This document shows positions 1 through 64,000 of a DNA stretch of 64,000 bases, piece after piece. The notes below the pieces were generated by a model. It was not told the DNA's origin. It saw only the letters and a list, made by a program, of their open reading frames with translations, and searched no databases. A program made the position numbers and the translations under genes. The stretch's first letter is position 1, and every line of letters starts with the position of its first letter. This DNA comes from Thermoplasmata archaeon (lineage in GTDB: Archaea; Thermoplasmatota; Thermoplasmata; Thermoplasmatales; ARK-15), in NCBI GenBank assembly GCA_039794005.1, contig JBAMMA010000019.1:12462-76461 (forward strand), in the 5' to 3' direction.

Positions 1-1711
1 CATCGATTGCAGCTTCTACTTTTGCGGTTACTCCTCCAACAGGCAAAACATATCCTCTTATTGTTAAGGAACCAGTCATAGCTACGGATTGATCAATAGG
101 AATATTTTCTAAGGCGGAAATAACGGCAGTTGCAATGGATATGCTCGCTGAATCGCCTTCAACACCTTCATATGTTCCTATGAATTGTATGTGAACATCA
201 AGATTTGATATATCTTCTCCACTATATTTTTTAATTATTGCGGAAACGTTCTGTACAGCTTCTTTTGCAATTTCACCCAGCTTTCCAGTCGCTATTATTC
301 TTCCCTGATTTTTATTCTGGGCCGGAGTTATTTCTGCTACAATTGGCAAAACTGTTCCAGAAAATTCACTCATGCCGGAATTTGCGCTGTACACAGCTAA
401 ACCATTTACGGTCCCAACAACATATCCCTCAGTTAAAAATGTATTGTATATCTTCTTATTTTCTAACATTCTATCTACAATTTTCTGCTCAAGGGGCTTT
501 GAGGTCTGCTTTGCTTTTATCACGTGCTCAACCCTAACAACATCCGATTTTTCAGACTTTGCAATATCTCCTGCAGCTCTTACGAGACCACCAAGCTCCC
601 TAAGCCTTAGGGTTAATCTACCCTTTCTTCCCGCTCTCCTCTGTGCCTCTTTTATGATTTCTGCCACGGCCATCTTATCAAAATGGGGTATCTTTCCATC
701 CTTTACTACCTCCTGAGCTATGAACCTTATTAAATTTTTCCTGTTTTCATCATTATCTTCCATGCTGTTGTTCATGTAAATTTCATAACCGTAACCTCTA
801 ATCCTTGATCTTAATGCTGGATGCATACCTTGGAGTGAATCCAAATTACCGGCAGCAACAAGTATGAAATCACAAGGAACGGGTTCAGTTTGAACCAATG
901 CACCAGCACTTCTTTCACTCTGCCCCGTAATTGGAAACTTTTTTTCCTGCATTGCTGTGAGCAACGCCTGCTGACTCTCAGGCCTCAATAGATTGATTTC
1001 ATCTATGAATAATACTCCCCTGTGAGCTTTATGTATTGCCCCTGCCTCGACTCTGACATGGGCAGGAGTTTCCAGTCCACCAGATTGAAAAGGATCGTGT
1101 CTAACATCTCCTAACAATGCTCCAGTATGTGCTCCAGTCGCATCTATAAATGGAGGCTTGTCATTTTGTTCATGGCCTACAAGCAACTTTGGCGTATGAT
1201 ATTGTTCGGTCCTCTGAACTGCAATTCCTAAAAACATCCACAAAAATATTACAAGTATTATACTCATGAATAAAACGTTTAAATCTTTAGTAACAACATA
1301 TCCTATAATTCCCAATAACAATAAACCAAACAAAACCAATTGCAATGTTCTTTGTCTCAAAAGTCTTTCTTCCTTTGCCCTTTCCTGCATTTGCCTTACC
1401 AATTCTTTTCCTTTACCAGCAGGAAGCGTTTTAATTTTTGGCCTATTTGGATCCTCTTCATTTGGAAATACAAGAATATCTTCCAATTCTTCTTGAGGAA
1501 GAAAATCAACCATTGATTGTGCAAGCATCGATTTTCCAGTTCCCGGATCTCCTATAAGAATAACATGTCTTTTTTGCACAGCGGCTTTTTTTATGATTTC
1601 CACTGCCTCATCCTGACCGATAACCTGATCTATTAACTTAGATGGAACAGGTATATCCGCCGTTGAATTGAAATTCTGCTTTTTTATCCACTCATCAACC
1701 GGTTCTTCCAT
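1..1711 (-). CDS. lonB: ATP-dependent protease LonB, archaeal membrane-anchored (3' end runs off the window)
   Basis: Manual translation from ATG at 1711: [23 protein letters not shown]...QVIGQDEAV...[14 protein letters not shown] (Walker A). A hydrophobic TM segment follows, then LFIDEIN (Walker B), EGDSASIS (catalytic Ser) and [11 protein letters not shown] (catalytic Lys). Not in the ORF track because the stop lies outside the window. Confidence 0.95.
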
Positions 1712-1753
1712 TTTAAAATTACAAAAAATATTAAGATTTAAAATTTTTTGTCG

Positions 1754-2803
1754 TTACATCATATATTCATCTTTTTGTAAATCCTCTTCTTTTGGCTTCA
1801 ATTCACCATTCATTATTTGTTCTGCAAAATGACATGCCACAAAATGGCCGGGCTTTACTTCCCTCAGTTCGGGTTCCTTTACATCACAAATACCCTTTTG
1901 TGCATATACACATCTAGTTATGAATTTGCATCCGGGTGGAACATTTATTGGGCTAGGTATTTCTCCTTTAATTAATACCCTTTCATGCTTTCTATCAGGA
2001 TCAGGAACTGGAATCGCTGCCACGAGTGACCTTGTATATGGATGGAGAGGATCAAATATTACATCTTCTGATGATCCATATTCGACTATCTTTCCTAGGT
2101 ACATTACAAATATTCTATCGCTCATATATCTTGCTACGGCAATGTCGTGAGTTATGAAAATGAATGGTATCCTTAATTTTTCTCTTAAATCCAACATTAA
2201 ATTTAAAACACCAGCCCTAATTGATACGTCTAACATTGATACTGGCTCATCTGCAACTATGAATTTTGGACTTGTCACAAGTGCTCTTGCAATTGCAATC
2301 CTTTGCCTTTGACCTCCAGATACCTCGTGCGGATATCTGCCCAAATATTCTTCACCGGGTTTTAAACCTGCATCTTCAAGTGCCCTTATGACTATGTCTA
2401 CCCTTTCCTCAAATGTATCTCCTATTTTATGAATTATCAATGGTTCCATCAACGTTTTCAAAATTGTAAACCTGGGATTTAGAGACTCATATGGATCTTG
2501 AAATACCATTTGAACATTCTTTCTAAATTCTTTGAGTTTATTACCTTTCAATTCTGATATGTCTGTTCCTTCAAAATATATTTTTCCGGATGTTGGTCTT
2601 TCCAATAAAACTAACATTCTGCCCGTGGTAGTTTTTCCGGATCCTGTCTCCCCTACGATACCAATAATTTCTCCTTCATGCAATTCAAAAGAAATACCGT
2701 CTACAGCCTTTACGGTTAAGGATGGACCAAATGAAAGAATGCCTTTGTGTAATTCATAGTATTTTTTTACATTTTCGACCTTAACTACTGTATTCCCAAT
2801 CAT
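1754..2803 (-). CDS. oppF: Oligopeptide/dipeptide ABC transporter ATP-binding subunit (OppF/DppF)
   Basis: GETGSGKT Walker A, YPHEVSGGQRQR signature, ADEPVSMLD, HPYT and a C-terminal GC-F-RC...VACH domain. Confidence 0.93.
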   Translation of the reverse strand: MIGNTVVKVENVKKYYELHKGILSFGPSLTVKAVDGISFELHEGEIIGIVGETGSGKTTTGRMLVLLERPTSGKIYFEGTDISELKGNKLKEFRKNVQMVFQDPYESLNPRFTILKTLMEPLIIHKIGDTFEERVDIVIRALEDAGLKPGEEYLGRYPHEVSGGQRQRIAIARALVTSPKFIVADEPVSMLDVSIRAGVLNLMLDLREKLRIPFIFITHDIAVARYMSDRIFVMYLGKIVEYGSSEDVIFDPLHPYTRSLVAAIPVPDPDRKHERVLIKGEIPSPINVPPGCKFITRCVYAQKGICDVKEPELREVKPGHFVACHFAEQIMNGELKPKEEDLQKDEYMM

Positions 2804-2805
2804 TT

Positions 2806-3816
2806 TTATTTACCCCCATATATTGATGTTGCAAAATGGCATGCTGAATAATGTCCTGGTGATATTTCTATGAGTGGAGGACTCTTTTCTGCGCATATTT
2901 CCCTAGCGTATGGACACCTGGGATGGAACCTACATCCCTTTGGAGGATTCGCTAAATCTGGTGGTGAACCTGGTATAAATGATAACCTTTTTTTCTCACC
3001 AAAAAGGTTTGGGAATGAATTTAACAATCCTTCAGTGTATGGATGGGCATAGTGTTTAAAAACTTCCCTTGTTGTGCCCTTTTCAACAACTTGGCCTGCA
3101 TACATTACAGCAATTTTATGGGATACTTCGGCCACCACAGATACATCATGAGTTATTAATATCATGGCCATGCCTAACTTTTTCTGCAAATCTATAATTT
3201 CCTTTAATATTCTGTCCTGTGTTATTACATCTACAGCGGTTGTGGGCTCATCTGCCAATACTAGTTTAGGCCTTAATGCCAATGCCATAGCTATCATAGC
3301 TCTTTGCTTCATACCACCACTATATTCGTGAGGATAGTTGTTGATTCTATCCCTAGGTATTCCAACAAAATCATAAAGTTCAATGACCCTTCTTTCCAAC
3401 TCCTCCTCAGACATATCTGGTTCATGTGCTAATATTGCCTCCTTTATTTGATCTCCAACCTTATAAACAGGATTGAAAGCATTTAGAGATGCTTGAAATA
3501 TCATCGAAATTTCTTTCCACCTTATCTTTCTAATGTTTTCATCATAAACATTCAATGTACCATCAGGTTTCAATGTATATTTAAACAAATCTTGATCATT
3601 GAATATTATTTTTCCTTTTTTGATATATGCATTGTTTGGCAATAATTGAGTAATTGCATAAGCCAATGTGGATTTTCCTGATCCAGATTCACCAACTAGT
3701 CCTAAAGTTTCACCTGAGTCCAATTCTATGGAAACATCATCAACAGCCCTTACCCAATTACCATAAATTTTGTAATGGACTGATAAATCTTCAACTTTGA
3801 GTAATACCATCCTCAT
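2806..3816 (-). CDS. oppD: Oligopeptide/dipeptide ABC transporter ATP-binding subunit (OppD/DppD)
   Basis: GESGSGKS, YPHEYSGGMKQR, ADEPTTAVD, GCRFHPRC; start could be 3810. Confidence 0.93.
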   Translation of the reverse strand: MRMVLLKVEDLSVHYKIYGNWVRAVDDVSIELDSGETLGLVGESGSGKSTLAYAITQLLPNNAYIKKGKIIFNDQDLFKYTLKPDGTLNVYDENIRKIRWKEISMIFQASLNAFNPVYKVGDQIKEAILAHEPDMSEEELERRVIELYDFVGIPRDRINNYPHEYSGGMKQRAMIAMALALRPKLVLADEPTTAVDVITQDRILKEIIDLQKKLGMAMILITHDVSVVAEVSHKIAVMYAGQVVEKGTTREVFKHYAHPYTEGLLNSFPNLFGEKKRLSFIPGSPPDLANPPKGCRFHPRCPYAREICAEKSPPLIEISPGHYSACHFATSIYGGK

Positions 3817-6065
3817 CTCCTCCTCAATCTAGGATTGATTATTTCATCGAACGCCCTTCCTACAAAGTAAAATGCCATGGATAAGAATGTTATGGCAAGT
3901 CCAGGTGGAATAAGCCACCATGGTGCTCTTAATACATTACCTGTAGTCCAAATATATTGAAGCATCATTCCCCAAGTTATTGCGTGTGGATCTCCGAATC
4001 CCAAAAATGCCAGGGATGCCTCGGTAATAATAGCACCACTAACCCCAAAACTCATAAACAAAAATGTCAGCGGGAGAATATTTGGCATTATGTGTATAAA
4101 CATTATTCTAAGATTTGATGCACCTGATATTCTGGCAGAATCAACGAAGGCCCTAGATTTTAAACTCATCGCCTGTGCCCTGATAATCCTTGTTATACCT
4201 GACCAACCTAAAATTGCAATTACCAAGATAACATTCCAAATAGAAGGACCGAGAATTTCAACCAGAAGGAGCATTATAACAAGGCTTGGCAATGATAAGA
4301 ATATATCTGTCACTCTCATTGCTATTATATCTACTAAACCACCATAATATCCAGATATTAGACCTATAAATGTACCAAGAAGTACTGAAGAAGCTGCAGC
4401 AACAAGTCCAACAATCAACTCTGCCCTAGCTCCATAGACAATCCATGTCCAAATATCATGCCCATAAAGATCGGTACCCATAATATAAACATTATCACTT
4501 TTATATTTTCCAGGTGGCAATGGTGCAATATCTGTACCTAGCGTCATTTGTAAATATAATTTATTATTATTTGTAATTACTCCATAATAGTAACCTAATG
4601 ATGATTGATATGTAATTACATTACCCAAACCGCTTATTGGTGTTCTCATACCACCAGGGATTGAAAAGGTTTGATTTAAATGCATGTTGTTGTTAAAAAC
4701 AAAAACTCCTAAATTCGTTGACAAAATTATCATGTCTGAACCAATATCATAAATAGGTTTTGAATTCACATATCCATCTATTATATTATAAAATTGCCCC
4801 TTTCCCAATATTTTTCCAGTATATTGGTCTATAATTGCAACTATTGAGCTTGATGATGTGTATGCCCAAACAACTGGCATGTTTCCCATGTTTCCTGCTA
4901 TCCCTTGCAAGGTATATTTTTCTACAGAAGAATTTGATATTACGAATGGTGTAATGTACATTACTGATCCGTTTAACCTATTTATACCAATTATATTGTT
5001 ATTTGATGTCATAAGAATAATGTTCTGATTCGGATATTCTGAGGGCAAATTATTTGAATATGTAAGGCTTTGTGGATAAATATTTGTTACTGTATTATTA
5101 TAATTTATTGAATAATTTAAATGCCATGCCAAGTGAGGTTGTGAGACATTTTGAGGGATATTTAAACCATAGCTAAGATATGTTTTGTTAAACTCCATTG
5201 GAAATACATATGAATACAATCCAACTTTTGTTGGTATTATGGCCATTGTGGAATTTAAATCTGAAGGATTTATATATAATAAAATATTATTAATTATTGG
5301 CGAATTTAATTTTAATGTGACAATGCTTAAAGGATTTATATGGACTACCCCGAGGAGCATACCGTTCAATGATAACTGAGAATTGTAGAAAAACAATACC
5401 TTGACTTCTGTTCCATTCGCAATTGCAATGGCACTTAATTGACCTGCATGTGGCAATTGATATGGGTTGTTATAAAATTCACTCCTAAAATCAATGTTTT
5501 TATTTAGATTAAAATTATAAATTTGTTTAAAGTTATTATCCAATATATAGAATGATGTATTTGTAAATCCATAATAAACTATTGATTTTGGTGCAGAGAA
5601 ATATTTGATATACATAGCTGTCTGACCCATGTAATTTGTTCCCTTTGGTATTGAATAATATGTCGGAGATGATAAATTAATTTTCAGTACATTGTTTATA
5701 TAGGTATAACTCACATTAAAAATTGCTGCATTTCCCTGATCATTATAAACTAAAACTGCCTTCAAATATTGATTTGCACCTTGTGAAGATGTGTATGGTA
5801 TAATTCCGACAGGTGGTTTATCCCATACAACATTGTTTGAAAGATTTGTAATATATATATCACCCCTAATCACATCTATAGATGGTGCCTTAAATTCTGG
5901 TGTGTATGGTGTTAAATAAGGTGCAAATACAGCCATAATAACAAATATTATTATCATTATTAATCCGGCCATACCCATTCTGCTTTTTGTATAAATTTTC
6001 CATCCATTTTTTAAAGATCTTATAAAAGCCTTCCTCTGTTCATTCCACCCTCTTTTCTTTACCAT
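3813..6065 (-). CDS. oppC: Oligopeptide ABC permease OppC/DppC with a large extracytoplasmic insertion
   Basis: OppC N-terminal TM helix, then a ~450-aa beta-rich insert. The core has MGTDLYGHD, GLISGYYGG, an EAA-like FVDSARISGAS...HIMPN, EASLAFLGFG and INPRLR. Confidence 0.9.
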   Translation of the reverse strand: MVKKRGWNEQRKAFIRSLKNGWKIYTKSRMGMAGLIMIIIFVIMAVFAPYLTPYTPEFKAPSIDVIRGDIYITNLSNNVVWDKPPVGIIPYTSSQGANQYLKAVLVYNDQGNAAIFNVSYTYINNVLKINLSSPTYYSIPKGTNYMGQTAMYIKYFSAPKSIVYYGFTNTSFYILDNNFKQIYNFNLNKNIDFRSEFYNNPYQLPHAGQLSAIAIANGTEVKVLFFYNSQLSLNGMLLGVVHINPLSIVTLKLNSPIINNILLYINPSDLNSTMAIIPTKVGLYSYVFPMEFNKTYLSYGLNIPQNVSQPHLAWHLNYSINYNNTVTNIYPQSLTYSNNLPSEYPNQNIILMTSNNNIIGINRLNGSVMYITPFVISNSSVEKYTLQGIAGNMGNMPVVWAYTSSSSIVAIIDQYTGKILGKGQFYNIIDGYVNSKPIYDIGSDMIILSTNLGVFVFNNNMHLNQTFSIPGGMRTPISGLGNVITYQSSLGYYYGVITNNNKLYLQMTLGTDIAPLPPGKYKSDNVYIMGTDLYGHDIWTWIVYGARAELIVGLVAAASSVLLGTFIGLISGYYGGLVDIIAMRVTDIFLSLPSLVIMLLLVEILGPSIWNVILVIAILGWSGITRIIRAQAMSLKSRAFVDSARISGASNLRIMFIHIMPNILPLTFLFMSFGVSGAIITEASLAFLGFGDPHAITWGMMLQYIWTTGNVLRAPWWLIPPGLAITFLSMAFYFVGRAFDEIINPRLRRR

Positions 6066-6075
6066 AATCTACACC

Positions 6076-7071
6076 TCATTCTACTCTCACTCTAGGATCG
6101 AGATAACCGTAAATTATATCTGCAATCCAATTGAATATTATAACTAACAATGAGATTATTATTACAGTTGCTTCTATAACGGGATAATCCAGTGAATTAA
6201 GAGCCTTAATATATAAGAGTCCTACTCCAAAATAGCTAAATACAGTCTCTGTTAAAACACCGCCACCAATTGCAAACGCCATTGATATTATGAAACTTGT
6301 TACTAAAGGTAATAAAGCATTTCTAGCAGCATGCTTAAACAATACCTCTTTTTCTGTTAACCCTTTTGCAATTGCAACATCGATATAATTTTCACCAATT
6401 ACATCTAACATTGATGTTCTCATCAACAAGACATTTCCGGCAAAGAATATTAAAACAAGAACAATTAATGGAAGAGCTGCATGCCATAAATAATCTAGAG
6501 CAACCCAAAATATATTGTTTGGTGCATTCCAACCAAATATCTTGTCTGTTGCATCAAAAAATCCACCTAATGGAAATAGTTTTAATTCAAATGAAAATAT
6601 AAATATAAAAATCATTCCTACCCAATATGTTGGCATGTTATAGAAAAACAAACCAATTACAACATTAGATGCATCCAATATGCCCCCTCTTCTCCATGCA
6701 ATTATAGCACCAACAAAATAACCAATTATATAAGATATTATTGTTGCTAAACCAAACAAAAATAGAGTTCTTGGAACTGTTTGTGCTAAAAGATTTGAAA
6801 CAGGAACACCATAAACAAAAGAGTATCCATAATTGAACGTGAATACTTGCATTAAATAATTTTCAAATTGCACCCACCATGGCTGGTTTAAACCATATAA
6901 TCTCACTACAAATTCCTTCTGTGAGGGTGTCAATTGTGGATTTAATGATAATAAGGTCCCAAAATTTACTGGTAAAACATGAAGCAAGAAAAATAAGGAT
7001 ATTACAATTATTATAAACGTGACAAAACTCTGTATTGACCTCATAACCCAATATTTTGATAAACCTGCCAT
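6076..7071 (-). CDS. oppB: Oligopeptide ABC permease OppB/DppB
   Basis: YGLNQP, PRTL, AIAKGL...KHAARNA, ETVFSYFGVG, LDYP, YLDPRV; SD GAGGTG upstream. Confidence 0.93.
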   Translation of the reverse strand: MAGLSKYWVMRSIQSFVTFIIIVISLFFLLHVLPVNFGTLLSLNPQLTPSQKEFVVRLYGLNQPWWVQFENYLMQVFTFNYGYSFVYGVPVSNLLAQTVPRTLFLFGLATIISYIIGYFVGAIIAWRRGGILDASNVVIGLFFYNMPTYWVGMIFIFIFSFELKLFPLGGFFDATDKIFGWNAPNNIFWVALDYLWHAALPLIVLVLIFFAGNVLLMRTSMLDVIGENYIDVAIAKGLTEKEVLFKHAARNALLPLVTSFIISMAFAIGGGVLTETVFSYFGVGLLYIKALNSLDYPVIEATVIIISLLVIIFNWIADIIYGYLDPRVRVE

Positions 7072-7081
7072 ATAAACACCT

Positions 7082-7099
7082 CAAAAAAAATTAAAAAAT
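7082..7099 (-). terminator. Candidate archaeal poly-T terminator between the SBP gene and oppB
   Basis: The minus strand carries two T runs directly after the SBP stop codon; function is inferred. Confidence 0.4.
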
Positions 7100-10000
7100 T
7101 TAGGAGGTTTGATTTCCTCCTGTGCTTGTTGTTTCAGGTTTTTTAGGTTTTCTAAATGCCAGTACTATTGCTACTATCGCTAAAATTAATGCTAAAATTG
7201 AAACAGATATTGCAGTATTCATTGATCCCTGAGCTGAAGATATTGTCGATTTAACATTTTCAGAAGTGTTTGTTAATGATTGTGAAATCTTTGTAACTGT
7301 GTTGTTCAAATCTGCAACGGTGGCATATTGACTTGGCTGATAATAGAAGAATTCTGGAACAATTATATTTACATTGTTGTTATCCGTCAAGTTTAAGAAT
7401 ACAGCATTTAATCCAGAATAGAATCCGGAAACATTTGCATACCACTGATATATACCTGGAGATATTTCAGTATATGTAACATTGAATGGATTCATTGGAT
7501 TATCTAGGTATAATACAACATTTTTGATTCCTGAAGGTGCCCATATCATTCCTTTTATTGTATAACTTGAATTTGTCAATACCTGTGAAGGCATAAGATT
7601 AATGTATTGAGCACTTGGCTGTGGTGCATAAGATACAAGTGTAAGATAATAGACACCACCAAAGACATTTCCTGATAATTTAATTATGACTGTATCAATA
7701 GTGAATGGATTTCCATTAACTGTAGTGTTTACAGGGGTTATATAATATGTCGTTTCTCCAATATTATTTGTAAGGCCAGATCCAATGACATTTCCGGTAG
7801 AGGATGTAACAGATATTTGAGATTTTGAAAGTGGATTTCCATATTGATCATATGCATTTACTGTTAATATCGCTGTTGAATTGTATGGCAATGTATATAC
7901 ATTAGAAGAGACATATAACAATCCCTGATAAGGTACAACTATAATATTAATACCTTGTACAATTGAAGCTATTCCCCATGCATTCTGCGCTGTTGGTTTA
8001 GGATATGCTGGCATATAGTTCCATCCAACATACATAGCATCCTGCAACAATGACGTTGTACCCTTCAAAGGTAATGTTGCATATACCATTCCATTTGAAT
8101 TTGTAGTATATGTATAAACTGGTTGAATACCTAAATTACCGAATGGTAAGACGAAGTTTATGAATGATGGATTTGAAACAAATAGTTTTGAATAGAATGA
8201 AAGACTCTGATTTACCTGGGGTGTATCAGTTGCATTGACTAATTTTGCATATACGTTAATGCTGCCTCCACTAAATCCGAATGAATTGTTTACATTGATA
8301 ATCGCAATTCTGACATCCATTGCTCTCTGTACTACTATTTGATTTGTTAGATATTCTGAACCCATTATGTAGAAATTACCATTCGCTATAACACCTGGAG
8401 GATATATTCCACTCGTATATGGATAATACGCATAGGCATAAGGTATTGCATATAAGTCTATTTTAGTGTCCATTAATGGAGAAACTAAACCTGGTAGATA
8501 GAATGTTCCAACACCATTTGTTATATATGAATCATCTACATAAATACCATATCCATATAATACATAATCGGATGCTGTTGATCCGAGATATGGATCTTCA
8601 ATTTGATTATCAAGCTGGCTTTCAAATACTCCTGACATTGTTGGTAATATTCCCATGTATGTTGTATTTAGATTAATACCTACCAATTCCCATAGAGAAT
8701 TCATGTATCCTTGAGGAATTCCTGTGCCAGAATAATTAGTGGTCCAATTAGGATCATACAATCCCAATAATGAACCTGTTGTTGATGCAGTTACAATGAA
8801 TCCAATTGGTATTGTGCCATTTACTGGCATGTTATATGAATTAAAGAGATGCACAACAAACGCATGCATTTTTTCATTTACGTTTACAAAGTTACTATTC
8901 ATGCCCGTATTTGTGTTATATAATGATATATAACCACCGTACAAGTTTGTTGGTGTAACTCCATTAACATAAGCAATTGTTAAACTATCTGAAATAAGAT
9001 ATTCTGATGAATCTATAAATGTGATAGATATTCCAGCTGTTTTAAGTCCAGGCTTAAAGGTTATTGTAATGTTAGTATATCCAAATAAATTGGTTATGCC
9101 ATATGTATAGTTTTCAATATACGTTGAGTTTGATGCCGATATACCAATTTTCATTCCGCTAATAGGATTACCGTTTATATTTACAGCCTGAACTTCGACT
9201 GTTGTCTTCAAATCATTCTGATTTACAAAGTAATTTGTTGCTCCGATAATATGTATTTGATCCCAATTGCTTGGATATGGATTATAATCAAACACTGTTA
9301 AACTAATCTGGTTTTCAACTGTATAACCTGGTGCTTTTGCAGATATAAATAATTTACCGTCCAAATTTCTATTAGCATAAGTGTTTTTCATTTCGCTAAC
9401 TGATGGGGCTGAATAAACGAAAGTTGCAATACCATTTGCATTGGTATAATTATACAAAGGATATATATTACCAAAACCAATAAGATTTGAAGCAATTGAT
9501 ATATTGGCTCCAGATACAGGCTTTCCATATTGATTAACAGCTTTAACTTTAACCAATGTGGTTTCTCCTGGCATAAGAGATGGTGTTGAAACACTTGCAG
9601 TAATGAATAATATATTTGGCACAAATTGGACAACTTCAATTTGCTGTATTGCTGATGCACTCATATTTGAATAAGATACATTTGCTTTCAGTGTTAAAAA
9701 TCCAGGAACTGATCCTGTAATATATGTTGTAAACATTCCGTTCATATTTGTGTATCCAGATGAAGATCCAATTATTACAGATCCATTACCATATTGTGTT
9801 AACTTAACATAAGCATTTGGAACAGGCAAACCAAAATTATTTGTAACTAAAACAGAGATGGGAACGCTTGATGCAGATGTGGATATTCCAAATCCAGGTT
9901 GATTAATTAAAACCTTTTGTGATCCTATAATTACAGCATTAATTGATTCTACCTGTTTTGGATATACAATATTTCCTACCTTTTGCTGAATGACTGTTGT

Positions 10001-11869
10001 TCCTGATTGACCTGTTGGAACTGAATACATGTGAAGATTTGCAAGTGAATATATATTATAAATACTGCCTTCCCATGAGAACCATCCAGTCCATACATTC
10101 AAAGTTGCCTCAATATTTATTGAATAATATAATACATTAACAGGGATAGCTTCGCTGAGTATCCCCTGGGCCCATTTTGTATAATAAATCTGCTGACTTG
10201 GATTAAATGTTGTTAAGGCTTTATTTATCACATCGTTAAACTGCCATGCAAGCTGTGATGTCTGGTTATCGGCCAAAGTCTTTATATTTGGGAAATTGGG
10301 ATTTGTATAATTTGAAGGCCAGAATGCTTCATAATTATTTGGAACATTCATTCCAAATATATCCGCAAGATTTCCTATTGGATCAAGACTTAGAGACCAA
10401 CCCAAGGTTAACATCTGGTATTGATAAGCAGACATTAAAGCAACAAGTGTATTGAAATCCTGCGCCTTGGCTACTGCATTGATTCCAATCTGAGACATTT
10501 TGTATGCAAGGGCTTCGCCTACCTTTACCCTTATAGGATCATAATCCGCTGGAGGAGTCAAAATCGTGATGGGTGGCATTGGTTGTCCATTTGGCATCAT
10601 TCTCCATCCATTTGGACCTATCGGGAAGCCCGATGTATTTAATATATAAGATGCATTTGATGGCGAATATGGATATCTAACAACTGATGAGTTATACCAT
10701 GCTGTGAAGAATGGTGGCTCAGTTGAGTCACCTGGTTGACCTAAACCAGCCATATAATCTTGGACTATTGTATTTTTATCTATAAGATGTGAGACAGCCT
10801 CTCTAAATGCTAAATAATTCATGGGCTGTTGAGCCATATTGAATGCAAGATAGAAATATCCATTGTTTGGACTGTAAAACAAGTTTATATTCGGATTAGA
10901 TTTCAATTCAGGAACATAACTTCCCGGTATTGACCATGCAATATAATCTACATCTCCTGTTTGCAGGGCCAATATTGCAGTATCTAATGTTGTATAAATC
11001 TTAAAGTATATTTCTGTAACATTCCTTGGATAAACAGAATATCCGGAAGGCGTTACATAATTCTTTCCCCAGAAGTATTTATTTAATTTAATAATTTCAT
11101 AAGAATTCTGAACACCACCTGCATAATAATAATTACTTGTTCCCATAGTGGCCAAAGGACTGCCTGTCCACTGAGTATTTACAACACCGTTGGTACTGCC
11201 ATTTGGATTAACTACTGGTGGTTTTGTATTATTATCATACGGTAATCCTGTTACAGTAAGATGATTTTTCCAAATCTTCCATGGTATTATGGGTATACTC
11301 ATAGTACCCATGAAGAATTCCCCATAGGGCTGATACATAGTGAATTCAACGGTAAAGTTATCTATAAATTTCACATGACGTAGCATTTCATAGTATGTAA
11401 CATAACCATATTCCTGATCATCGAAAGGTGTTGTAAATGCCGATCCAGAAACTGTTGTTCCATACCTCTCAGCAAAATATGAAAAAACAACGTCTTTTGC
11501 TGTTAATTCATATGCAGGCGTGCCATTTCCTGGCCAAACAAAATAAACACCCTGCCTTATATGAACGATTAATGTTAAATTAGAAGGATAAAAAGTAGCA
11601 TTCTGCGCTAAATATGGTACCATTTCACCATTTTCATCCATAGTATAGAGAGAATCCCATCCCCAACCAATTATATCAGCTTTCCAAACAGTATTTGTTG
11701 GAATGTTGAAATAGTTATAATTTGCCATATCTTGCTGCAATGCAATGTATAATATACCAGAAGAGTTTGTATTCTTATTTAAAGACACAGCAGAGCTCAT
11801 TGAGGAAAAGCCACTTAATAACACCATACCAACAACAAATAGACCAAGTGCTATCAATAATTCCCTCAT
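7100..11869 (-). CDS. Giant family-5 ABC solute-binding protein fused to multiple Ig-like (Big_1-type) repeats with a C-terminal TM anchor
   Basis: Signal peptide MRELLIALGLFVVG (likely start 11869, SD GGTGA). SBP_bac_5 motifs: PYLA, LTAKDVVFS, ALQTGDVD, YLAFN, FREAVSHLIDK. Repeats of the form V.v.n..G.Pv.g.....TN.NG; C-terminal hydrophobic helix followed by RKPKK. Confidence 0.88.
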   Translation of the reverse strand: MRELLIALGLFVVGMVLLSGFSSMSSAVSLNKNTNSSGILYIALQQDMANYNYFNIPTNTVWKADIIGWGWDSLYTMDENGEMVPYLAQNATFYPSNLTLIVHIRQGVYFVWPGNGTPAYELTAKDVVFSYFAERYGTTVSGSAFTTPFDDQEYGYVTYYEMLRHVKFIDNFTVEFTMYQPYGEFFMGTMSIPIIPWKIWKNHLTVTGLPYDNNTKPPVVNPNGSTNGVVNTQWTGSPLATMGTSNYYYAGGVQNSYEIIKLNKYFWGKNYVTPSGYSVYPRNVTEIYFKIYTTLDTAILALQTGDVDYIAWSIPGSYVPELKSNPNINLFYSPNNGYFYLAFNMAQQPMNYLAFREAVSHLIDKNTIVQDYMAGLGQPGDSTEPPFFTAWYNSSVVRYPYSPSNASYILNTSGFPIGPNGWRMMPNGQPMPPITILTPPADYDPIRVKVGEALAYKMSQIGINAVAKAQDFNTLVALMSAYQYQMLTLGWSLSLDPIGNLADIFGMNVPNNYEAFWPSNYTNPNFPNIKTLADNQTSQLAWQFNDVINKALTTFNPSQQIYYTKWAQGILSEAIPVNVLYYSINIEATLNVWTGWFSWEGSIYNIYSLANLHMYSVPTGQSGTTVIQQKVGNIVYPKQVESINAVIIGSQKVLINQPGFGISTSASSVPISVLVTNNFGLPVPNAYVKLTQYGNGSVIIGSSSGYTNMNGMFTTYITGSVPGFLTLKANVSYSNMSASAIQQIEVVQFVPNILFITASVSTPSLMPGETTLVKVKAVNQYGKPVSGANISIASNLIGFGNIYPLYNYTNANGIATFVYSAPSVSEMKNTYANRNLDGKLFISAKAPGYTVENQISLTVFDYNPYPSNWDQIHIIGATNYFVNQNDLKTTVEVQAVNINGNPISGMKIGISASNSTYIENYTYGITNLFGYTNITITFKPGLKTAGISITFIDSSEYLISDSLTIAYVNGVTPTNLYGGYISLYNTNTGMNSNFVNVNEKMHAFVVHLFNSYNMPVNGTIPIGFIVTASTTGSLLGLYDPNWTTNYSGTGIPQGYMNSLWELVGINLNTTYMGILPTMSGVFESQLDNQIEDPYLGSTASDYVLYGYGIYVDDSYITNGVGTFYLPGLVSPLMDTKIDLYAIPYAYAYYPYTSGIYPPGVIANGNFYIMGSEYLTNQIVVQRAMDVRIAIINVNNSFGFSGGSINVYAKLVNATDTPQVNQSLSFYSKLFVSNPSFINFVLPFGNLGIQPVYTYTTNSNGMVYATLPLKGTTSLLQDAMYVGWNYMPAYPKPTAQNAWGIASIVQGINIIVVPYQGLLYVSSNVYTLPYNSTAILTVNAYDQYGNPLSKSQISVTSSTGNVIGSGLTNNIGETTYYITPVNTTVNGNPFTIDTVIIKLSGNVFGGVYYLTLVSYAPQPSAQYINLMPSQVLTNSSYTIKGMIWAPSGIKNVVLYLDNPMNPFNVTYTEISPGIYQWYANVSGFYSGLNAVFLNLTDNNNVNIIVPEFFYYQPSQYATVADLNNTVTKISQSLTNTSENVKSTISSAQGSMNTAISVSILALILAIVAIVLAFRKPKKPETTSTGGNQTS

Positions 11870-11910
11870 GAAATTCACCAATTGTTTTATATTAAAATAA
11901 TATTTAAACA

Positions 11911-11934
11911 TTTTGGTATATTAATATACCAAAA
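11911..11934. promoter_or_regulatory. Perfect 24-bp palindrome in a divergent promoter region, candidate operator
   Basis: TTTTGGTATATTAATATACCAAAA equals its own reverse complement and lies between divergent starts at 11869 and 11968. Confidence 0.6.
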
Positions 11935-11967
11935 CTTTAAAATTATGGAAAATCATTCATATGCCAA

Positions 11968-13857
11968 ATGAAAAAAATATATGTAATTATTTATTTAATT
12001 TCAATAGCTTCAATTGCATCAATATTGAGGCTTATTCCATCATTTAATTATTATGTTTGGGGTGTAGATTTTGGGATATATTATAATATTTTAAAGAGCT
12101 TATCTATTCAAAATCTTTTATATAAACCAATGAATTCTATATGGGGTACTTCCGGATATGGATATTTTCCTGTACCATATATAATCATGATGGGTTTTCA
12201 TTATTTAACTGGATTAAGTATTCACTTTATAATGATGCATTTTCCTCAGGTATTTTCTTCTTTTACAGTTATTGGAATTTTTTTAATTTCCAGAGAATTG
12301 ACAAAATTTGACTTAATATCTTTAATTGCATCAATCATGGTAGCAATTAATCCATTTGATGTATTTGAGGAATCTATGATCGGTTTATTAATTTTTGGTC
12401 ATGTTTTTTTAATTTTTTCAATTTTATTTCTCTTACTATACATAAAATACAATAAAATGAAATATCTTTATCTTTCATTTACATTTGGTATTCTATTAAT
12501 GCTTTCACATCATCTCTCAACTTTGATGTTTATTATACCTTTAATTTTTATTTCTATTTATTATAAAAATCATAAGACACTTTTCTATTATGTTTTAATT
12601 TATATATCCATGGTGTTTGCATATTGGTTATTATTTATTCCCTCAATGAAATTTTTCTTTCAATATGGATTGTTAGGCATACCATTTTACTTTGTTCCCA
12701 CAATATTTTATTTAATTTATGTTATTTTATATTTTAAAATAAATAAAATTATTGAATTATTGAAATCTTATAAACTCAAACTTAAATTAACAAATTTCAA
12801 AATATTGATGAATAATTTAAATACTTACCTATTCGCTTTGATTGTTGGCTTAATTGTTGAAATTTTATTGTTAATTGGGATAGAAGGTATAAAAATAAAC
12901 TTAAATGTTTTCATTTTTTCAATACCATTTTTATTAATAATATCATTTTCAGGTCCAGGATTTCTGAATATCAAAAAATATAAAAATGCAACATTTTTAT
13001 TGATATGGATATCTTCATTAACAGTTGTATTTTTTTATTCGTTGTTTACATGGAATGGAATATTAATACCTTACAGATTCTTGGAATATATATTTGAACC
13101 AATGTCAATCATCTCCGGGATAGGAATTTATGAATCTTATTTAGTTTTGAATAAAAAATTCAATAATTATCATAATATAAAAATCATAAACATTAACAAC
13201 AACGTTTATAATATTTCTGGATTGAATATTAATAATGGTGCTACATACTTTAGATTTTATAACAACCATCCATTTTTGGGAAATAGATTAATTATAAAAA
13301 ATTATGGATTTAATATAATAACGATTTTTATTTCTATTTTAATAATAATATTTTTATTTAGTACAATTAGTGTATATCCAATTGTTGATCAAGTGAATGA
13401 AACTTCTCAAAATTATATAACTCCTTTAATGATGTCTGCATTGAATTACTTAATAAAATATGGAAATAGAAATTATTCAGTTGCAACGGATGCCGTAGAT
13501 GGATTATATTTGGAATCTTTTGGATTTAATTCTACATTTGAATATACATACAAATTATGGACAGGTGAAAATTGGACAGATGCAATTAATGAACTTTATG
13601 GAAACAATACATATCCAAAGATAGGATACGTTTTAATCAATTCAAACATGTTTTATAATGGAATATATGGATATGAGCTTAGTACCCATCCAAGCTATGA
13701 TCCCCCAATATATTTAAACAACACAACATTTAACAAATTTTTCAGACAACCATTTTATATTTTATATTACAATAATACATTTGATAATTCACAATGGGTT
13801 TATGTCTTTGGAGTAAATTGGACATATATAAACAATTATTTGAAAAATTCAAATTAA
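11968..13857 (+). CDS. Multi-pass membrane protein, putative GT-C fold glycosyltransferase
   Basis: About 12 or more TM helices. The first external loop has WGVDFGIYY...GYGYFP, followed by LSHHLST and PYRFLEY, and there is a C-terminal soluble domain. This architecture is typical of lipid-linked-sugar GT-C enzymes. Confidence 0.6.
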   Translation: MKKIYVIIYLISIASIASILRLIPSFNYYVWGVDFGIYYNILKSLSIQNLLYKPMNSIWGTSGYGYFPVPYIIMMGFHYLTGLSIHFIMMHFPQVFSSFTVIGIFLISRELTKFDLISLIASIMVAINPFDVFEESMIGLLIFGHVFLIFSILFLLLYIKYNKMKYLYLSFTFGILLMLSHHLSTLMFIIPLIFISIYYKNHKTLFYYVLIYISMVFAYWLLFIPSMKFFFQYGLLGIPFYFVPTIFYLIYVILYFKINKIIELLKSYKLKLKLTNFKILMNNLNTYLFALIVGLIVEILLLIGIEGIKINLNVFIFSIPFLLIISFSGPGFLNIKKYKNATFLLIWISSLTVVFFYSLFTWNGILIPYRFLEYIFEPMSIISGIGIYESYLVLNKKFNNYHNIKIININNNVYNISGLNINNGATYFRFYNNHPFLGNRLIIKNYGFNIITIFISILIIIFLFSTISVYPIVDQVNETSQNYITPLMMSALNYLIKYGNRNYSVATDAVDGLYLESFGFNSTFEYTYKLWTGENWTDAINELYGNNTYPKIGYVLINSNMFYNGIYGYELSTHPSYDPPIYLNNTTFNKFFRQPFYILYYNNTFDNSQWVYVFGVNWTYINNYLKNSN

Positions 13858-13892
13858 AAAAATTTTTAATTTTTATTGATTTTTAGCATATC

Positions 13893-15113
13893 ATGAATGA
13901 AGATGAAGGTAAAAATAAAATTTATTGGGCAGAAAGGTGGATGAAAATATTATCAGATGTGAGAGAAAAATTTTCAAAAGAAAAACCTTTTAAGAATTTG
14001 AAAATTGGAATGGCTCTTCATCTTGAGGCAAAAACTGCCGCATTGGCTAGGGCTTTAAAGGAGGGAGGTGCCGAAATATATATAACATCTTGCAATCCAT
14101 TAACAACAGATGACGATGTGGCAGAAGCATTATCAAAAGAAATGAATGTTTTTGCTAAAAGGGGGCAAACAAGGGAGGAATATTATGAAAGCCTTTACAA
14201 GGTAATAGATTCAAATCCAGATATAATTATAGATGATGGCGGTGATTTAACAACAATTTTGCATAAGGATAGAATAAACATTAAGGTAATTGGGGGGAAT
14301 GAAGAAACAACTACAGGTGTTCAAAGACTTAAGATTATGGAAAAGAATGGAGTACTGAGGTTTCCAATGTTTGATATAAATGATGCTGATATGAAACATC
14401 TTTTTGATAATAGATACGGTACTGGACAGAGTACTTTAGATGGTATAATGTCAACAACCAACATTCTATTGGCAGGCAAAAATGTTGTGGTTGCAGGATA
14501 TGGATGGTGTGGAAAAGGAATAGCAATGAGATTGAAGGGGATGGGAGCAAAGGTAACTGTAACGGAAGTAGATCCTATAAAAGCATCTGAGGCCTATATG
14601 GATGGTTTTGAAGTGAAAACCATGGAGGATGCAATAAAAAATGCAGATATTCTGATAACTGCAACAGGTGTAAAAGATGTAGTTAGAAAAGAGCATATCA
14701 TTAACGCTAAAGATGGTCTAATATTGGCTAATGCAGGACATTTTGATGTAGAAATTAATAAAAATGACATTGCTGATTATAGCATTGAGAAAAAAGTTGT
14801 AAGAAGATATGTCGAGGAATATAAATTAAAAAATGGAAATAAAATTTACCTCCTGGGTGAAGGAAGATTAATAAACTTAGTCGGTGGTCAAGGACATCCT
14901 ATAGAAATCATGGATCTCTCATTTTCCCTACAAGCTCTTACGGCAGAATATTTGGTTAAAAATAGAGAAAATTTGCAAAATAAGGTTTATCCAGTTCCAA
15001 AAGAGATTGATAGATATGTCGCGGAAATATTCCTAAAAATCAAAAATATAAACATAGACAAATTAACTGAGGAGCAGAAAAAATATATTGAATCCTGGGA
15101 TTCTGGCACATAG
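13893..15113 (+). CDS. ahcY: Adenosylhomocysteinase
   Basis: LHLEAKTA, SCNPLTT, DDGGD, EETTTG, FDNRYGTGQS, GYGWCGKG, NAGHFD, GHP. Confidence 0.97.
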   Translation: MNEDEGKNKIYWAERWMKILSDVREKFSKEKPFKNLKIGMALHLEAKTAALARALKEGGAEIYITSCNPLTTDDDVAEALSKEMNVFAKRGQTREEYYESLYKVIDSNPDIIIDDGGDLTTILHKDRINIKVIGGNEETTTGVQRLKIMEKNGVLRFPMFDINDADMKHLFDNRYGTGQSTLDGIMSTTNILLAGKNVVVAGYGWCGKGIAMRLKGMGAKVTVTEVDPIKASEAYMDGFEVKTMEDAIKNADILITATGVKDVVRKEHIINAKDGLILANAGHFDVEINKNDIADYSIEKKVVRRYVEEYKLKNGNKIYLLGEGRLINLVGGQGHPIEIMDLSFSLQALTAEYLVKNRENLQNKVYPVPKEIDRYVAEIFLKIKNINIDKLTEEQKKYIESWDSGT

Positions 15114-15121
15114 GTGAGAAA

Positions 15122-15748
15122 ATGAAAATATTGGTTATGTCGGACCTTCATTCAAGGGTAAACTATTTTTTGATAGATGATTTAGTAAGAAAACACAATG
15201 CAAAGTTAGTATTACTTCTCGGTGATCTGACAAATTTTGGTCCCCCAGAAAAAGTTTTGGAATTAAAATCTAAGGTTGTTGATATTGTTTCAATACCAGG
15301 AAATTGCGATCCTCCTGAAGTATTAAATATGATAGATAAAGCCGGTTTGATAAATGCGCATAAAAGGAAAATAAAAATATATGGATTGGAAATTGTTGGA
15401 TTGGGAGGATCTGACAGAGACTTCGTGAATATGGGAATATATTTCGATGATGATGAAGCTTATAAATTCTTACATGAAAATTTAACTGAAAATTCATATT
15501 TGATGCTTCATCAACCACCTTATGGAATTCTTGATACAGTCAGAACAGGCAATGGTGGAAATAGAGGTATAAGAAAAGCCATATTTGAAAAAAGACCAAA
15601 GGTTGTATTTTCAGGACATATTCATGAGGCTAGAGGTATTGAAGAAATAGATGGAATAAAATTTATAAATCCCGGAGCTGCAAAGGAGGGAAATTATGTG
15701 ATATTTGATACTGAAACTATGAAACCTGAATTTTTGAATTTTGAATAA
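15122..15748 (+). CDS. Metallophosphoesterase (calcineurin-like)
   Basis: SDLH, GDLT, PGNCD, HQPP, GHIHE, INPG motifs. Confidence 0.88.
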   Translation: MKILVMSDLHSRVNYFLIDDLVRKHNAKLVLLLGDLTNFGPPEKVLELKSKVVDIVSIPGNCDPPEVLNMIDKAGLINAHKRKIKIYGLEIVGLGGSDRDFVNMGIYFDDDEAYKFLHENLTENSYLMLHQPPYGILDTVRTGNGGNRGIRKAIFEKRPKVVFSGHIHEARGIEEIDGIKFINPGAAKEGNYVIFDTETMKPEFLNFE

Positions 15749-15749
15749 A

Positions 15750-16517
15750 TCACCTTTTTTCAAGATCTAAACCTCCACTATAAACACTCTGAATAATGTA
15801 ATAAATATCTTCGAAACCTTTCATATCTTTTGAAGAAACGAAGGAATATCCGGCAAGATTTCCCATGGCATCCAGGGCTTTAAAGATTTCAGTGAAATAT
15901 ACCGATTCTATTTTTTTACCCTCATTTCTTAAATCTTCATACAAGATATCTCTATCGTTGTTCCACATCTTTAATCTAGTTATATCAGCATCTGATATCA
16001 AATCTATTTTGTTAAACACATTTAAATATGGGGAATAAAACCTAAAGTATATACTTGCTGAAAGCATATTTAATGATACATAGCCTGAGGGCGTCTGGGC
16101 AATCATTGGGTCCATTAAAAATATAATAAATCCATGATTTTGTGAAATTCTTTGAAATATCAGTTCACTAGAGGTTCGAAAAGCGAACAATTCCAATTGC
16201 CCCGGAGTATCAAATATAATGTAATCGGGATCATTCTCTTCTGCTCTGTTTAATATATCCTCAACATAATTTATCATCATATCTGCAGCCAAAATCTGAG
16301 CTCCATTTGGTCCTAAATTGTATTCAGACATTATGTCCGATAAAACTATATATTCTCTGATATCAACATGCGGTTCATAAGGGATATAATCTGCACCAGG
16401 GTCCAGATTTACCAGATTTGCCAGATAGTTTTGATTTTCCATCCAATCATTAAAACCTGCGGTAAAAGTAGATTTCCCAGAACCTGCCGGACCAACAACA
16501 AATATCTTTACGCTCAT
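15750..16517 (-). CDS. GPN-loop GTPase
   Basis: GPAGSGKST, VNLDPG, LGPNG, DTPGQLE, NKID. Confidence 0.92.
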   Translation of the reverse strand: MSVKIFVVGPAGSGKSTFTAGFNDWMENQNYLANLVNLDPGADYIPYEPHVDIREYIVLSDIMSEYNLGPNGAQILAADMMINYVEDILNRAEENDPDYIIFDTPGQLELFAFRTSSELIFQRISQNHGFIIFLMDPMIAQTPSGYVSLNMLSASIYFRFYSPYLNVFNKIDLISDADITRLKMWNNDRDILYEDLRNEGKKIESVYFTEIFKALDAMGNLAGYSFVSSKDMKGFEDIYYIIQSVYSGGLDLEKR

Positions 16518-19500
16518 ATGAAATCCTCCAGCCTCCTATATTTTTCATTTGTTTTAATTACATTTTTTTCTTCATTTCCCGTATTAATAAACAATGATTC
16601 TATGGCCATTTCGATGAATAATATTCTCTGTTTTGTGTAATTATTTACATTATATGCATTGCTTATCTTTTTTGATAATTCTAAATATTTTGTTATGCTT
16701 CCTCTTGAAGATGTTGTTCTTAGGTCTCCACCACATTCACATTTGCCTGTAAGTGGTATTCTTCTATATTTTTTATGGCATCTTGTACAAACAAATTCCT
16801 GTGTACCAAATTTTCTCAGATTACCTATCATATCTGGAATAAAATGGTGCGAAATAACCCTTGATGCCATATCGGATACATCATCTGCTCTTAATTTGAT
16901 ACCAAGGGATAGTTGAGCATCCGTTTTTTCTTCCATACTTTTCATATATTTATATCTTGATTCTATTACGCCTATGTTTATATTTTTTGTATCGTTTGTA
17001 AAACCATAGTTTTCATAGGGATTTTTATCCAAAAGCGATTTTATAGTTTTAATTTCTGTTATTTCAGAAGCTTTCTTATTTTGATAGGAATATTCTAAAA
17101 GTTTAACGGGATAATTATAAGATACATCCACATTTAAAGCCTCTTTATCAATTTCTGTAGGTGAAATTTTTATTGATACGAAAAGAGGTGCATCCATCAT
17201 TCCACCACGGGAGGAGGGGAGATAATGTCTGGAAAAGTTAATCAGAGCGTCCAACAATAAAATTATGGCATCTTCATCTCCATCACAGTTTCTTCTCTTT
17301 GCAGCATGGAAGAATGGATGGGCAAAGCATGCATTTGCTTCAGTTATTCCAATTATTCTTCCCAGTACACCGCCTGAAGTATGTGGAGATATACCTATAA
17401 CAAGATGACCAATTAAATCTGTAGGTTCTTTTAAATTATAGAAGGATGGCAATTTATAATATCTTTCTAATAAATCATCAACAAACTTAGAAACTTTGAA
17501 TAGATAGTTAGCAGCCTTTCTAGATATTATAATATCCTGCGGGAATATCTGAATTATTTGATCATCCCTTTTTATTTCCTCTCCGTAAATGTCTTTTGTA
17601 TAACCCAGATCCTTGCAGATCTCGGCATTTATTCCTATTTCGAATGGCTTGAAATGTGTGATTGCCAGATTACTCATATCAAACCTTGAAGTACCATCTT
17701 TGTAAACATAAATATCATTTATGGCCCTCAAAATGCCTTTTTCTAATGGCTCTGGAATAAATTCCTTCGAAATCAAACCCTTAACACCTTTTACCTTTGG
17801 AACTTCTTTGATATCCAAATTTAAATTATTTAAAGCATCTTTAAATAAATATTCAATATCTATTGAATAAATATCAGTTTTGCCGGTATATACTGTCCTT
17901 ACATTACATGTATCGCAGATAAACTTGTACGTTTTTCTTTGGCACTTTGGGCAGATTCTAGTGCCAAGTTCCACTTCTATGAATGTGGATTCATTTTCTA
18001 TCATCTTTTTTATATTTCTGTTGTGCCCTGATTCTTTACCCAATGGAAAAAGAACATGAACAGGGGGATCCATTTTTCTCTCTGCTGCCTTTTCTGGCCT
18101 TCCCATTCTAGTCCCTACCCTTGTTGGTGCCCTTGGATAAATTTTAATTCCATTTAAATCCTGAATTATTTCTAAAACATTTCTTTTTTCAGGAATTTCT
18201 ATTTCCTCTTCTATTTTCAAAAGCCTTTTCAAAATTTCCCCATATCTATTTAATATCAAATATCCATTTTCTTCCCTATGCAAAACACCTAGTCTGCATA
18301 GAATGTCCTTGATAATTTCATCCTTTTTTAAATAATAATTGTTATCCTTTTCTACTAGATTCTTCCTTAAATATATCCTCAATAATTTTAATTCATTTAT
18401 CTCTAAATCTTCCCAAAAAAGTGAATAATATGGATGTAATGGTAAATCATAATTTTTTGATATTTCAAGTGCTTCATCGAAGTTTTCGGGTGTTTTTTCT
18501 ACGCCTCTTTCCTTTGCCATTAAATCCCAAAATTCCCTTGTGAAAGAGGCTGGTCTAAGAGGATAATTATTTTCAATAAATTCACCTATAGGTATTAAAA
18601 TTTCACCGTTATCGTATATTTTTACCACATCATCTCTAATTTTTATTGCCAGATCGAAGTCATTTACCTGCATGCATTCTCCATTTTTCAATAGAATTAT
18701 TGGACCTTCGACTGAATCACAGGATGTTATTCCTCCAGCTTTACCGGGGAATTCTATTTTTAACTGGGTACCAATGGCAATAAAATCATCCATTATAACC
18801 ATTGTTGCCGGGTTTATGGATATTGTAGCCAAACCTCCAGTTCTGCATCTTCCATATCTTAATCTAAACCCTCCTTTAAAACCAGAATATGAAAATATTG
18901 GCCTTCCTGCAACAACGTCTTCCATGAATTTTGAAGATCCTTCAGATGTTTCGCTTTTTGTTCCGGATATTAATTTGTCCAGGAATTCCCAATCATCAAG
19001 TTTTAATTTTTCAACAATACTTTTTAATTTCCTTGCCTTTTGTATAATACCCTCTGCTAAAACTAATGCCATTCCTCCCCTGATTCTGTTTGTTTCGATT
19101 TCGGGAAGATCTCTATATCCAGAAACCTCTGCATTAATAGTTCCTTCACCATCAATGCAGACTGGGCAACCGGAAACGACATATTCTATTTCCTCTGGCG
19201 TTGGAGAATATTGCAGATGCTCTTCCATTTCATACCTCTGTATCTCCTCCTTATATCTTTCAATAATCTCTCTCCTTGGCTTAAACTTGGAAATGTTAAA
19301 TTCCCTTCTTAAAACATCACCAATTAAAACGCTTATTGCCTGGCCAGTCCCTCCAGCACCCCTAATGGGTCCCGAATAATATATGGATAGATATTCACTT
19401 CCATCGATATTTTTCTTTATTTTTATTTGGGTTATGCCGTCAATCGGCGCAACCAAAACACCTTCAGTAACTACGGCCAAACCTACCCTGATTCCATACT

Positions 19501-19777
19501 CAATTGCTTTTTCTCTGTTTTGTGAATACTTTTTTGCAACCTCCTTTGATATTAGAATTGATGCCATTTCCCTGTCATATTTCTTCAGATATTCCCTTAT
19601 GATATCTGCAATATTTTCAATCCCGGTTAAATGTTCCACCCTTTTTGCCAAATCCTCAGCTATGGGTATTTCAACATGATCTTCAGGGTCAAGATTTTTG
19701 CTTCTTGCAATCTGTGCAATGGAATATATTCTTTCAGCTTGATTTTTTAAATGATTAAAATATTCATCCGTATTCAT
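16514..19777 (-). CDS. polC: DNA polymerase D large subunit DP2
   Basis: GPIRGAGGT, GGFRLRYGR, RMGRPEKA, KDGTSRFD, HAAKRRNCDGDED and Zn fingers; no intein evident. Confidence 0.97.
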   Translation of the reverse strand: MNTDEYFNHLKNQAERIYSIAQIARSKNLDPEDHVEIPIAEDLAKRVEHLTGIENIADIIREYLKKYDREMASILISKEVAKKYSQNREKAIEYGIRVGLAVVTEGVLVAPIDGITQIKIKKNIDGSEYLSIYYSGPIRGAGGTGQAISVLIGDVLRREFNISKFKPRREIIERYKEEIQRYEMEEHLQYSPTPEEIEYVVSGCPVCIDGEGTINAEVSGYRDLPEIETNRIRGGMALVLAEGIIQKARKLKSIVEKLKLDDWEFLDKLISGTKSETSEGSSKFMEDVVAGRPIFSYSGFKGGFRLRYGRCRTGGLATISINPATMVIMDDFIAIGTQLKIEFPGKAGGITSCDSVEGPIILLKNGECMQVNDFDLAIKIRDDVVKIYDNGEILIPIGEFIENNYPLRPASFTREFWDLMAKERGVEKTPENFDEALEISKNYDLPLHPYYSLFWEDLEINELKLLRIYLRKNLVEKDNNYYLKKDEIIKDILCRLGVLHREENGYLILNRYGEILKRLLKIEEEIEIPEKRNVLEIIQDLNGIKIYPRAPTRVGTRMGRPEKAAERKMDPPVHVLFPLGKESGHNRNIKKMIENESTFIEVELGTRICPKCQRKTYKFICDTCNVRTVYTGKTDIYSIDIEYLFKDALNNLNLDIKEVPKVKGVKGLISKEFIPEPLEKGILRAINDIYVYKDGTSRFDMSNLAITHFKPFEIGINAEICKDLGYTKDIYGEEIKRDDQIIQIFPQDIIISRKAANYLFKVSKFVDDLLERYYKLPSFYNLKEPTDLIGHLVIGISPHTSGGVLGRIIGITEANACFAHPFFHAAKRRNCDGDEDAIILLLDALINFSRHYLPSSRGGMMDAPLFVSIKISPTEIDKEALNVDVSYNYPVKLLEYSYQNKKASEITEIKTIKSLLDKNPYENYGFTNDTKNINIGVIESRYKYMKSMEEKTDAQLSLGIKLRADDVSDMASRVISHHFIPDMIGNLRKFGTQEFVCTRCHKKYRRIPLTGKCECGGDLRTTSSRGSITKYLELSKKISNAYNVNNYTKQRILFIEMAIESLFINTGNEEKNVIKTNEKYRRLEDFI

Positions 19778-19847
19778 TCTATTATTTTTAATTCTATAAG
19801 TTTAAAAATATTTTTATATTCAAAAGTGAAAATATTTCATTGAATAT

Positions 19848-20174
19848 TTATTTTAAAAGTTGTGATATCAATAATTTATCAGATAGACTGGCCTTTACCC
19901 TGAATCTTTTCAATATATATGCACTCAGCGCATCCGTTTTTCCTTCTATTATTTCATTAAATGTGTTTGTATCAATGTATACTTCGATGTCATAACTTCC
20001 AATGTAATCTTTTAATTCTTCTATATGCGCGTCCCTTAATTCAAAGGAATATTTCCCATCATCAACAAATTCTACCAAAATTTTCCTATCCAAATTTTCT
20101 ATCTCCTTCCTAAATTTATTATCCCTTTCAGCCCTTTCATTGAATTTTTTAACCAGCTCATATAATTTTTCCAT
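19848..20174 (-). CDS. SCP2 sterol/lipid-binding domain protein
   Basis: C-terminal pattern TF.EI.EG..DALSAY....FRVKA resembles SCP2; ATG at 20174 with SD GGTGA. Confidence 0.65.
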   Translation of the reverse strand: MEKLYELVKKFNERAERDNKFRKEIENLDRKILVEFVDDGKYSFELRDAHIEELKDYIGSYDIEVYIDTNTFNEIIEGKTDALSAYILKRFRVKASLSDKLLISQLLK

Positions 20175-20176
20175 AT

Positions 20177-20809
20177 TCAATCACCATATTCTTCAATATA
20201 TTTATTGATATTTTTAATTGTTTTCCAAGATTTCCTTGTGAATGGGGGATATTTACCATTTTTTTCAATATAATCCCTTATAAATTTTCTAGTCCTTGGG
20301 TCTGATGGATATCCAGAACCGAAATCTCCTATTTGTTTTTTTATGTTTTCAATTTCTCTATCCCTGGTTACCTTTGCAATGATTGAAGCTGCAGAAACAA
20401 TTGGATAATCACTATCTGCCTTGTGTTTTGAGATGATTTTTACATCCTTGTTTAAATTTTTTCTTATCATCTCTTCAAATCTTTCTTCTGATACATCTGC
20501 AGCATCCAATATGAATACATCTCCCTCCAATGAATTAATAATTTCTGAAAAATATTTTTCTTCTATTTCATTAATGTTCATCTTTTCTCTCAAAGAATCT
20601 ATTTCCTCAGGCCAGATCTCAATGCATTTATAAGATTTAACAATTTTTAATATTTCATCATAAAGATATTCCCTTCTTTTCGGGGATAATTTTTTTGAAT
20701 CTTTTACGCCTATTTCTTTTAATAAATCTGGGTCGCCACAAACACCACAAATAACAAGAGGACCTATTACCGGTCCCCTTCCGGCCTCATCGATTCCGCA
20801 TTCAATCAT
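20177..20809 (-). CDS. rnhB: Ribonuclease HII
   Basis: GIDEAGRGPVIGP, VKDSKKL, VSAASIIAKV.RD, GSGYPSD. Confidence 0.97.
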   Translation of the reverse strand: MIECGIDEAGRGPVIGPLVICGVCGDPDLLKEIGVKDSKKLSPKRREYLYDEILKIVKSYKCIEIWPEEIDSLREKMNINEIEEKYFSEIINSLEGDVFILDAADVSEERFEEMIRKNLNKDVKIISKHKADSDYPIVSAASIIAKVTRDREIENIKKQIGDFGSGYPSDPRTRKFIRDYIEKNGKYPPFTRKSWKTIKNINKYIEEYGD

Positions 20810-21203
20810 TCTTTTTATTTTTTACTTCTTTTTCAACGTCTTCCAATACGTAACTCAATACTATTTCTGCCCTCGGATACATCTCCTCTTCAGATAGATT
20901 TTCATCCTCATAATATTCGTCCAATGTTTCAACTATTGCCTTTATTGCTACATCATCAATCTCTTCTGAATCTGACATATTTTTAATTGTTTTCTCTATT
21001 ATCTTGTCCAAAAATTCTTCCTTTATCTGGAATTCTTCATCCTCGTTTTCATCAAAAATTCCGTGTCTTTCCATATCTTTTAAAAATGCCAATGTAAATT
21101 CTGCCAAGAGATTTTCCAAAAATTCCTGATATTCTTCCTCCTCTGAAATCTCGTCCTCTTCTTTCTTCTTTTTCCTGGGTGATTTAGATTTTTTATTTAC
21201 CAT
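20802..21203 (-). CDS. Hypothetical protein with basic N-terminus and highly acidic body
   Basis: ORF overlapping the rnhB start; KKSKSPRKKKK followed by an E/D-rich sequence. Confidence 0.75.
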   Translation of the reverse strand: MVNKKSKSPRKKKKEEDEISEEEEYQEFLENLLAEFTLAFLKDMERHGIFDENEDEEFQIKEEFLDKIIEKTIKNMSDSEEIDDVAIKAIVETLDEYYEDENLSEEEMYPRAEIVLSYVLEDVEKEVKNKKND

Positions 21204-21248
21204 AATTCATTTAACTTAACAGTGTTTATAAACTTTCCTATTTTTAAT

Positions 21249-21938
21249 TTATCTGTCTCGAGATTCTTTATAAACAAAGTTCTTTAATTCATTTAAAATT
21301 GATAACATCATCTCTTCATTTATCCTACCAACATTAACATTCCTGGGGCTAGGATGATATGAACAGAATATCCTTATGTTACCAACATCACAATGTTTTC
21401 CGTGGGAAAAATCAATTCCCTTAGTATTGTATCCAAGTTCTTTCAATGCTTTTAAAAGAGATTCAAATGCTACCCTACCTAAAACAAGAATGGCCCTCAA
21501 ATTTTTCATCAAGGCAATCTCATTTATCAAATATTCACGGCAATTGTCCAATTCAGAATTTAAGGGTCTGTCATTTGGTGGAACACATTTTAAAACAGCA
21601 GTTACATATGAATCGTAATATATTAAATTATCATCTCTTCTTTCAGATGTGGGCTGATTGGTAAATCCAGCGAGATATAGACATTTTACAAGGAATTTTG
21701 CACTCTTATCACCTGTGAAAATTCTACCTGTTCTATTCCCACCTGTTGCAGCAGGTGCCAAACCGAGTATTAAAATTTTTCCAGATATATCTCCATAACC
21801 CGGAACTGGTCTGCTCCAATATTCTTCACCATAAAACCTATTTTTCCTTTTTGATACCTCAACTCTGAATTTAACAAGCCTTGGACATTTTGAACATTTA
21901 ATGATTTCTTCATTCAATTTTTCAATATTATCAATCAT
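21249..21938 (-). CDS. Uracil-DNA glycosylase, family 5 (4Fe-4S)
   Basis: CSKCPRL, PVPGYGD, GLAPAATGGNRTGRIFTGD, KCVPP, YHPSPRN. Confidence 0.92.
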   Translation of the reverse strand: MIDNIEKLNEEIIKCSKCPRLVKFRVEVSKRKNRFYGEEYWSRPVPGYGDISGKILILGLAPAATGGNRTGRIFTGDKSAKFLVKCLYLAGFTNQPTSERRDDNLIYYDSYVTAVLKCVPPNDRPLNSELDNCREYLINEIALMKNLRAILVLGRVAFESLLKALKELGYNTKGIDFSHGKHCDVGNIRIFCSYHPSPRNVNVGRINEEMMLSILNELKNFVYKESRDR

Positions 21939-23896
21939 ATCAATCTAATTGTCTCTAGATTTTTAGGAGATATAGATTTAAAACCATATCTTTTTTCGAA
22001 TGTCTCTGACAAATATATACAATTGCTTTCCTCACCATGGTTTGTTATTATTATGTTTGGTTTAGGTTTCATTGATGTTATATATTGTATCAGCTGTTTT
22101 CTATCAGAATGTCCTGAAAATCCATCTATAGTTATTACTTCCATCTTAATTTCTAGGTTTACCATTTGACCATCATGAACCAATGTAATATTTTTTTCTC
22201 CACTCTGTATTCTTTTTCCCAAGGTACCTTCAGCTTGATATCCGACAAATATTAATGCATTTTTTGGATCTTCGGCTAAATAGTAAAAATATTCTAAAAC
22301 TGGTCCACCATTCATCATACCTGAGGTTGTCAATATTATAGATGGATTTGGATCATGTATGACTTTGTCCCTCATCTCCGATGTATCTACCCTTACAAAA
22401 ATTTGGGACAGAAATGGATTTTCATTTTTCTTGTATATCTTCTCCCTCAATTCTTTTGCCAGATATTCTGGATATGCTGTATGAATTGCCGTTGCCTCCC
22501 ATATCATACCGTCTATGTAAACGTTTACAGGAGGTATTTGATTTGTTCTTATGTATTCCTCTAAAACAACCATTACCTCCTGGCTTCTCCCCACAGCAAA
22601 AACGGGAATTAATATTTTTCCACCTCTATTAATAACATTGTTAACAACATTCTTTAAATTTTCACTTGCCTCCTGCCTGGATGGCTGGAAATTATTTTTA
22701 CCTCCGTATGTTGATTCAATAATAACTGCTTCAACCCTGGGAAATTTATTATTTGCAGCGTTAAATAACCATGTCTTTTCAAATTTAATATCACCGGTCA
22801 ATACTAAATTGAACAAACCATCTCCAACATGAATGTGAACAACTGAAGAACCCAAAATGTGTCCGGCGTTGTGAAATGTCAACCTCATGTCAGGTGTTAT
22901 ATCTGTTGTTTCACCATATTCGACTGTTATTGTTCTTTTAAGCATTTCCCTGATGTGAATGTATTCATATGGTACCTTGGTTCCTTCCGAATGTGATAAT
23001 TTCAAATAATCCATCAATAGTTGAACTGTTAAATCCCTTGTTGGGGGTGTCATGTAAACTGGTCCCTTAAAATTGTATTTGTATAATAAAGGTATTAATC
23101 CAGAATGATCTAAATGTGCATGTGTAAGTATAACTGCATCTAAATATTTAAATGGATTATTTTCAGTCTCAAATGCATCTTGTGACCATATTTCTGGTAC
23201 CGATAAATAAGGTGCACCTGACCAGGGTTCTTTGCTTTGCACATTTCCGGCTACAACACCGCAATCTACTAAAACTCTGCTGTTTCTTGTCATTAATAAT
23301 GTTGCGGATCTCCCCACCTCTCTATATCCGCCTAATGATACTATTCTAAACCAATTTTCCCCGGTCAAAATTGGCCTATTCAACTTTCTACCTACCTCTC
23401 TTAAAAATTCTCTTCTCTCATTGCTTGATTCCTTTAAAAATTCTCTTATTTCACTTATAATTTTTGAGGACATTGGTGGAGTTCTAATTACTTTTGGTGC
23501 CCATTTTATCCTTTTTTTAATTTCATTTAAAAATTGACCTTCCTTTCCAATAATTAATCCTGGAGCCTCGGCTACAATTGTAACTTCACATGTTTCTGGC
23601 TCAAAATATATCTCGGTAATACCTGCTTCAGGAGGGACCATTTCCATTATTATTCTTTTAGATTCCTCTTCATCCAAAAGGATAGATGGATCTGGCCTTA
23701 CAGATATCCTCCTTTTTATTTTCTGTGCTATCTGCTTTATAATCTGTGGATTTTCTGTGAAATAATCAATGTCTTTTGTATAAATTACAATAAGTGATGC
23801 TTCAAAATCGATGTTTGTTATCGATACATTACCTGCAATTTCCTTTACAGCATCTTTGACTTGCTTTAATATATCTTCCCAGACTTCATTAGACAT
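21935..23896 (-). CDS. fttA: Beta-CASP ribonuclease aCPSF1 / termination factor FttA
   Basis: N-terminal KH domains (PGLIIGKEG), GGYREVGRS, THAHLDH, AGHILGS, FSGHSD; adjacent to proteasome beta. Confidence 0.95.
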   Translation of the reverse strand: MSNEVWEDILKQVKDAVKEIAGNVSITNIDFEASLIVIYTKDIDYFTENPQIIKQIAQKIKRRISVRPDPSILLDEEESKRIIMEMVPPEAGITEIYFEPETCEVTIVAEAPGLIIGKEGQFLNEIKKRIKWAPKVIRTPPMSSKIISEIREFLKESSNERREFLREVGRKLNRPILTGENWFRIVSLGGYREVGRSATLLMTRNSRVLVDCGVVAGNVQSKEPWSGAPYLSVPEIWSQDAFETENNPFKYLDAVILTHAHLDHSGLIPLLYKYNFKGPVYMTPPTRDLTVQLLMDYLKLSHSEGTKVPYEYIHIREMLKRTITVEYGETTDITPDMRLTFHNAGHILGSSVVHIHVGDGLFNLVLTGDIKFEKTWLFNAANNKFPRVEAVIIESTYGGKNNFQPSRQEASENLKNVVNNVINRGGKILIPVFAVGRSQEVMVVLEEYIRTNQIPPVNVYIDGMIWEATAIHTAYPEYLAKELREKIYKKNENPFLSQIFVRVDTSEMRDKVIHDPNPSIILTTSGMMNGGPVLEYFYYLAEDPKNALIFVGYQAEGTLGKRIQSGEKNITLVHDGQMVNLEIKMEVITIDGFSGHSDRKQLIQYITSMKPKPNIIITNHGEESNCIYLSETFEKRYGFKSISPKNLETIRLI

Positions 23897-23942
23897 AAAA
23901 GACGCCTTCAAAAAATTTTTTAAAAATGTTATTTAATAAAAT

Positions 23943-24581
23943 TTAAGGAAGTATTTTAAGTTTTTTCATTCTCTTCTTTATTTCCTCATCATCTATTTTT
24001 ATAAATCCATCCTTTTCTGTTATTGTTGCAACATCTATACCATCGCCTGAGGCAGAATCCCTCCTCATTGCAGCATTAATGGCCCTTATTGCAAGGTTTA
24101 TTCCATCGTCCAGTGTCAAATCATCGTGATAAGAATCTTCTAGAACTCCATATACAAACAGGGATCCTGAACCTGCACTTACATATTTATCTTCAATTGC
24201 ACCACCGGCGGCATCAATACCATAAACATGATATCCTGTTGAATCCCAACCCCCTATTATTAAACTAACATAATAGGGCATATACTTTGTCTCATTCAAA
24301 ATATTTGATATCATGGTTGTGGCGGCTTTAATACTCATATATTTTTTATTTTTTAGTCTATACAGTGTAGCCTCTGCTCTTAAATATCTTACCAATAACT
24401 GAAGATCTCCTACCAAACCTGCTGTTGTCATACCAATGTATTTGTCTATCTCATATAGCTTCTGTGCAACCTTATGTGCTATAAAATAATCCATTGTAGC
24501 TCTTCTTTCAGTAGCTAATATTAAACCTTCCTTTGTAATAAAACCCACAGTTGTAGTGCCAGTACTAAGCTTTGATTCCAT
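23943..24581 (-). CDS. psmB: Proteasome beta subunit
   Basis: Short propeptide then G|TTTVG, GSGS, RDSASG; ATG at 24581 with SD GGTGA. Confidence 0.96.
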
Positions 24582-24659
24582 TAAAATCACCTTATATTCA
24601 ATTAATAATAATTAATATTTATAACTTTGCTGAAGAAAAAATAAAAAAATTTAAAGGAT

Positions 24660-25910
24660 TTATACCCAGCCCCTTGCTTTTACAGCATCCGCAACTCTCT
24701 TTATTGATACTATATATGCTGCAGTCCTTGGGCAGACTTTATATTTCTCCTGCGTTTCCATTACGTCCCAGAATGCCTTCGTCATTTTCTTGTCCAATTT
24801 TTCATATACCTCTTCAGCTGTCCAGTAATATCCATTTATGTTCTGTACCCATTCAAAGTATGAAACGGTAACTCCTCCTGCATTCGCAAGGAAGTCTGGA
24901 AGATCCAGTATTCCTTTCTTGTACAATATTATATCTGCCTCAGGTGTTGTAGGACCATTTGCCAATTCTAATACGATCTTTGCCTTTATATTATCCGCAT
25001 TCTTCTCAGTTATTTGGTTTTCCAATGCTGCTGGGATCAATACATCCACATTTAACTCTAAAAGTTCTGCATTTGTAATATTCTTTGCACCTGGGAAATT
25101 TATTACAGAACCCGTCTTCTCTTTATGATTCAATACTTCCTCAAACTTTAATCCATCAGGATTGTAAATTCCTCCTTTTGAATCGCTCACTGCAACGATC
25201 TTTGAACCAAACATTTCTGTAACTAATTTGTGTGCATATTGTCCTGCATTTCCAAATCCCTGGATTGCAACAGTTGCCTTTGAGAGGTCCAATTTAATCT
25301 TCTTCGCTGCTTCCCTCAATACATACATGCCTCCCCTTGCAGTAGCATCTCCCCTTCCTAGAGATCCACCAACCTCTATTGGTTTTCCTGTGATTACTCC
25401 AGGTGCATTGTATCCAACAATCTTTGAATACTCATCCATCATCCATGCCATGATTTCTGGTGTTGTATATACATCTGGCGCTGGAATATCTCTCTCTGGA
25501 CCTATGAATTTAGCTATGGCCCTAATATATCCCCTTGAAAGTCTTTCCAATTCACCTTTACTCATATTCTTTGGATCGCATATAATTCCTCCCTTTGCTC
25601 CACCATATGGGAGGTCCACTACTGCAGTTTTCCATGTCATCCATGCTGCTAAGGCCTTGACTGTATCCAATGTCTCTTGTGGATGATACCTAATACCACC
25701 CTTTGTTGGTCCCTTTGCATCGTTATATTGAACCCTAAATCCCTTGAATACTTTTGTTGTTCCATCATCCATTTTAACTGGAATCGTTACTTCCAAGACC
25801 CTCATTGGTTCCCTCAAAAACTGGTGTATCTGTGGGTCAAGACCCATTATTTTTGCAGCCCTGTCAAGCTGTTCCTGTGCTATTTTGAACGGATTTAATT
25901 CCTCAGCCAT
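24660..25910 (-). CDS. gdhA: Glutamate dehydrogenase
   Basis: [42 protein letters not shown]; likely start MAEELN. Confidence 0.96.
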
Positions 25911-26031
25911 TTTTTCACCTCTACCGAGGATAAGATAATGCATATAGTTATATATACTATTTCAGACATATGTTATCAAATAGCATACTGAAGTGTAAAT
26001 GATTTATAGGACAATTTTTTAATTGTAATTG

Positions 26032-26550
26032 ATGGATGTTAAGAATATTGTAGAATCAGTTTTATTTGCATCTGAAGAACCATTGAAAATTTCAGATATT
26101 TCAGAGAGATTGAATATACCGAAAGAAGAAGTGAGAAAAGCAATTAATGAATTAAGAAAGGAATACAATGAAAGAAATAGCTCAATTGAAATAGCCAAAA
26201 TAGGACAAAAGTATGTTATGCAATTAAAGGAAGAATATTTAGAATTTGGATATAGATTTTCAAAACCGGAAATCGATAAAGATATATTAAAAACACTGGC
26301 CTTAATTGCATATCTACAACCCGTAAAGGTTTCTGAACTCAGAAAATATGTTGGGGAAAAGATAAATGAACATATAAAATTCTTGAAAAATAAAAGACTT
26401 ATTTATTCAAGAAAACAAGGAAATAGCATGATTTTAGGAATAACTAAATATTTCATTTTGTATTTTGGTATAGATGCAACCAACCCGAATAGTATAAAGG
26501 AGTATTTAATTAATAAATTAAACATTAATCTGGGAGATGATAAAAAATGA
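26032..26550 (+). CDS. scpB: SMC-Scp complex subunit ScpB
   Basis: VESVLFAS.EPL, LKTLALIAYLQPV, T..F..YFG. Confidence 0.9.
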   Translation: MDVKNIVESVLFASEEPLKISDISERLNIPKEEVRKAINELRKEYNERNSSIEIAKIGQKYVMQLKEEYLEFGYRFSKPEIDKDILKTLALIAYLQPVKVSELRKYVGEKINEHIKFLKNKRLIYSRKQGNSMILGITKYFILYFGIDATNPNSIKEYLINKLNINLGDDKK

Positions 26551-27875
26551 ATATTTTGCTTATCGGCGGTGGAGCCAGAGAAAATATAATAGGTGAAAAA
26601 ATAGTTGAGAGTGGTGGGAACATATATACAGTTATGGGAAACTTAAATCCAGGATTAAAAAATCTCAGCAAGGAATATTTGATTGAGAAGGAAACAAATA
26701 TAGACAAAATTTTAAACTGGGAACCGGTAAAAAATAGGAAAGTTGATATTGCAATAGTAGGGCCGGAGGCGCCTTTGGAGTTGGGAATTGTAGAAAAATT
26801 GGACACTTTAGGAATTGAAACGGCCTCTCCGAATTCTGTAGCTGCGGAAATTGAAACGAATAAGAAATTTATGAGGGAAATCATGGAAAAATACAATATT
26901 CCAGGAAACTTGAGATATTATTATTTCACAGAATTTGCCTCAGTTAAAAGATTCATAAAAAATATTGATTTTCCATTTGTTATAAAACCCGTTGGATTAA
27001 CGGGCGGAAAGGGTGTCTGGGTCCAAGGAGACCATTTTCAAACAAAGGAGGAGGCAATTGATTATTGTGAAAGGATAATAAAGGAAAATATTGGTGGTGG
27101 AAAAGGTGTTTTAATAGAGGAAAAAATTGAGGGTGAAGAATATAGCCTCCAAGCATTTACAGATGGTAAAAATTTAATTCCTATGCCTCTGGTTCAAGAT
27201 TTTAAGAGGGCTTATGAAGGGGATAAAGGCCCTAATACAGGGGGTATGGGATCATATTCAATGTCAAACCATCTACTTCCCTTTATAACAATAGATGATT
27301 ACAACTTTTCTTTGAACATACTTCAACAGATAATTGATGCCTTGAGAAAAGAAGGCAGATACTATAAAGGTGTTATTTATGGCCAATTCATGATTACTAA
27401 AACTGGCCCTAAAATCGTTGAAATAAATGCAAGGTTTGGTGATCCAGAAGCTATGAACGTATTATCACTTCTGAAAGGAAATTTTGTTGATATAATATAT
27501 GACATGACAAGAGGGAGATTGAGACAAAATTTCTACTTTGAACATCTTTCCACCTTGGTAAAATATATTGTGCCAATAGGATATGGAACTAACCCAAAGG
27601 AAAATCAAGAAATAAATATAGATATAAATAAAATAAGGGAAACTGGAGCCAGAGTATATTTTGGCTCTGTAAATGCTGTAGATAATAAAATATTAACAAC
27701 TCATTCCAGATCAATTGCTATAGTAACTAAAGCTGAAGATTTAAGTAGTGCTTACACTATAAGTGAGGAAGCACTAAGATATGTTAGTGGAAATATATAC
27801 GTAAGACATGACATTGGACATCCTGAACTGATAGAAAGAAAAATTAATAGGATGAGATCTTTAAGATCAATGTAA
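26547..27875 (+). CDS. purD: Phosphoribosylamine--glycine ligase
   Basis: GGGARE, VGPEAPL, GLTGGKGV, QDFKRAYEGDKGPNTGGMGS, EINARFGDPE. Confidence 0.96.
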   Translation: MNILLIGGGARENIIGEKIVESGGNIYTVMGNLNPGLKNLSKEYLIEKETNIDKILNWEPVKNRKVDIAIVGPEAPLELGIVEKLDTLGIETASPNSVAAEIETNKKFMREIMEKYNIPGNLRYYYFTEFASVKRFIKNIDFPFVIKPVGLTGGKGVWVQGDHFQTKEEAIDYCERIIKENIGGGKGVLIEEKIEGEEYSLQAFTDGKNLIPMPLVQDFKRAYEGDKGPNTGGMGSYSMSNHLLPFITIDDYNFSLNILQQIIDALRKEGRYYKGVIYGQFMITKTGPKIVEINARFGDPEAMNVLSLLKGNFVDIIYDMTRGRLRQNFYFEHLSTLVKYIVPIGYGTNPKENQEINIDINKIRETGARVYFGSVNAVDNKILTTHSRSIAIVTKAEDLSSAYTISEEALRYVSGNIYVRHDIGHPELIERKINRMRSLRSM

Positions 27876-28532
27876 TTTCATGTACATTAATTCATAATTT
27901 ACAATTATTTCATTTGCTACGGTCCATGCCATTAACCTTTGGTTATAGATTGATCTTCTCTCATATTCATTGACATTTGACAAAAATTTTCCTTCTGGAA
28001 ATCCACCTATTAAAATTACAATGTCCTCTTTCAAGAATTCGGATGGTTTAGAGAGGATACCTGTTTCATCCATGACAATAACATTTTCCAAATTTATTTC
28101 ATTTATTAAAGAGAAAATATCTTTTTTCTCAATCCACATCAATGGATTTTCTTTATCAGGGACGTAAGAATTCTGAAATAAAGATTCCATCAATCCAATA
28201 AAGCGGTGGTATGCCTTGGGAATCTTTGTTTCGGGTTTAATTTTTATCACCACATTATTCCTGGTATGAACATAAACACGGAGACGATTTTCGTAGTTTA
28301 ATATGCTCTCCAAGCTGTTTAATAAAAATACGTGAACTATATCCGGTCTACCCCTCCTATTTTCCTGTCCCGGAAAATATTTTCTTATCGCCTGATGGTG
28401 ATATGATGAATCTAAAAGCATATTTCTTGGTTTCTTTCCCCTCTTTTCGGCATGCTTTTTTACAACTGGATGCATCCATAGTTCTTCGGGAATGGTTTCA
28501 AGTTCAGAATCAAAAAGGATTAAATGAAGCAT
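27867..28532 (-). CDS. nep1: 16S rRNA pseudouridine N1-methyltransferase Nep1 (SPOUT)
   Basis: LLDSSYH, RGRPDIVH, VYVHT, IPK.Y.RF.GLME.L, IGGFPEG; likely start MLHLILFDSELE. Confidence 0.9.
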   Translation of the reverse strand: MLHLILFDSELETIPEELWMHPVVKKHAEKRGKKPRNMLLDSSYHHQAIRKYFPGQENRRGRPDIVHVFLLNSLESILNYENRLRVYVHTRNNVVIKIKPETKIPKAYHRFIGLMESLFQNSYVPDKENPLMWIEKKDIFSLINEINLENVIVMDETGILSKPSEFLKEDIVILIGGFPEGKFLSNVNEYERRSIYNQRLMAWTVANEIIVNYELMYMKLH

Positions 28533-28533
28533 A

Positions 28534-28827
28534 TCAACCAAATATTGATCCAAAACCTTCTAGGCTACTTTCATCCTGTTCTTTTATTTTTTTATATATG
28601 CTGTCTATTTCATTTTTTTCAATTTTCACAGAAAATTTTTCACCTATTTCCATGGCTCTTTTTACAGCCTCATCGGATCCTTCAATCAAAATATAAATAT
28701 AATCTGGCTCTAGGTTTAATGAAACTCCTTCTCTCTTTATTATTGTTTGCCTGCTCACCAAATCGTCTTTATATAGATCATCTATTCTTGCCTGATTTTT
28801 CTTTTCAACTTTTAATACAGTATACAT
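28534..28827 (-). CDS. Hypothetical protein
   Basis: Compact ORF abutting nep1 with normal composition (DDLVSRQTI, C-terminal GFGSIFG). Confidence 0.7.
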   Translation of the reverse strand: MYTVLKVEKKNQARIDDLYKDDLVSRQTIIKREGVSLNLEPDYIYILIEGSDEAVKRAMEIGEKFSVKIEKNEIDSIYKKIKEQDESSLEGFGSIFG

Positions 28828-28862
28828 AAAAAACATAAAAATAATTTAAAAGATAAATTTTT

Positions 28863-29114
28863 TTAATACATTGTTAAATTATATTTTTCTTTCAGTTCAA
28901 TGAACCTTTTTCTTGAATCCACCTTTGTTATTTTAGATATTATTTCCATCATTTCCTTCACTGAAGGATCCCACACTTCCCTTGCCAGAACCATCCTTTT
29001 TTCTTCATCATCAAAGTATATATCCTCTCCATATTCTTTAAAACATCTTAATACATGAGCTGCACTTTCCTCGTATTCTTCCATCCTTTCAAATTCTTCT
29101 ATACATTCTTTCAT
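28863..29114 (-). CDS. Hypothetical protein
   Basis: ATGA-coupled to the upstream ORF. Confidence 0.7.
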   Translation of the reverse strand: MKECIEEFERMEEYEESAAHVLRCFKEYGEDIYFDDEEKRMVLAREVWDPSVKEMMEIISKITKVDSRKRFIELKEKYNLTMY

Positions 29115-29476
29115 AAATCATCACACCTCTGCATATTGTAATATGGGTATTCAATATCATATCTATTAATGGCATATTCTACCTTGTGTATTATGGAATA
29201 TGCGAATTTTTTAGGATCTCCGGTCTCTTCCCTATCTTTCATGAATATTTCGGGATATTTCTCTGATAATTCAAGAATCCTTTTCTTGAATTCTTTAATA
29301 GATATTTTATTTTCCAATACTTTGATTATATAATCGGCCAAAAGTAAATATCCATCATATTCTACCTTCCTATGCATTCTTTTTTCAGATAATTTTTTAA
29401 TTGCATTATATGCACTCTTTACATCTCCAAATAGTATATCTGTTAGAAAGATTTCAATGTATATATCCTCAATCAT
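29111..29476 (-). CDS. Hypothetical protein
   Basis: ATGA-coupled to the nuoN stop, SD GGTGA. Confidence 0.7.
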   Translation of the reverse strand: MIEDIYIEIFLTDILFGDVKSAYNAIKKLSEKRMHRKVEYDGYLLLADYIIKVLENKISIKEFKKRILELSEKYPEIFMKDREETGDPKKFAYSIIHKVEYAINRYDIEYPYYNMQRCDDL

Positions 29477-30906
29477 TTTATCACCCCTATGTTGAAAATA
29501 TAGGGTACTAAGATTCCCAATATTATGGATAATATTGCCATGGTGAGAATTATGAATTCCAATACTCTATCATTTTTAATCTCGTTCTTTGGCTCTTTCC
29601 AATACATATACATTACAACTCTGAAATAATAATACACTGATATTGCTGAATTTATGACACCTATTATGGCAAACCACCAGAAATTATTCACGACGAGCGT
29701 ATAAAATAAATAGAATTTGCCCATGAAACCTAGGGTAGGAGGAATGCCAGCCAATGAGAAAAGCAGTATCGAGAATGATAAAGCAAGTATTGGACTTTTC
29801 TTTGAGAGACCTGATATATTATCAAGAGTTGTCGAAATAGAATATTCTTCAAAATTCTCCATTGCAATAAAAGATCCACCTTTCATTATAACATATGCTA
29901 ATGAAAATATAAATGTAATGATATAAACAGTATTGATGAATGTCTTGTAATTTAAATAATAAAGCAATGAAAATACCATAGCCATATATCCTGCGTTTGC
30001 AATACTGCTATAGGCTAACATTCTCTTTACATCCCTTTGCATTAAGGCCGTAATATTTCCATAAAACATTGTCAGAATAGAAATTACAATGAAAATATAA
30101 TATAAAAGATCATTTGTGGTTTTAATGTTGGAATAACCGTGAAGGTTTAATAACTGAATGTTGAAAAATATATTTATCATAATGATAAGGGCCATAATTT
30201 TGCTGGCAGTGGATAATAATGATGATACGGTAGCTCTAGCACCTGTATATGTATCAATTGCCCAATTGTGGAATGGGAAAAGCGATAACTTAAATCCAAA
30301 ACCAACTAATAACATTAATAATGACAATATATATAAAAATAGGTTATTAATTCCAGTAACGTTGTATAATGATAGAGTATTTGTAGATATGTAATAATAT
30401 GAGATTCCAAGCAATATTATACCGGAAGATAACGCCCCTATAACAAAATACTTTAATGATGCCTCCAAAGTCCTTTTTTCCTTGGGTATACCTGCCAATA
30501 CATAGGTTGTTAGGGATGCAGCCTCAAATGAAACGAACAGAGAAATCAAATTATTTGAGGATATTGCAAAATACATGGCAATCAATGAAAATGGTATTAG
30601 AACGTAATAAATCGAAATATCTTTATTTTGAACATTCCTAAGTGATATCGCTGAAAACAAACCTATAAATGTGAATAATATGAAAAATAGATATGTATAA
30701 TAAGTAAAAATGAAAAATGAGTTTGATGAATAGAAGCTTTTATCATTAGTTAAAACAACATATAAGGATAATATAAATGATATAAAAATTCCAATTGAAG
30801 ATATTGCCATTATGATTTTCTTGTTTACAAAAGGAATTAGAATTAAAGATATGAGCGAAAATACCAACAATATTACAGGTTCCAGATATGGGTAAAAGGT
30901 AGACAT
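29473..30906 (-). CDS. nuoN: Complex I-like subunit N
   Basis: EASLKYF, GFKLSLFPFH.W..D.Y.GA, KRMLAYSSI, SLAGIPP..GF.GK; ATG at 30906. Confidence 0.93.
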   Translation of the reverse strand: MSTFYPYLEPVILLVFSLISLILIPFVNKKIIMAISSIGIFISFILSLYVVLTNDKSFYSSNSFFIFTYYTYLFFILFTFIGLFSAISLRNVQNKDISIYYVLIPFSLIAMYFAISSNNLISLFVSFEAASLTTYVLAGIPKEKRTLEASLKYFVIGALSSGIILLGISYYYISTNTLSLYNVTGINNLFLYILSLLMLLVGFGFKLSLFPFHNWAIDTYTGARATVSSLLSTASKIMALIIMINIFFNIQLLNLHGYSNIKTTNDLLYYIFIVISILTMFYGNITALMQRDVKRMLAYSSIANAGYMAMVFSLLYYLNYKTFINTVYIITFIFSLAYVIMKGGSFIAMENFEEYSISTTLDNISGLSKKSPILALSFSILLFSLAGIPPTLGFMGKFYLFYTLVVNNFWWFAIIGVINSAISVYYYFRVVMYMYWKEPKNEIKNDRVLEFIILTMAILSIILGILVPYIFNIGVIK

Positions 30907-30907
30907 T

Positions 30908-32416
30908 TCATGCACCTCCTATTAATATATTAGAATAATTATAAAATAAATGATCTCCTATTAATATATTAGAATAATTATAAAATAAATGATAAATAGG
31001 ATAGGGATAAATTCCTAAAATAAATGCTATTATCAGCAAAAGTAACATTGGCCATAGTTCGTTTAATAACATGTCAGATATTTTCCCGAGGTAATTATTG
31101 TATGGACCAAATAACGTCTTTTGCAAAGCCCATATATGATAGCTTGCAACCACCACCATCCCAAAAATCAGAACAAATGACCAATATTGTAAAACAATCC
31201 AGGAACCTATTACAACGGAAAATTCAGATATAAAACCTGCAAAACCAGGAAGTCCCAAAGAAGCCAGGAATCCGCCTACCATTATAAATGCAAGGTTTGG
31301 CATCATCTTGGTTATTCCTCCAAGGTCATTCATTGACCTTGTTCCCGTAGATCTTTCCACGGATCCCACACTACCGAAGAGTATTGGTATTATTATACCG
31401 TGTGCAAAGATCATGAACATACCGCCCGTTAAAACTAACCTGATTCCATTCATATATTGTGATAAAGGTGCAATATACAAAAATACACCTGCAGAAAGAG
31501 TGATGAATCCCATGTGACCTATGCTTGCATATGCAACCATTCTCTTTAGATCCTTTTGTGCCAATGCAACCAATGCTGAATAGACTATAGATGTTATACC
31601 CAGAATTATCAATAGAATGCCCACCCATGAGGGTAACAAAGATCCTATGCCATTTTTATTTATAAATATGACAAATATTCCGAATGCACCCATTTTGGAT
31701 AACAGTCCTGAAAATATCATGGAAGAGGTGGTTGGAGATTCTACGTAGACATCTGGAGCCCATGAATGGAATGGAAATGAGGGTAATTTTATGAAAAATG
31801 CTAAAAAGAAACCTAACAAAACTATTGGTATTAATGGGCCAGGGATATTTTTTACATTGGATAATACAGAATATGAGAAATTTGAATTACTGTAAAATCC
31901 TATTATAAATATTGAAATTAGCATAAAAACAGATCCAACATGAGTATATATGAGGAATTTTAATGATGTATAATCTTTTCTGGGACCTCCCCATCTACCT
32001 AGCATAAAGTATGATGGGATTAGGACAAGTTCCCAGAAGACGTAAAAGAATACTAGGTTATAGGATAAAAACACACCGATCAAAGAAAATTCTAAAAAGA
32101 ATACATATGAGAAATATGAATTTTCGATATTTTTATCCTGATAAGATATTGCGATAAATATAACTAATGCTACTAATAGCAGAAGCGGTAATGTAAAATA
32201 ATTAAGTATAACATCAAAGGATATTCCACTTGATAATGAAAATAATGTGTATATAACAGTCTGATCATATTTTATTATAAAGATATATAAAATGAACAAT
32301 AAAAATAGACCTGACAAAACAGTTGAAATTAATTTTGCATATTTCTTTGTAAACAGTGGAATTATTGTAAATAACAATGGAAATGCAAATATCAAATAAA
32401 TTAAAATATCAACCAT
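30908..32416 (-). CDS. nuoM: Complex I-like subunit M
   Basis: FWELVLIP, KLPSFPFHSWAPD, KMG, LKRMVAYAS, LGLPG..GF.SEF. Confidence 0.93.
   Translation of the reverse strand: MVDILIYLIFAFPLLFTIIPLFTKKYAKLISTVLSGLFLLFILYIFIIKYDQTVIYTLFSLSSGISFDVILNYFTLPLLLLVALVIFIAISYQDKNIENSYFSYVFFLEFSLIGVFLSYNLVFFYVFWELVLIPSYFMLGRWGGPRKDYTSLKFLIYTHVGSVFMLISIFIIGFYSNSNFSYSVLSNVKNIPGPLIPIVLLGFFLAFFIKLPSFPFHSWAPDVYVESPTTSSMIFSGLLSKMGAFGIFVIFINKNGIGSLLPSWVGILLIILGITSIVYSALVALAQKDLKRMVAYASIGHMGFITLSAGVFLYIAPLSQYMNGIRLVLTGGMFMIFAHGIIIPILFGSVGSVERSTGTRSMNDLGGITKMMPNLAFIMVGGFLASLGLPGFAGFISEFSVVIGSWIVLQYWSFVLIFGMVVVASYHIWALQKTLFGPYNNYLGKISDMLLNELWPMLLLLIIAFILGIYPYPIYHLFYNYSNILIGDHLFYNYSNILIGGA
30916..30993. repeat. 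Perfect 2 x 39-bp tandem duplication in the nuoM 3' end
   Basis: CTCCTATTAATATATTAGAATAATTATAAAATAAATGAT at 30916-30954 and 30955-30993; duplicates the peptide HLFYNYSNILIG. Confidence 0.92.
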
Positions 32417-34375
32417 TTATATCCCTCCTATTAATATAATAACTGTGATCAATATTGCAATGAGACCGCCCAGCATTATTGCTGCATAATACTGTACAAT
32501 CCCGACCTGTATTTTCTTGAAATAATCTGAAAGGTTCTTGAAAATCCAACCTATTCCATTTACTATACCATCAATAACATATTTATCAAATATGTTGAAA
32601 ACCTTTGCCAGAATTAACATGAACCTTTCTGCTATTATATTTGTAAACAGGAAATCCAGGTAATATTTGTTCTTGACAATCTTGTAAATTATTCCAGATT
32701 TCCTTGCAAAATTTTCTGCACTCAATTTATATGAGGCATAATATAAATATGCTATTAATAAACCCAACAATAACAAGGCAAATGGGAGCCATTCAATATA
32801 CCATGTAATGTCGAATTTGAACGTGTTCATTTTATAAACACCGTTGAAGAAATTGTAAAAATCTGATTGGAATACACCATATATTATTGACAATATTGAT
32901 AGAATTATTAATGGAACCATCATTACCCATGGTGGATCCTTTGCATTTTCTGCTGCATAACTCTTGGGCTTTCCCAATGCCACAACAAAAAACATCCTAA
33001 ATGTATATAGCGTGGTTAAAAATGCTCCGATCAACAGTAGGAACCAGGCAAAGAAAAGTGATTCATTTTCCATATAGCCGTAATATGATAATGATATTAT
33101 AGCATCTTTACTGAAATAACCTGCAAATGGTGGAAATCCTATTAGTGTTAATCCACCAATAAACATGGCAGTGATCGTAATAGGCATTTTCTTCCAAAGA
33201 CCACCCATTTTTCTTATATCTCTTATATCAAGGAGCATGAACAATATTGAACCTGCTGATAAGAATAACAGGGCCTTCAAAAATGCATGAACAACCAGAT
33301 GATACAAACCATATCCAACAGTAGATTCACTCAATACAATTCCAACCCCAAGGGCAGATAACATGTATCCGAGCTGACTTATTGTAGAATATGCCAAAAT
33401 TCTTTTTATATCGTTAACTACGATTCCTATTGTTCCTGCCAAAAATGCTGTGAATGCCCCTATGTATAGTACCAAAAATCCTACCCATGGTTGACCATAT
33501 ATATATATTGGATAAACCCTTGCGACTAAATATATACCCGCTGTTACCATTGTAGCTGCATGTATCAATGCTGAAACAGTTGTAGGCCCTTCCATTGCAT
33601 CTGGTATCCAAACATGCAGTGGGAATTGTGAAGATTTACCTACAGCTCCTCCAAGTATTAATGCACCGGCCAAGGCCAATTGAAAGTTTGAATGAACTTT
33701 ATTTATTAACATAGGTATTTGCGTGTTTAAATTATATATTGATAGAGTATTATTTGTATTGAACGTTGTCCAATACAAAACTGCAAGGCCTAATATCAAC
33801 AAAACATCTCCTACCCTTGTAACAATGAATGCCTTTTTAGCTGCAGAAGCAGCATTTGGCTTAAAATACCAAAATCCAATCAATAAATATGAACACAATC
33901 CTACCAATTCCCAGAATAAGAATAACATAACGAGATTTGCACTTAAAACTAAACCCAACATTCCACCTGTAAATAATGATGTTTCTGCAAAGTAGATGTG
34001 CTTATTTGGATCTTTTCCCATGTATCCAATTGCAAACATATGTATTAGGAATGATACGCCAGAAACCATCAATGCCATTGTTATTGATAGTGGATCTACA
34101 TAAACACCCCACGTTATGTTTGCAAACCACGGGAATTCATAGTTAAAATAGTAATATGAGGGGTCAAATGAAAAAGTACCCTTGGAATATACATACCATG
34201 ATAATATAAATGATATGAATATTCCAGAAGTTGCGAGGATTCCAGATATCTTTTTACCAAATTCGCTGAATTTTCCAATCAACAATATGATTGGAAACAT
34301 TACTATTGGCAAAACAAATATCATGAATGCAGCAATAAGATATTGGTTCCATACGGTTAATTGATAAACGTTCAT
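32417..34375 (-). CDS. nuoL: Complex I-like subunit L
   Basis: FWELVGLCSYLLIGFW, AKKAF..TRVGD, GKSSQFPLHVW.PDAMEGPT.VSALIHAATMV. Confidence 0.95.
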   Translation of the reverse strand: MNVYQLTVWNQYLIAAFMIFVLPIVMFPIILLIGKFSEFGKKISGILATSGIFISFILSWYVYSKGTFSFDPSYYYFNYEFPWFANITWGVYVDPLSITMALMVSGVSFLIHMFAIGYMGKDPNKHIYFAETSLFTGGMLGLVLSANLVMLFLFWELVGLCSYLLIGFWYFKPNAASAAKKAFIVTRVGDVLLILGLAVLYWTTFNTNNTLSIYNLNTQIPMLINKVHSNFQLALAGALILGGAVGKSSQFPLHVWIPDAMEGPTTVSALIHAATMVTAGIYLVARVYPIYIYGQPWVGFLVLYIGAFTAFLAGTIGIVVNDIKRILAYSTISQLGYMLSALGVGIVLSESTVGYGLYHLVVHAFLKALLFLSAGSILFMLLDIRDIRKMGGLWKKMPITITAMFIGGLTLIGFPPFAGYFSKDAIISLSYYGYMENESLFFAWFLLLIGAFLTTLYTFRMFFVVALGKPKSYAAENAKDPPWVMMVPLIILSILSIIYGVFQSDFYNFFNGVYKMNTFKFDITWYIEWLPFALLLLGLLIAYLYYASYKLSAENFARKSGIIYKIVKNKYYLDFLFTNIIAERFMLILAKVFNIFDKYVIDGIVNGIGWIFKNLSDYFKKIQVGIVQYYAAIMLGGLIAILITVIILIGGI

Positions 34376-34378
34376 ATT

Positions 34379-34681
34379 TCACCACCTTAAATCTGACAAT
34401 TTTGTTAAATCTATTCCCTTACCTTTTCTATGTAATGCAACAAAAATTGAAAATCCAATAATGGATTCTGCTGCTGCTATAGAAATGGACAAAAGTACAA
34501 AGAATATTCCATTATAATCCTGAATGTTTATCGCCCATGCCAAGATGTTTAGGTTTGCGGCATTAACTATTATTTCAACACTCATTAATAGTTTAATACC
34601 TCCTCTTGCCAATAGAATGCCTATGATTCCAATTGAGAAGTATAACGTACTAATAAAAAGAACCATCCAAAGTTGTATCAT
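34379..34681 (-). CDS. nuoK: Complex I-like subunit K
   Basis: LMSVEII.NAANLN, IAAAE..IG. Confidence 0.92.
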   Translation of the reverse strand: MIQLWMVLFISTLYFSIGIIGILLARGGIKLLMSVEIIVNAANLNILAWAINIQDYNGIFFVLLSISIAAAESIIGFSIFVALHRKGKGIDLTKLSDLRW

Positions 34682-34920
34682 ATTTCATCATCCCTTCCAG
34701 CCAGGTAAAATGCACCCACCATTGATGACAAAATCAATATTGCTAAAATTATCATGACAACGAAATATTTAGGAGAAAATATATTGATTCCTAGGGTAGA
34801 TAGATAGTTGAGAGATGATTCAATAGTTATTTTTGTATTATATTTAATTTCAAACAAGAACAGTACTATAAACAATAATATACCATATGCCGTGGCTGTG
34901 CTAATCCGCAACTTCCTCAC
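34678..34920 (-). CDS. nuoJ: Complex I-like subunit J, C-terminal half (split gene)
   Basis: LG..IF..Y...L.ILIL..MVGA..LA is the NuoJ C-terminal motif; position between nuoJ-N and nuoK; start uncertain (34911-34920). Confidence 0.75.
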   Translation of the reverse strand: MRKLRISTATAYGILLFIVLFLFEIKYNTKITIESSLNYLSTLGINIFSPKYFVVMIILAILILSSMVGAFYLAGRDDEI

Positions 34921-35149
34921 CTCTTGTTAACATTATTGTGAATATTAACAATGTGATCACAGCTCCTACATAAACAATGATTTGAACTGCTCCCATAAAT
35001 CCAGATCCAAGTATTACATAGAGAGTTGCCACGGATAGTAAAAATAACATAAGCCAAAGGGCTGCCCTGTACAGTTTTTTTTCAATTACAACGAGGTATG
35101 AAAATATTCCACCAATAATTCCCGTCAATAAAAATATGTATTCAATCAT
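34901..35149 (-). CDS. nuoJ: Complex I-like subunit J, N-terminal half (split gene)
   Basis: AVQIIVYVGAVITL.IF.IML. Confidence 0.88.
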   Translation of the reverse strand: MIEYIFLLTGIIGGIFSYLVVIEKKLYRAALWLMLFLLSVATLYVILGSGFMGAVQIIVYVGAVITLLIFTIMLTRGEEVAD

Positions 35150-35552
35150 GATGTTTCAACTCCTCTTCGGTTCTAGACAATCTATCTGGTAGATAATCAA
35201 AATCTTTTTCAAAGCTTGCCAATGTCATATCGTTTGATAACCTTATGGATCCCGTTGGGCAAATGGCCTGACACAAGCCACAGTATGTACATGTACCTAT
35301 GTTTACAGCAGGATATATTTTTCTTTTGTTTTTACCATTATCATAATCAAAATATACCATATGATCGGATTCATTTGGACATATTTGAGAGCATAATGAA
35401 CATCCTATACATGTATCTAAATTCAAATATACCCTTCCCCTAAACCTCTTTGTATGCCAGGGTATTTCTTCCTCAGGATATTCAACGGTTACAGGTTTTC
35501 TCCTTGAATGTTTCAATACTACAAGCATCCCTTTTAATATACCCTTGACCAT
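35142..35552 (-). CDS. nuoI: Complex I-like subunit I (2x[4Fe-4S])
   Basis: T.EYPEE, RFRG, CIGCSLCSQICP, CTYCGLCQAICP. Confidence 0.93.
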   Translation of the reverse strand: MVKGILKGMLVVLKHSRRKPVTVEYPEEEIPWHTKRFRGRVYLNLDTCIGCSLCSQICPNESDHMVYFDYDNGKNKRKIYPAVNIGTCTYCGLCQAICPTGSIRLSNDMTLASFEKDFDYLPDRLSRTEEELKHHD

Positions 35553-36629
35553 TCATAACACCCCCTGCATAAACAATATTAAAACCATTGTCCATAGTAA
35601 GTTGATCAATGATAAAGGAAGCAGATATTTCCACCCAAAGTTCATGTATTTATCTACCCTAATTCTTGGTAATGATACCCATATTGTCAAAAAGAGGAAC
35701 GTGAATATGAAAGCTTTAATCAACAGCCATACGTATCCAAATCCGGGCAAAAATGGCAGATCAGATCCTCCTCCAAGATAAACTGTTGAAATAAACAGAG
35801 ATCCAAAGAAAATTGATCCAAAAACACCTAAATAGAATATACCAAATCTTAAACCTGAATATTCAACATTAAACCCTGAAACAAGTTCACTTTCACTTTC
35901 TGGCAAATCGAATGGCACAACTGCCATTTTACTTAAAACTGCAACGAAAAAGACCAAAAAACCAATAGGTTCTAAAATTGCTATTGGAATGTAATGCCAT
36001 TGATATTGAGAAATTGTATTTAAATTCAAAGAACCAGTTAACATTATTACACCTATTAATGATATCATCATAGGTATTTCGTAGCTAAGGTCTTGTGCAG
36101 CCGCTCTCAGGGCGCCTATTAAAGAAAATTTATTGTTTGAAGCAAATCCAGCTATAATTTCACCTATTGGTGGAATTGCAGAGAATGCAATGATCAACAA
36201 TAGTGTTACATTGACATTTGTGAAAATAATGGCCCAATGGTAAATTGTACCGTAAGGAATTAAAAGGTAGCTCATGATTAATGGAATAAATACTAAATAA
36301 GGGGCAAACCTGAACAATATTGGATCAACATTATCAGGAATTATATCCTCCTTACCAAACATTTTCAGAGCATCTGCAATCAACTGAAGTGTACCGTATG
36401 GACCTACTCTATTTGGTCCTATTCTCTGTTGAAGATCGGCCATCCATTTCCTGAAAATATATATAACAACAACTATAGTTAATGAGGCTGCAATAAATAT
36501 TAATAATGCACCTATTGTATCAACAATAAGCCTTTGGAACAATGCACCATATGGAGGTAAATATTGTGAATATGAAATTCCAATATATGTTAATATAAAA
36601 TTAATGAGCTGAAGTATTGAATACATCAT
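35553..36629 (-). CDS. nuoH: Complex I-like subunit H
   Basis: QQRIGPNRVGPYG.LQ.IADALK, LSYEIP, PFDLPESESELVSGF.VEYSG, LPRIR.D. Confidence 0.95.
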   Translation of the reverse strand: MMYSILQLINFILTYIGISYSQYLPPYGALFQRLIVDTIGALLIFIAASLTIVVVIYIFRKWMADLQQRIGPNRVGPYGTLQLIADALKMFGKEDIIPDNVDPILFRFAPYLVFIPLIMSYLLIPYGTIYHWAIIFTNVNVTLLLIIAFSAIPPIGEIIAGFASNNKFSLIGALRAAAQDLSYEIPMMISLIGVIMLTGSLNLNTISQYQWHYIPIAILEPIGFLVFFVAVLSKMAVVPFDLPESESELVSGFNVEYSGLRFGIFYLGVFGSIFFGSLFISTVYLGGGSDLPFLPGFGYVWLLIKAFIFTFLFLTIWVSLPRIRVDKYMNFGWKYLLPLSLINLLWTMVLILFMQGVL

Positions 36630-37735
36630 TACCTATCAACCTCCCCAAAAACTGGATCCAATGTTGATAATGTCGCTATTAAATCGGCTATCTTTAATCC
36701 TTTCACCATTTCATTAACAGCGGACAAATTGTGAAATGCCGGTGACCTTATCCTTACCCTGTAGGGTTTTTTAGAACCATCACCTACAACATATACACCA
36801 AATTCTCCTCTGGGAGATTCTGTCCTCACGTATGATTCTCCGGAGCCTTTTATATTGATCAAACCGGATTTCTTGTATAGTGAATTCTGATATTCACCTG
36901 GAGGTAACTTTTCATATACTTGTTTGGCAATTTTTAAAGATTGTTCCATTTCCTTGAATCTTACCTCAAACCTAGCGTAGTTATCCATTCCGTGTGATAT
37001 TGGTATTTCAAAATCAACCTTATCATAATAAAGATATGGTGAAATTTTCCTGATATCATAATTTACTCCACTTGCCCTTAAAACTGGGCCAGTAATGCTA
37101 TAACTTTTTGCCACTTCAGGAGGTAATATTCCTATACCCCTCATCCTTTGTATAAAAATTTCATTCTTTTCAAAAAGGGATTTTAATTCGTTCAAACGGG
37201 CAGGAAAATCGTTTACAAATTCCTTAAACTTTTCGTCAAATTCATTTGGTAAATCGTTATACACTCCTCCAATGCTTATATAATTATATGTAAGCCTTGC
37301 CCCTGAAACCATTTCAAAAAGCTGTAAAATTCTTTCTCTTTCCCTAAAGGCATAAAAGAATGGAGTTATCATACCAAGATCTAGGCCCATGGTTCCCGCC
37401 CATACCAAATGGCTTGCAATCCTATTGAGTTCTGCAAACAACATTCTTAACCAAATTGCCCTTTCTGGAACATCAATACCTGCCAATTTTTCAACCGCCA
37501 ACACATACCCCAATTCCATGTTATGATTTCCTACATAGTCCAACCTATCCATAAAAATCAAATTTGAAGCATAATAGTTAAATTCTGATAACTTTTCAGC
37601 ATTTCTATGCAAATATCCTATAATTGGCTCGGCAGATAATACGGTTTCGCCATTTAATTTAACTTTCAATCTTAAAACGCCGTGAGTGGATGGATGTTGA
37701 GGACCAAAATTTACTTCCAAAATTTTTTCTTCCAT
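36629..37735 (-). CDS. nuoD: Complex I-like subunit D
   Basis: FGPQHPSTHGVLRL, GYLHR, DRLDY, ELNRIASH, ESPRGE, DPVFGEVDR; no NiFe CxxC motifs. Confidence 0.95.
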   Translation of the reverse strand: MEEKILEVNFGPQHPSTHGVLRLKVKLNGETVLSAEPIIGYLHRNAEKLSEFNYYASNLIFMDRLDYVGNHNMELGYVLAVEKLAGIDVPERAIWLRMLFAELNRIASHLVWAGTMGLDLGMITPFFYAFRERERILQLFEMVSGARLTYNYISIGGVYNDLPNEFDEKFKEFVNDFPARLNELKSLFEKNEIFIQRMRGIGILPPEVAKSYSITGPVLRASGVNYDIRKISPYLYYDKVDFEIPISHGMDNYARFEVRFKEMEQSLKIAKQVYEKLPPGEYQNSLYKKSGLINIKGSGESYVRTESPRGEFGVYVVGDGSKKPYRVRIRSPAFHNLSAVNEMVKGLKIADLIATLSTLDPVFGEVDR

Positions 37736-37737
37736 CT

Positions 37738-38190
37738 TTACCACCCGTCTTCAGGATTAAAACTCACAATATCTGTTCCATCTTCCTTCATGTTTACGTA
37801 TTGTTTTTTAGACATGTCATAATCTTTTCTCAATGGATGGCCATGCCATCCTTCTGGTAGAAATATTCTCTTTAGATTTGGATGACCTTCAAATTTTATA
37901 CCCATCAAATCGTAAATTTCCCTTTCAAACCAATTTGCTGCACCCCATAAAGAAGTTGATGATTGCAAAATATCATCTTCGGTCCTGACTTTTAATACTA
38001 TTTTTCTATTATCATTATATGAACCCAAATGATATACAACTTCCCTATATTTCTTGTAGTCCACTGCAGACATTAATATAAGATAGTCATAACCCTGATT
38101 TTTTAGGTTATTTAATTCTTCTATCAATGTACTTTTTTCTACCAAAATATACTTTGTTCCATCTTTTAAAACCCCTTCTTCAATGATCAT
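37738..38190 (-). CDS. nuoC: Complex I-like subunit C
   Basis: [34 protein letters not shown]. Confidence 0.95.
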
Positions 38191-38654
38191 TTTTCAGTTT
38201 CCCCCTTTCTTATTTTTTCCTGGAGTTTATTAATTGCATATATCAAAGCCTCAGGTGTAGGTGGACATCCAGGCACGTAAACATCCACAGGTATAATCTT
38301 ATCTACTCCTTCTACCACCGAATACCCAAATCTGTAAGGTCCTCCGGAGGTTGCACATGAACCAAATGCAATTACATATCTTGGAGATGCCATTTGTTCG
38401 TATAATCTTCTAACCCTTGGGGCCATTTTTTTTGTGACTGTCCCTGCAACAATCATTAAGTCTGCCTGTCTTGGTGACGCTCTGAAAATTTCACTCCCAA
38501 ATCTTGCTATATCATAATGGGAACCTTGTGCCGACATCATTTCAATGGCGCAGCATGCCAATCCAAAAGTAAATGGCCATACCGAATTGCTTCTTCCCCA
38601 ATTCAAAACTTCTTCAATTGTTGTAAATAATATTGTATCCCTCATATCATTCAT
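38187..38654 (-). CDS. nuoB: Complex I-like subunit B
   Basis: [30 protein letters not shown]. Confidence 0.96.
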
Positions 38655-39034
38655 CTCCATTCAAAATATTTATTCTTAAAAGCGTAAAAAACACCCAATA
38701 GAATTATTATTATATAAATTAGTGGAAATATTGTCATAAAAATTACGTTATTTTTATTAACATTATTGAAAGAAAATGCCCATGGGATTAGCATAACTAC
38801 TGAAACATCAAAAACTGCGAATAGCAAAACTATAAAATAATATTGTACATTAAAAGGTCCATAAGCATCTCCTATTGTTTTTTCACCGCATTCATAAGTA
38901 TCATTTCTGGCGGGTTCTTTATTTTTATCCCTTTTAGGGGCAATTTTGTTGACTGCCCATAACATTAAAAAAACAGAAACTAAACCTACAAACCAGGTTA
39001 TTCCAATGATGAGATAGCCTCCCATATCATTCAT
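38651..39034 (-). CDS. nuoA: Complex I-like subunit A
   Basis: YECG, QYY...LLF.VFDV, PWA, terminal EWR. Confidence 0.92.
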
Positions 39035-39128
39035 TGACTATCACATTTACCATAAATACCGATACGTATTTTAAAATAACGATATTGAAAATAGAAAAAT
39101 AGATATATATAGTAATATTTAAAAATGC

Positions 39129-40013
39129 ATGGAGCTAGTAAGAAAAGGTAAGGTAAAGGAAGTCTATGCATTGGGAGAAAAAGAGCTTCTTTTTGTATTT
39201 ACAGACAACATATCTGTTTTTGACAAAATAATACCATCCAAGATTCCATATAAGGGTGCATCTTTAGCCAGAACATCTGCGCACTGGTTTAAAATAGTTT
39301 CAGATATGGGAATAAAAACACACTTCATTGAATTACCGGAAATGAATAAAATGAAGGTAAGGAGATTCCAAATAACAATGAAGGGAAAAAAGGATGGAAA
39401 GAATTTTCTCATACCACTTGAATTTATTACGAGATATTATATTGCAGGATCGTTTCATGATAGAATTTTAAAGGGTAAAATAAACCCAGCAGAAATTGGA
39501 ATAAAAAACGTAAAATATGGAGAACCTTTGCCACAGCCTTTTTTTGAAGTTACAACAAAATTTGAAGAATATGACAGACCTTTGAGTTTCGAGGAGGCCA
39601 TGGAGATAGGAGGATTAAACAGGGAAGAACTTGATGATATTAGGGAAAAGATACTGAAAATAGATGATGTCATTAACAAAGACGTAATGAAAAGGGGATT
39701 GTTGCATGTAGACGGTAAAAAAGAATGGGCATTAGATGATGAAAGGGAGCCAGTATTGGTAGATACATTTGGAACAGCCGATGAAGATAGATTTTGGGAT
39801 TTAGAAGAATACAAAAAAGGTAATTTTGTAGAATTGAGCAAAGAATTTGTAAGAAAATATTACAAAGACATTGGATACTATGATAAGCTCATGAAGGCAA
39901 GAGAAAAAGGTGAAAAAGAGCCAGATATACCTCCTTTACCTGAAGACATGGTTAAAAAAACCAGTGAATTATACTTAATGTTATATGAAAAAATAACTGG
40001 AGAAAAATGGTAA
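39129..40013 (+). CDS. purC: Phosphoribosylaminoimidazolesuccinocarboxamide synthase
   Basis: KGKVKEVY, TD.ISVFD, IPYKG, VDGKKE, GTADEDRFW, SKEFVR. Confidence 0.94.
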   Translation: MELVRKGKVKEVYALGEKELLFVFTDNISVFDKIIPSKIPYKGASLARTSAHWFKIVSDMGIKTHFIELPEMNKMKVRRFQITMKGKKDGKNFLIPLEFITRYYIAGSFHDRILKGKINPAEIGIKNVKYGEPLPQPFFEVTTKFEEYDRPLSFEEAMEIGGLNREELDDIREKILKIDDVINKDVMKRGLLHVDGKKEWALDDEREPVLVDTFGTADEDRFWDLEEYKKGNFVELSKEFVRKYYKDIGYYDKLMKAREKGEKEPDIPPLPEDMVKKTSELYLMLYEKITGEKW

Positions 40014-40026
40014 AAAATTTTAAAGA

Positions 40027-40914
40027 TTATTTTTTATTTTTATTTTTGTAAAATATTGCTGAAATGATTCCGATTACTACGATTACTGCAATGGCAACAT
40101 AAATGTAATTCATATAATTAACTGGACTGTTGGAATAAACCAATATAGAATTATTTGTGGCTATTGCATATCCTGGTGTTACTATTGTACTTGATGGGTC
40201 ATAGATTATCTTTAAGGAATAATCGTTTAACGTGGCATTTAACAACAAGTATGATGATGTATTGTAATAAAATATTGTTGTGTTTGTTGATGGATTATAT
40301 ATTTTATTCCATTGACTCAATGGTTTTGAAAGGGCAGAGAAGTTGATTGTATCTATTTCATTATTGTTTATGAATTTAAATATAAATGACGATTTATCGT
40401 TCATATCTGAAAGTATGTCATTAAGATCATATTCCTCATTGTTATAAGAAACGTCAAAATGTCCTTTAATATTTATTGACCTCCATGCCATGTCTATTTC
40501 TGTACCATTGCTTGTCTTGTTAAATATTCCCGTTAACCATAGATCAATTGACGTATTTTTATATATTATCATTACTGTTGAGTTTGCGTGTTCGATCAAA
40601 GAGAATTTTATTGTCATGTTGCTTATTGAAACATTATGGTATCTAGATTTTATATATCCTTCCATGAATTTTATTGCCCAATCTGATGGTTTGTTAAACG
40701 TTAAGGAGAATGAAACATTGTATGATGTATTGATCAAGCTCTCTAGGCTACCATTTGGATATGTAAATACCAAAACTGCGACCGAATTTAGAGATATGTG
40801 AGCCATTTTTTTATCTGGATATAAATATATATTAAGATATGATGCGTGGGATAATGGTATGAATGCCACTAAGCCAAGTATCATAACAACCAAATATGCA
40901 AATATCTTTTTCAT
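40027..40914 (-). CDS. Hypothetical cell-surface glycoprotein (signal peptide plus C-terminal TM anchor)
   Basis: MKKIFAYLVVMILG signal, many N-x-S/T sequons, C-terminal hydrophobic helix followed by KNKNKK. Confidence 0.75.
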   Translation of the reverse strand: MKKIFAYLVVMILGLVAFIPLSHASYLNIYLYPDKKMAHISLNSVAVLVFTYPNGSLESLINTSYNVSFSLTFNKPSDWAIKFMEGYIKSRYHNVSISNMTIKFSLIEHANSTVMIIYKNTSIDLWLTGIFNKTSNGTEIDMAWRSINIKGHFDVSYNNEEYDLNDILSDMNDKSSFIFKFINNNEIDTINFSALSKPLSQWNKIYNPSTNTTIFYYNTSSYLLLNATLNDYSLKIIYDPSSTIVTPGYAIATNNSILVYSNSPVNYMNYIYVAIAVIVVIGIISAIFYKNKNKK

Positions 40915-41980
40915 GATTTTTAAATCATTTGTTTTAATTTAAAAATTTTATGGTATACTCCGTATTGTTAAATACCTTTTTTATTAAATTTTAATTCTTT
41001 ATATATATAATTAAAATTATAGTAATAAAAATGATCTAAAATTATACATCTTTTGTGAATATAGAAAAAAATAAAAGGATTTGTAAAAATACAACGATTT
41101 TTTTGGTAAATAGGGTTTTTATATTAAATAAATTGATGTTTTTTAATATAGAGAAAAATCTTGATCATGAAATGAAAATATAGGAAAACCATCTTAATAT
41201 TCATAAAGTTATTCAAATTTATTAAAAAGTTAGGAAAATAGGTATTTTCCATTCAGAAAGTTTGAATTGTTCGTTAATATACTATAAAAAATAATAGTCA
41301 ACTTCATGCCTATTACATATGTTTAAATTTTAAAAGGAGTAAGAGCACTTTTCATATTAAATGGTGAAAAATAAACAGGAATGTAAAAATGATTTTCGAT
41401 ATTAATGAAAAATTAAACTTTAAAATCTTTGAAATATAATATTTACATAAAAATTCAATTAATATTAATTTTTCATTATATATTAAGCACAAATAGAAAT
41501 TACTATAATTTAATAATGTCTTTAAAATAAAAATTTCAAACCATTAAGTTACAAATTATCGACTTCAAGGCAAATAATGTTCATAAATTTTGTTTTAAAC
41601 ATTCTTAATAAAATGATTGAAAAAATTTTTTGTTAACAATGGAAATAATCTAATTTAAAATATGCATGTGAAAGGTAAAATTGATCATTTAACTATCTAT
41701 TCTTGTTTTAAAGTAAACAATTCCTCAGCTCTATATATTTCCTCTATTAATTTTAATTATAAAAACATAGGTTTTGTAATGTTTATCATTTCTTGTATTG
41801 TTTAGTGTAATTTATCTGAAATAAGAAAATCATGAATTACTAAATTCATCCTTTGAATAATAATCTTTTACAGCGAAATTCACCTTTCAAATGTTTTCTT
41901 AAAATTGTATTCAATTTCCAAAAGCGATTTTTTAAAAATCTATTAAGTTAAAGATTTTAAAAATCATAGGAATCGTATTT

Positions 41981-42979
41981 TCAAATATTATTTTTGAATA
42001 ACAGCATTGCATCACCAAAACTGAAAAATCTATATTTATTTTCAACTGCCACTTTATATGCATTCATAGTTCTCTCATAACCACCAAATGCTGTCACGAG
42101 CATAATAAGACTTGATTTAGGCATGTGAAAATTGGTAATTATTGCATCTATACCACTTTGGAATTTATGACCTTCCATAATAAATAAATTTGTTTTAAAT
42201 GTTCCCGGAAATACGATATTGTCTTTTGAAGAAGATTCCAATGCCCTGACAACGGTTGTTCCTACTGCAAATAATCGTCCCTTCCTACTGTTTATTTTTT
42301 CAGCTGTTTCTTCAGGAATATGATAATATTCTTCGTGTAACGTCTTATTTACAATTTCTTCATATTCTAAATGTTTGAAAGTTGAGTATGATATATGCAA
42401 TGTTAAATATTGAATATCCACACCTTTTTCTTTTATCTTTTTCAGTAATTCCTCAGTAAAATGTAAACCGGCAGTTGGTGCTGCTACAGAACCTTCTATA
42501 GCTGAGTAAACTGTTTGATACATCTCTGGATTTTTTATGTCTTTTTTAATATATGGAGGTGTAGGAATCCTCCCATATTTTTCTATAATCTTTTCAATAT
42601 CGATACCAAAATCTACTTTTGCTATTCCTCCATTTTTTTCTAAAATTTTACCCTTGAATTCGTTTATTTCAATTGTAGTCCCCTCTTTTACATTTTTTCC
42701 TTTAACTAGAAAAACAGGATATTCTTTCTTTTCGATTAAAAGTAATTCCACCTTACCACCCGTGGATTTTTTACCAAATAATCTTGCTTTAATTACCTTT
42801 GAATTGTTTAATACCAATACATCCCCTTTCTCCATGTAGTTTATTATATCTTTGAATATTCTATGCTCAATATCATTACCTTTTAATACCATTAATTTAC
42901 ATTCATCTCTGGGATATACAGGTTCCTGTGCAATTAACTCCTTTGGAACGGAAAAATAATATTTTTCCAAAATATCCAT
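41981..42979 (-). CDS. queA: S-adenosylmethionine:tRNA ribosyltransferase-isomerase QueA
   Basis: P.ELIAQEP..PRD...LMV, GDVLVLNNSKVIKARL.G.K.TGG.VE, P.PPYI, YQTVY....GSVAAPTAGLHFT, AVGTTVVRALES, ITNFH.PKSSL, YRFFSFGDAML. Confidence 0.95.
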   Translation of the reverse strand: MDILEKYYFSVPKELIAQEPVYPRDECKLMVLKGNDIEHRIFKDIINYMEKGDVLVLNNSKVIKARLFGKKSTGGKVELLLIEKKEYPVFLVKGKNVKEGTTIEINEFKGKILEKNGGIAKVDFGIDIEKIIEKYGRIPTPPYIKKDIKNPEMYQTVYSAIEGSVAAPTAGLHFTEELLKKIKEKGVDIQYLTLHISYSTFKHLEYEEIVNKTLHEEYYHIPEETAEKINSRKGRLFAVGTTVVRALESSSKDNIVFPGTFKTNLFIMEGHKFQSGIDAIITNFHMPKSSLIMLVTAFGGYERTMNAYKVAVENKYRFFSFGDAMLLFKNNI

Positions 42980-43017
42980 GTAAAAAATTTAATATTTAGT
43001 TTATTTTAAATTTTTGG

Positions 43018-43995
43018 ATGGAATTCAAAAAAGTAAAAGATTTGAAAATATCCGTTTTAGGACAGGGAACCTGGCAAGGTTCAATGAAAGGTTGGGGGAA
43101 AGATTATTCTGAAAAGGATTTCATAGAAAGTGTTAAAAAATCAATTGAATTGGGCGTAAATTTCTTTGATACAGCAGAAATATATGGTAATGGATATTCA
43201 GAAAAATTGCTAGGTAAAGCAATATCAGGATACAACAGGGAAGATTTAATAATAGCAACTAAATTGGCCCCATTTAATATTGAAAATTGGGAAAAACATT
43301 TGGATAGAAGCCTAAAAAATTTAAATACCAAATATATAGATATATATCAATTACATTGGCCTACTCCTTTTTATATCAATTTTAACAAATATTTAAAGGA
43401 AATGGAAAACGCAATCAAAAATGGTAAAATTAGATATATTGGAGTTAGCAATTTTTATTTAAAAGACATAGAAAAATTGGAAGTCGATATTATATCAAAC
43501 CAGATAAAATACAACATTTTAAAAAAGCAACTAAATGATAATGAAATTGAGATTTTAAATAAAAAGAATATTTTAGTTATTGGATATTCTCCGTTGGAGA
43601 TGGGATTACTTTCAGGCAAATATAATATTAATGAAAAACCAAAGGGATATCTGAGAAAGAGAATTCCATACCTAAAAGGTGAAAATTTCAGAAAATTTAA
43701 TGAAATTTTGACATTTTTAAAAGATCTTTCAAATAAATATGATTATTCTTTGACTCAAATATCATTAAAATATTGCATATTGAAAAATGTTGTACCTATT
43801 TATGGAAGTAAAAACGGTAAACAGTCTGAAGATAATGCACTTTCAATAAATGTACCGTTAAAGCCTGAAGATGTTAATAAAATAGATGAACTTGTATATT
43901 CTATGCATTTAAAGAATCTAGATGAAGATTGGTCTAAATTAGCAAGAAATTTGCCTTTATTTATTCAAAAATTGACTTTGAAATATTTTATTTAA
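43018..43995 (+). CDS. Aldo/keto reductase
   Basis: LGQGTW, FDTAEIYG.G.SE, IATK, YQLHWP, IGVSNF, YSPL. Confidence 0.92.
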   Translation: MEFKKVKDLKISVLGQGTWQGSMKGWGKDYSEKDFIESVKKSIELGVNFFDTAEIYGNGYSEKLLGKAISGYNREDLIIATKLAPFNIENWEKHLDRSLKNLNTKYIDIYQLHWPTPFYINFNKYLKEMENAIKNGKIRYIGVSNFYLKDIEKLEVDIISNQIKYNILKKQLNDNEIEILNKKNILVIGYSPLEMGLLSGKYNINEKPKGYLRKRIPYLKGENFRKFNEILTFLKDLSNKYDYSLTQISLKYCILKNVVPIYGSKNGKQSEDNALSINVPLKPEDVNKIDELVYSMHLKNLDEDWSKLARNLPLFIQKLTLKYFI

Positions 43996-44117
43996 TTCTC
44001 TATCTCATGGGATTTAGATTTTAATTTTAAAAAAATATATGATTATATATATTCTATATATCTGAAATAAAAAATTTTTAAATAAAATGGGATGATAACT
44101 AAATTGGTGTTTTTAGA

Positions 44118-44678
44118 ATGTTTGAAATTAGATTCCATGGAAGGGGAGGACAAGGAGCTGTTATAGCTTCTGAAATTCTTGCTACTGCAGCTTTTCTCGA
44201 GGGAAAATATGTTTCATCATTCCCATATTTTGGTGTAGAAAGAAGAGGTGCACCAGTTACAGCATTTACAAGAATAGACACAAAACCTATAAGGGCAAAG
44301 TACCAGATTTATAACCCAGACCATGTAGTCGTTCTGGATCATTCTTTAATGAAACTTGTAAATGTTACGAGTGGATTAAAAAAGGATGGATTGATCTTAA
44401 TAAACACCATAAAAGATCCATCATCGTTTAAAAATTTAAACATAAAATATTTGGCAACTGTAAACGCTTCTGAAATTGCATTAAACCATAGCCTTGGTTC
44501 CCATTCTGCACCTATTGTTAATACTGCGATATTAGGAGCGTACGCGAAAACCAGTGGACTGGTAAAAATAGATTCCATTAAAAAAGCTATCGAGGAAAAT
44601 TTGAGTGGATTTATAGATGAAAATAAGGCCGCTGCTCAGGAGGCTTATGAAATGGTGAGGGTGATTACAAATGAATGA
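44118..44678 (+). CDS. porG: Pyruvate/2-ketoisovalerate:ferredoxin oxidoreductase gamma subunit
   Basis: [22 protein letters not shown]. Confidence 0.92.
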
Positions 44679-44985
44679 TGATTTTCCAACACCAATAACC
44701 ACAAAACCGAGTACTTTTAATAAGACTGGAACGTGGAGAACTTTTAGGCCTGTAATATATTATGATAAATGTATTAGATGCATGATTTGCTGGAAATTCT
44801 GCCCAGAACCTGCAATAATAATTGTAAATGCTGAAAAGTATACGGCACCCAGAGATGCAATAAAGAAACTGGATGCTCCTGAAATAAATTACGACTATTG
44901 TAAAGGGTGTGGCATATGCGCAAACGAATGTCCAACAAAGGCAATTGATATGGTATTTGAGGAATCATTGGAGGAGAGAGAATGA
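44671..44985 (+). CDS. porD: 2-oxoacid:ferredoxin oxidoreductase delta subunit
   Basis: [31 protein letters not shown]. Confidence 0.92.
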
Positions 44986-46163
44986 AGTTGATGTTAACCG
45001 GAAATTATGCCGCAGCTTATGGAGCCAAATTATCAGATGTAAAAGTCGTGGCAGCATATCCAATAACTCCTCAAACTACAATTATTGAAAAGATTGCAGA
45101 GATGATAGCAAATGGCGAATTTTCAGGAAAATATATAAGGGTAGAAAGTGAACATTCGGCTATGGCTGCATGTATTGCAGCTGAGAATACAGGAGTTCGA
45201 ACATTTACAGCCACATCATCACACGGTTTAGCATTGATGCATGAATTGCTACATTGGGCTTCTGGGGCAAGATTGCCGATAGTTATGAGTGTTGTCAACA
45301 GGGCATTAGGCCCACCCTGGTCAATATGGAGCGATCAACAAGACACAATTTCCCAAAGGGATACAGGCTGGATGCAGATATACACTGAAAATAATCAAGA
45401 AGTTTTAGATAGCATTATCATGGCATACAAAGTTGCGGAAAATGAAAATGTATTGTTACCCATGATGGTTATTGAGGATGCCTTCATATTGTCTCATACA
45501 ATGGAACCTGTTGATATCCCAGACCAAAAAGATGTTGATGATTTCTTACCAGATTATAATCCCAAATACTATTTAGATACTAAAAATCCAATGGGTTTTG
45601 GTTCATTAATAATGCCCGAAGGTCCATTCCAAGAATTTAAATACAAAGGATATAAGGCCATGAAAAATGCAATTGATATAATAAATACCGTTGATAAAGA
45701 ATTCGGCAAAAAATTCGGAAGAAGTTATGGTGGAGTAGTTGAAAGATATAGAATGGATGATGCGAATTTTGCCTTGGTAATAATGGGTTCAATTGCATCT
45801 ACTGCAAAGGATGTTGTTGATAAATTAAGGGATGAAGGATTAAATGTTGGTCTTTTAAGGATAAGATCATTTAGACCCTTCCCAGCAGATATAATAAAGG
45901 AAACATTATCAAATCTAAAAGGAATTGGTGTGTTTGATAGATCATATACATTTGGAAATGGGGGAGCTTTATACAACGAGGTTAGAAATGCAATGTATGG
46001 CAGAAATATATTCATAAAGGGGTATGTTGGTGGATTAGGTGGCAGGGATATAACACCCAGCATTATTGAAAAGATATACATGGATATTATAGAAAATTAT
46101 GAAAAAGGAGCTGACGGAGGATATGAATGGGTAGGGTTGATTGGTGATAGGAGGTGGGAATAA
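44982..46163 (+). CDS. porA: 2-oxoacid:ferredoxin oxidoreductase alpha subunit
   Basis: AYPITPQT, VESEHSA, TATSS.GL.LM.E, NRA, FRPFP, GGRD. Confidence 0.93.
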   Translation: MKLMLTGNYAAAYGAKLSDVKVVAAYPITPQTTIIEKIAEMIANGEFSGKYIRVESEHSAMAACIAAENTGVRTFTATSSHGLALMHELLHWASGARLPIVMSVVNRALGPPWSIWSDQQDTISQRDTGWMQIYTENNQEVLDSIIMAYKVAENENVLLPMMVIEDAFILSHTMEPVDIPDQKDVDDFLPDYNPKYYLDTKNPMGFGSLIMPEGPFQEFKYKGYKAMKNAIDIINTVDKEFGKKFGRSYGGVVERYRMDDANFALVIMGSIASTAKDVVDKLRDEGLNVGLLRIRSFRPFPADIIKETLSNLKGIGVFDRSYTFGNGGALYNEVRNAMYGRNIFIKGYVGGLGGRDITPSIIEKIYMDIIENYEKGADGGYEWVGLIGDRRWE

Positions 46164-47075
46164 ATGAAAAATTTAACTATTCCTGAAGAAGAATATATAT
46201 TTCCTGGCCATACCGCATGTTTAGGTTGTGGTGCAACAATAGCAATGAGATATACCTTAAAAGCATTAGGTAAAGATACGATTATAACAATACCCGCAGG
46301 ATGCTGGGCAGTTATCCCGGGGGTATATCCAAGCAGAACCCTTGACGTTCCTCTTTTATATACAGCATTTGAAGTTACTGGGGCTGCAATATCAGGGATT
46401 AGAGAGGCATTAAATGCTATCGGAAAGGATAATGTTAATGTTGTAGGATTTGCGGGGGACGGCGGGACGGCAGATATTGGGATACAAAGCTTAAGTGGTG
46501 CAGTAGAAAGAAATGAGAATGTATTCTATATAATGTACGACAACGAAGCATATATGAATACGGGTATACAAAGATCATCATCAACGCCAAAGGGTGCATG
46601 GACAACGACTACACAGGTTGGAAAGATCAGGGATTGGAAAAAAGAAAAAAAGAAAAATTTAGTTGAAATTATGGTTGCACATAACATTCCCTATGCTGCA
46701 ACAGCTTCTATTGCATTTCCAGAGGATTATATTAATAAATTGAACAAAGCCAAAAATATCAAAGGACCGAAATTCTTCCATGTATATGCTACTTGTCCAA
46801 CTGGTTGGAGGATTTCACCTGCAAAAACAATTGAAATTGCAAGAATGGCAGTTGAATCAAATGTATTCCCACTTTATGAGGTGGATCATGGAATATACAA
46901 TATAACGTATAGGCCAAAGAAAACCGTTAGTGTAAAAGATTATTTAATGGCCCAGGGTAGATTTAGGCATTTAACTGATGAAGAAATTAAAGAAATAGAG
47001 AGGGAGGTTATGAATGATTGGAATTTATTACAGCAAAAGGAAAGCTTCACAAAATCCCTGAAAAAGGTGGAATAA
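46164..47075 (+). CDS. porB: 2-oxoacid:ferredoxin oxidoreductase beta subunit
   Basis: GH.AC.GCG, GDGGTADIG (TPP), DNEAYMNTGIQRS, CPTGW. Confidence 0.93.
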   Translation: MKNLTIPEEEYIFPGHTACLGCGATIAMRYTLKALGKDTIITIPAGCWAVIPGVYPSRTLDVPLLYTAFEVTGAAISGIREALNAIGKDNVNVVGFAGDGGTADIGIQSLSGAVERNENVFYIMYDNEAYMNTGIQRSSSTPKGAWTTTTQVGKIRDWKKEKKKNLVEIMVAHNIPYAATASIAFPEDYINKLNKAKNIKGPKFFHVYATCPTGWRISPAKTIEIARMAVESNVFPLYEVDHGIYNITYRPKKTVSVKDYLMAQGRFRHLTDEEIKEIEREVMNDWNLLQQKESFTKSLKKVE

Positions 47076-47076
47076 A

Positions 47077-48945
47077 ATGGGCAAATATGATGTAATTTTG
47101 GGTAATGAGGGTGAAAAACATTTTCTTTTGGGTAATGAGGCAATAGTGAGAGGTCTAATTGAAGCCGGTGTTGGTATAGCTACAACCTATCCCGGAACAC
47201 CTTCAAGTGAGATAGGGGATGTGTTGTCAAACATCGCAAAGGATATTGGTATATATTTTGAATATTCTACAAATGAAAAGGTAGCATTGGAAGTTGCCGC
47301 AGCCTCAGCTGCATCGGGTATTAGATCATTTGTTTTCATGAAGCATGTTGGTTTAAATGTTGCATCTGATGCTTTCATGTCAATATCATTTACAGGGACA
47401 AGGGCGGGTCTTGTAATAATGACGGGCGATGACCCTTCAATGTTTTCATCTCAAAATGAGCAGGACAACAGAAATTATGCAGAATTTGCATATGTACCAT
47501 TAATAGAACCATCAAACCCACAGGAAGCAAAAGATTTTTTGATATATGCATTTAATCTATCTGAAAAATACGAAAAACCTGTATTGTTTAGGACCACCAC
47601 AAGGGTAAGCCACCAAAGGGCGAATGTAATATATGGTAAAAAAAGGGAAATAACGAAAATAGGGAAATTTGAAAAAAATCCTGATAGATTCGTTTTGTTG
47701 CCATCAAATGCCTATAGGGCAAAAAATGAGGTAATTAAAAAATTGGAGGATTTAAAAAAGGAGTCTGAAATTTCACCCTTAAATGTTGAAATAAATAATA
47801 ATTCAGAATATGGAATAATAACAAGTGGCGCAACTTACAACTATATCATGGATGCCTTTAATATATTGAATATAAAATTGGATATATTAAAACTAGGATT
47901 TTCCTATCCACCCCCATATCAAAAAATTGAAAATTTTCTAAAAAAGCATAAAGAAATTTTAATAGCTGAGGAGGTGGACCCATTTATTGAAAAACATGTA
48001 AGAATAGTGGCACAAATGAAAAACATAAATGTACCAATACATGGTAAATTTGATGGATATGTCGAATTTAGCTATGAGCAAAATCCAGATAGAATTGTTA
48101 AATCAATATCAAAGTTGTTAAATATTGAATATAAGGAATCAAAAAATAACAATATTAATAATCTTCCACCTAGGCCTCCGGTACTATGTCCAGGATGTCC
48201 TCATAGGGCTACATTTTACGCTGTTAAACTCGTTACAAAGCAATTGAGAATGGGTGATGTTATATATCCAAGTGATATAGGTTGTTACACGCTTGGTATT
48301 CAACCCCCTTATAACGAGGCTGATTATCTATTGTGCATGGGATCTTCGGTTGGAACTGGAGGTGGCTTTTCAATATCAACAAAACAAAAGATAATATCTT
48401 TTATAGGGGATTCTACATTTTTCCATGCTGGGATTCCAGGTTTGATAAATGCAGTCCATAACAATCATAAATTTTTACTCATAATTTTGGATAATAGAAC
48501 AACTGCAATGACAGGACATCAGCCAAATCCAGGAGTTCCATTCAATGGAATGAGGGAGCCAGCTAAGGAGATAGATATTGAAACTCTCGTAAAGGCCATC
48601 GGAGTTGAATATGTTAAAACTGTGGATCCTTACGATTTGAAAAATACGATAATTGCAATAAGGGAAGCTCTTCAAAGAGATGGTTTATCAGTTATAATAT
48701 CCAAGAGGGAATGTGCCCTTTTAAGAGATGCAGAAATGATTAAGCTAGGCAAATGGGTAAGATATCAGGTAAATCAAGATAAATGTACAAAATGCATGAA
48801 TTGCATCCTTAATTATTCATGCCCGGCATTTTACCTTGATCCTGAAGGTAGGGTTATGATCGACCCTGTTTTATGCGATGGATGTGGTGTCTGTTCACTT
48901 CCCCAGGTATGTGGATTTAAGGCAATAGAGAAGGTGGAAGAATGA
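47077..48945 (+). CDS. iorA: Indolepyruvate:ferredoxin oxidoreductase alpha subunit
   Basis: LLGNEAI.RG, YPGTPSSE, NEKVA.E, KHVGLNVA.D, SQNEQD.R, LCPGCPHR, DIGCY, GDSTFFH, C-terminal ferredoxin. Confidence 0.95.
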   Translation: MGKYDVILGNEGEKHFLLGNEAIVRGLIEAGVGIATTYPGTPSSEIGDVLSNIAKDIGIYFEYSTNEKVALEVAAASAASGIRSFVFMKHVGLNVASDAFMSISFTGTRAGLVIMTGDDPSMFSSQNEQDNRNYAEFAYVPLIEPSNPQEAKDFLIYAFNLSEKYEKPVLFRTTTRVSHQRANVIYGKKREITKIGKFEKNPDRFVLLPSNAYRAKNEVIKKLEDLKKESEISPLNVEINNNSEYGIITSGATYNYIMDAFNILNIKLDILKLGFSYPPPYQKIENFLKKHKEILIAEEVDPFIEKHVRIVAQMKNINVPIHGKFDGYVEFSYEQNPDRIVKSISKLLNIEYKESKNNNINNLPPRPPVLCPGCPHRATFYAVKLVTKQLRMGDVIYPSDIGCYTLGIQPPYNEADYLLCMGSSVGTGGGFSISTKQKIISFIGDSTFFHAGIPGLINAVHNNHKFLLIILDNRTTAMTGHQPNPGVPFNGMREPAKEIDIETLVKAIGVEYVKTVDPYDLKNTIIAIREALQRDGLSVIISKRECALLRDAEMIKLGKWVRYQVNQDKCTKCMNCILNYSCPAFYLDPEGRVMIDPVLCDGCGVCSLPQVCGFKAIEKVEE

Positions 48946-49538
48946 AACCTATAAATGTAAAACTCGTAGGTGTTGGTGGCCAGGGCGTTGTTTCGGCAGG
49001 TATAATTTTAGGAGAGGCTGCATCAAAAAGGAATATAAACGTTGTTATGTCAGAGATTCATGGAATGGCTCAAAGGGGTGGAATAGTAAGTGTTGATATA
49101 AGGTTAGGAGAAGTATATGGTCCAATTTCTCCTGACAATGACATTGACATTTTAGTAGGTTTTGAAATCTTGGAAACTATTAGAGCTTTAAAATATACCA
49201 ATGAAAATACCTATATCATAATGAATAATGAAAAAATAGTACCATTTACATCAAACATTCTGAAAATAGGATATCCAAATGTTGAAGATTACATAAAAAA
49301 CAGAAAAAATTTTTTTGCAATTGATGCAGTTGAAATTGCAAAAAAGGCAGGGACCTATAAAGCTCTAAATATTGTAATGATAGGTGCGGTATCCGCTTTG
49401 AACATTTTACCCATAAAAAATGAAGATGTGGAAGAAGCAATTAAAAATGTTCTTCCTAAAAAATTCTGGGACGTAAACATAAATGCCTTCAGGTTGGGGG
49501 TAGAAACAATAAATAAACTCAGAGCAGCATATCTATAA
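48942..49538 (+). CDS. iorB: Indolepyruvate:ferredoxin oxidoreductase beta subunit
   Basis: GVGGQGV, EIHGMAQRGG.V, N..AF..G. Confidence 0.94.
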   Translation: MKPINVKLVGVGGQGVVSAGIILGEAASKRNINVVMSEIHGMAQRGGIVSVDIRLGEVYGPISPDNDIDILVGFEILETIRALKYTNENTYIIMNNEKIVPFTSNILKIGYPNVEDYIKNRKNFFAIDAVEIAKKAGTYKALNIVMIGAVSALNILPIKNEDVEEAIKNVLPKKFWDVNINAFRLGVETINKLRAAYL

Positions 49539-50487
49539 AACTTTCAATTCTCAACTTTGTTCTCTCATCCAATTTTCCTGGCCTATTACCCTCTATTGTT
49601 AAAACCTTTACATCCAACATTTCTTTCAATATTTCGTCAATTATTTGCCTGTGGCAAAAGCTCTGAACATAGTGTATAATTCCATCAATATTCCTTCTTT
49701 TGATTTCGTTTTTAATGTCATTAATTCTATCAAAAATTGTATAAGGATATGTATATTTCAAATATTTACCAATCCAATCTTCTTCTGGGAACGGCATCGA
49801 AAATTGTCTCTGTACTTCATTAAAAACAACGTGAACCTTTTTTGATTCAAGAAATTGATAAATGTCGGTGAATATCGGAGGAACTCCAACATATCCAATC
49901 CTAAGAACATGATCTATCTCATCCCTTTCTTTCGATTTTTCCAATAATTCCTTGGATAATTTCACATATTTTTCAATATCACCAAAAAAATCGCTTGAAC
50001 TAACGAGAAAGATATGGTTTTCGTATCCCGTTATTTTATTTTTTATTGTATAATAGTCAATATCCCAAGCTAATTTTCTAGCTTCTTCCACTTTCTTTAT
50101 TATTTTTTCCAATTCATTTCTATCTGCATTTAAATACTCCATCAATGAATTTATTTCCAACTCCAATTTTTTCCTTGACTTGTCAAAAGGATAGGAAAAT
50201 GGATAAACCATTTTACCCCTAAATGTTAAAAAATCCAATAGTGATTCTGTATTGCTACAATCTCCTCTCACTACACCTATGATAATATCTATATCATTCA
50301 TAATCGAAACTGTATATAGGCCTTTTATCCATGAGCATGTATTGTACGGAAATCCATCTATCTCAGCGAATTCTACCAATTTTTCAGGATCATCCTTTGT
50401 AATGAAAATGTTATTTAAATCAACTGGAATGTTATAAGATGCAAAAATTGGCTCAACTGGGATTGTGGTTGTTAAACCAACTCTCAT
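49519..50487 (-). CDS. 2-hydroxyacyl-CoA dehydratase D-component-like Fe-S protein
   Basis: VGLTTTIPVE, AE.DGFP.NTCSWIKG, GDCSN, YPF.YP, DGIIHYVQSFC.R, RIESF..ML; three Cys spaced as in HgdAB/HadBC-type subunits. Confidence 0.8.
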   Translation of the reverse strand: MRVGLTTTIPVEPIFASYNIPVDLNNIFITKDDPEKLVEFAEIDGFPYNTCSWIKGLYTVSIMNDIDIIIGVVRGDCSNTESLLDFLTFRGKMVYPFSYPFDKSRKKLELEINSLMEYLNADRNELEKIIKKVEEARKLAWDIDYYTIKNKITGYENHIFLVSSSDFFGDIEKYVKLSKELLEKSKERDEIDHVLRIGYVGVPPIFTDIYQFLESKKVHVVFNEVQRQFSMPFPEEDWIGKYLKYTYPYTIFDRINDIKNEIKRRNIDGIIHYVQSFCHRQIIDEILKEMLDVKVLTIEGNRPGKLDERTKLRIESFIDMLL

Positions 50488-50571
50488 TGTGAAAAATAAA
50501 AATTCAAAGAATTTTAAAATTTCGCTTTGTAAAATAAATATTTTATTTTTGAATCTCTATTAATTTTTGAT

Positions 50572-51312
50572 TTAATAAATAAAATAAATTTTATTTTTTC
50601 TAACTTTTTCTACATTTTTTTGAATTATATTGCCATTTTTATCTAAAAATCCCATCTCATAAGCAACTGTAGAAGACATTATGGCCAAATTATTATTTAT
50701 CTCATATTTATATATTGGATAATAATTTGTTTTTTCAATATCATCATAATAATTTGAAAAATAACAGATTACTCTTTTATTGTCATATGTTCTAATCAAA
50801 CAGAATAAATTTAACATATTTGAAAGTGAATTTGAAATTATAAAATCAATACCATTTTTAATTCTTTCATAATAATTTCCATCTAATTTTTCAAGCATCA
50901 TTGAAAAAACTTCCGAATCCGTTCTATTTTCAAAATCTATATTAAATTTTTTACCTATAAAATCCTTTTTAATTGAACCATTATGGGCCATGTATATAAT
51001 TTCATTTTCACCATGTATTAAAAATGGATGAGAATTTAAAGGAGTTAATTTAGGCTCTTGTGGAGATGCAAGTCTTGCATGCAAAATACCATATGAATAT
51101 TCATTCTTTAAATAATTTTTAAAATCTTCTTCATAGATGGGATTCTTTGATTTATAGAATATTTCATAATTTTCATATGAAAATACAATTCCCCATCCAT
51201 CTTTATGTGATTTAAAATTGTTAAAAATATCACTCTTAGAAGCCCTTTTCAAAGCTTCTATCAAATTTAAGACGAAATCATCATTTCCTTTGAATAAAAT
51301 CATCCTGCACAT
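50572..51312 (-). CDS. Class II (Ntn) glutamine amidotransferase domain protein (YafJ/EgtC-like)
   Basis: N-terminal MCRM, H.DGWG, HARLAS, NSHPF, AHNG, TDSE. Confidence 0.88.
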   Translation of the reverse strand: MCRMILFKGNDDFVLNLIEALKRASKSDIFNNFKSHKDGWGIVFSYENYEIFYKSKNPIYEEDFKNYLKNEYSYGILHARLASPQEPKLTPLNSHPFLIHGENEIIYMAHNGSIKKDFIGKKFNIDFENRTDSEVFSMMLEKLDGNYYERIKNGIDFIISNSLSNMLNLFCLIRTYDNKRVICYFSNYYDDIEKTNYYPIYKYEINNNLAIMSSTVAYEMGFLDKNGNIIQKNVEKVRKNKIYFIY

Positions 51313-51441
51313 GTTAAATATTTAAATGATTTTAATATAAAAATTTTTGTATTTAAAAATTGTTTATAATTCAATATAATAAAATACTGTGAGAAAATTT
51401 TAATATCCATTAATTTATTATATTTTTAAACGGTGATGCTT

Positions 51442-51675
51442 ATGGCTATTGGCTTTGTTTTAATAAGTACAGCACCAGGAAAAGAACATGAAGTATATGA
51501 CGAATTAAAGAACATTAAAGAAATAGTAGAATTACATCCACTCTTTGGTGAATATGATTTAATAGCTAAGATCGAGGCAAAAGACTTTAATGAACTTGGT
51601 AAAATCGTAGTGGATCAAATTAGAAGTATACCGGGTGTTATAGATACAAAAACGTTGACGGGTATAAAATTCTGA
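51442..51675 (+). CDS. Lrp/AsnC ligand-binding-domain-only protein
   Basis: FVLI...PG.E..V, LFGEYDLIAKIE, IR.IPGV..T.TL; no HTH. Confidence 0.88.
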   Translation: MAIGFVLISTAPGKEHEVYDELKNIKEIVELHPLFGEYDLIAKIEAKDFNELGKIVVDQIRSIPGVIDTKTLTGIKF

Positions 51676-51687
51676 AGGGGGATATTG

Positions 51688-51990
51688 ATGGAAATACAAC
51701 TTAGTTATCTGTTGTTAGGGCAGGTTATACTCTTTATATTTTCACTGTCATTCTTAATACTTGGTGCATTTACTGCCTATTTTGGTAGTGGAAAGAGCAG
51801 GATTGCTGGAATAGGGATGTTATTGGTTGGACTTATAATAGGTGTATTTTACGCATGGTACATTCATGTTAATGAGCCAGGATATTTCACAAACTATATT
51901 CTATTGCCGGGTCTACTATACATTGGTGGTACAATTATAGGATTAATAATAGCCTTGGGATTATTTATATTGATTATAATGAAAACATAA
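51688..51990 (+). CDS. Hypothetical membrane protein (3 TM)
   Basis: Hydrophobic helices, G.FTAYFGSGKSR motif. Confidence 0.75.
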   Translation: MEIQLSYLLLGQVILFIFSLSFLILGAFTAYFGSGKSRIAGIGMLLVGLIIGVFYAWYIHVNEPGYFTNYILLPGLLYIGGTIIGLIIALGLFILIIMKT

Positions 51991-52000
51991 TATATATCAG

Positions 52001-52492
52001 GTGATTAAGTTGGATGTAACCATTGTGGCCGGATCAACATCCGATAAAGATTATGTAATAGAGTGTGCTAAGACATTGAAAGAGTTAAACATAAAATATG
52101 AAATTAAGTTTATTTCAGCACATAGAAATCCAGAAATATTAATGGAGGAAATTAAAAATTCTGATTCAAACGTTTTCATAGCAATTGCTGGAATGGCAGC
52201 TGCTTTACCTGGATTCATATCATCAATAACCCACAAACCTGTTATAGGTGTTCCACTTTCAGGAAAAGTTCCATTTGATTCTATATTGAGTATATTACAA
52301 TTGCCTAAGGGTGTTCCTGTTGCAACTGTTGGAGTGGACAATGCTAAAAATGCAGCATTGTTGGCAGCAAGGATTATTTCACTGTATAATAAAGATGTGG
52401 AAAAATCTCTATTAGAATATATTAAGAAGGAAAAAGAAAAATCTTATAACGATGGAAAAAATTTAGCTAAAGAATTGAATGAAAATGTTTGA
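52001..52492 (+). CDS. purE: N5-CAIR mutase / AIR carboxylase PurE
   Basis: [42 protein letters not shown]. Confidence 0.94.
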
Positions 52493-53429
52493 TGCTAAAA
52501 AATTTGTAGAGGAAACAATTGAATATTTAAGAGCCAACATAGACGGAAATTCGATAATTGCAGTTTCGGGGGGAGTTGACAGTACAGTAGCTGCTAAGAT
52601 TACACACATGGCTATAGGGGATAGACTTTATCCAATATTTATAGATACTGGGCTAATGAGAAAAAATGAAGCAAATAATGTAAAAAACATGTTTTTAAGC
52701 ATTGGAATGAATATTATAGTCCATGATGCATCCGATGATTTTCTATTACATTTAAAAAATGTAACGGATCCTGAACAGAAAAGAAAAATCATAGGTGAAA
52801 GGTTCATAAGAAATTTTGAAAATTTTGCAGAAAAGGTTAATGCAAAATATTTGATTCAGGGAACAATAGCACCAGACTGGATTGAAAGTGGTGGTGGTAT
52901 AAGAGAGACAATAAAAACACATCATAACGTTGGAGGATTACCTAAGGATATAAAATTGAAAGTGGTTGAACCTTTAAGAGATTTATATAAAGATGAAGTA
53001 AGGGAGGTGGCCAAATATCTCAATATTCCAGTCTGGGATAGACAACCTTTTCCTGGTCCAGGTCTTGCTATAAGAATTATTGGAGAAGTAACAAAAGAAA
53101 AATTGGATAAATTAAGAGAAGTAACAGAAATCGTTGAAGAATATGTTGAAAAACTGGTAAATCAAAATAAAATTGAAAAACCATGGCAATATTTTGCAAT
53201 TCTATTGCCAGTGAAGAGTACTGGTGTTCATGGAGATAAAAGGGCTTATGGTGATACTGTTGTTTTAAGGATAGTGGATTCAATAGACGGCATGTCTGGT
53301 ACATTTTCAAAAATTCCTCTCGATGAATTGGAAAAGATATCTATTGAGATAACAAATAAAATACCGGATATAAATCGTGTTGTATATGATATTACAAATA
53401 AACCACCTGCAACAATAGAATGGGAATGA
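52479..53429 (+). CDS. guaAB: GMP synthase, ATP-pyrophosphatase (B) subunit
   Basis: [55 protein letters not shown]; no GATase domain. Confidence 0.94.
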
Positions 53430-54658
53430 AAATGATAGGTTATTTTTTAGGTGGAGCTGAAAAAGTAGGAAGTCTAGGTTTTATATTGGAAACCGAAAAA
53501 CATAGGTTATTATTTGAATATGGTATAACTCCAACAAAACCACCAGAATATCCAATGCCAGCTCCAAAGATAGATTTTGTATTTTTGACACACTCACATT
53601 TAGACCATTCAGGAATGTTACCTTGGCTAACAACTAAATACACACCAAAGATTTTTGGAACCCAAATAACTCTAGAATTAACAGATTTGTTGTTAAGGGA
53701 CAGCCTAAAAGTAATGAATATGGAGGGTTACCCTCCTCCTTTTGATATTAACGATATAGAAAATTTGGAACCATTATATAATTCAGTGAATTACCACAAA
53801 AAGATATATTTAGATGATATGGAAATAATACCTTATAGTGCAGGTCACATTCCTGGATCTACAATGTATAAAATAAAGACTGATGATAAATCGATTCTTT
53901 TCACGGGGGATCTACAAACAATTGAAACTAACTTGATGAAAGGTGCTGAAATACCAGAGACAGACGTTTTAATAATTGAAAGCACATATGCAGGTAAAGA
54001 GCATCCTTCAAGAGAAGAAACTGAAATTAGGTTTATAGAAAAGATTGAAGAAACACTCGATAGAAATGGCAAGGTTGTAATACCAGCATTTGCAGTGGCA
54101 AGGACTCAAGAATTGATGATGGTTATGAAAAAATTGGATATGGAATATTGGATAGATGGTATGTCAAATGTTGTAAATGAGATATTCGCAAGACATGGTT
54201 CATTTCTTAAAGATTCGCACGAATTTAAGATAGCCAGAAAATATGCAAGGAAGGTTAGAAATAACTCGGATAGGAAAAAGGCATTGGAGAATGGTCTAAT
54301 AATAGCGAGCGGAGGTATGCTAGAAGGAGGACCAGTTTTACATTATATATCAAAAATTAAAGATGATGAAAAAAGTTCAATTTTAATTACCGGTTTCCAG
54401 GTTGAAAACACAAATGGAAGAATGCTATTGGATACTGGATACATTGAATTAAATGGAAATAAGCATAAAGTATTTTCTGAAGTTTCAACATTTGACTTTT
54501 CTGCTCATGCTGGGAATAGTGAATTGTTGAAATTTATTGAAAAGACTAAGGCAGAAACCGTAATTTTATGCCATGGAGAAAACAGGGAAATTATGTTTTC
54601 TCAGATAATAGATAAAAACGTATTAACACCAAAAAGTGGTGAAAAATTTGAAATATAA
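53426..54658 (+). CDS. MBL-fold beta-CASP ribonuclease (aCPSF2-like)
   Basis: LGGA..VG, THSHLDH, AGHIPGS, FTGD, IESTY, FSAHA; start 53420-53432. Confidence 0.88.
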
Positions 54659-54660
54659 GA

Positions 54661-54846
54661 TTATTTGGATTTTTGCTTTTTCCTGAGAACTGTAATAGGT
54701 ATTACATTTTTTTCAAATTCCAGAATTGCAATATCAACGGGATCTATAACTCCCTCTGGAATACTAATCAATACTGGAGCACCAAGGGAAATTTGTAAAG
54801 CCCTGGCCCCAATAATTCTAGCCTTTTCAAATCTATTATAATTCAT
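54661..54846 (-). CDS. rpoK: RNA polymerase subunit K (Rpo6)
   Basis: [19 protein letters not shown]. Confidence 0.96.
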
Positions 54847-55010
54847 AATTTTTCACCAAAAGCAAATACCTTAATAAAAAGCAATATAAAAAATTTATTT
54901 TTTAAAAACAATTTTAAAATTTTTAAATATTTAAAATGAAAAATAATATTATAAGTTTTTATTTTCATAAAATAAAAAAAGTTTAAATAAGCAATTAAAT
55001 ACAAATAGTG

Positions 55011-55535
55011 ATGAATAATCAAACGCCAACTTGGAAGATCATAATTCTAGGTGACAAAGAAGTGGGTAAAACATCTCTAATAAACAGATATGTTTACAAT
55101 ACTTTTGATGTAATCACAAATAATAATTCCGGTACATTTATAAGAAAGATAGTCAAATGCAAAAATGGATCTGTAAATGCCTTGATAACTGAAGTTCATA
55201 TGAATACTTTTTCACAGGATAAAATATTAGGATCCAAGATAGCTATTTTAGTATGTGATTTAACAAGATATGAAACACTTGATATAATTGACGAACTGGC
55301 AAAAAAAATTAAAAAAATAAGCCCCAAGACAAAGATAGTTATAATAGCCAACAAACTTGATTTAAAATACAATGCAAAGTTTTGGGTTGAAGACATTAAA
55401 AAGATTGTCAAGGAGAATGATGCATTTACATTTGGAATAGTTAGTGCTAAAACAGGTGAAAATCTATTTGAAGGCATAGAAATATTATGCGATAAAATAT
55501 TGGAGGCTGATGCAAAATCGCAAAATTCACACTAA
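55011..55535 (+). CDS. Small Ras/Rab-like GTPase with degenerate G3
   Basis: G1 KIIILGDKEVGKTSLI.RY, G4 IANKLD, G5 VSAKTGEN; no DxxG. Confidence 0.8.
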   Translation: MNNQTPTWKIIILGDKEVGKTSLINRYVYNTFDVITNNNSGTFIRKIVKCKNGSVNALITEVHMNTFSQDKILGSKIAILVCDLTRYETLDIIDELAKKIKKISPKTKIVIIANKLDLKYNAKFWVEDIKKIVKENDAFTFGIVSAKTGENLFEGIEILCDKILEADAKSQNSH

Positions 55536-55537
55536 TA

Positions 55538-56284
55538 TTGGAAGGCAATCTTTTGAAAGTTGATCCAAGGTACTATAAATTAATTAAATCATTAAATATA
55601 AAAACGACAAAATCTGGAAAATATGTAAATGATCCATACAATGTATTATATATGTTTGAAAAAAATGAGCTGAAAATTTTAGATAAAAATAATGAAAGTA
55701 TTGGAATTAAAGATCTGATTAAAATTTTGAACATTGATGTAATTAAATACAGTGTATTCAGGTATTTTAAAAGAAGGGGATTTGAAATTGAGGAAAATGA
55801 TCATCTGGTGATTAAGAAAAACGATTTTAAAAGTGATGTCTATATAAAGAGACCTTATGAAAATGTGAAATTAAATTTCAGCGGAATTTTGGCATTAGTT
55901 GATGATTATTTGGAAACAACATTTTATTCATTTGAAAATATTGATTTAAAAGGTGAAAATTTCAACATTGAAGAAAAAGATAATTTGTTTGGTGATAAAC
56001 CAAACATTTTGGATAGAGATATGAAAATAGTCCATGACTTTTTAATACGCAATGGAATATCATTAAAATCAGGAATGAAATTTGGATGTGAATTTTTGGG
56101 ATACGTTAGGCCGGAGGATGAACATTCAAAATATATGATAAAAATAGTGAGGGAGGGCATGACATATATTGAGTCTGCCGGACTTGCAAGGGTAGCTCAT
56201 GCAACAAAAAAATCACTGATCTTAATAAAAGTAAAAAATGATAAAATTGAAAATTACAAAACGATGGAATGGATTAAAATTTAA
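55538..56284 (+). CDS. endA: tRNA-splicing endonuclease
   Basis: Two endonuclease units; the C-terminal unit has KSGMKFG.EF..Y, EHSKY and ARVAHATKK (Tyr/His/Lys triad); TTG start. Confidence 0.85.
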   Translation: MEGNLLKVDPRYYKLIKSLNIKTTKSGKYVNDPYNVLYMFEKNELKILDKNNESIGIKDLIKILNIDVIKYSVFRYFKRRGFEIEENDHLVIKKNDFKSDVYIKRPYENVKLNFSGILALVDDYLETTFYSFENIDLKGENFNIEEKDNLFGDKPNILDRDMKIVHDFLIRNGISLKSGMKFGCEFLGYVRPEDEHSKYMIKIVREGMTYIESAGLARVAHATKKSLILIKVKNDKIENYKTMEWIKI

Positions 56285-56729
56285 TTTCTTTTATCATGAG
56301 ATATGCATCTCTGGAATTTCTATAAGAAATTGAATAATAATTTTTAATTAAATACAAAATTTTGTATTCATTCTTTTTGTAAAATTTGATTGCATTATAA
56401 TTTCTAATTCTAACCTCCAAAATTGAATATTTAGCAAAATTTTCAGAGCATAATTTTTCATATTCTTTCAACAATTTCCCTCCTATACCCATTTTTCGAT
56501 ATTTTGGTAAAACTGCTATAGATTCAATATGACATGATTTTTCACCATTAAAATATTCAAAAAAGAATGATATATATCCAACAGGTTTATTTTCTATTTC
56601 ATATACCAACAATTTAGTATTTTTTAACATTTCTTTAATTTCGTAATCAGAATAGGAAAATTTTCCAAAACTTTTTTTCTCGATATATTTTATTGATTCA
56701 TAATCATTCAAATTTCCATGTCTAATCAT
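56274..56729 (-). CDS. rimI: GNAT N-terminal acetyltransferase (RimI/Ard1-like)
   Basis: IESIAV.PKYRKMGIG, LEVR..N..AI.FY, YY....DAY.M. Confidence 0.85.
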   Translation of the reverse strand: MIRHGNLNDYESIKYIEKKSFGKFSYSDYEIKEMLKNTKLLVYEIENKPVGYISFFFEYFNGEKSCHIESIAVLPKYRKMGIGGKLLKEYEKLCSENFAKYSILEVRIRNYNAIKFYKKNEYKILYLIKNYYSISYRNSRDAYLMIKEIKF

Positions 56730-56779
56730 TTCTGAATAAAAAAGACAAATTTATTAATAAATATTTCAATTCATAATGC

Positions 56780-57025
56780 ATGGAAAAACCAATTCAAGAA
56801 TATTGCCTGCACAACAGGGATGGAATGTGTTATTTTTCAATAGCTTATCCAACAAAATGTAATTTATGCTTTAATTTTGTATCCTCTGAATATAAAATAA
56901 AAAGTAAATATGGAATTAATAAAAATTTAGTCACACTTTATGATATTATGATTAGGGATGAATCATTTGAAACACTTTTTCCAAAATCTGGCGATTATAT
57001 ACAGTCTACCCTTGAGGTAAAATGA
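56780..57025 (+). CDS. Small Cys-rich hypothetical protein
   Basis: YCLHNRDGMC...KCNLC; fills the space between two genes on the opposite strand. Confidence 0.6.
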   Translation: MEKPIQEYCLHNRDGMCYFSIAYPTKCNLCFNFVSSEYKIKSKYGINKNLVTLYDIMIRDESFETLFPKSGDYIQSTLEVK

Positions 57026-58522
57026 TCAGAAATATATGAAATATATTTGCCATAAAAGTAAAAATAATATTAAAAATGATACAATCGTGGAAACATTTTC
57101 GGCCAATTTTTCATATTCCTTTTTATCTTTACATATATAAATAAAAAGATCTTTGAAAAGATATCCACCATCTAGAGGTATTAATGGCAATAAATTTGTC
57201 AACCCCAACATTAGGTTTATCCAAAATAGCCAGTAGAAGATGTTTACTATAAACCAAAAGTAATATGGATTTATTGGAGTAATAGATATGGAATATAGAT
57301 ATGAGGGTAAAGGCTCAAGTCCTGAAAATGGCATAGATATCAAATGTAAGAATCCGTTGAATAATCCCTGTGAAAATGGATTAGAAAACAAAGAATATAT
57401 GGAATATGGATCAGAGTAAGTTATATTCAAATACAATGGAACAATACCTAAAAATGGCTCCCCTTTGTACTGAATGTTGTTATATGATGGATAATAGGTA
57501 TTATAAAATGAATACTTGTCCGCCAAAGTAACAGAAATTTTTTCTATGTTTCCGTTGTAATAAAATAAAATAGTTACATTTTTACCTGGCTGGAATTTAT
57601 AAAAAATGGATTCAAAAGATGAAATATTCTTAATTGTATAATTACCCAATTTTATAATTATCATTCCAGGTTTTATACCGGATTCATATGCCGGGGAATA
57701 TTTTATTACATTGTTAACATAAACACCAGAAATTATGTTTTTATGATATTGTTTATTGTTGTGGATTATTAATAAAGACACATTCTCGCCAGGATTTATA
57801 TCCAATCTATTTATGATGGTTGAATTCACGGTAATATTATCGATTTTTAATATTATGTCCCCAGGGTTGAGGAAATTATTTCCGGATGATAAAACCACAA
57901 CTCCATTTGAGATTGGAATTGATGTATCAACAATCATTATCATTATAATTAAAGATAATATTGCAATTATAAGGTTAGTTACAGGGCCAGCTGAAAATAT
58001 TTTCATTCTCACAATGCTTTTTTCATTCTTAATCTGCTCCTCATCGGGCTCAACAAATGCTCCAACTGGAATAATAAATAGCAAAATGCCAAGGGATTTT
58101 ATATTTATTTTATTCCTGGCACTTTCTATACCATGTGAAAATTCATGAAGTAATACAGCTATAATCAAAGCAATTACACCATATAAAACTGGAATGTATG
58201 GATTTATGCCTGGTATACCCAATATACTAAGAGGTGATGGTTTAACTACCTTTGGAACGGTAACAACTATTATTGCTTCCCATATTAAAAGGCCAATAGT
58301 AAATACCATTCCAATCAATAAGAATATTATTGAAAATACACCATAATAATCCCAAAATTTATGCATTGATATTTTGTATATAAAGTTCCTACCTTTTTCA
58401 GTCTTTATCATTAAAGTAGGGCCATATAAGGATATAATTCTACTGTTACCTTTATATACGATATATAGAATTAAGATCCAAATTAATATTAGAAATAAAA
58501 TAAAAAATATAATATAATTCAT
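57026..58522 (-). CDS. Site-2 protease (M50) with PDZ domains
   Basis: LHEFSHG, GAFVEPD, AGP..N, SPA..SGIKPG (PDZ), NLLPLIPLDGG. Confidence 0.92.
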   Translation of the reverse strand: MNYIIFFILFLILIWILILYIVYKGNSRIISLYGPTLMIKTEKGRNFIYKISMHKFWDYYGVFSIIFLLIGMVFTIGLLIWEAIIVVTVPKVVKPSPLSILGIPGINPYIPVLYGVIALIIAVLLHEFSHGIESARNKINIKSLGILLFIIPVGAFVEPDEEQIKNEKSIVRMKIFSAGPVTNLIIAILSLIIMIMIVDTSIPISNGVVVLSSGNNFLNPGDIILKIDNITVNSTIINRLDINPGENVSLLIIHNNKQYHKNIISGVYVNNVIKYSPAYESGIKPGMIIIKLGNYTIKNISSFESIFYKFQPGKNVTILFYYNGNIEKISVTLADKYSFYNTYYPSYNNIQYKGEPFLGIVPLYLNITYSDPYSIYSLFSNPFSQGLFNGFLHLISMPFSGLEPLPSYLYSISITPINPYYFWFIVNIFYWLFWINLMLGLTNLLPLIPLDGGYLFKDLFIYICKDKKEYEKLAENVSTIVSFLILFLLLWQIYFIYF

Positions 58523-58523
58523 T

Positions 58524-59078
58524 TTATAAATATCCTATTTTAGCCAATTCCTGTTTTAATTTATTAACGGCCTCTATGATTTCTTCCTTTTTCTTTGCCC
58601 CGGTGCAAACCACCTTACCGGAACCAAATAACAGTAGAACTACTTTAGGCTCATCGACTCTATAGACCAGTCCTGGGAATTGCTCAGGTTCGTATTCAAC
58701 ATTCTCCAATCCAAGACTCATTGCAATGTCAGTTAAATTTAAGTCAACACCAAGGTCATAAACGGCAACAATATTCTGAACAACTATTTCTGGATTGTCA
58801 TATACATTTATACCCGCAGATTTTATTTTATTTACTATCGTTTGTATTGTTTTTTGTACAGATTCAATATCTTTGGCTCCTGTGCAATTTACCTTTCCAC
58901 TTCTAAAAATCAAAACAGCTGTTTTTGGCTCAGATAACCTATAAATAAGGCCTGGAAACTGGTCTGGTTCATATTCAGACCCGTCCAAGGCCAATGCTAT
59001 TCTTGACAAATCCAATTTATCGGCTATTGATGTTGATGCAACAATATTTTCAATGGTAATTTTATCCTCATCTGCCAT
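58524..59078 (-). CDS. tbp: TATA-box-binding protein
   Basis: Two repeats of NIVA...EYEP.QFPGL.YR..EPK...L.F.SGK..CTGAK. Confidence 0.97.
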   Translation of the reverse strand: MADEDKITIENIVASTSIADKLDLSRIALALDGSEYEPDQFPGLIYRLSEPKTAVLIFRSGKVNCTGAKDIESVQKTIQTIVNKIKSAGINVYDNPEIVVQNIVAVYDLGVDLNLTDIAMSLGLENVEYEPEQFPGLVYRVDEPKVVLLLFGSGKVVCTGAKKKEEIIEAVNKLKQELAKIGYL

Positions 59079-59147
59079 CTTTCCACCTTATAATGAATGA
59101 AATTTATTTTAATATATATATTTTCTTTTTGTTTTCTCTTTCTTTTA

Positions 59148-59828
59148 TTATTTTTTTCTATAAATATCCAAAAAAAGTGCTCCGCCCATTTTTTTAATGC
59201 CTTTTTCATATATCATACCATTATTTTCAAACATTTTTATAATTTCAGCATGTGATGGATAAAATATGTATGTATAAAATAGGGTAAAATATTCATGTAT
59301 TCTTCTGAATCTCGTAATTATCATTGAAGCAATCAGGGGAATGATCAAAATATATATAGAATAAAAAAAGAATAATAATTTGTTATCCGGCTTACCAATG
59401 TCTAAAATTATTAATTTTCCTTCCTTTTTAATGATCCTAGATATCTCTTTAGAAGCATTTTCATGAGAATATGAATCCCTGAATGAAAAACCACATGTAA
59501 CTAAGTCAAATATTTCATCTTTCAATGGAATCTGCTCCATTAATGAACAAATTTTTTCGCCATTAGTTTTATTGTATTTTAACATTTCAATGCTTGGATC
59601 TATTAAATATGAATTTTTTACCCTTTTATTTTTTGTTATTAAAATGCTGAGATTTCCAGGACCAGTCCCTATATCAGCATAATTTTCAATTTCTTCTGGA
59701 ATAAATTCTAATATTCTTTTTCTCAAATATTGTTCATTGTTTAAACTCATTACCTTATTCATTAAATCGTAATATGGTAAAATTTTTTCAAGGCTTTTTT
59801 CTAGATCCTCCCAAATTTCTTTTTTCAT
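59148..59828 (-). CDS. Class I SAM methyltransferase, UbiE/MenG-like
   Basis: YDLMNKVMSL, DIGTGPG, FDLVTCGFSFR, EISRIIK..G. Confidence 0.8.
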   Translation of the reverse strand: MKKEIWEDLEKSLEKILPYYDLMNKVMSLNNEQYLRKRILEFIPEEIENYADIGTGPGNLSILITKNKRVKNSYLIDPSIEMLKYNKTNGEKICSLMEQIPLKDEIFDLVTCGFSFRDSYSHENASKEISRIIKKEGKLIILDIGKPDNKLLFFFYSIYILIIPLIASMIITRFRRIHEYFTLFYTYIFYPSHAEIIKMFENNGMIYEKGIKKMGGALFLDIYRKK

Positions 59829-60748
59829 CTTATCACTATACCACTCCCGTACACACGAGGTGGCCTATCCTGATGTGATATTACGTAAACATCATTTGTT
59901 ATTGTAACATCGTTTTCAAAGTCAAACAATATTTTATCACCAGCAACGTCTGAAATTGTTGATGAATATCTTCCAAAATCCATATATAATGTTACCTTTG
60001 AATTTACTCCAAGACTATCTTTTATTATAGGATTTTTCCTTACCTTCATCCTAAATGAAACGGATGTGGAAAATCTTTCATGTGATGCCAGGATGCTTCC
60101 TCTAGGGACATCATCAGGATTTACTCCCCTCAATGCTACTCCTACCCTTGTACCGACATCTGCATATTCTACATCTACATCTTGGACCTGTATGCTTTTT
60201 ATTTCTGACATCTTTGGGGATGGATAAACCCTGCATTCCATATGCTTTTGAATCCTTCCCTCTTTAACAAAGCCCAATGCGACTGTTCCAACACCTTTTA
60301 CTGAAAAACTCTGATCTACAACAATATATCCCTCTCCCTGAGGTACATTTTCCCTTTTTAAATCACTTAAGAATGCACTAATGTTTTCTATATTAGGCTC
60401 AGCTATTTTTGAGTCTTGCAATTTTGTGTTTTTTATCAGAGGTTTAAAGGAATCTACATTTTCTTGAGGTACCAAAAACAAAACGTTGTTTAAATTTAAT
60501 GAATCTAAACCTAGGATTATTTCTCCCAAGGTTCTATCTATTGAATTTACTTGTACAATTGCCGCATCAGATACAGAGCCTGCCATTAAAAGTGGAGCTA
60601 TCCTCTCTGGAAATTTTACAGGGTTTAAAAACGTAAATATTTTATCATCCATTTTTGAATGATAATATTCAATATCTGTTTCTGAAGATTTTTTGGCTAT
60701 TTTCTTCAACATATCTTGATCCATTATTGTTAATATTGTATAATCCAT
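59825..60748 (-). CDS. EF-Tu/SelB-like protein with degenerate G domain
   Basis: Domain II motifs VDQSFSVKGVGTVALG, IKSIQ.QD, G.RVGVALRG, RG..L; no P-loop; likely start MDYTILT. Confidence 0.8.
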   Translation of the reverse strand: MDYTILTIMDQDMLKKIAKKSSETDIEYYHSKMDDKIFTFLNPVKFPERIAPLLMAGSVSDAAIVQVNSIDRTLGEIILGLDSLNLNNVLFLVPQENVDSFKPLIKNTKLQDSKIAEPNIENISAFLSDLKRENVPQGEGYIVVDQSFSVKGVGTVALGFVKEGRIQKHMECRVYPSPKMSEIKSIQVQDVDVEYADVGTRVGVALRGVNPDDVPRGSILASHERFSTSVSFRMKVRKNPIIKDSLGVNSKVTLYMDFGRYSSTISDVAGDKILFDFENDVTITNDVYVISHQDRPPRVYGSGIVIR

Positions 60749-60791
60749 GTAATGCAATAATTTTATATTATATATAAATTTAAGCATCACT

Positions 60792-61526
60792 ATGCTTGAT
60801 GAGGAGAGATATAAAGGAAATTTAAATTTATATTTAATCGGAAAAAATAATCAGGAATATTTAATGAAAAAGAATGTATTGGTAATAGGGGCAGGGGCCC
60901 TAGGATCATCAATTTTAACATTACTAGCTAGGAATGGAATAAATTTGGGAATTGTTGATAAAGACATAGTGAAGAAAGAAAATCTTATTAGACAAATACT
61001 ATACGATGAAAATGATATAGGTAAGAAGAAGGTAATAGCAGCAAAGGAAAAATTATCCAAAATAAATAGTGATATAAACATTGAAATATATGATACATGG
61101 TTTGATGAAAATAGTTTCACCATTTCAAAAGGATATGATATTTTAGTTGGCTCAACCGATAACTTAAAAAGTAGGCTAATAATAAATGAGGCTTCAATAT
61201 ATTACAATATACCATCAATATATGTGGCCGTAGAGGGGCAATATGGATTAATAAAACCCATAATACCAGGGAAAACATCATGTTTGAGATGCTTCTATAA
61301 AGGGAATTTGAATGAAGAAAAACATGTCATTTTAAACTCCACACCACATGCAGTATCATCCATGGCAGTAAATTTGATTTTGAAAATTCTACTAAATAAT
61401 GAAATAGAAGACATAATCTTATATATTGATACTTGGAATTTTAATATTGATAAAATAAAATTAAAAAGGGACAATAATTGCAAAATATGTGTTAATAAAA
61501 ATTTTGAGTTCATAAAAACAAAATAG
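60792..61526 (+). CDS. ThiF/MoeB/UbaA E1-like adenylyltransferase
   Basis: VIGAGALGS, VDKD.V...NL.RQ, TDN...R..IN, CLRC and C-terminal CKIC. Confidence 0.9.
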   Translation: MLDEERYKGNLNLYLIGKNNQEYLMKKNVLVIGAGALGSSILTLLARNGINLGIVDKDIVKKENLIRQILYDENDIGKKKVIAAKEKLSKINSDINIEIYDTWFDENSFTISKGYDILVGSTDNLKSRLIINEASIYYNIPSIYVAVEGQYGLIKPIIPGKTSCLRCFYKGNLNEEKHVILNSTPHAVSSMAVNLILKILLNNEIEDIILYIDTWNFNIDKIKLKRDNNCKICVNKNFEFIKTK

Positions 61527-61573
61527 TTTTTTATCAGTAAAATATTTTAACATGTAAATTTATTAATGTTCAA

Positions 61574-61646
61574 GGGCCGGTAGATCAGTTGGTAGATCGC
61601 TTCCTTGGCATGGAAGAGGCCCGGGGTTCAAATCCCCGCCGGTCCA
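61574..61646 (+). tRNA. tRNA-Ala(GGC)
   Basis: Acceptor GGGCCGG/CCGGTCC with G3:U70, anticodon arm CTTCC-TTGGCAT-GGAAG, T-loop TTCAAAT, discriminator A; CCA not encoded. Confidence 0.96.
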
Positions 61647-61687
61647 TTTTTGAAATTTTATTAAATAAAAAATTGGAGGTATAAAAA

Positions 61688-62698
61688 ATGAAAACATATT
61701 CAGAGGCAGGAGTTGATATTGATAAAAAGGATGTTTTTCTAAAGACTTTACTGGCATCAATAAGATATAAGAGAAGAGGATTTGGAAATGTAATAGGCAT
61801 TGGTCATTATACATCATTAATTGATATGGGTAAATATTATCTGGCAATAAATACGGATGGTGTAGGTACTAAAATGATAATAGCTGAAGAGATGAAGAAA
61901 TACATAAATGTTGGAATAGATGTTATAGCCATGAACGTTAATGATACTATTTGTGTAGGTGCTGAACCAATAGCTTTTGTTGACTATCTTGTAATTAGAG
62001 ACTATGACTTAACGAAAGCTAAACAAATAGGGATTGGGTTGAATAGAGGGGCAAGAATGGCAAATGTAAACATTGTAGGTGGTGAAACGGCGGTAATGCC
62101 AGATATGGTAAATTACACGGATTTATCTGGAACTTCTATTGGAATCGTTAAAAAGGGAAAGCAAATAACTGGAAATAAAATAAGAAAAGGAGATATTATA
62201 TATGCAATTGCTAGCTCTGGATTACACTCAAATGGGTTTACATTGGTTAGAAAGTTGTTAAAGGAAAAAAATGTTTCATATGAGACAAAATTGAAAGGTA
62301 GGAAACTTGGAGATATATTGTTGACTGCTACATATATATATGTAAACCCTGTGATGGAAATTGCAAAGAAAAATTATGCAAACGGACTTGCGCATATTAC
62401 AGGTGGAGGATTAAGAAATCTAATTAGACTTAAAAAAATGAAATTTGTTATAGATAAGCCTCTCAAAGTTCCCATGATTTTTGAATATATAAGGGAACTT
62501 GGAAATATTGAATATAAAGAGATGTATCAAACATTTAACATGGGAATGGGATTTATGATTATTACCAGCGATAAAAATGTTGACAAAGTGGATAGAATTG
62601 TAAAGAAACATGGATTCTATGGAGATGTTGTTGGTTATGTAGATGAGGGATTCGGCGTAGAAGTTCCTGAATACAAAATTAGATATGAGAGTTACTGA
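61688..62698 (+). CDS. purM: Phosphoribosylformylglycinamidine cyclo-ligase
   Basis: TYSEAGVDID, TDGVGTK, AMNVND, GGETA, SSGLHSNG, AHITGGG, TFNMGMG. Confidence 0.96.
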   Translation: MKTYSEAGVDIDKKDVFLKTLLASIRYKRRGFGNVIGIGHYTSLIDMGKYYLAINTDGVGTKMIIAEEMKKYINVGIDVIAMNVNDTICVGAEPIAFVDYLVIRDYDLTKAKQIGIGLNRGARMANVNIVGGETAVMPDMVNYTDLSGTSIGIVKKGKQITGNKIRKGDIIYAIASSGLHSNGFTLVRKLLKEKNVSYETKLKGRKLGDILLTATYIYVNPVMEIAKKNYANGLAHITGGGLRNLIRLKKMKFVIDKPLKVPMIFEYIRELGNIEYKEMYQTFNMGMGFMIITSDKNVDKVDRIVKKHGFYGDVVGYVDEGFGVEVPEYKIRYESY

Positions 62699-63449
62699 AA
62701 TCCAAAATTCTATAATCTATTTTTGAAATTCCTATTTGAGGTGTTTCAATTTCATCTATTACATAATTAAAAAGATCCTTTGAAACTAAGATGGCGCTAT
62801 TTAAGCCACGATGACATGCCTCCATTGAAGCTCTCACTGAACCACAATCAAAGTCTATTTTAATACCAGCTTTTTTTGCAACAACTTCTGCTACTGAACC
62901 AAAAATTCCAACCTTGCAATTTTGTACAGAATCCCTTAACAATTCATAATTTACCACCCTTGAACCACCATTTTTAATAGAAGGCAGGATAATAATTTTT
63001 AATTCACCAAGTTTATAATTTAAAATTCCATTTGGAGATAATATGCCAAGATCTTCACCCTTTAATGCGTCGTTGATTGCAAAACCATTATAAGAGGATT
63101 CTTTTTTATATCCAACCATTTTACCATCTTCCATAAAAATCCCTATATTGTCGCCTTTTTTTACATCTTCGCCTGCTATGACCTCAACAACAAAATCAAA
63201 TTTCAATGTATTATATAATGATGTTGTGAATGTTCTAAGATTTTCCAAAACATTCATGGCATATTCTATACCTAAATTTGTAACATTTAGATTCTCATCT
63301 ATCAAACCACTCTTTTTAAGATTTTTCAAATATTCGCTTATCGCTTGAATTGTTACCTCGGCCCTCTTCGCTATACTTGATGTCTTTTTATTACCTTTTA
63401 GCAATTCAGATAAAATAATTAATTTTGTAATATCACTTCTAACAATCAT
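62679..63449 (-). CDS. Winged-helix transcriptional regulator (archaeal, N-terminal wHTH)
   Basis: IA...EVT.QAISEY.K.L...G, VT..G.E, followed by A..DVKKGD.IG.FMEDG and EA..RGL. Confidence 0.75.
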   Translation of the reverse strand: MIVRSDITKLIILSELLKGNKKTSSIAKRAEVTIQAISEYLKNLKKSGLIDENLNVTNLGIEYAMNVLENLRTFTTSLYNTLKFDFVVEVIAGEDVKKGDNIGIFMEDGKMVGYKKESSYNGFAINDALKGEDLGILSPNGILNYKLGELKIIILPSIKNGGSRVVNYELLRDSVQNCKVGIFGSVAEVVAKKAGIKIDFDCGSVRASMEACHRGLNSAILVSKDLFNYVIDEIETPQIGISKIDYRILDFSNSHI

Positions 63450-63565
63450 AATTTAAATAACTATAATTGAGTAATAAATTTTATTTTAAAGATAAGTAAA
63501 AAATTTATGTTAAAAAATCCCATAATCGTAAAATATCTATATTAGAAGATAATTATTTTTAATCG

Positions 63566-63658
63566 CCCGGCTTAGCTCAGAGGTAGAGCAGCGGACTGTA
63601 GTGGGAAGGTATCCGCGCAGGCATCCGCCTGTCCCCGGTTCGAGTCCGGGAGCCGGGA
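63566..63658 (+). tRNA. tRNA-Tyr(GTA) with a 21-nt intron at 37/38 (63602-63622)
   Basis: Acceptor CCCGGCT/AGCCGGG (C1:G72, A73 archaeal Tyr identity); anticodon stem GCGGA/TCCGC with loop CTGTAG|intron|A; BHB central helix CTGT:GCAG with 3-nt bulges; T-arm CCCGG-TTCGAGT-CCGGG. Confidence 0.93.
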
Positions 63659-63887
63659 TTTTAATGAAATACATTATTCTATAACAAATAATCAATAAAA
63701 TTGAAAAATAAATAACCATGATTTATGAAATAATCTGCACAAAGAATATTTAATATTAATATATTCTAAGGTCTTTTCTTAGCCTATTTGGTATGTACTA
63801 TCATTTAAGGTTATTTTTTCACATAATATATTTAAAACATGTTTTTGAATTATTTTTTAATCTATTTTTATTACCCAGATCTTTTCT

Positions 63888-64000
63888 TTATTTATAAGGA
63901 CTATTGTATTTCATTTTATTCAACGACTTAATGTTCTCTATCTCCATACATTTCGAGATAATTGCTAATTTATCCATTTCCATATAAGCCTCAACTTCTA
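63888..64000 (-). CDS. Possible 3' end of a CDS entering from the right edge
   Basis: Open frame ...EVEAYMEMDKLAIISKCMEIENIKSLNKMKYNSPYK* with TAA at 63888-63890; too short to identify. Confidence 0.3.
   Translation of the reverse strand, partial: EVEAYMEMDKLAIISKCMEIENIKSLNKMKYNSPYK

What the first reader, a model, noticed from the sequence alone, without database searches (positions are those of the whole stretch)
41981..42979. Intact bacterial-type QueA in an archaeal chromosome: possible archaeal queuosine pathway
Seen: a full-length QueA with all hallmark motifs and host-like composition, embedded among clearly archaeal genes. Established: QueA converts preQ1-tRNA to epoxyqueuosine at position 34 of GUN-anticodon tRNAs in bacteria, whereas archaea canonically use preQ0 for archaeosine at G15 and are regarded as lacking Q. 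Inference: this lineage may make Q34, which would also need a bacterial-type Tgt, a preQ1 source and a QueG/QueH-type reductase, or it has repurposed QueA. A potential substrate, tRNA-Tyr(GUA) with U33-G34-U35, is in the window.
Basis: partly seen in the sequence, partly recalled or inferred. Interest (0 to 1): 0.75.

Follow-up and report, generated by a model that had tools for sequence, protein, structure and literature searches.

The report
Queuosine tRNA-modification genes in an archaeon
A hot-spring archaeon of the class Thermoplasmata carries an intact gene for QueA together with the other late enzymes that bacteria use to put queuosine into the anticodon of four tRNAs, so this "bacterial" tRNA modification is probably made by a whole group of archaea, although nobody has yet measured it.

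Summary
ORF 41981-42979(-) is a full-length QueA, above the cut-offs of two NCBI equivalog models, with host-like composition. It lies on a contig with archaeal hallmark genes (PolD large subunit, aCPSF1).

The same 1.10-Mb genome encodes a bacterial-type Tgt, the epoxyqueuosine reductase QueH, preQ0 synthesis genes (a GTP cyclohydrolase of Pfam family PF02649, QueD, QueE-like, QueC) and the archaeal TgtA plus an ArcS-like gene. The contig is not chimeric: QueA shares at least one flank with the window in 14 of 15 relatives of the family.

Across 41 genomes of the order, all 33 with canonical QueA also have bacterial-type Tgt and one reductase (QueH or QueG). One of them is the cultured Aciduliprofundum boonei T469. 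QueA-family genes occur in 122 of 301 sampled Thermoplasmata genomes.

One gap remains. QueF was found in none of the 16 genomes of this family, and neither were the YhhQ and QueT importers, so the preQ1 source is unknown.

The general idea is already in print (Castelle 2021: 34 archaeal genomes), and NCBI already names these proteins QueA. No measurement of Q in an archaeon turned up in my searches. Verdict: real, probably functional, moderately interesting, a new member of a known kind.

The parts
41981..42979 (-). queA: tRNA preQ1(34) S-adenosylmethionine ribosyltransferase-isomerase, 332 aa
   Evidence: ORF. PF02547 at 388.2 bits, full length. NF001140 and TIGR00113 above their cut-offs. 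Matches the solved QueA structures 1vky, 1yy3 and 1wdi. Keeps 55 of 58 bacterial-conserved columns. It is the only PF02547 match in the genome.
63566..63658 (+). tRNA-Tyr(GUA) gene with an intron, a candidate substrate (U33-G34-U35)
   Evidence: Rfam tRNA at 56.5 bits. The sequence is read. The other three GUN tRNAs (Asn C5:42745-42819, His C17:71783-71856, Asp C17:190665-190737) lie outside the window and also show U33-G34-U35.
42980..43017 (.). 38-bp divergent intergenic spacer between queA and an aldo-keto reductase gene (43018-43995,+). It presumably holds the queA promoter; the reductase is not a conserved partner.
   Evidence: ORF coordinates. The reductase matches aldo-keto reductase models below their cut-offs. 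It sits next to QueA in only 2 of 15 family relatives, G001 and G010. That the spacer holds a promoter is inference only.

Best explanation
The ORF is a genuine, vertically inherited QueA that works as in bacteria, as the middle step of a queuosine (Q34) pathway running in an archaeon beside the archaeosine (G+15) pathway.

Inferred flow:
- A GTP cyclohydrolase of Pfam family PF02649, QueD, a QueE-like radical-SAM enzyme and QueC make preQ0.
- The archaeal TgtA plus an ArcS-like protein use preQ0 for G+ at position 15.
- A separate bacterial-type Tgt exchanges G34 of tRNA-Asp, -Asn, -His and -Tyr (all U33-G34-U35) for preQ1.
- QueA transfers and isomerises the ribosyl part of SAM onto the aminomethyl group of preQ1-tRNA, giving epoxyqueuosine.
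- QueH reduces epoxyqueuosine to Q.

The presence, integrity, co-occurrence and synteny of these genes are shown. Every chemical step is inferred from family membership. The preQ0-to-preQ1 step has no gene in this family. The likeliest source is uptake of preQ1 released by neighbours through a transporter of an unrecognised family, as is proposed for the many bacteria that have Tgt but lack QueF.
For: - QueA family membership and integrity.
- Own genome (1,099,501 bases, 20 contigs, 87.2% complete, 0.29% contamination):
  - Bacterial-type Tgt at C6:80772-81881, TIGR00430 428.2 bits against cut-off 306.75.
  - TgtA at C19:235-2139, TIGR00432 539.1 against 350.
  - QueH at C6.
  - QueD and QueC adjacent on C11.
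  - QueE-like on C18, TIGR04349 235 bits, full length but below the 300 cut-off.
  - ArcS-like on C12, 253 bits against cut-off 440.
  - A GTP cyclohydrolase of Pfam family PF02649.
- In the alignment to Zymomonas mobilis TGT, by my count along the printed rows, the Tgt has identical residues at positions 102, 156 and 280 (Asp), 318/320/323 (Cys) and 349 (His).
- Co-inheritance across G000 plus 40 relatives of the order:
  - Canonical QueA (307-450 bits) in 33 of 41 genomes.
  - Tgt above the TIGR00430 cut-off in the same 33 of 41.
  - An epoxyqueuosine reductase in all 33: QueH in 25 of them and QueG above cut-off in the 8 of family f3 that lack QueH.
  - The 7 genomes of family f7, six of them 99% complete and one 98%, have no bacterial-type Tgt, QueH or QueF.
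- Vertical descent:
  - The order purC, membrane protein, QueA, porGDAB is shared on at least one flank in 14 of 15 family loci.
  - Each archaeal family forms a clade: f1 SH-aLRT 85, f5 99, f3 100.
  - Holding all 35 canonical Thermoplasmata rows as one clade is not rejected: lnL is 29.3 higher than the free quick tree, p-AU 0.838.
- The gene occurs in a complete genome of a cultured archaeon. P0074, named QueA of Candidatus Aciduliprofundum, sits on a 1,486,778-base contig, the length of G019's single contig.
Against: - QueF (PF14489) was found in 0 of 16 genomes of this family, whose completeness is 76-98%, while it is present in 17 of the other 25.
- tblastn with QueF proteins of relatives gave only a chance hit (E 0.08) inside an ABC-transporter ATPase.
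- The known preQ importers were not found: YhhQ/PF02592 in 0 of 16 and QueT/PF06177 in 0 of 41. QueA therefore has no demonstrated substrate supply.
- Thirteen of 16 family QueA proteins, the window's included, lack a His that is at least 95% conserved in the 70 bacterial rows (K in the window). Its role is unknown to me.
- In the window's genus the Tgt pocket has Val at Z. mobilis position 158 and Met at 233, where other relatives have Cys and Ile.
- There is no expression or chemical evidence of any kind.
- The bacterial rows in the tree are the query's nearest hits, not a balanced sample, and the backbone is unresolved.
Confidence: 0.7

Rival explanations
1. The pathway is complete de novo. 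An unrecognised enzyme, not homologous to QueF, reduces preQ0 (which the cell makes anyway) to preQ1, so no salvage is needed.
For: The genome makes preQ0 (QueD, QueE-like, QueC). It keeps Tgt, QueA and QueH in 16 of 16 family genomes. QueF and both known importer families are missing family-wide. Non-orthologous replacement already occurs in this order at the last step, where QueG stands in for QueH in family f3.
Against: No candidate emerged. The aldo-keto reductase next to queA is adjacent in only 2 of 15 relatives. The genes overlapping tgt and queH are an M50 peptidase, a CoA-transferase and an enoyl-CoA hydratase. The QueF loci of three relatives share no gene order with this genome. To my knowledge (recalled) no non-QueF preQ0 reductase is known in any organism.
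Confidence: 0.13
2. The three bacterial-type enzymes have been repurposed. They act on a different base, position or nucleic acid (for example preQ0 at position 34, or a non-tRNA target), so the end product is not queuosine.
For: No preQ1 source was found. The family-wide loss of a bacterial-conserved His in QueA and the Val158/Met233 Tgt pocket in this genus show some drift. A clearly divergent QueA-like family with a different partner (a short-chain dehydrogenase) exists elsewhere in the class, so the fold can be reused.
Against: All three proteins score as full-length members of the bacterial families, QueA and Tgt above equivalog cut-offs. QueA keeps 55 of 58 conserved columns. Sister families with QueF have the same Tgt pocket (Cys/Ile) as most of this family. 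The strict co-occurrence of Tgt, QueA and a reductase in 33 of 33 genomes is what the canonical pathway predicts.
Confidence: 0.1
3. The late Q genes are a decaying relic in this family. After QueF was lost the pathway no longer runs, and QueA is idle.
For: QueF was not found in 16 of 16 genomes. Genomes are small, 1.0-1.6 Mb, which suggests reduction.
Against: QueA, Tgt and QueH are uninterrupted open frames in all 16 genomes across four genera. QueA proteins have diverged to 54-77% identity while keeping 93.5% of bacterial-conserved positions on average. A streamlined genome would not be expected to keep three idle genes.
Confidence: 0.05
4. The gene is bacterial contamination or a chimeric contig in a metagenome-assembled genome.
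For: The genome is a 20-contig assembly, and its DNA is held in hot-spring metagenome runs. The nearest non-archaeal QueA proteins are bacterial, at 39-46% identity.
Against: QueA lies 22 kb from PolD and 18 kb from aCPSF1 on one contig. Composition is host-like. Estimated contamination is 0.29%. The flanks are shared in 14 of 15 independent assemblies of the family. Orthologues sit in closed single-contig genomes, G019 and G023. The nearest relatives, at 50-94% identity, are all from Thermoplasmata.
Confidence: 0.02

Closest known systems
Bacterial QueA (for example Thermotoga maritima 1VKY, Bacillus subtilis 1YY3)
   Same: Same length class and same family models above cut-off. Alignable end to end, E 9.1e-88 to 1vky. 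55 of 58 bacterial near-invariant positions are kept.
   Different: The host is an archaeon. One His that is near-invariant in bacteria is Lys here and is non-His in 13 of 16 family members. Identity to the listed bacterial proteins is at most 46%.
Bacterial queuosine pathway reported in DPANN and some Euryarchaeota (Castelle et al. 2021, PMC8204110)
   Same: The same three genes (QueA, QueH/DUF208, bacterial-type Tgt) in archaeal genomes, read there as a laterally acquired bacterial pathway (passages read).
   Different: In that paper the genes are described as co-localised in DPANN. Here they are scattered: queA on C19, tgt and queH 21 kb apart on C6. The main text names DPANN and Methanosarcinales, not Thermoplasmata. 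[quoted passage not shown]
Bacteria with Tgt, QueA and a reductase but no QueF (preQ1 salvagers)
   Same: The same gene pattern. PMC5699537 states that many organisms with bacterial-type TGT lack preQ0 synthesis and/or QueF and must salvage (passage).
   Different: Those bacteria usually carry YhhQ/QPTR or QueT/QrtT importers (abstract of PMC11130926). Neither family was found here. Unusually, this organism still makes preQ0 itself.
Archaeosine (G+15) pathway of archaea (TgtA/ArcTGT plus ArcS)
   Same: It shares the precursor preQ0 and the TGT fold. The genome has TgtA above cut-off and an ArcS-like gene.
   Different: It acts on position 15 in the D-loop and ends in a formamidine, and it needs no QueA. 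Here it coexists with the Q34 enzymes rather than replacing them.

Membership tests
QueA (tRNA preQ1(34) SAM ribosyltransferase-isomerase; PF02547, TIGR00113, NF001140) | Full-length match above the curated family cut-offs | tested here: met
   PF02547 at 388.2 bits covering profile positions 1-322 of 322. NF001140 at 385.9 against 324 and TIGR00113 at 359.6 against 267.45. NF002398 at 260.8 against 588 is not reached.
QueA | Homology over the whole length to solved QueA structures | tested here: met
   1vky 9.1e-88 (residues 6-327), 1yy3 1.4e-81, 1wdi 1.1e-75. No structure was predicted; it was judged unnecessary.
QueA | Retention of positions that are near-invariant in bacterial QueA | tested here: met
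   55 of 58 columns that are at least 95% identical in 70 bacterial rows. The exceptions are H212K, P269E and I327L. The catalytic roles of individual residues are not known to me.
QueA | Catalyses SAM-dependent formation of epoxyqueuosine on preQ1-tRNA | not testable with these tools
   This needs an enzyme assay or complementation of a queA mutant.
Bacterial-type queuosine (Q34) pathway | A bacterial-type Tgt, the signature gene of the pathway according to PMC5699537 | tested here: met
   TIGR00430 at 428.2 bits against cut-off 306.75. Residues at Z. mobilis positions 102, 156, 280, 318, 320, 323 and 349 are identical in the printed alignment (my count). Present above cut-off in 33 of 41 genomes of the order, the same 33 that have canonical QueA.
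Bacterial-type queuosine (Q34) pathway | An epoxyqueuosine reductase (QueG or QueH) | tested here: met
   QueH (PF02677) at 191 bits, full length. QueG was not found in this genome. Family f3 has QueG instead, above cut-off in 8 of 8 genomes.
Bacterial-type queuosine (Q34) pathway | A source of preQ1: QueF, or a YhhQ/QueT importer | tested here: not met
   QueF in 0 of 16 family genomes and no hit by tblastn. YhhQ in 0 of 16. QueT in 0 of 41. The own genome is 87.2% complete, but relatives reach 93-98%.
Bacterial-type queuosine (Q34) pathway | Substrate tRNAs with G34 in a U33-G34-U35 context (Asp, Asn, His, Tyr) | tested here: met
   All four genes are present, each with C32-U33-G34-U35 in the ARAGORN drawings. 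The recognition element is taken from a passage of PMC5699537.
Bacterial-type queuosine (Q34) pathway | Q or epoxyqueuosine actually present in tRNA | not testable with these tools
   No RNA run is listed for this DNA. No paper reporting Q measured in an archaeon turned up in searches.

The most novel reading that the evidence does not exclude
This family makes preQ0 and keeps bacterial-type Tgt, QueA and QueH in 16 of 16 genomes. It has neither QueF nor either known preQ importer family. It may therefore harbour a preQ0-to-preQ1 reductase unrelated to QueF, which would be a new enzyme for a step thought to have a single solution. Its four GUN tRNAs could then carry archaeosine at position 15 and queuosine at position 34 at once. 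A milder version, an importer of a new family for preQ1, is more likely, at roughly 0.45.
Probability: 0.13. Interest if true: 0.75.

Novelty: new member of a known kind. Interest (0 to 1): 0.45.

Why it matters
Reviews, and a 2026 preprint introduction, still assign queuosine to Bacteria and Eukarya and archaeosine to Archaea. The gene pattern found here argues that a large part of the class Thermoplasmata has run the bacterial Q34 pathway for a long time, alongside archaeosine:
- 33 of 33 genomes with canonical QueA also have bacterial-type Tgt and a reductase.
- Gene order around QueA is conserved within the family.
- A single origin of the archaeal QueA proteins is not rejected.

One member with the full gene set, Aciduliprofundum boonei T469, is in culture, so the question "does any archaeon contain Q?" can be answered directly by one LC-MS run.

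The family of the window adds a smaller puzzle: a missing preQ1 source in an organism that makes preQ0. This could point to a new importer or enzyme.

Practically, annotation pipelines already call these genes correctly. What is lacking is the chemistry.

Tried and rejected
- Aldo-keto reductase as a QueF substitute. The reductase gene transcribed divergently from queA was considered. It was rejected because it is adjacent in only 2 of 15 family loci.
- Neighbours of tgt, queH, queD and queE. These are an M50 peptidase, a CoA-transferase, an enoyl-CoA hydratase, a MoaE-like protein, a 6-phospho-3-hexuloisomerase and an AMMECR1-type protein. None suggests a preQ0 reductase. A 198-aa ORF beside queD has no family match.
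- tblastn of four QueF-locus ORFs from family f3 against the whole genome. The best hit had E 0.08, inside an ABC ATPase, and was judged chance.
- Synteny around QueF in three relatives (G019, G018, G029). There is no shared gene order with this genome, so no "slot" could be inspected.
- Other radical-SAM ORFs that weakly matched the QueE model. They are NirJ/AhbC-like, PTO1314-family and an activase-like protein, with nothing pointing to queuine lyase. I had no model for QueK or QueL and did not test for them.
- dN/dS of queA against four family orthologues. Synonymous sites are saturated: NG86 is undefined for two pairs and dS is 1.6-2.75 for the others. No conclusion was drawn.
- Free tree of 108 QueA rows. 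The backbone is unresolved, so no donor lineage can be named. Rows left out: L067 (no ORF of 200 aa or more), and G027 in the AU test because of its long branch.
- Expression. The look-up of sequencing runs listed five DNA runs from hot-spring metagenomes and no RNA holder. This says nothing about expression.
- Read laying. I intended it to show contigs of a second sample spanning the locus.
- Rfam on the window. Only the two tRNAs were found, and nothing in the AT-rich gap downstream of queA.
- Not run.
- Supplements. The supplementary tables of PMC8204110 could not be opened. They may list Thermoplasmata among the 34 archaeal genomes.
Full report
**1. Observation**

The ORF listing gives one ATG-started ORF of 332 aa at 41981..42979 on the minus strand.
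- It matches Pfam PF02547 over the whole profile (388.2 bits).
- It clears the curated cut-offs of two NCBIfam QueA equivalogs, NF001140 (385.9 against 324) and TIGR00113 (359.6 against 267.45). A third, lineage-specific model is not reached.
- It aligns end to end with the three solved QueA structures (1vky 9.1e-88).
- In an alignment of 108 QueA rows, 58 columns are at least 95% identical among 70 bacterial rows. The window protein has the consensus residue in 55 of them.
- Its GC content (30.2%, GC3 21.9%) sits within the range of neighbouring genes.

The window is archaeal. It encodes the PolD large subunit and aCPSF1, both well above equivalog cut-offs. I recall this combination as the archaeal tRNA-Tyr identity set, so that point is from memory, not from a call.

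**2. The organism**

The window is C19:12462-76461 of a 1.10-Mb, 20-contig genome, 87.2% complete and 0.29% contaminated.
- The nearest QueA proteins in public data are from MAGs named Thermoplasmata or Thermoplasmatales archaeon (50-56% identity; up to 94%).
- Bacterial proteins follow, at 46% identity or less.
- The DNA is held in hot-spring metagenome runs.

**3. The rest of the pathway in the same genome**

| Gene | Place | Evidence |
|---|---|---|
| Bacterial-type Tgt, 369 aa | C6 | TIGR00430 428.2 against cut-off 306.75 |
| Archaeal TgtA, 634 aa with PUA domain | C19:235-2139 | TIGR00432 539.1 against 350 |
| QueH | C6 | PF02677 191 bits |
| QueD and QueC, adjacent | C11 | |
| QueE-like radical-SAM protein | C18 | TIGR04349 235 bits, full length, below the 300 cut-off |
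| ArcS-like protein | C12 | 253 bits against cut-off 440 |
| GTP cyclohydrolase of Pfam family PF02649 | C17 | |

Not found: QueG, QueF, YhhQ and QueT.

In the printed alignment to Z. mobilis TGT I counted identical residues at positions 102, 156, 280, 318, 320, 323 and 349. The role of D102, and the meaning of positions 158, 231/232 and 233, come from passages of PMC5699537. The roles of the other positions are recalled. Position 158 is Val and position 233 is Met in this genus. Ten of the other 11 aligned family members and the three f5 rows have Cys and Ile (G000 plus 20 of the 40 relatives were aligned). Met at 233 keeps the pocket filled, so I read it as a small-substrate (preQ1-type) pocket, but this is inference.

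**4. Comparative genomics**

Pattern across G000 plus 40 relatives of the order:

| Family | Genomes | Canonical QueA | Bacterial-type Tgt | Reductase | QueF |
|---|---|---|---|---|---|
| f1 (own) | 16 | 16 | 16 | QueH 16 | 0 |
| f5 | 7 | 7 | 7 | QueH 7 | 7 |
| f3 | 8 | 8 | 8 | QueG 8 (QueH 0) | 8 |
| f4 | 1 | 1 | 1 | QueH 1 | 1 |
| f6 (80% complete) | 1 | 1 | 1 | QueH, in two pieces | 0 |
| f2 | 1 | 0 | only 203 bits, below cut-off | QueH 1 | 1 |
| f7 | 7 | 0 | 0 | 0 | 0 |

- The f2 genome also has two YhhQ genes.
- In f7, six genomes are 99% complete and one is 98%. One f7 genome has a divergent QueA-like gene (181 bits).
- YhhQ was found only in the f2 genome, and QueT in none of the 41.

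So every one of the 33 genomes with canonical QueA also has bacterial-type Tgt and exactly one kind of epoxyqueuosine reductase. This is the pattern a working pathway predicts, and the QueH/QueG alternation mirrors bacteria.

At class level PF02547 hits 122 of 301 sampled genomes (120 of 299 without the two unpublished genomes G129 and G240). The hits fall into two score tiers. A canonical tier above 300 bits is found in nine families, one of them with 39 of 41 genomes. A divergent tier scores about 110-250 bits.

**5. Vertical inheritance, not contamination**

- QueA shares at least one flank with the window (purC and a membrane protein on one side, porGDAB on the other) in 14 of 15 family loci. 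The exception is a locus at a contig end.
- None of the 13 loci from other families shares these neighbours.
- Each family is a clade in the QueA tree, but the backbone is a polytomy.
- A tree with all 35 canonical Thermoplasmata rows held together scores 29.3 log-likelihood units better than the free quick search, and it is not rejected (p-AU 0.838). This is compatible with one old acquisition but does not prove it. The bacterial rows are the query's closest hits only.
- G019 is a single contig of 1,486,778 bases. A cluster on a contig of that length is named QueA of Candidatus Aciduliprofundum, and a near-identical one is named Aciduliprofundum boonei T469. On this basis I identify family f5 with that cultured genus.

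**6. Mechanism**

The best reading is the canonical pathway. Bacterial-type Tgt puts preQ1 at G34 of the four GUN tRNAs. QueA builds the epoxycyclopentanediol from SAM. QueH reduces it. TgtA and the ArcS-like protein use preQ0 at G15.

Gene content, integrity and co-inheritance are shown. All chemistry is inferred.

The open step is preQ0 to preQ1. A QueF-less, Tgt-positive pattern is common in bacteria and is read as salvage (PMC5699537). I therefore favour uptake of preQ1 by an unrecognised importer (about 0.45 of the total), over an unknown reductase (0.13), repurposing (0.10) or decay (0.05).

Two family-specific drifts are recorded as cautions. A bacterial-conserved His is lost in 13 of 16 family QueA proteins. 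The Tgt pocket is Val158/Met233 in this genus.

**7. What is known**

- Castelle et al. 2021 (PMC8204110; abstract and passages read) reported complete or partial bacterial queuosine pathways (QueA, QueH-like, Tgt) in 34 archaeal genomes, 12 of them DPANN. The figure legend names Methanosarcinales. Thermoplasmata are not named in the main text in this connection. The figure and supplementary tables could not be seen.
- NCBI and JGI already name the Thermoplasmata proteins QueA.
- A 2026 preprint still introduces Q as bacterial and eukaryotic and G+ as archaeal (10.64898/2026.04.08.717055, passage).
- In seven full-text searches I found no paper that reports Q measured in an archaeon, or that discusses the pathway in Thermoplasmata or Aciduliprofundum. 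The only paper containing both "queuosine" and "Aciduliprofundum" mentions them in unrelated places.

**8. Verdict**

It is not a first: the idea is published for other archaea and the genes are routinely annotated. What this analysis adds:
- the extent of the pathway within Thermoplasmata;
- the strict three-gene co-inheritance with a QueH/QueG swap;
- a cultured test organism;
- the family-wide absence of any known preQ1 source.

Interest 0.45; a new member of a known kind.

Noticed in passing
Other genomes of the class: L120:2858-4580, L156:3291-4945, L157:3260-4984, L158:3271-4945, L159:3995-5693, L160:3257-4996, L161:3995-5738, L162:3126-5023, L163:3989-5790: A divergent QueA-like protein occurs in Thermoplasmata families f7, f14, f17 and f29. 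It scores about 110-250 bits on PF02547, starting near profile position 20, and is 27-33% identical to the window QueA. In G027 it keeps only 47% of the bacterial-conserved columns. Family f7 has no bacterial-type Tgt. In 9 of 9 loci fetched, the gene is immediately preceded on the same strand by a conserved gene of about 210-290 aa, which is a short-chain dehydrogenase (PF00106) in all 5 copies scanned. This two-gene module may be a genuinely repurposed QueA. It is not present in the window's genome. Two of the class-level hits are in the unpublished genomes G129 and G240.
   Followed up: partly
window 40915-41980: About 1.07 kb downstream of queA has no ORF of 60 aa or more. The 2-kb composition bin 40001-42000 that contains it has GC 23.2%, against 31.8% for the window. 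No Rfam family matches it. In relatives the membrane-protein gene follows queA within tens of bases, so the gap is specific to this genome.
   Followed up: partly
own genome C6:80772-81881 (L002:1465-2574), outside the window: The bacterial-type Tgt of this genus (G000, G001) has Val at Z. mobilis position 158 and Met at position 233. Ten of the other 11 aligned family members have Cys and Ile. Val158 is the eukaryotic (queuine-type) state according to PMC5699537, but position 233 is bulky rather than Gly.
   Followed up: partly
relatives G017, G022, G025, G028, G031, G034, G037, G040 (family f3): Within one archaeal order the last step of the pathway is carried by QueH in four families and by QueG in family f3, where QueG is above cut-off in 8 of 8 genomes and QueH is found in 0 of 8. 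This is the same non-orthologous alternation as in bacteria.
   Followed up: yes
window 63566-63658: The tRNA-Tyr gene is 93 nt long. Besides the 9-nt insert after position 37, it has a 17-nt stretch between the anticodon stem and the T stem that can form its own hairpin. This is either a long variable arm, unusual for archaeal tRNA-Tyr as I recall, or a second intron at a non-canonical place. ARAGORN with default settings miscalls the gene His(GTG).
   Followed up: partly
relative G016 (family f2): This genome has QueH, two to three QueF-family hits and two YhhQ genes, but no QueA (86% complete). Its best Tgt scores only 203 bits on TIGR00430 and shows a gap where the others have the CxCxxC motif. 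It may be a different 7-deazaguanine system.
   Followed up: no
window 7100-11911 and 3813-6065: A 1603-aa ORF has only a central peptide/nickel ABC substrate-binding domain (residues about 255-600). A 750-aa ORF has an Opp/Dpp-type permease domain only in its last 230 residues. Both are far longer than their bacterial counterparts. A 629-aa ORF at 11968-13857 has no Pfam or NCBIfam match.
   Followed up: no
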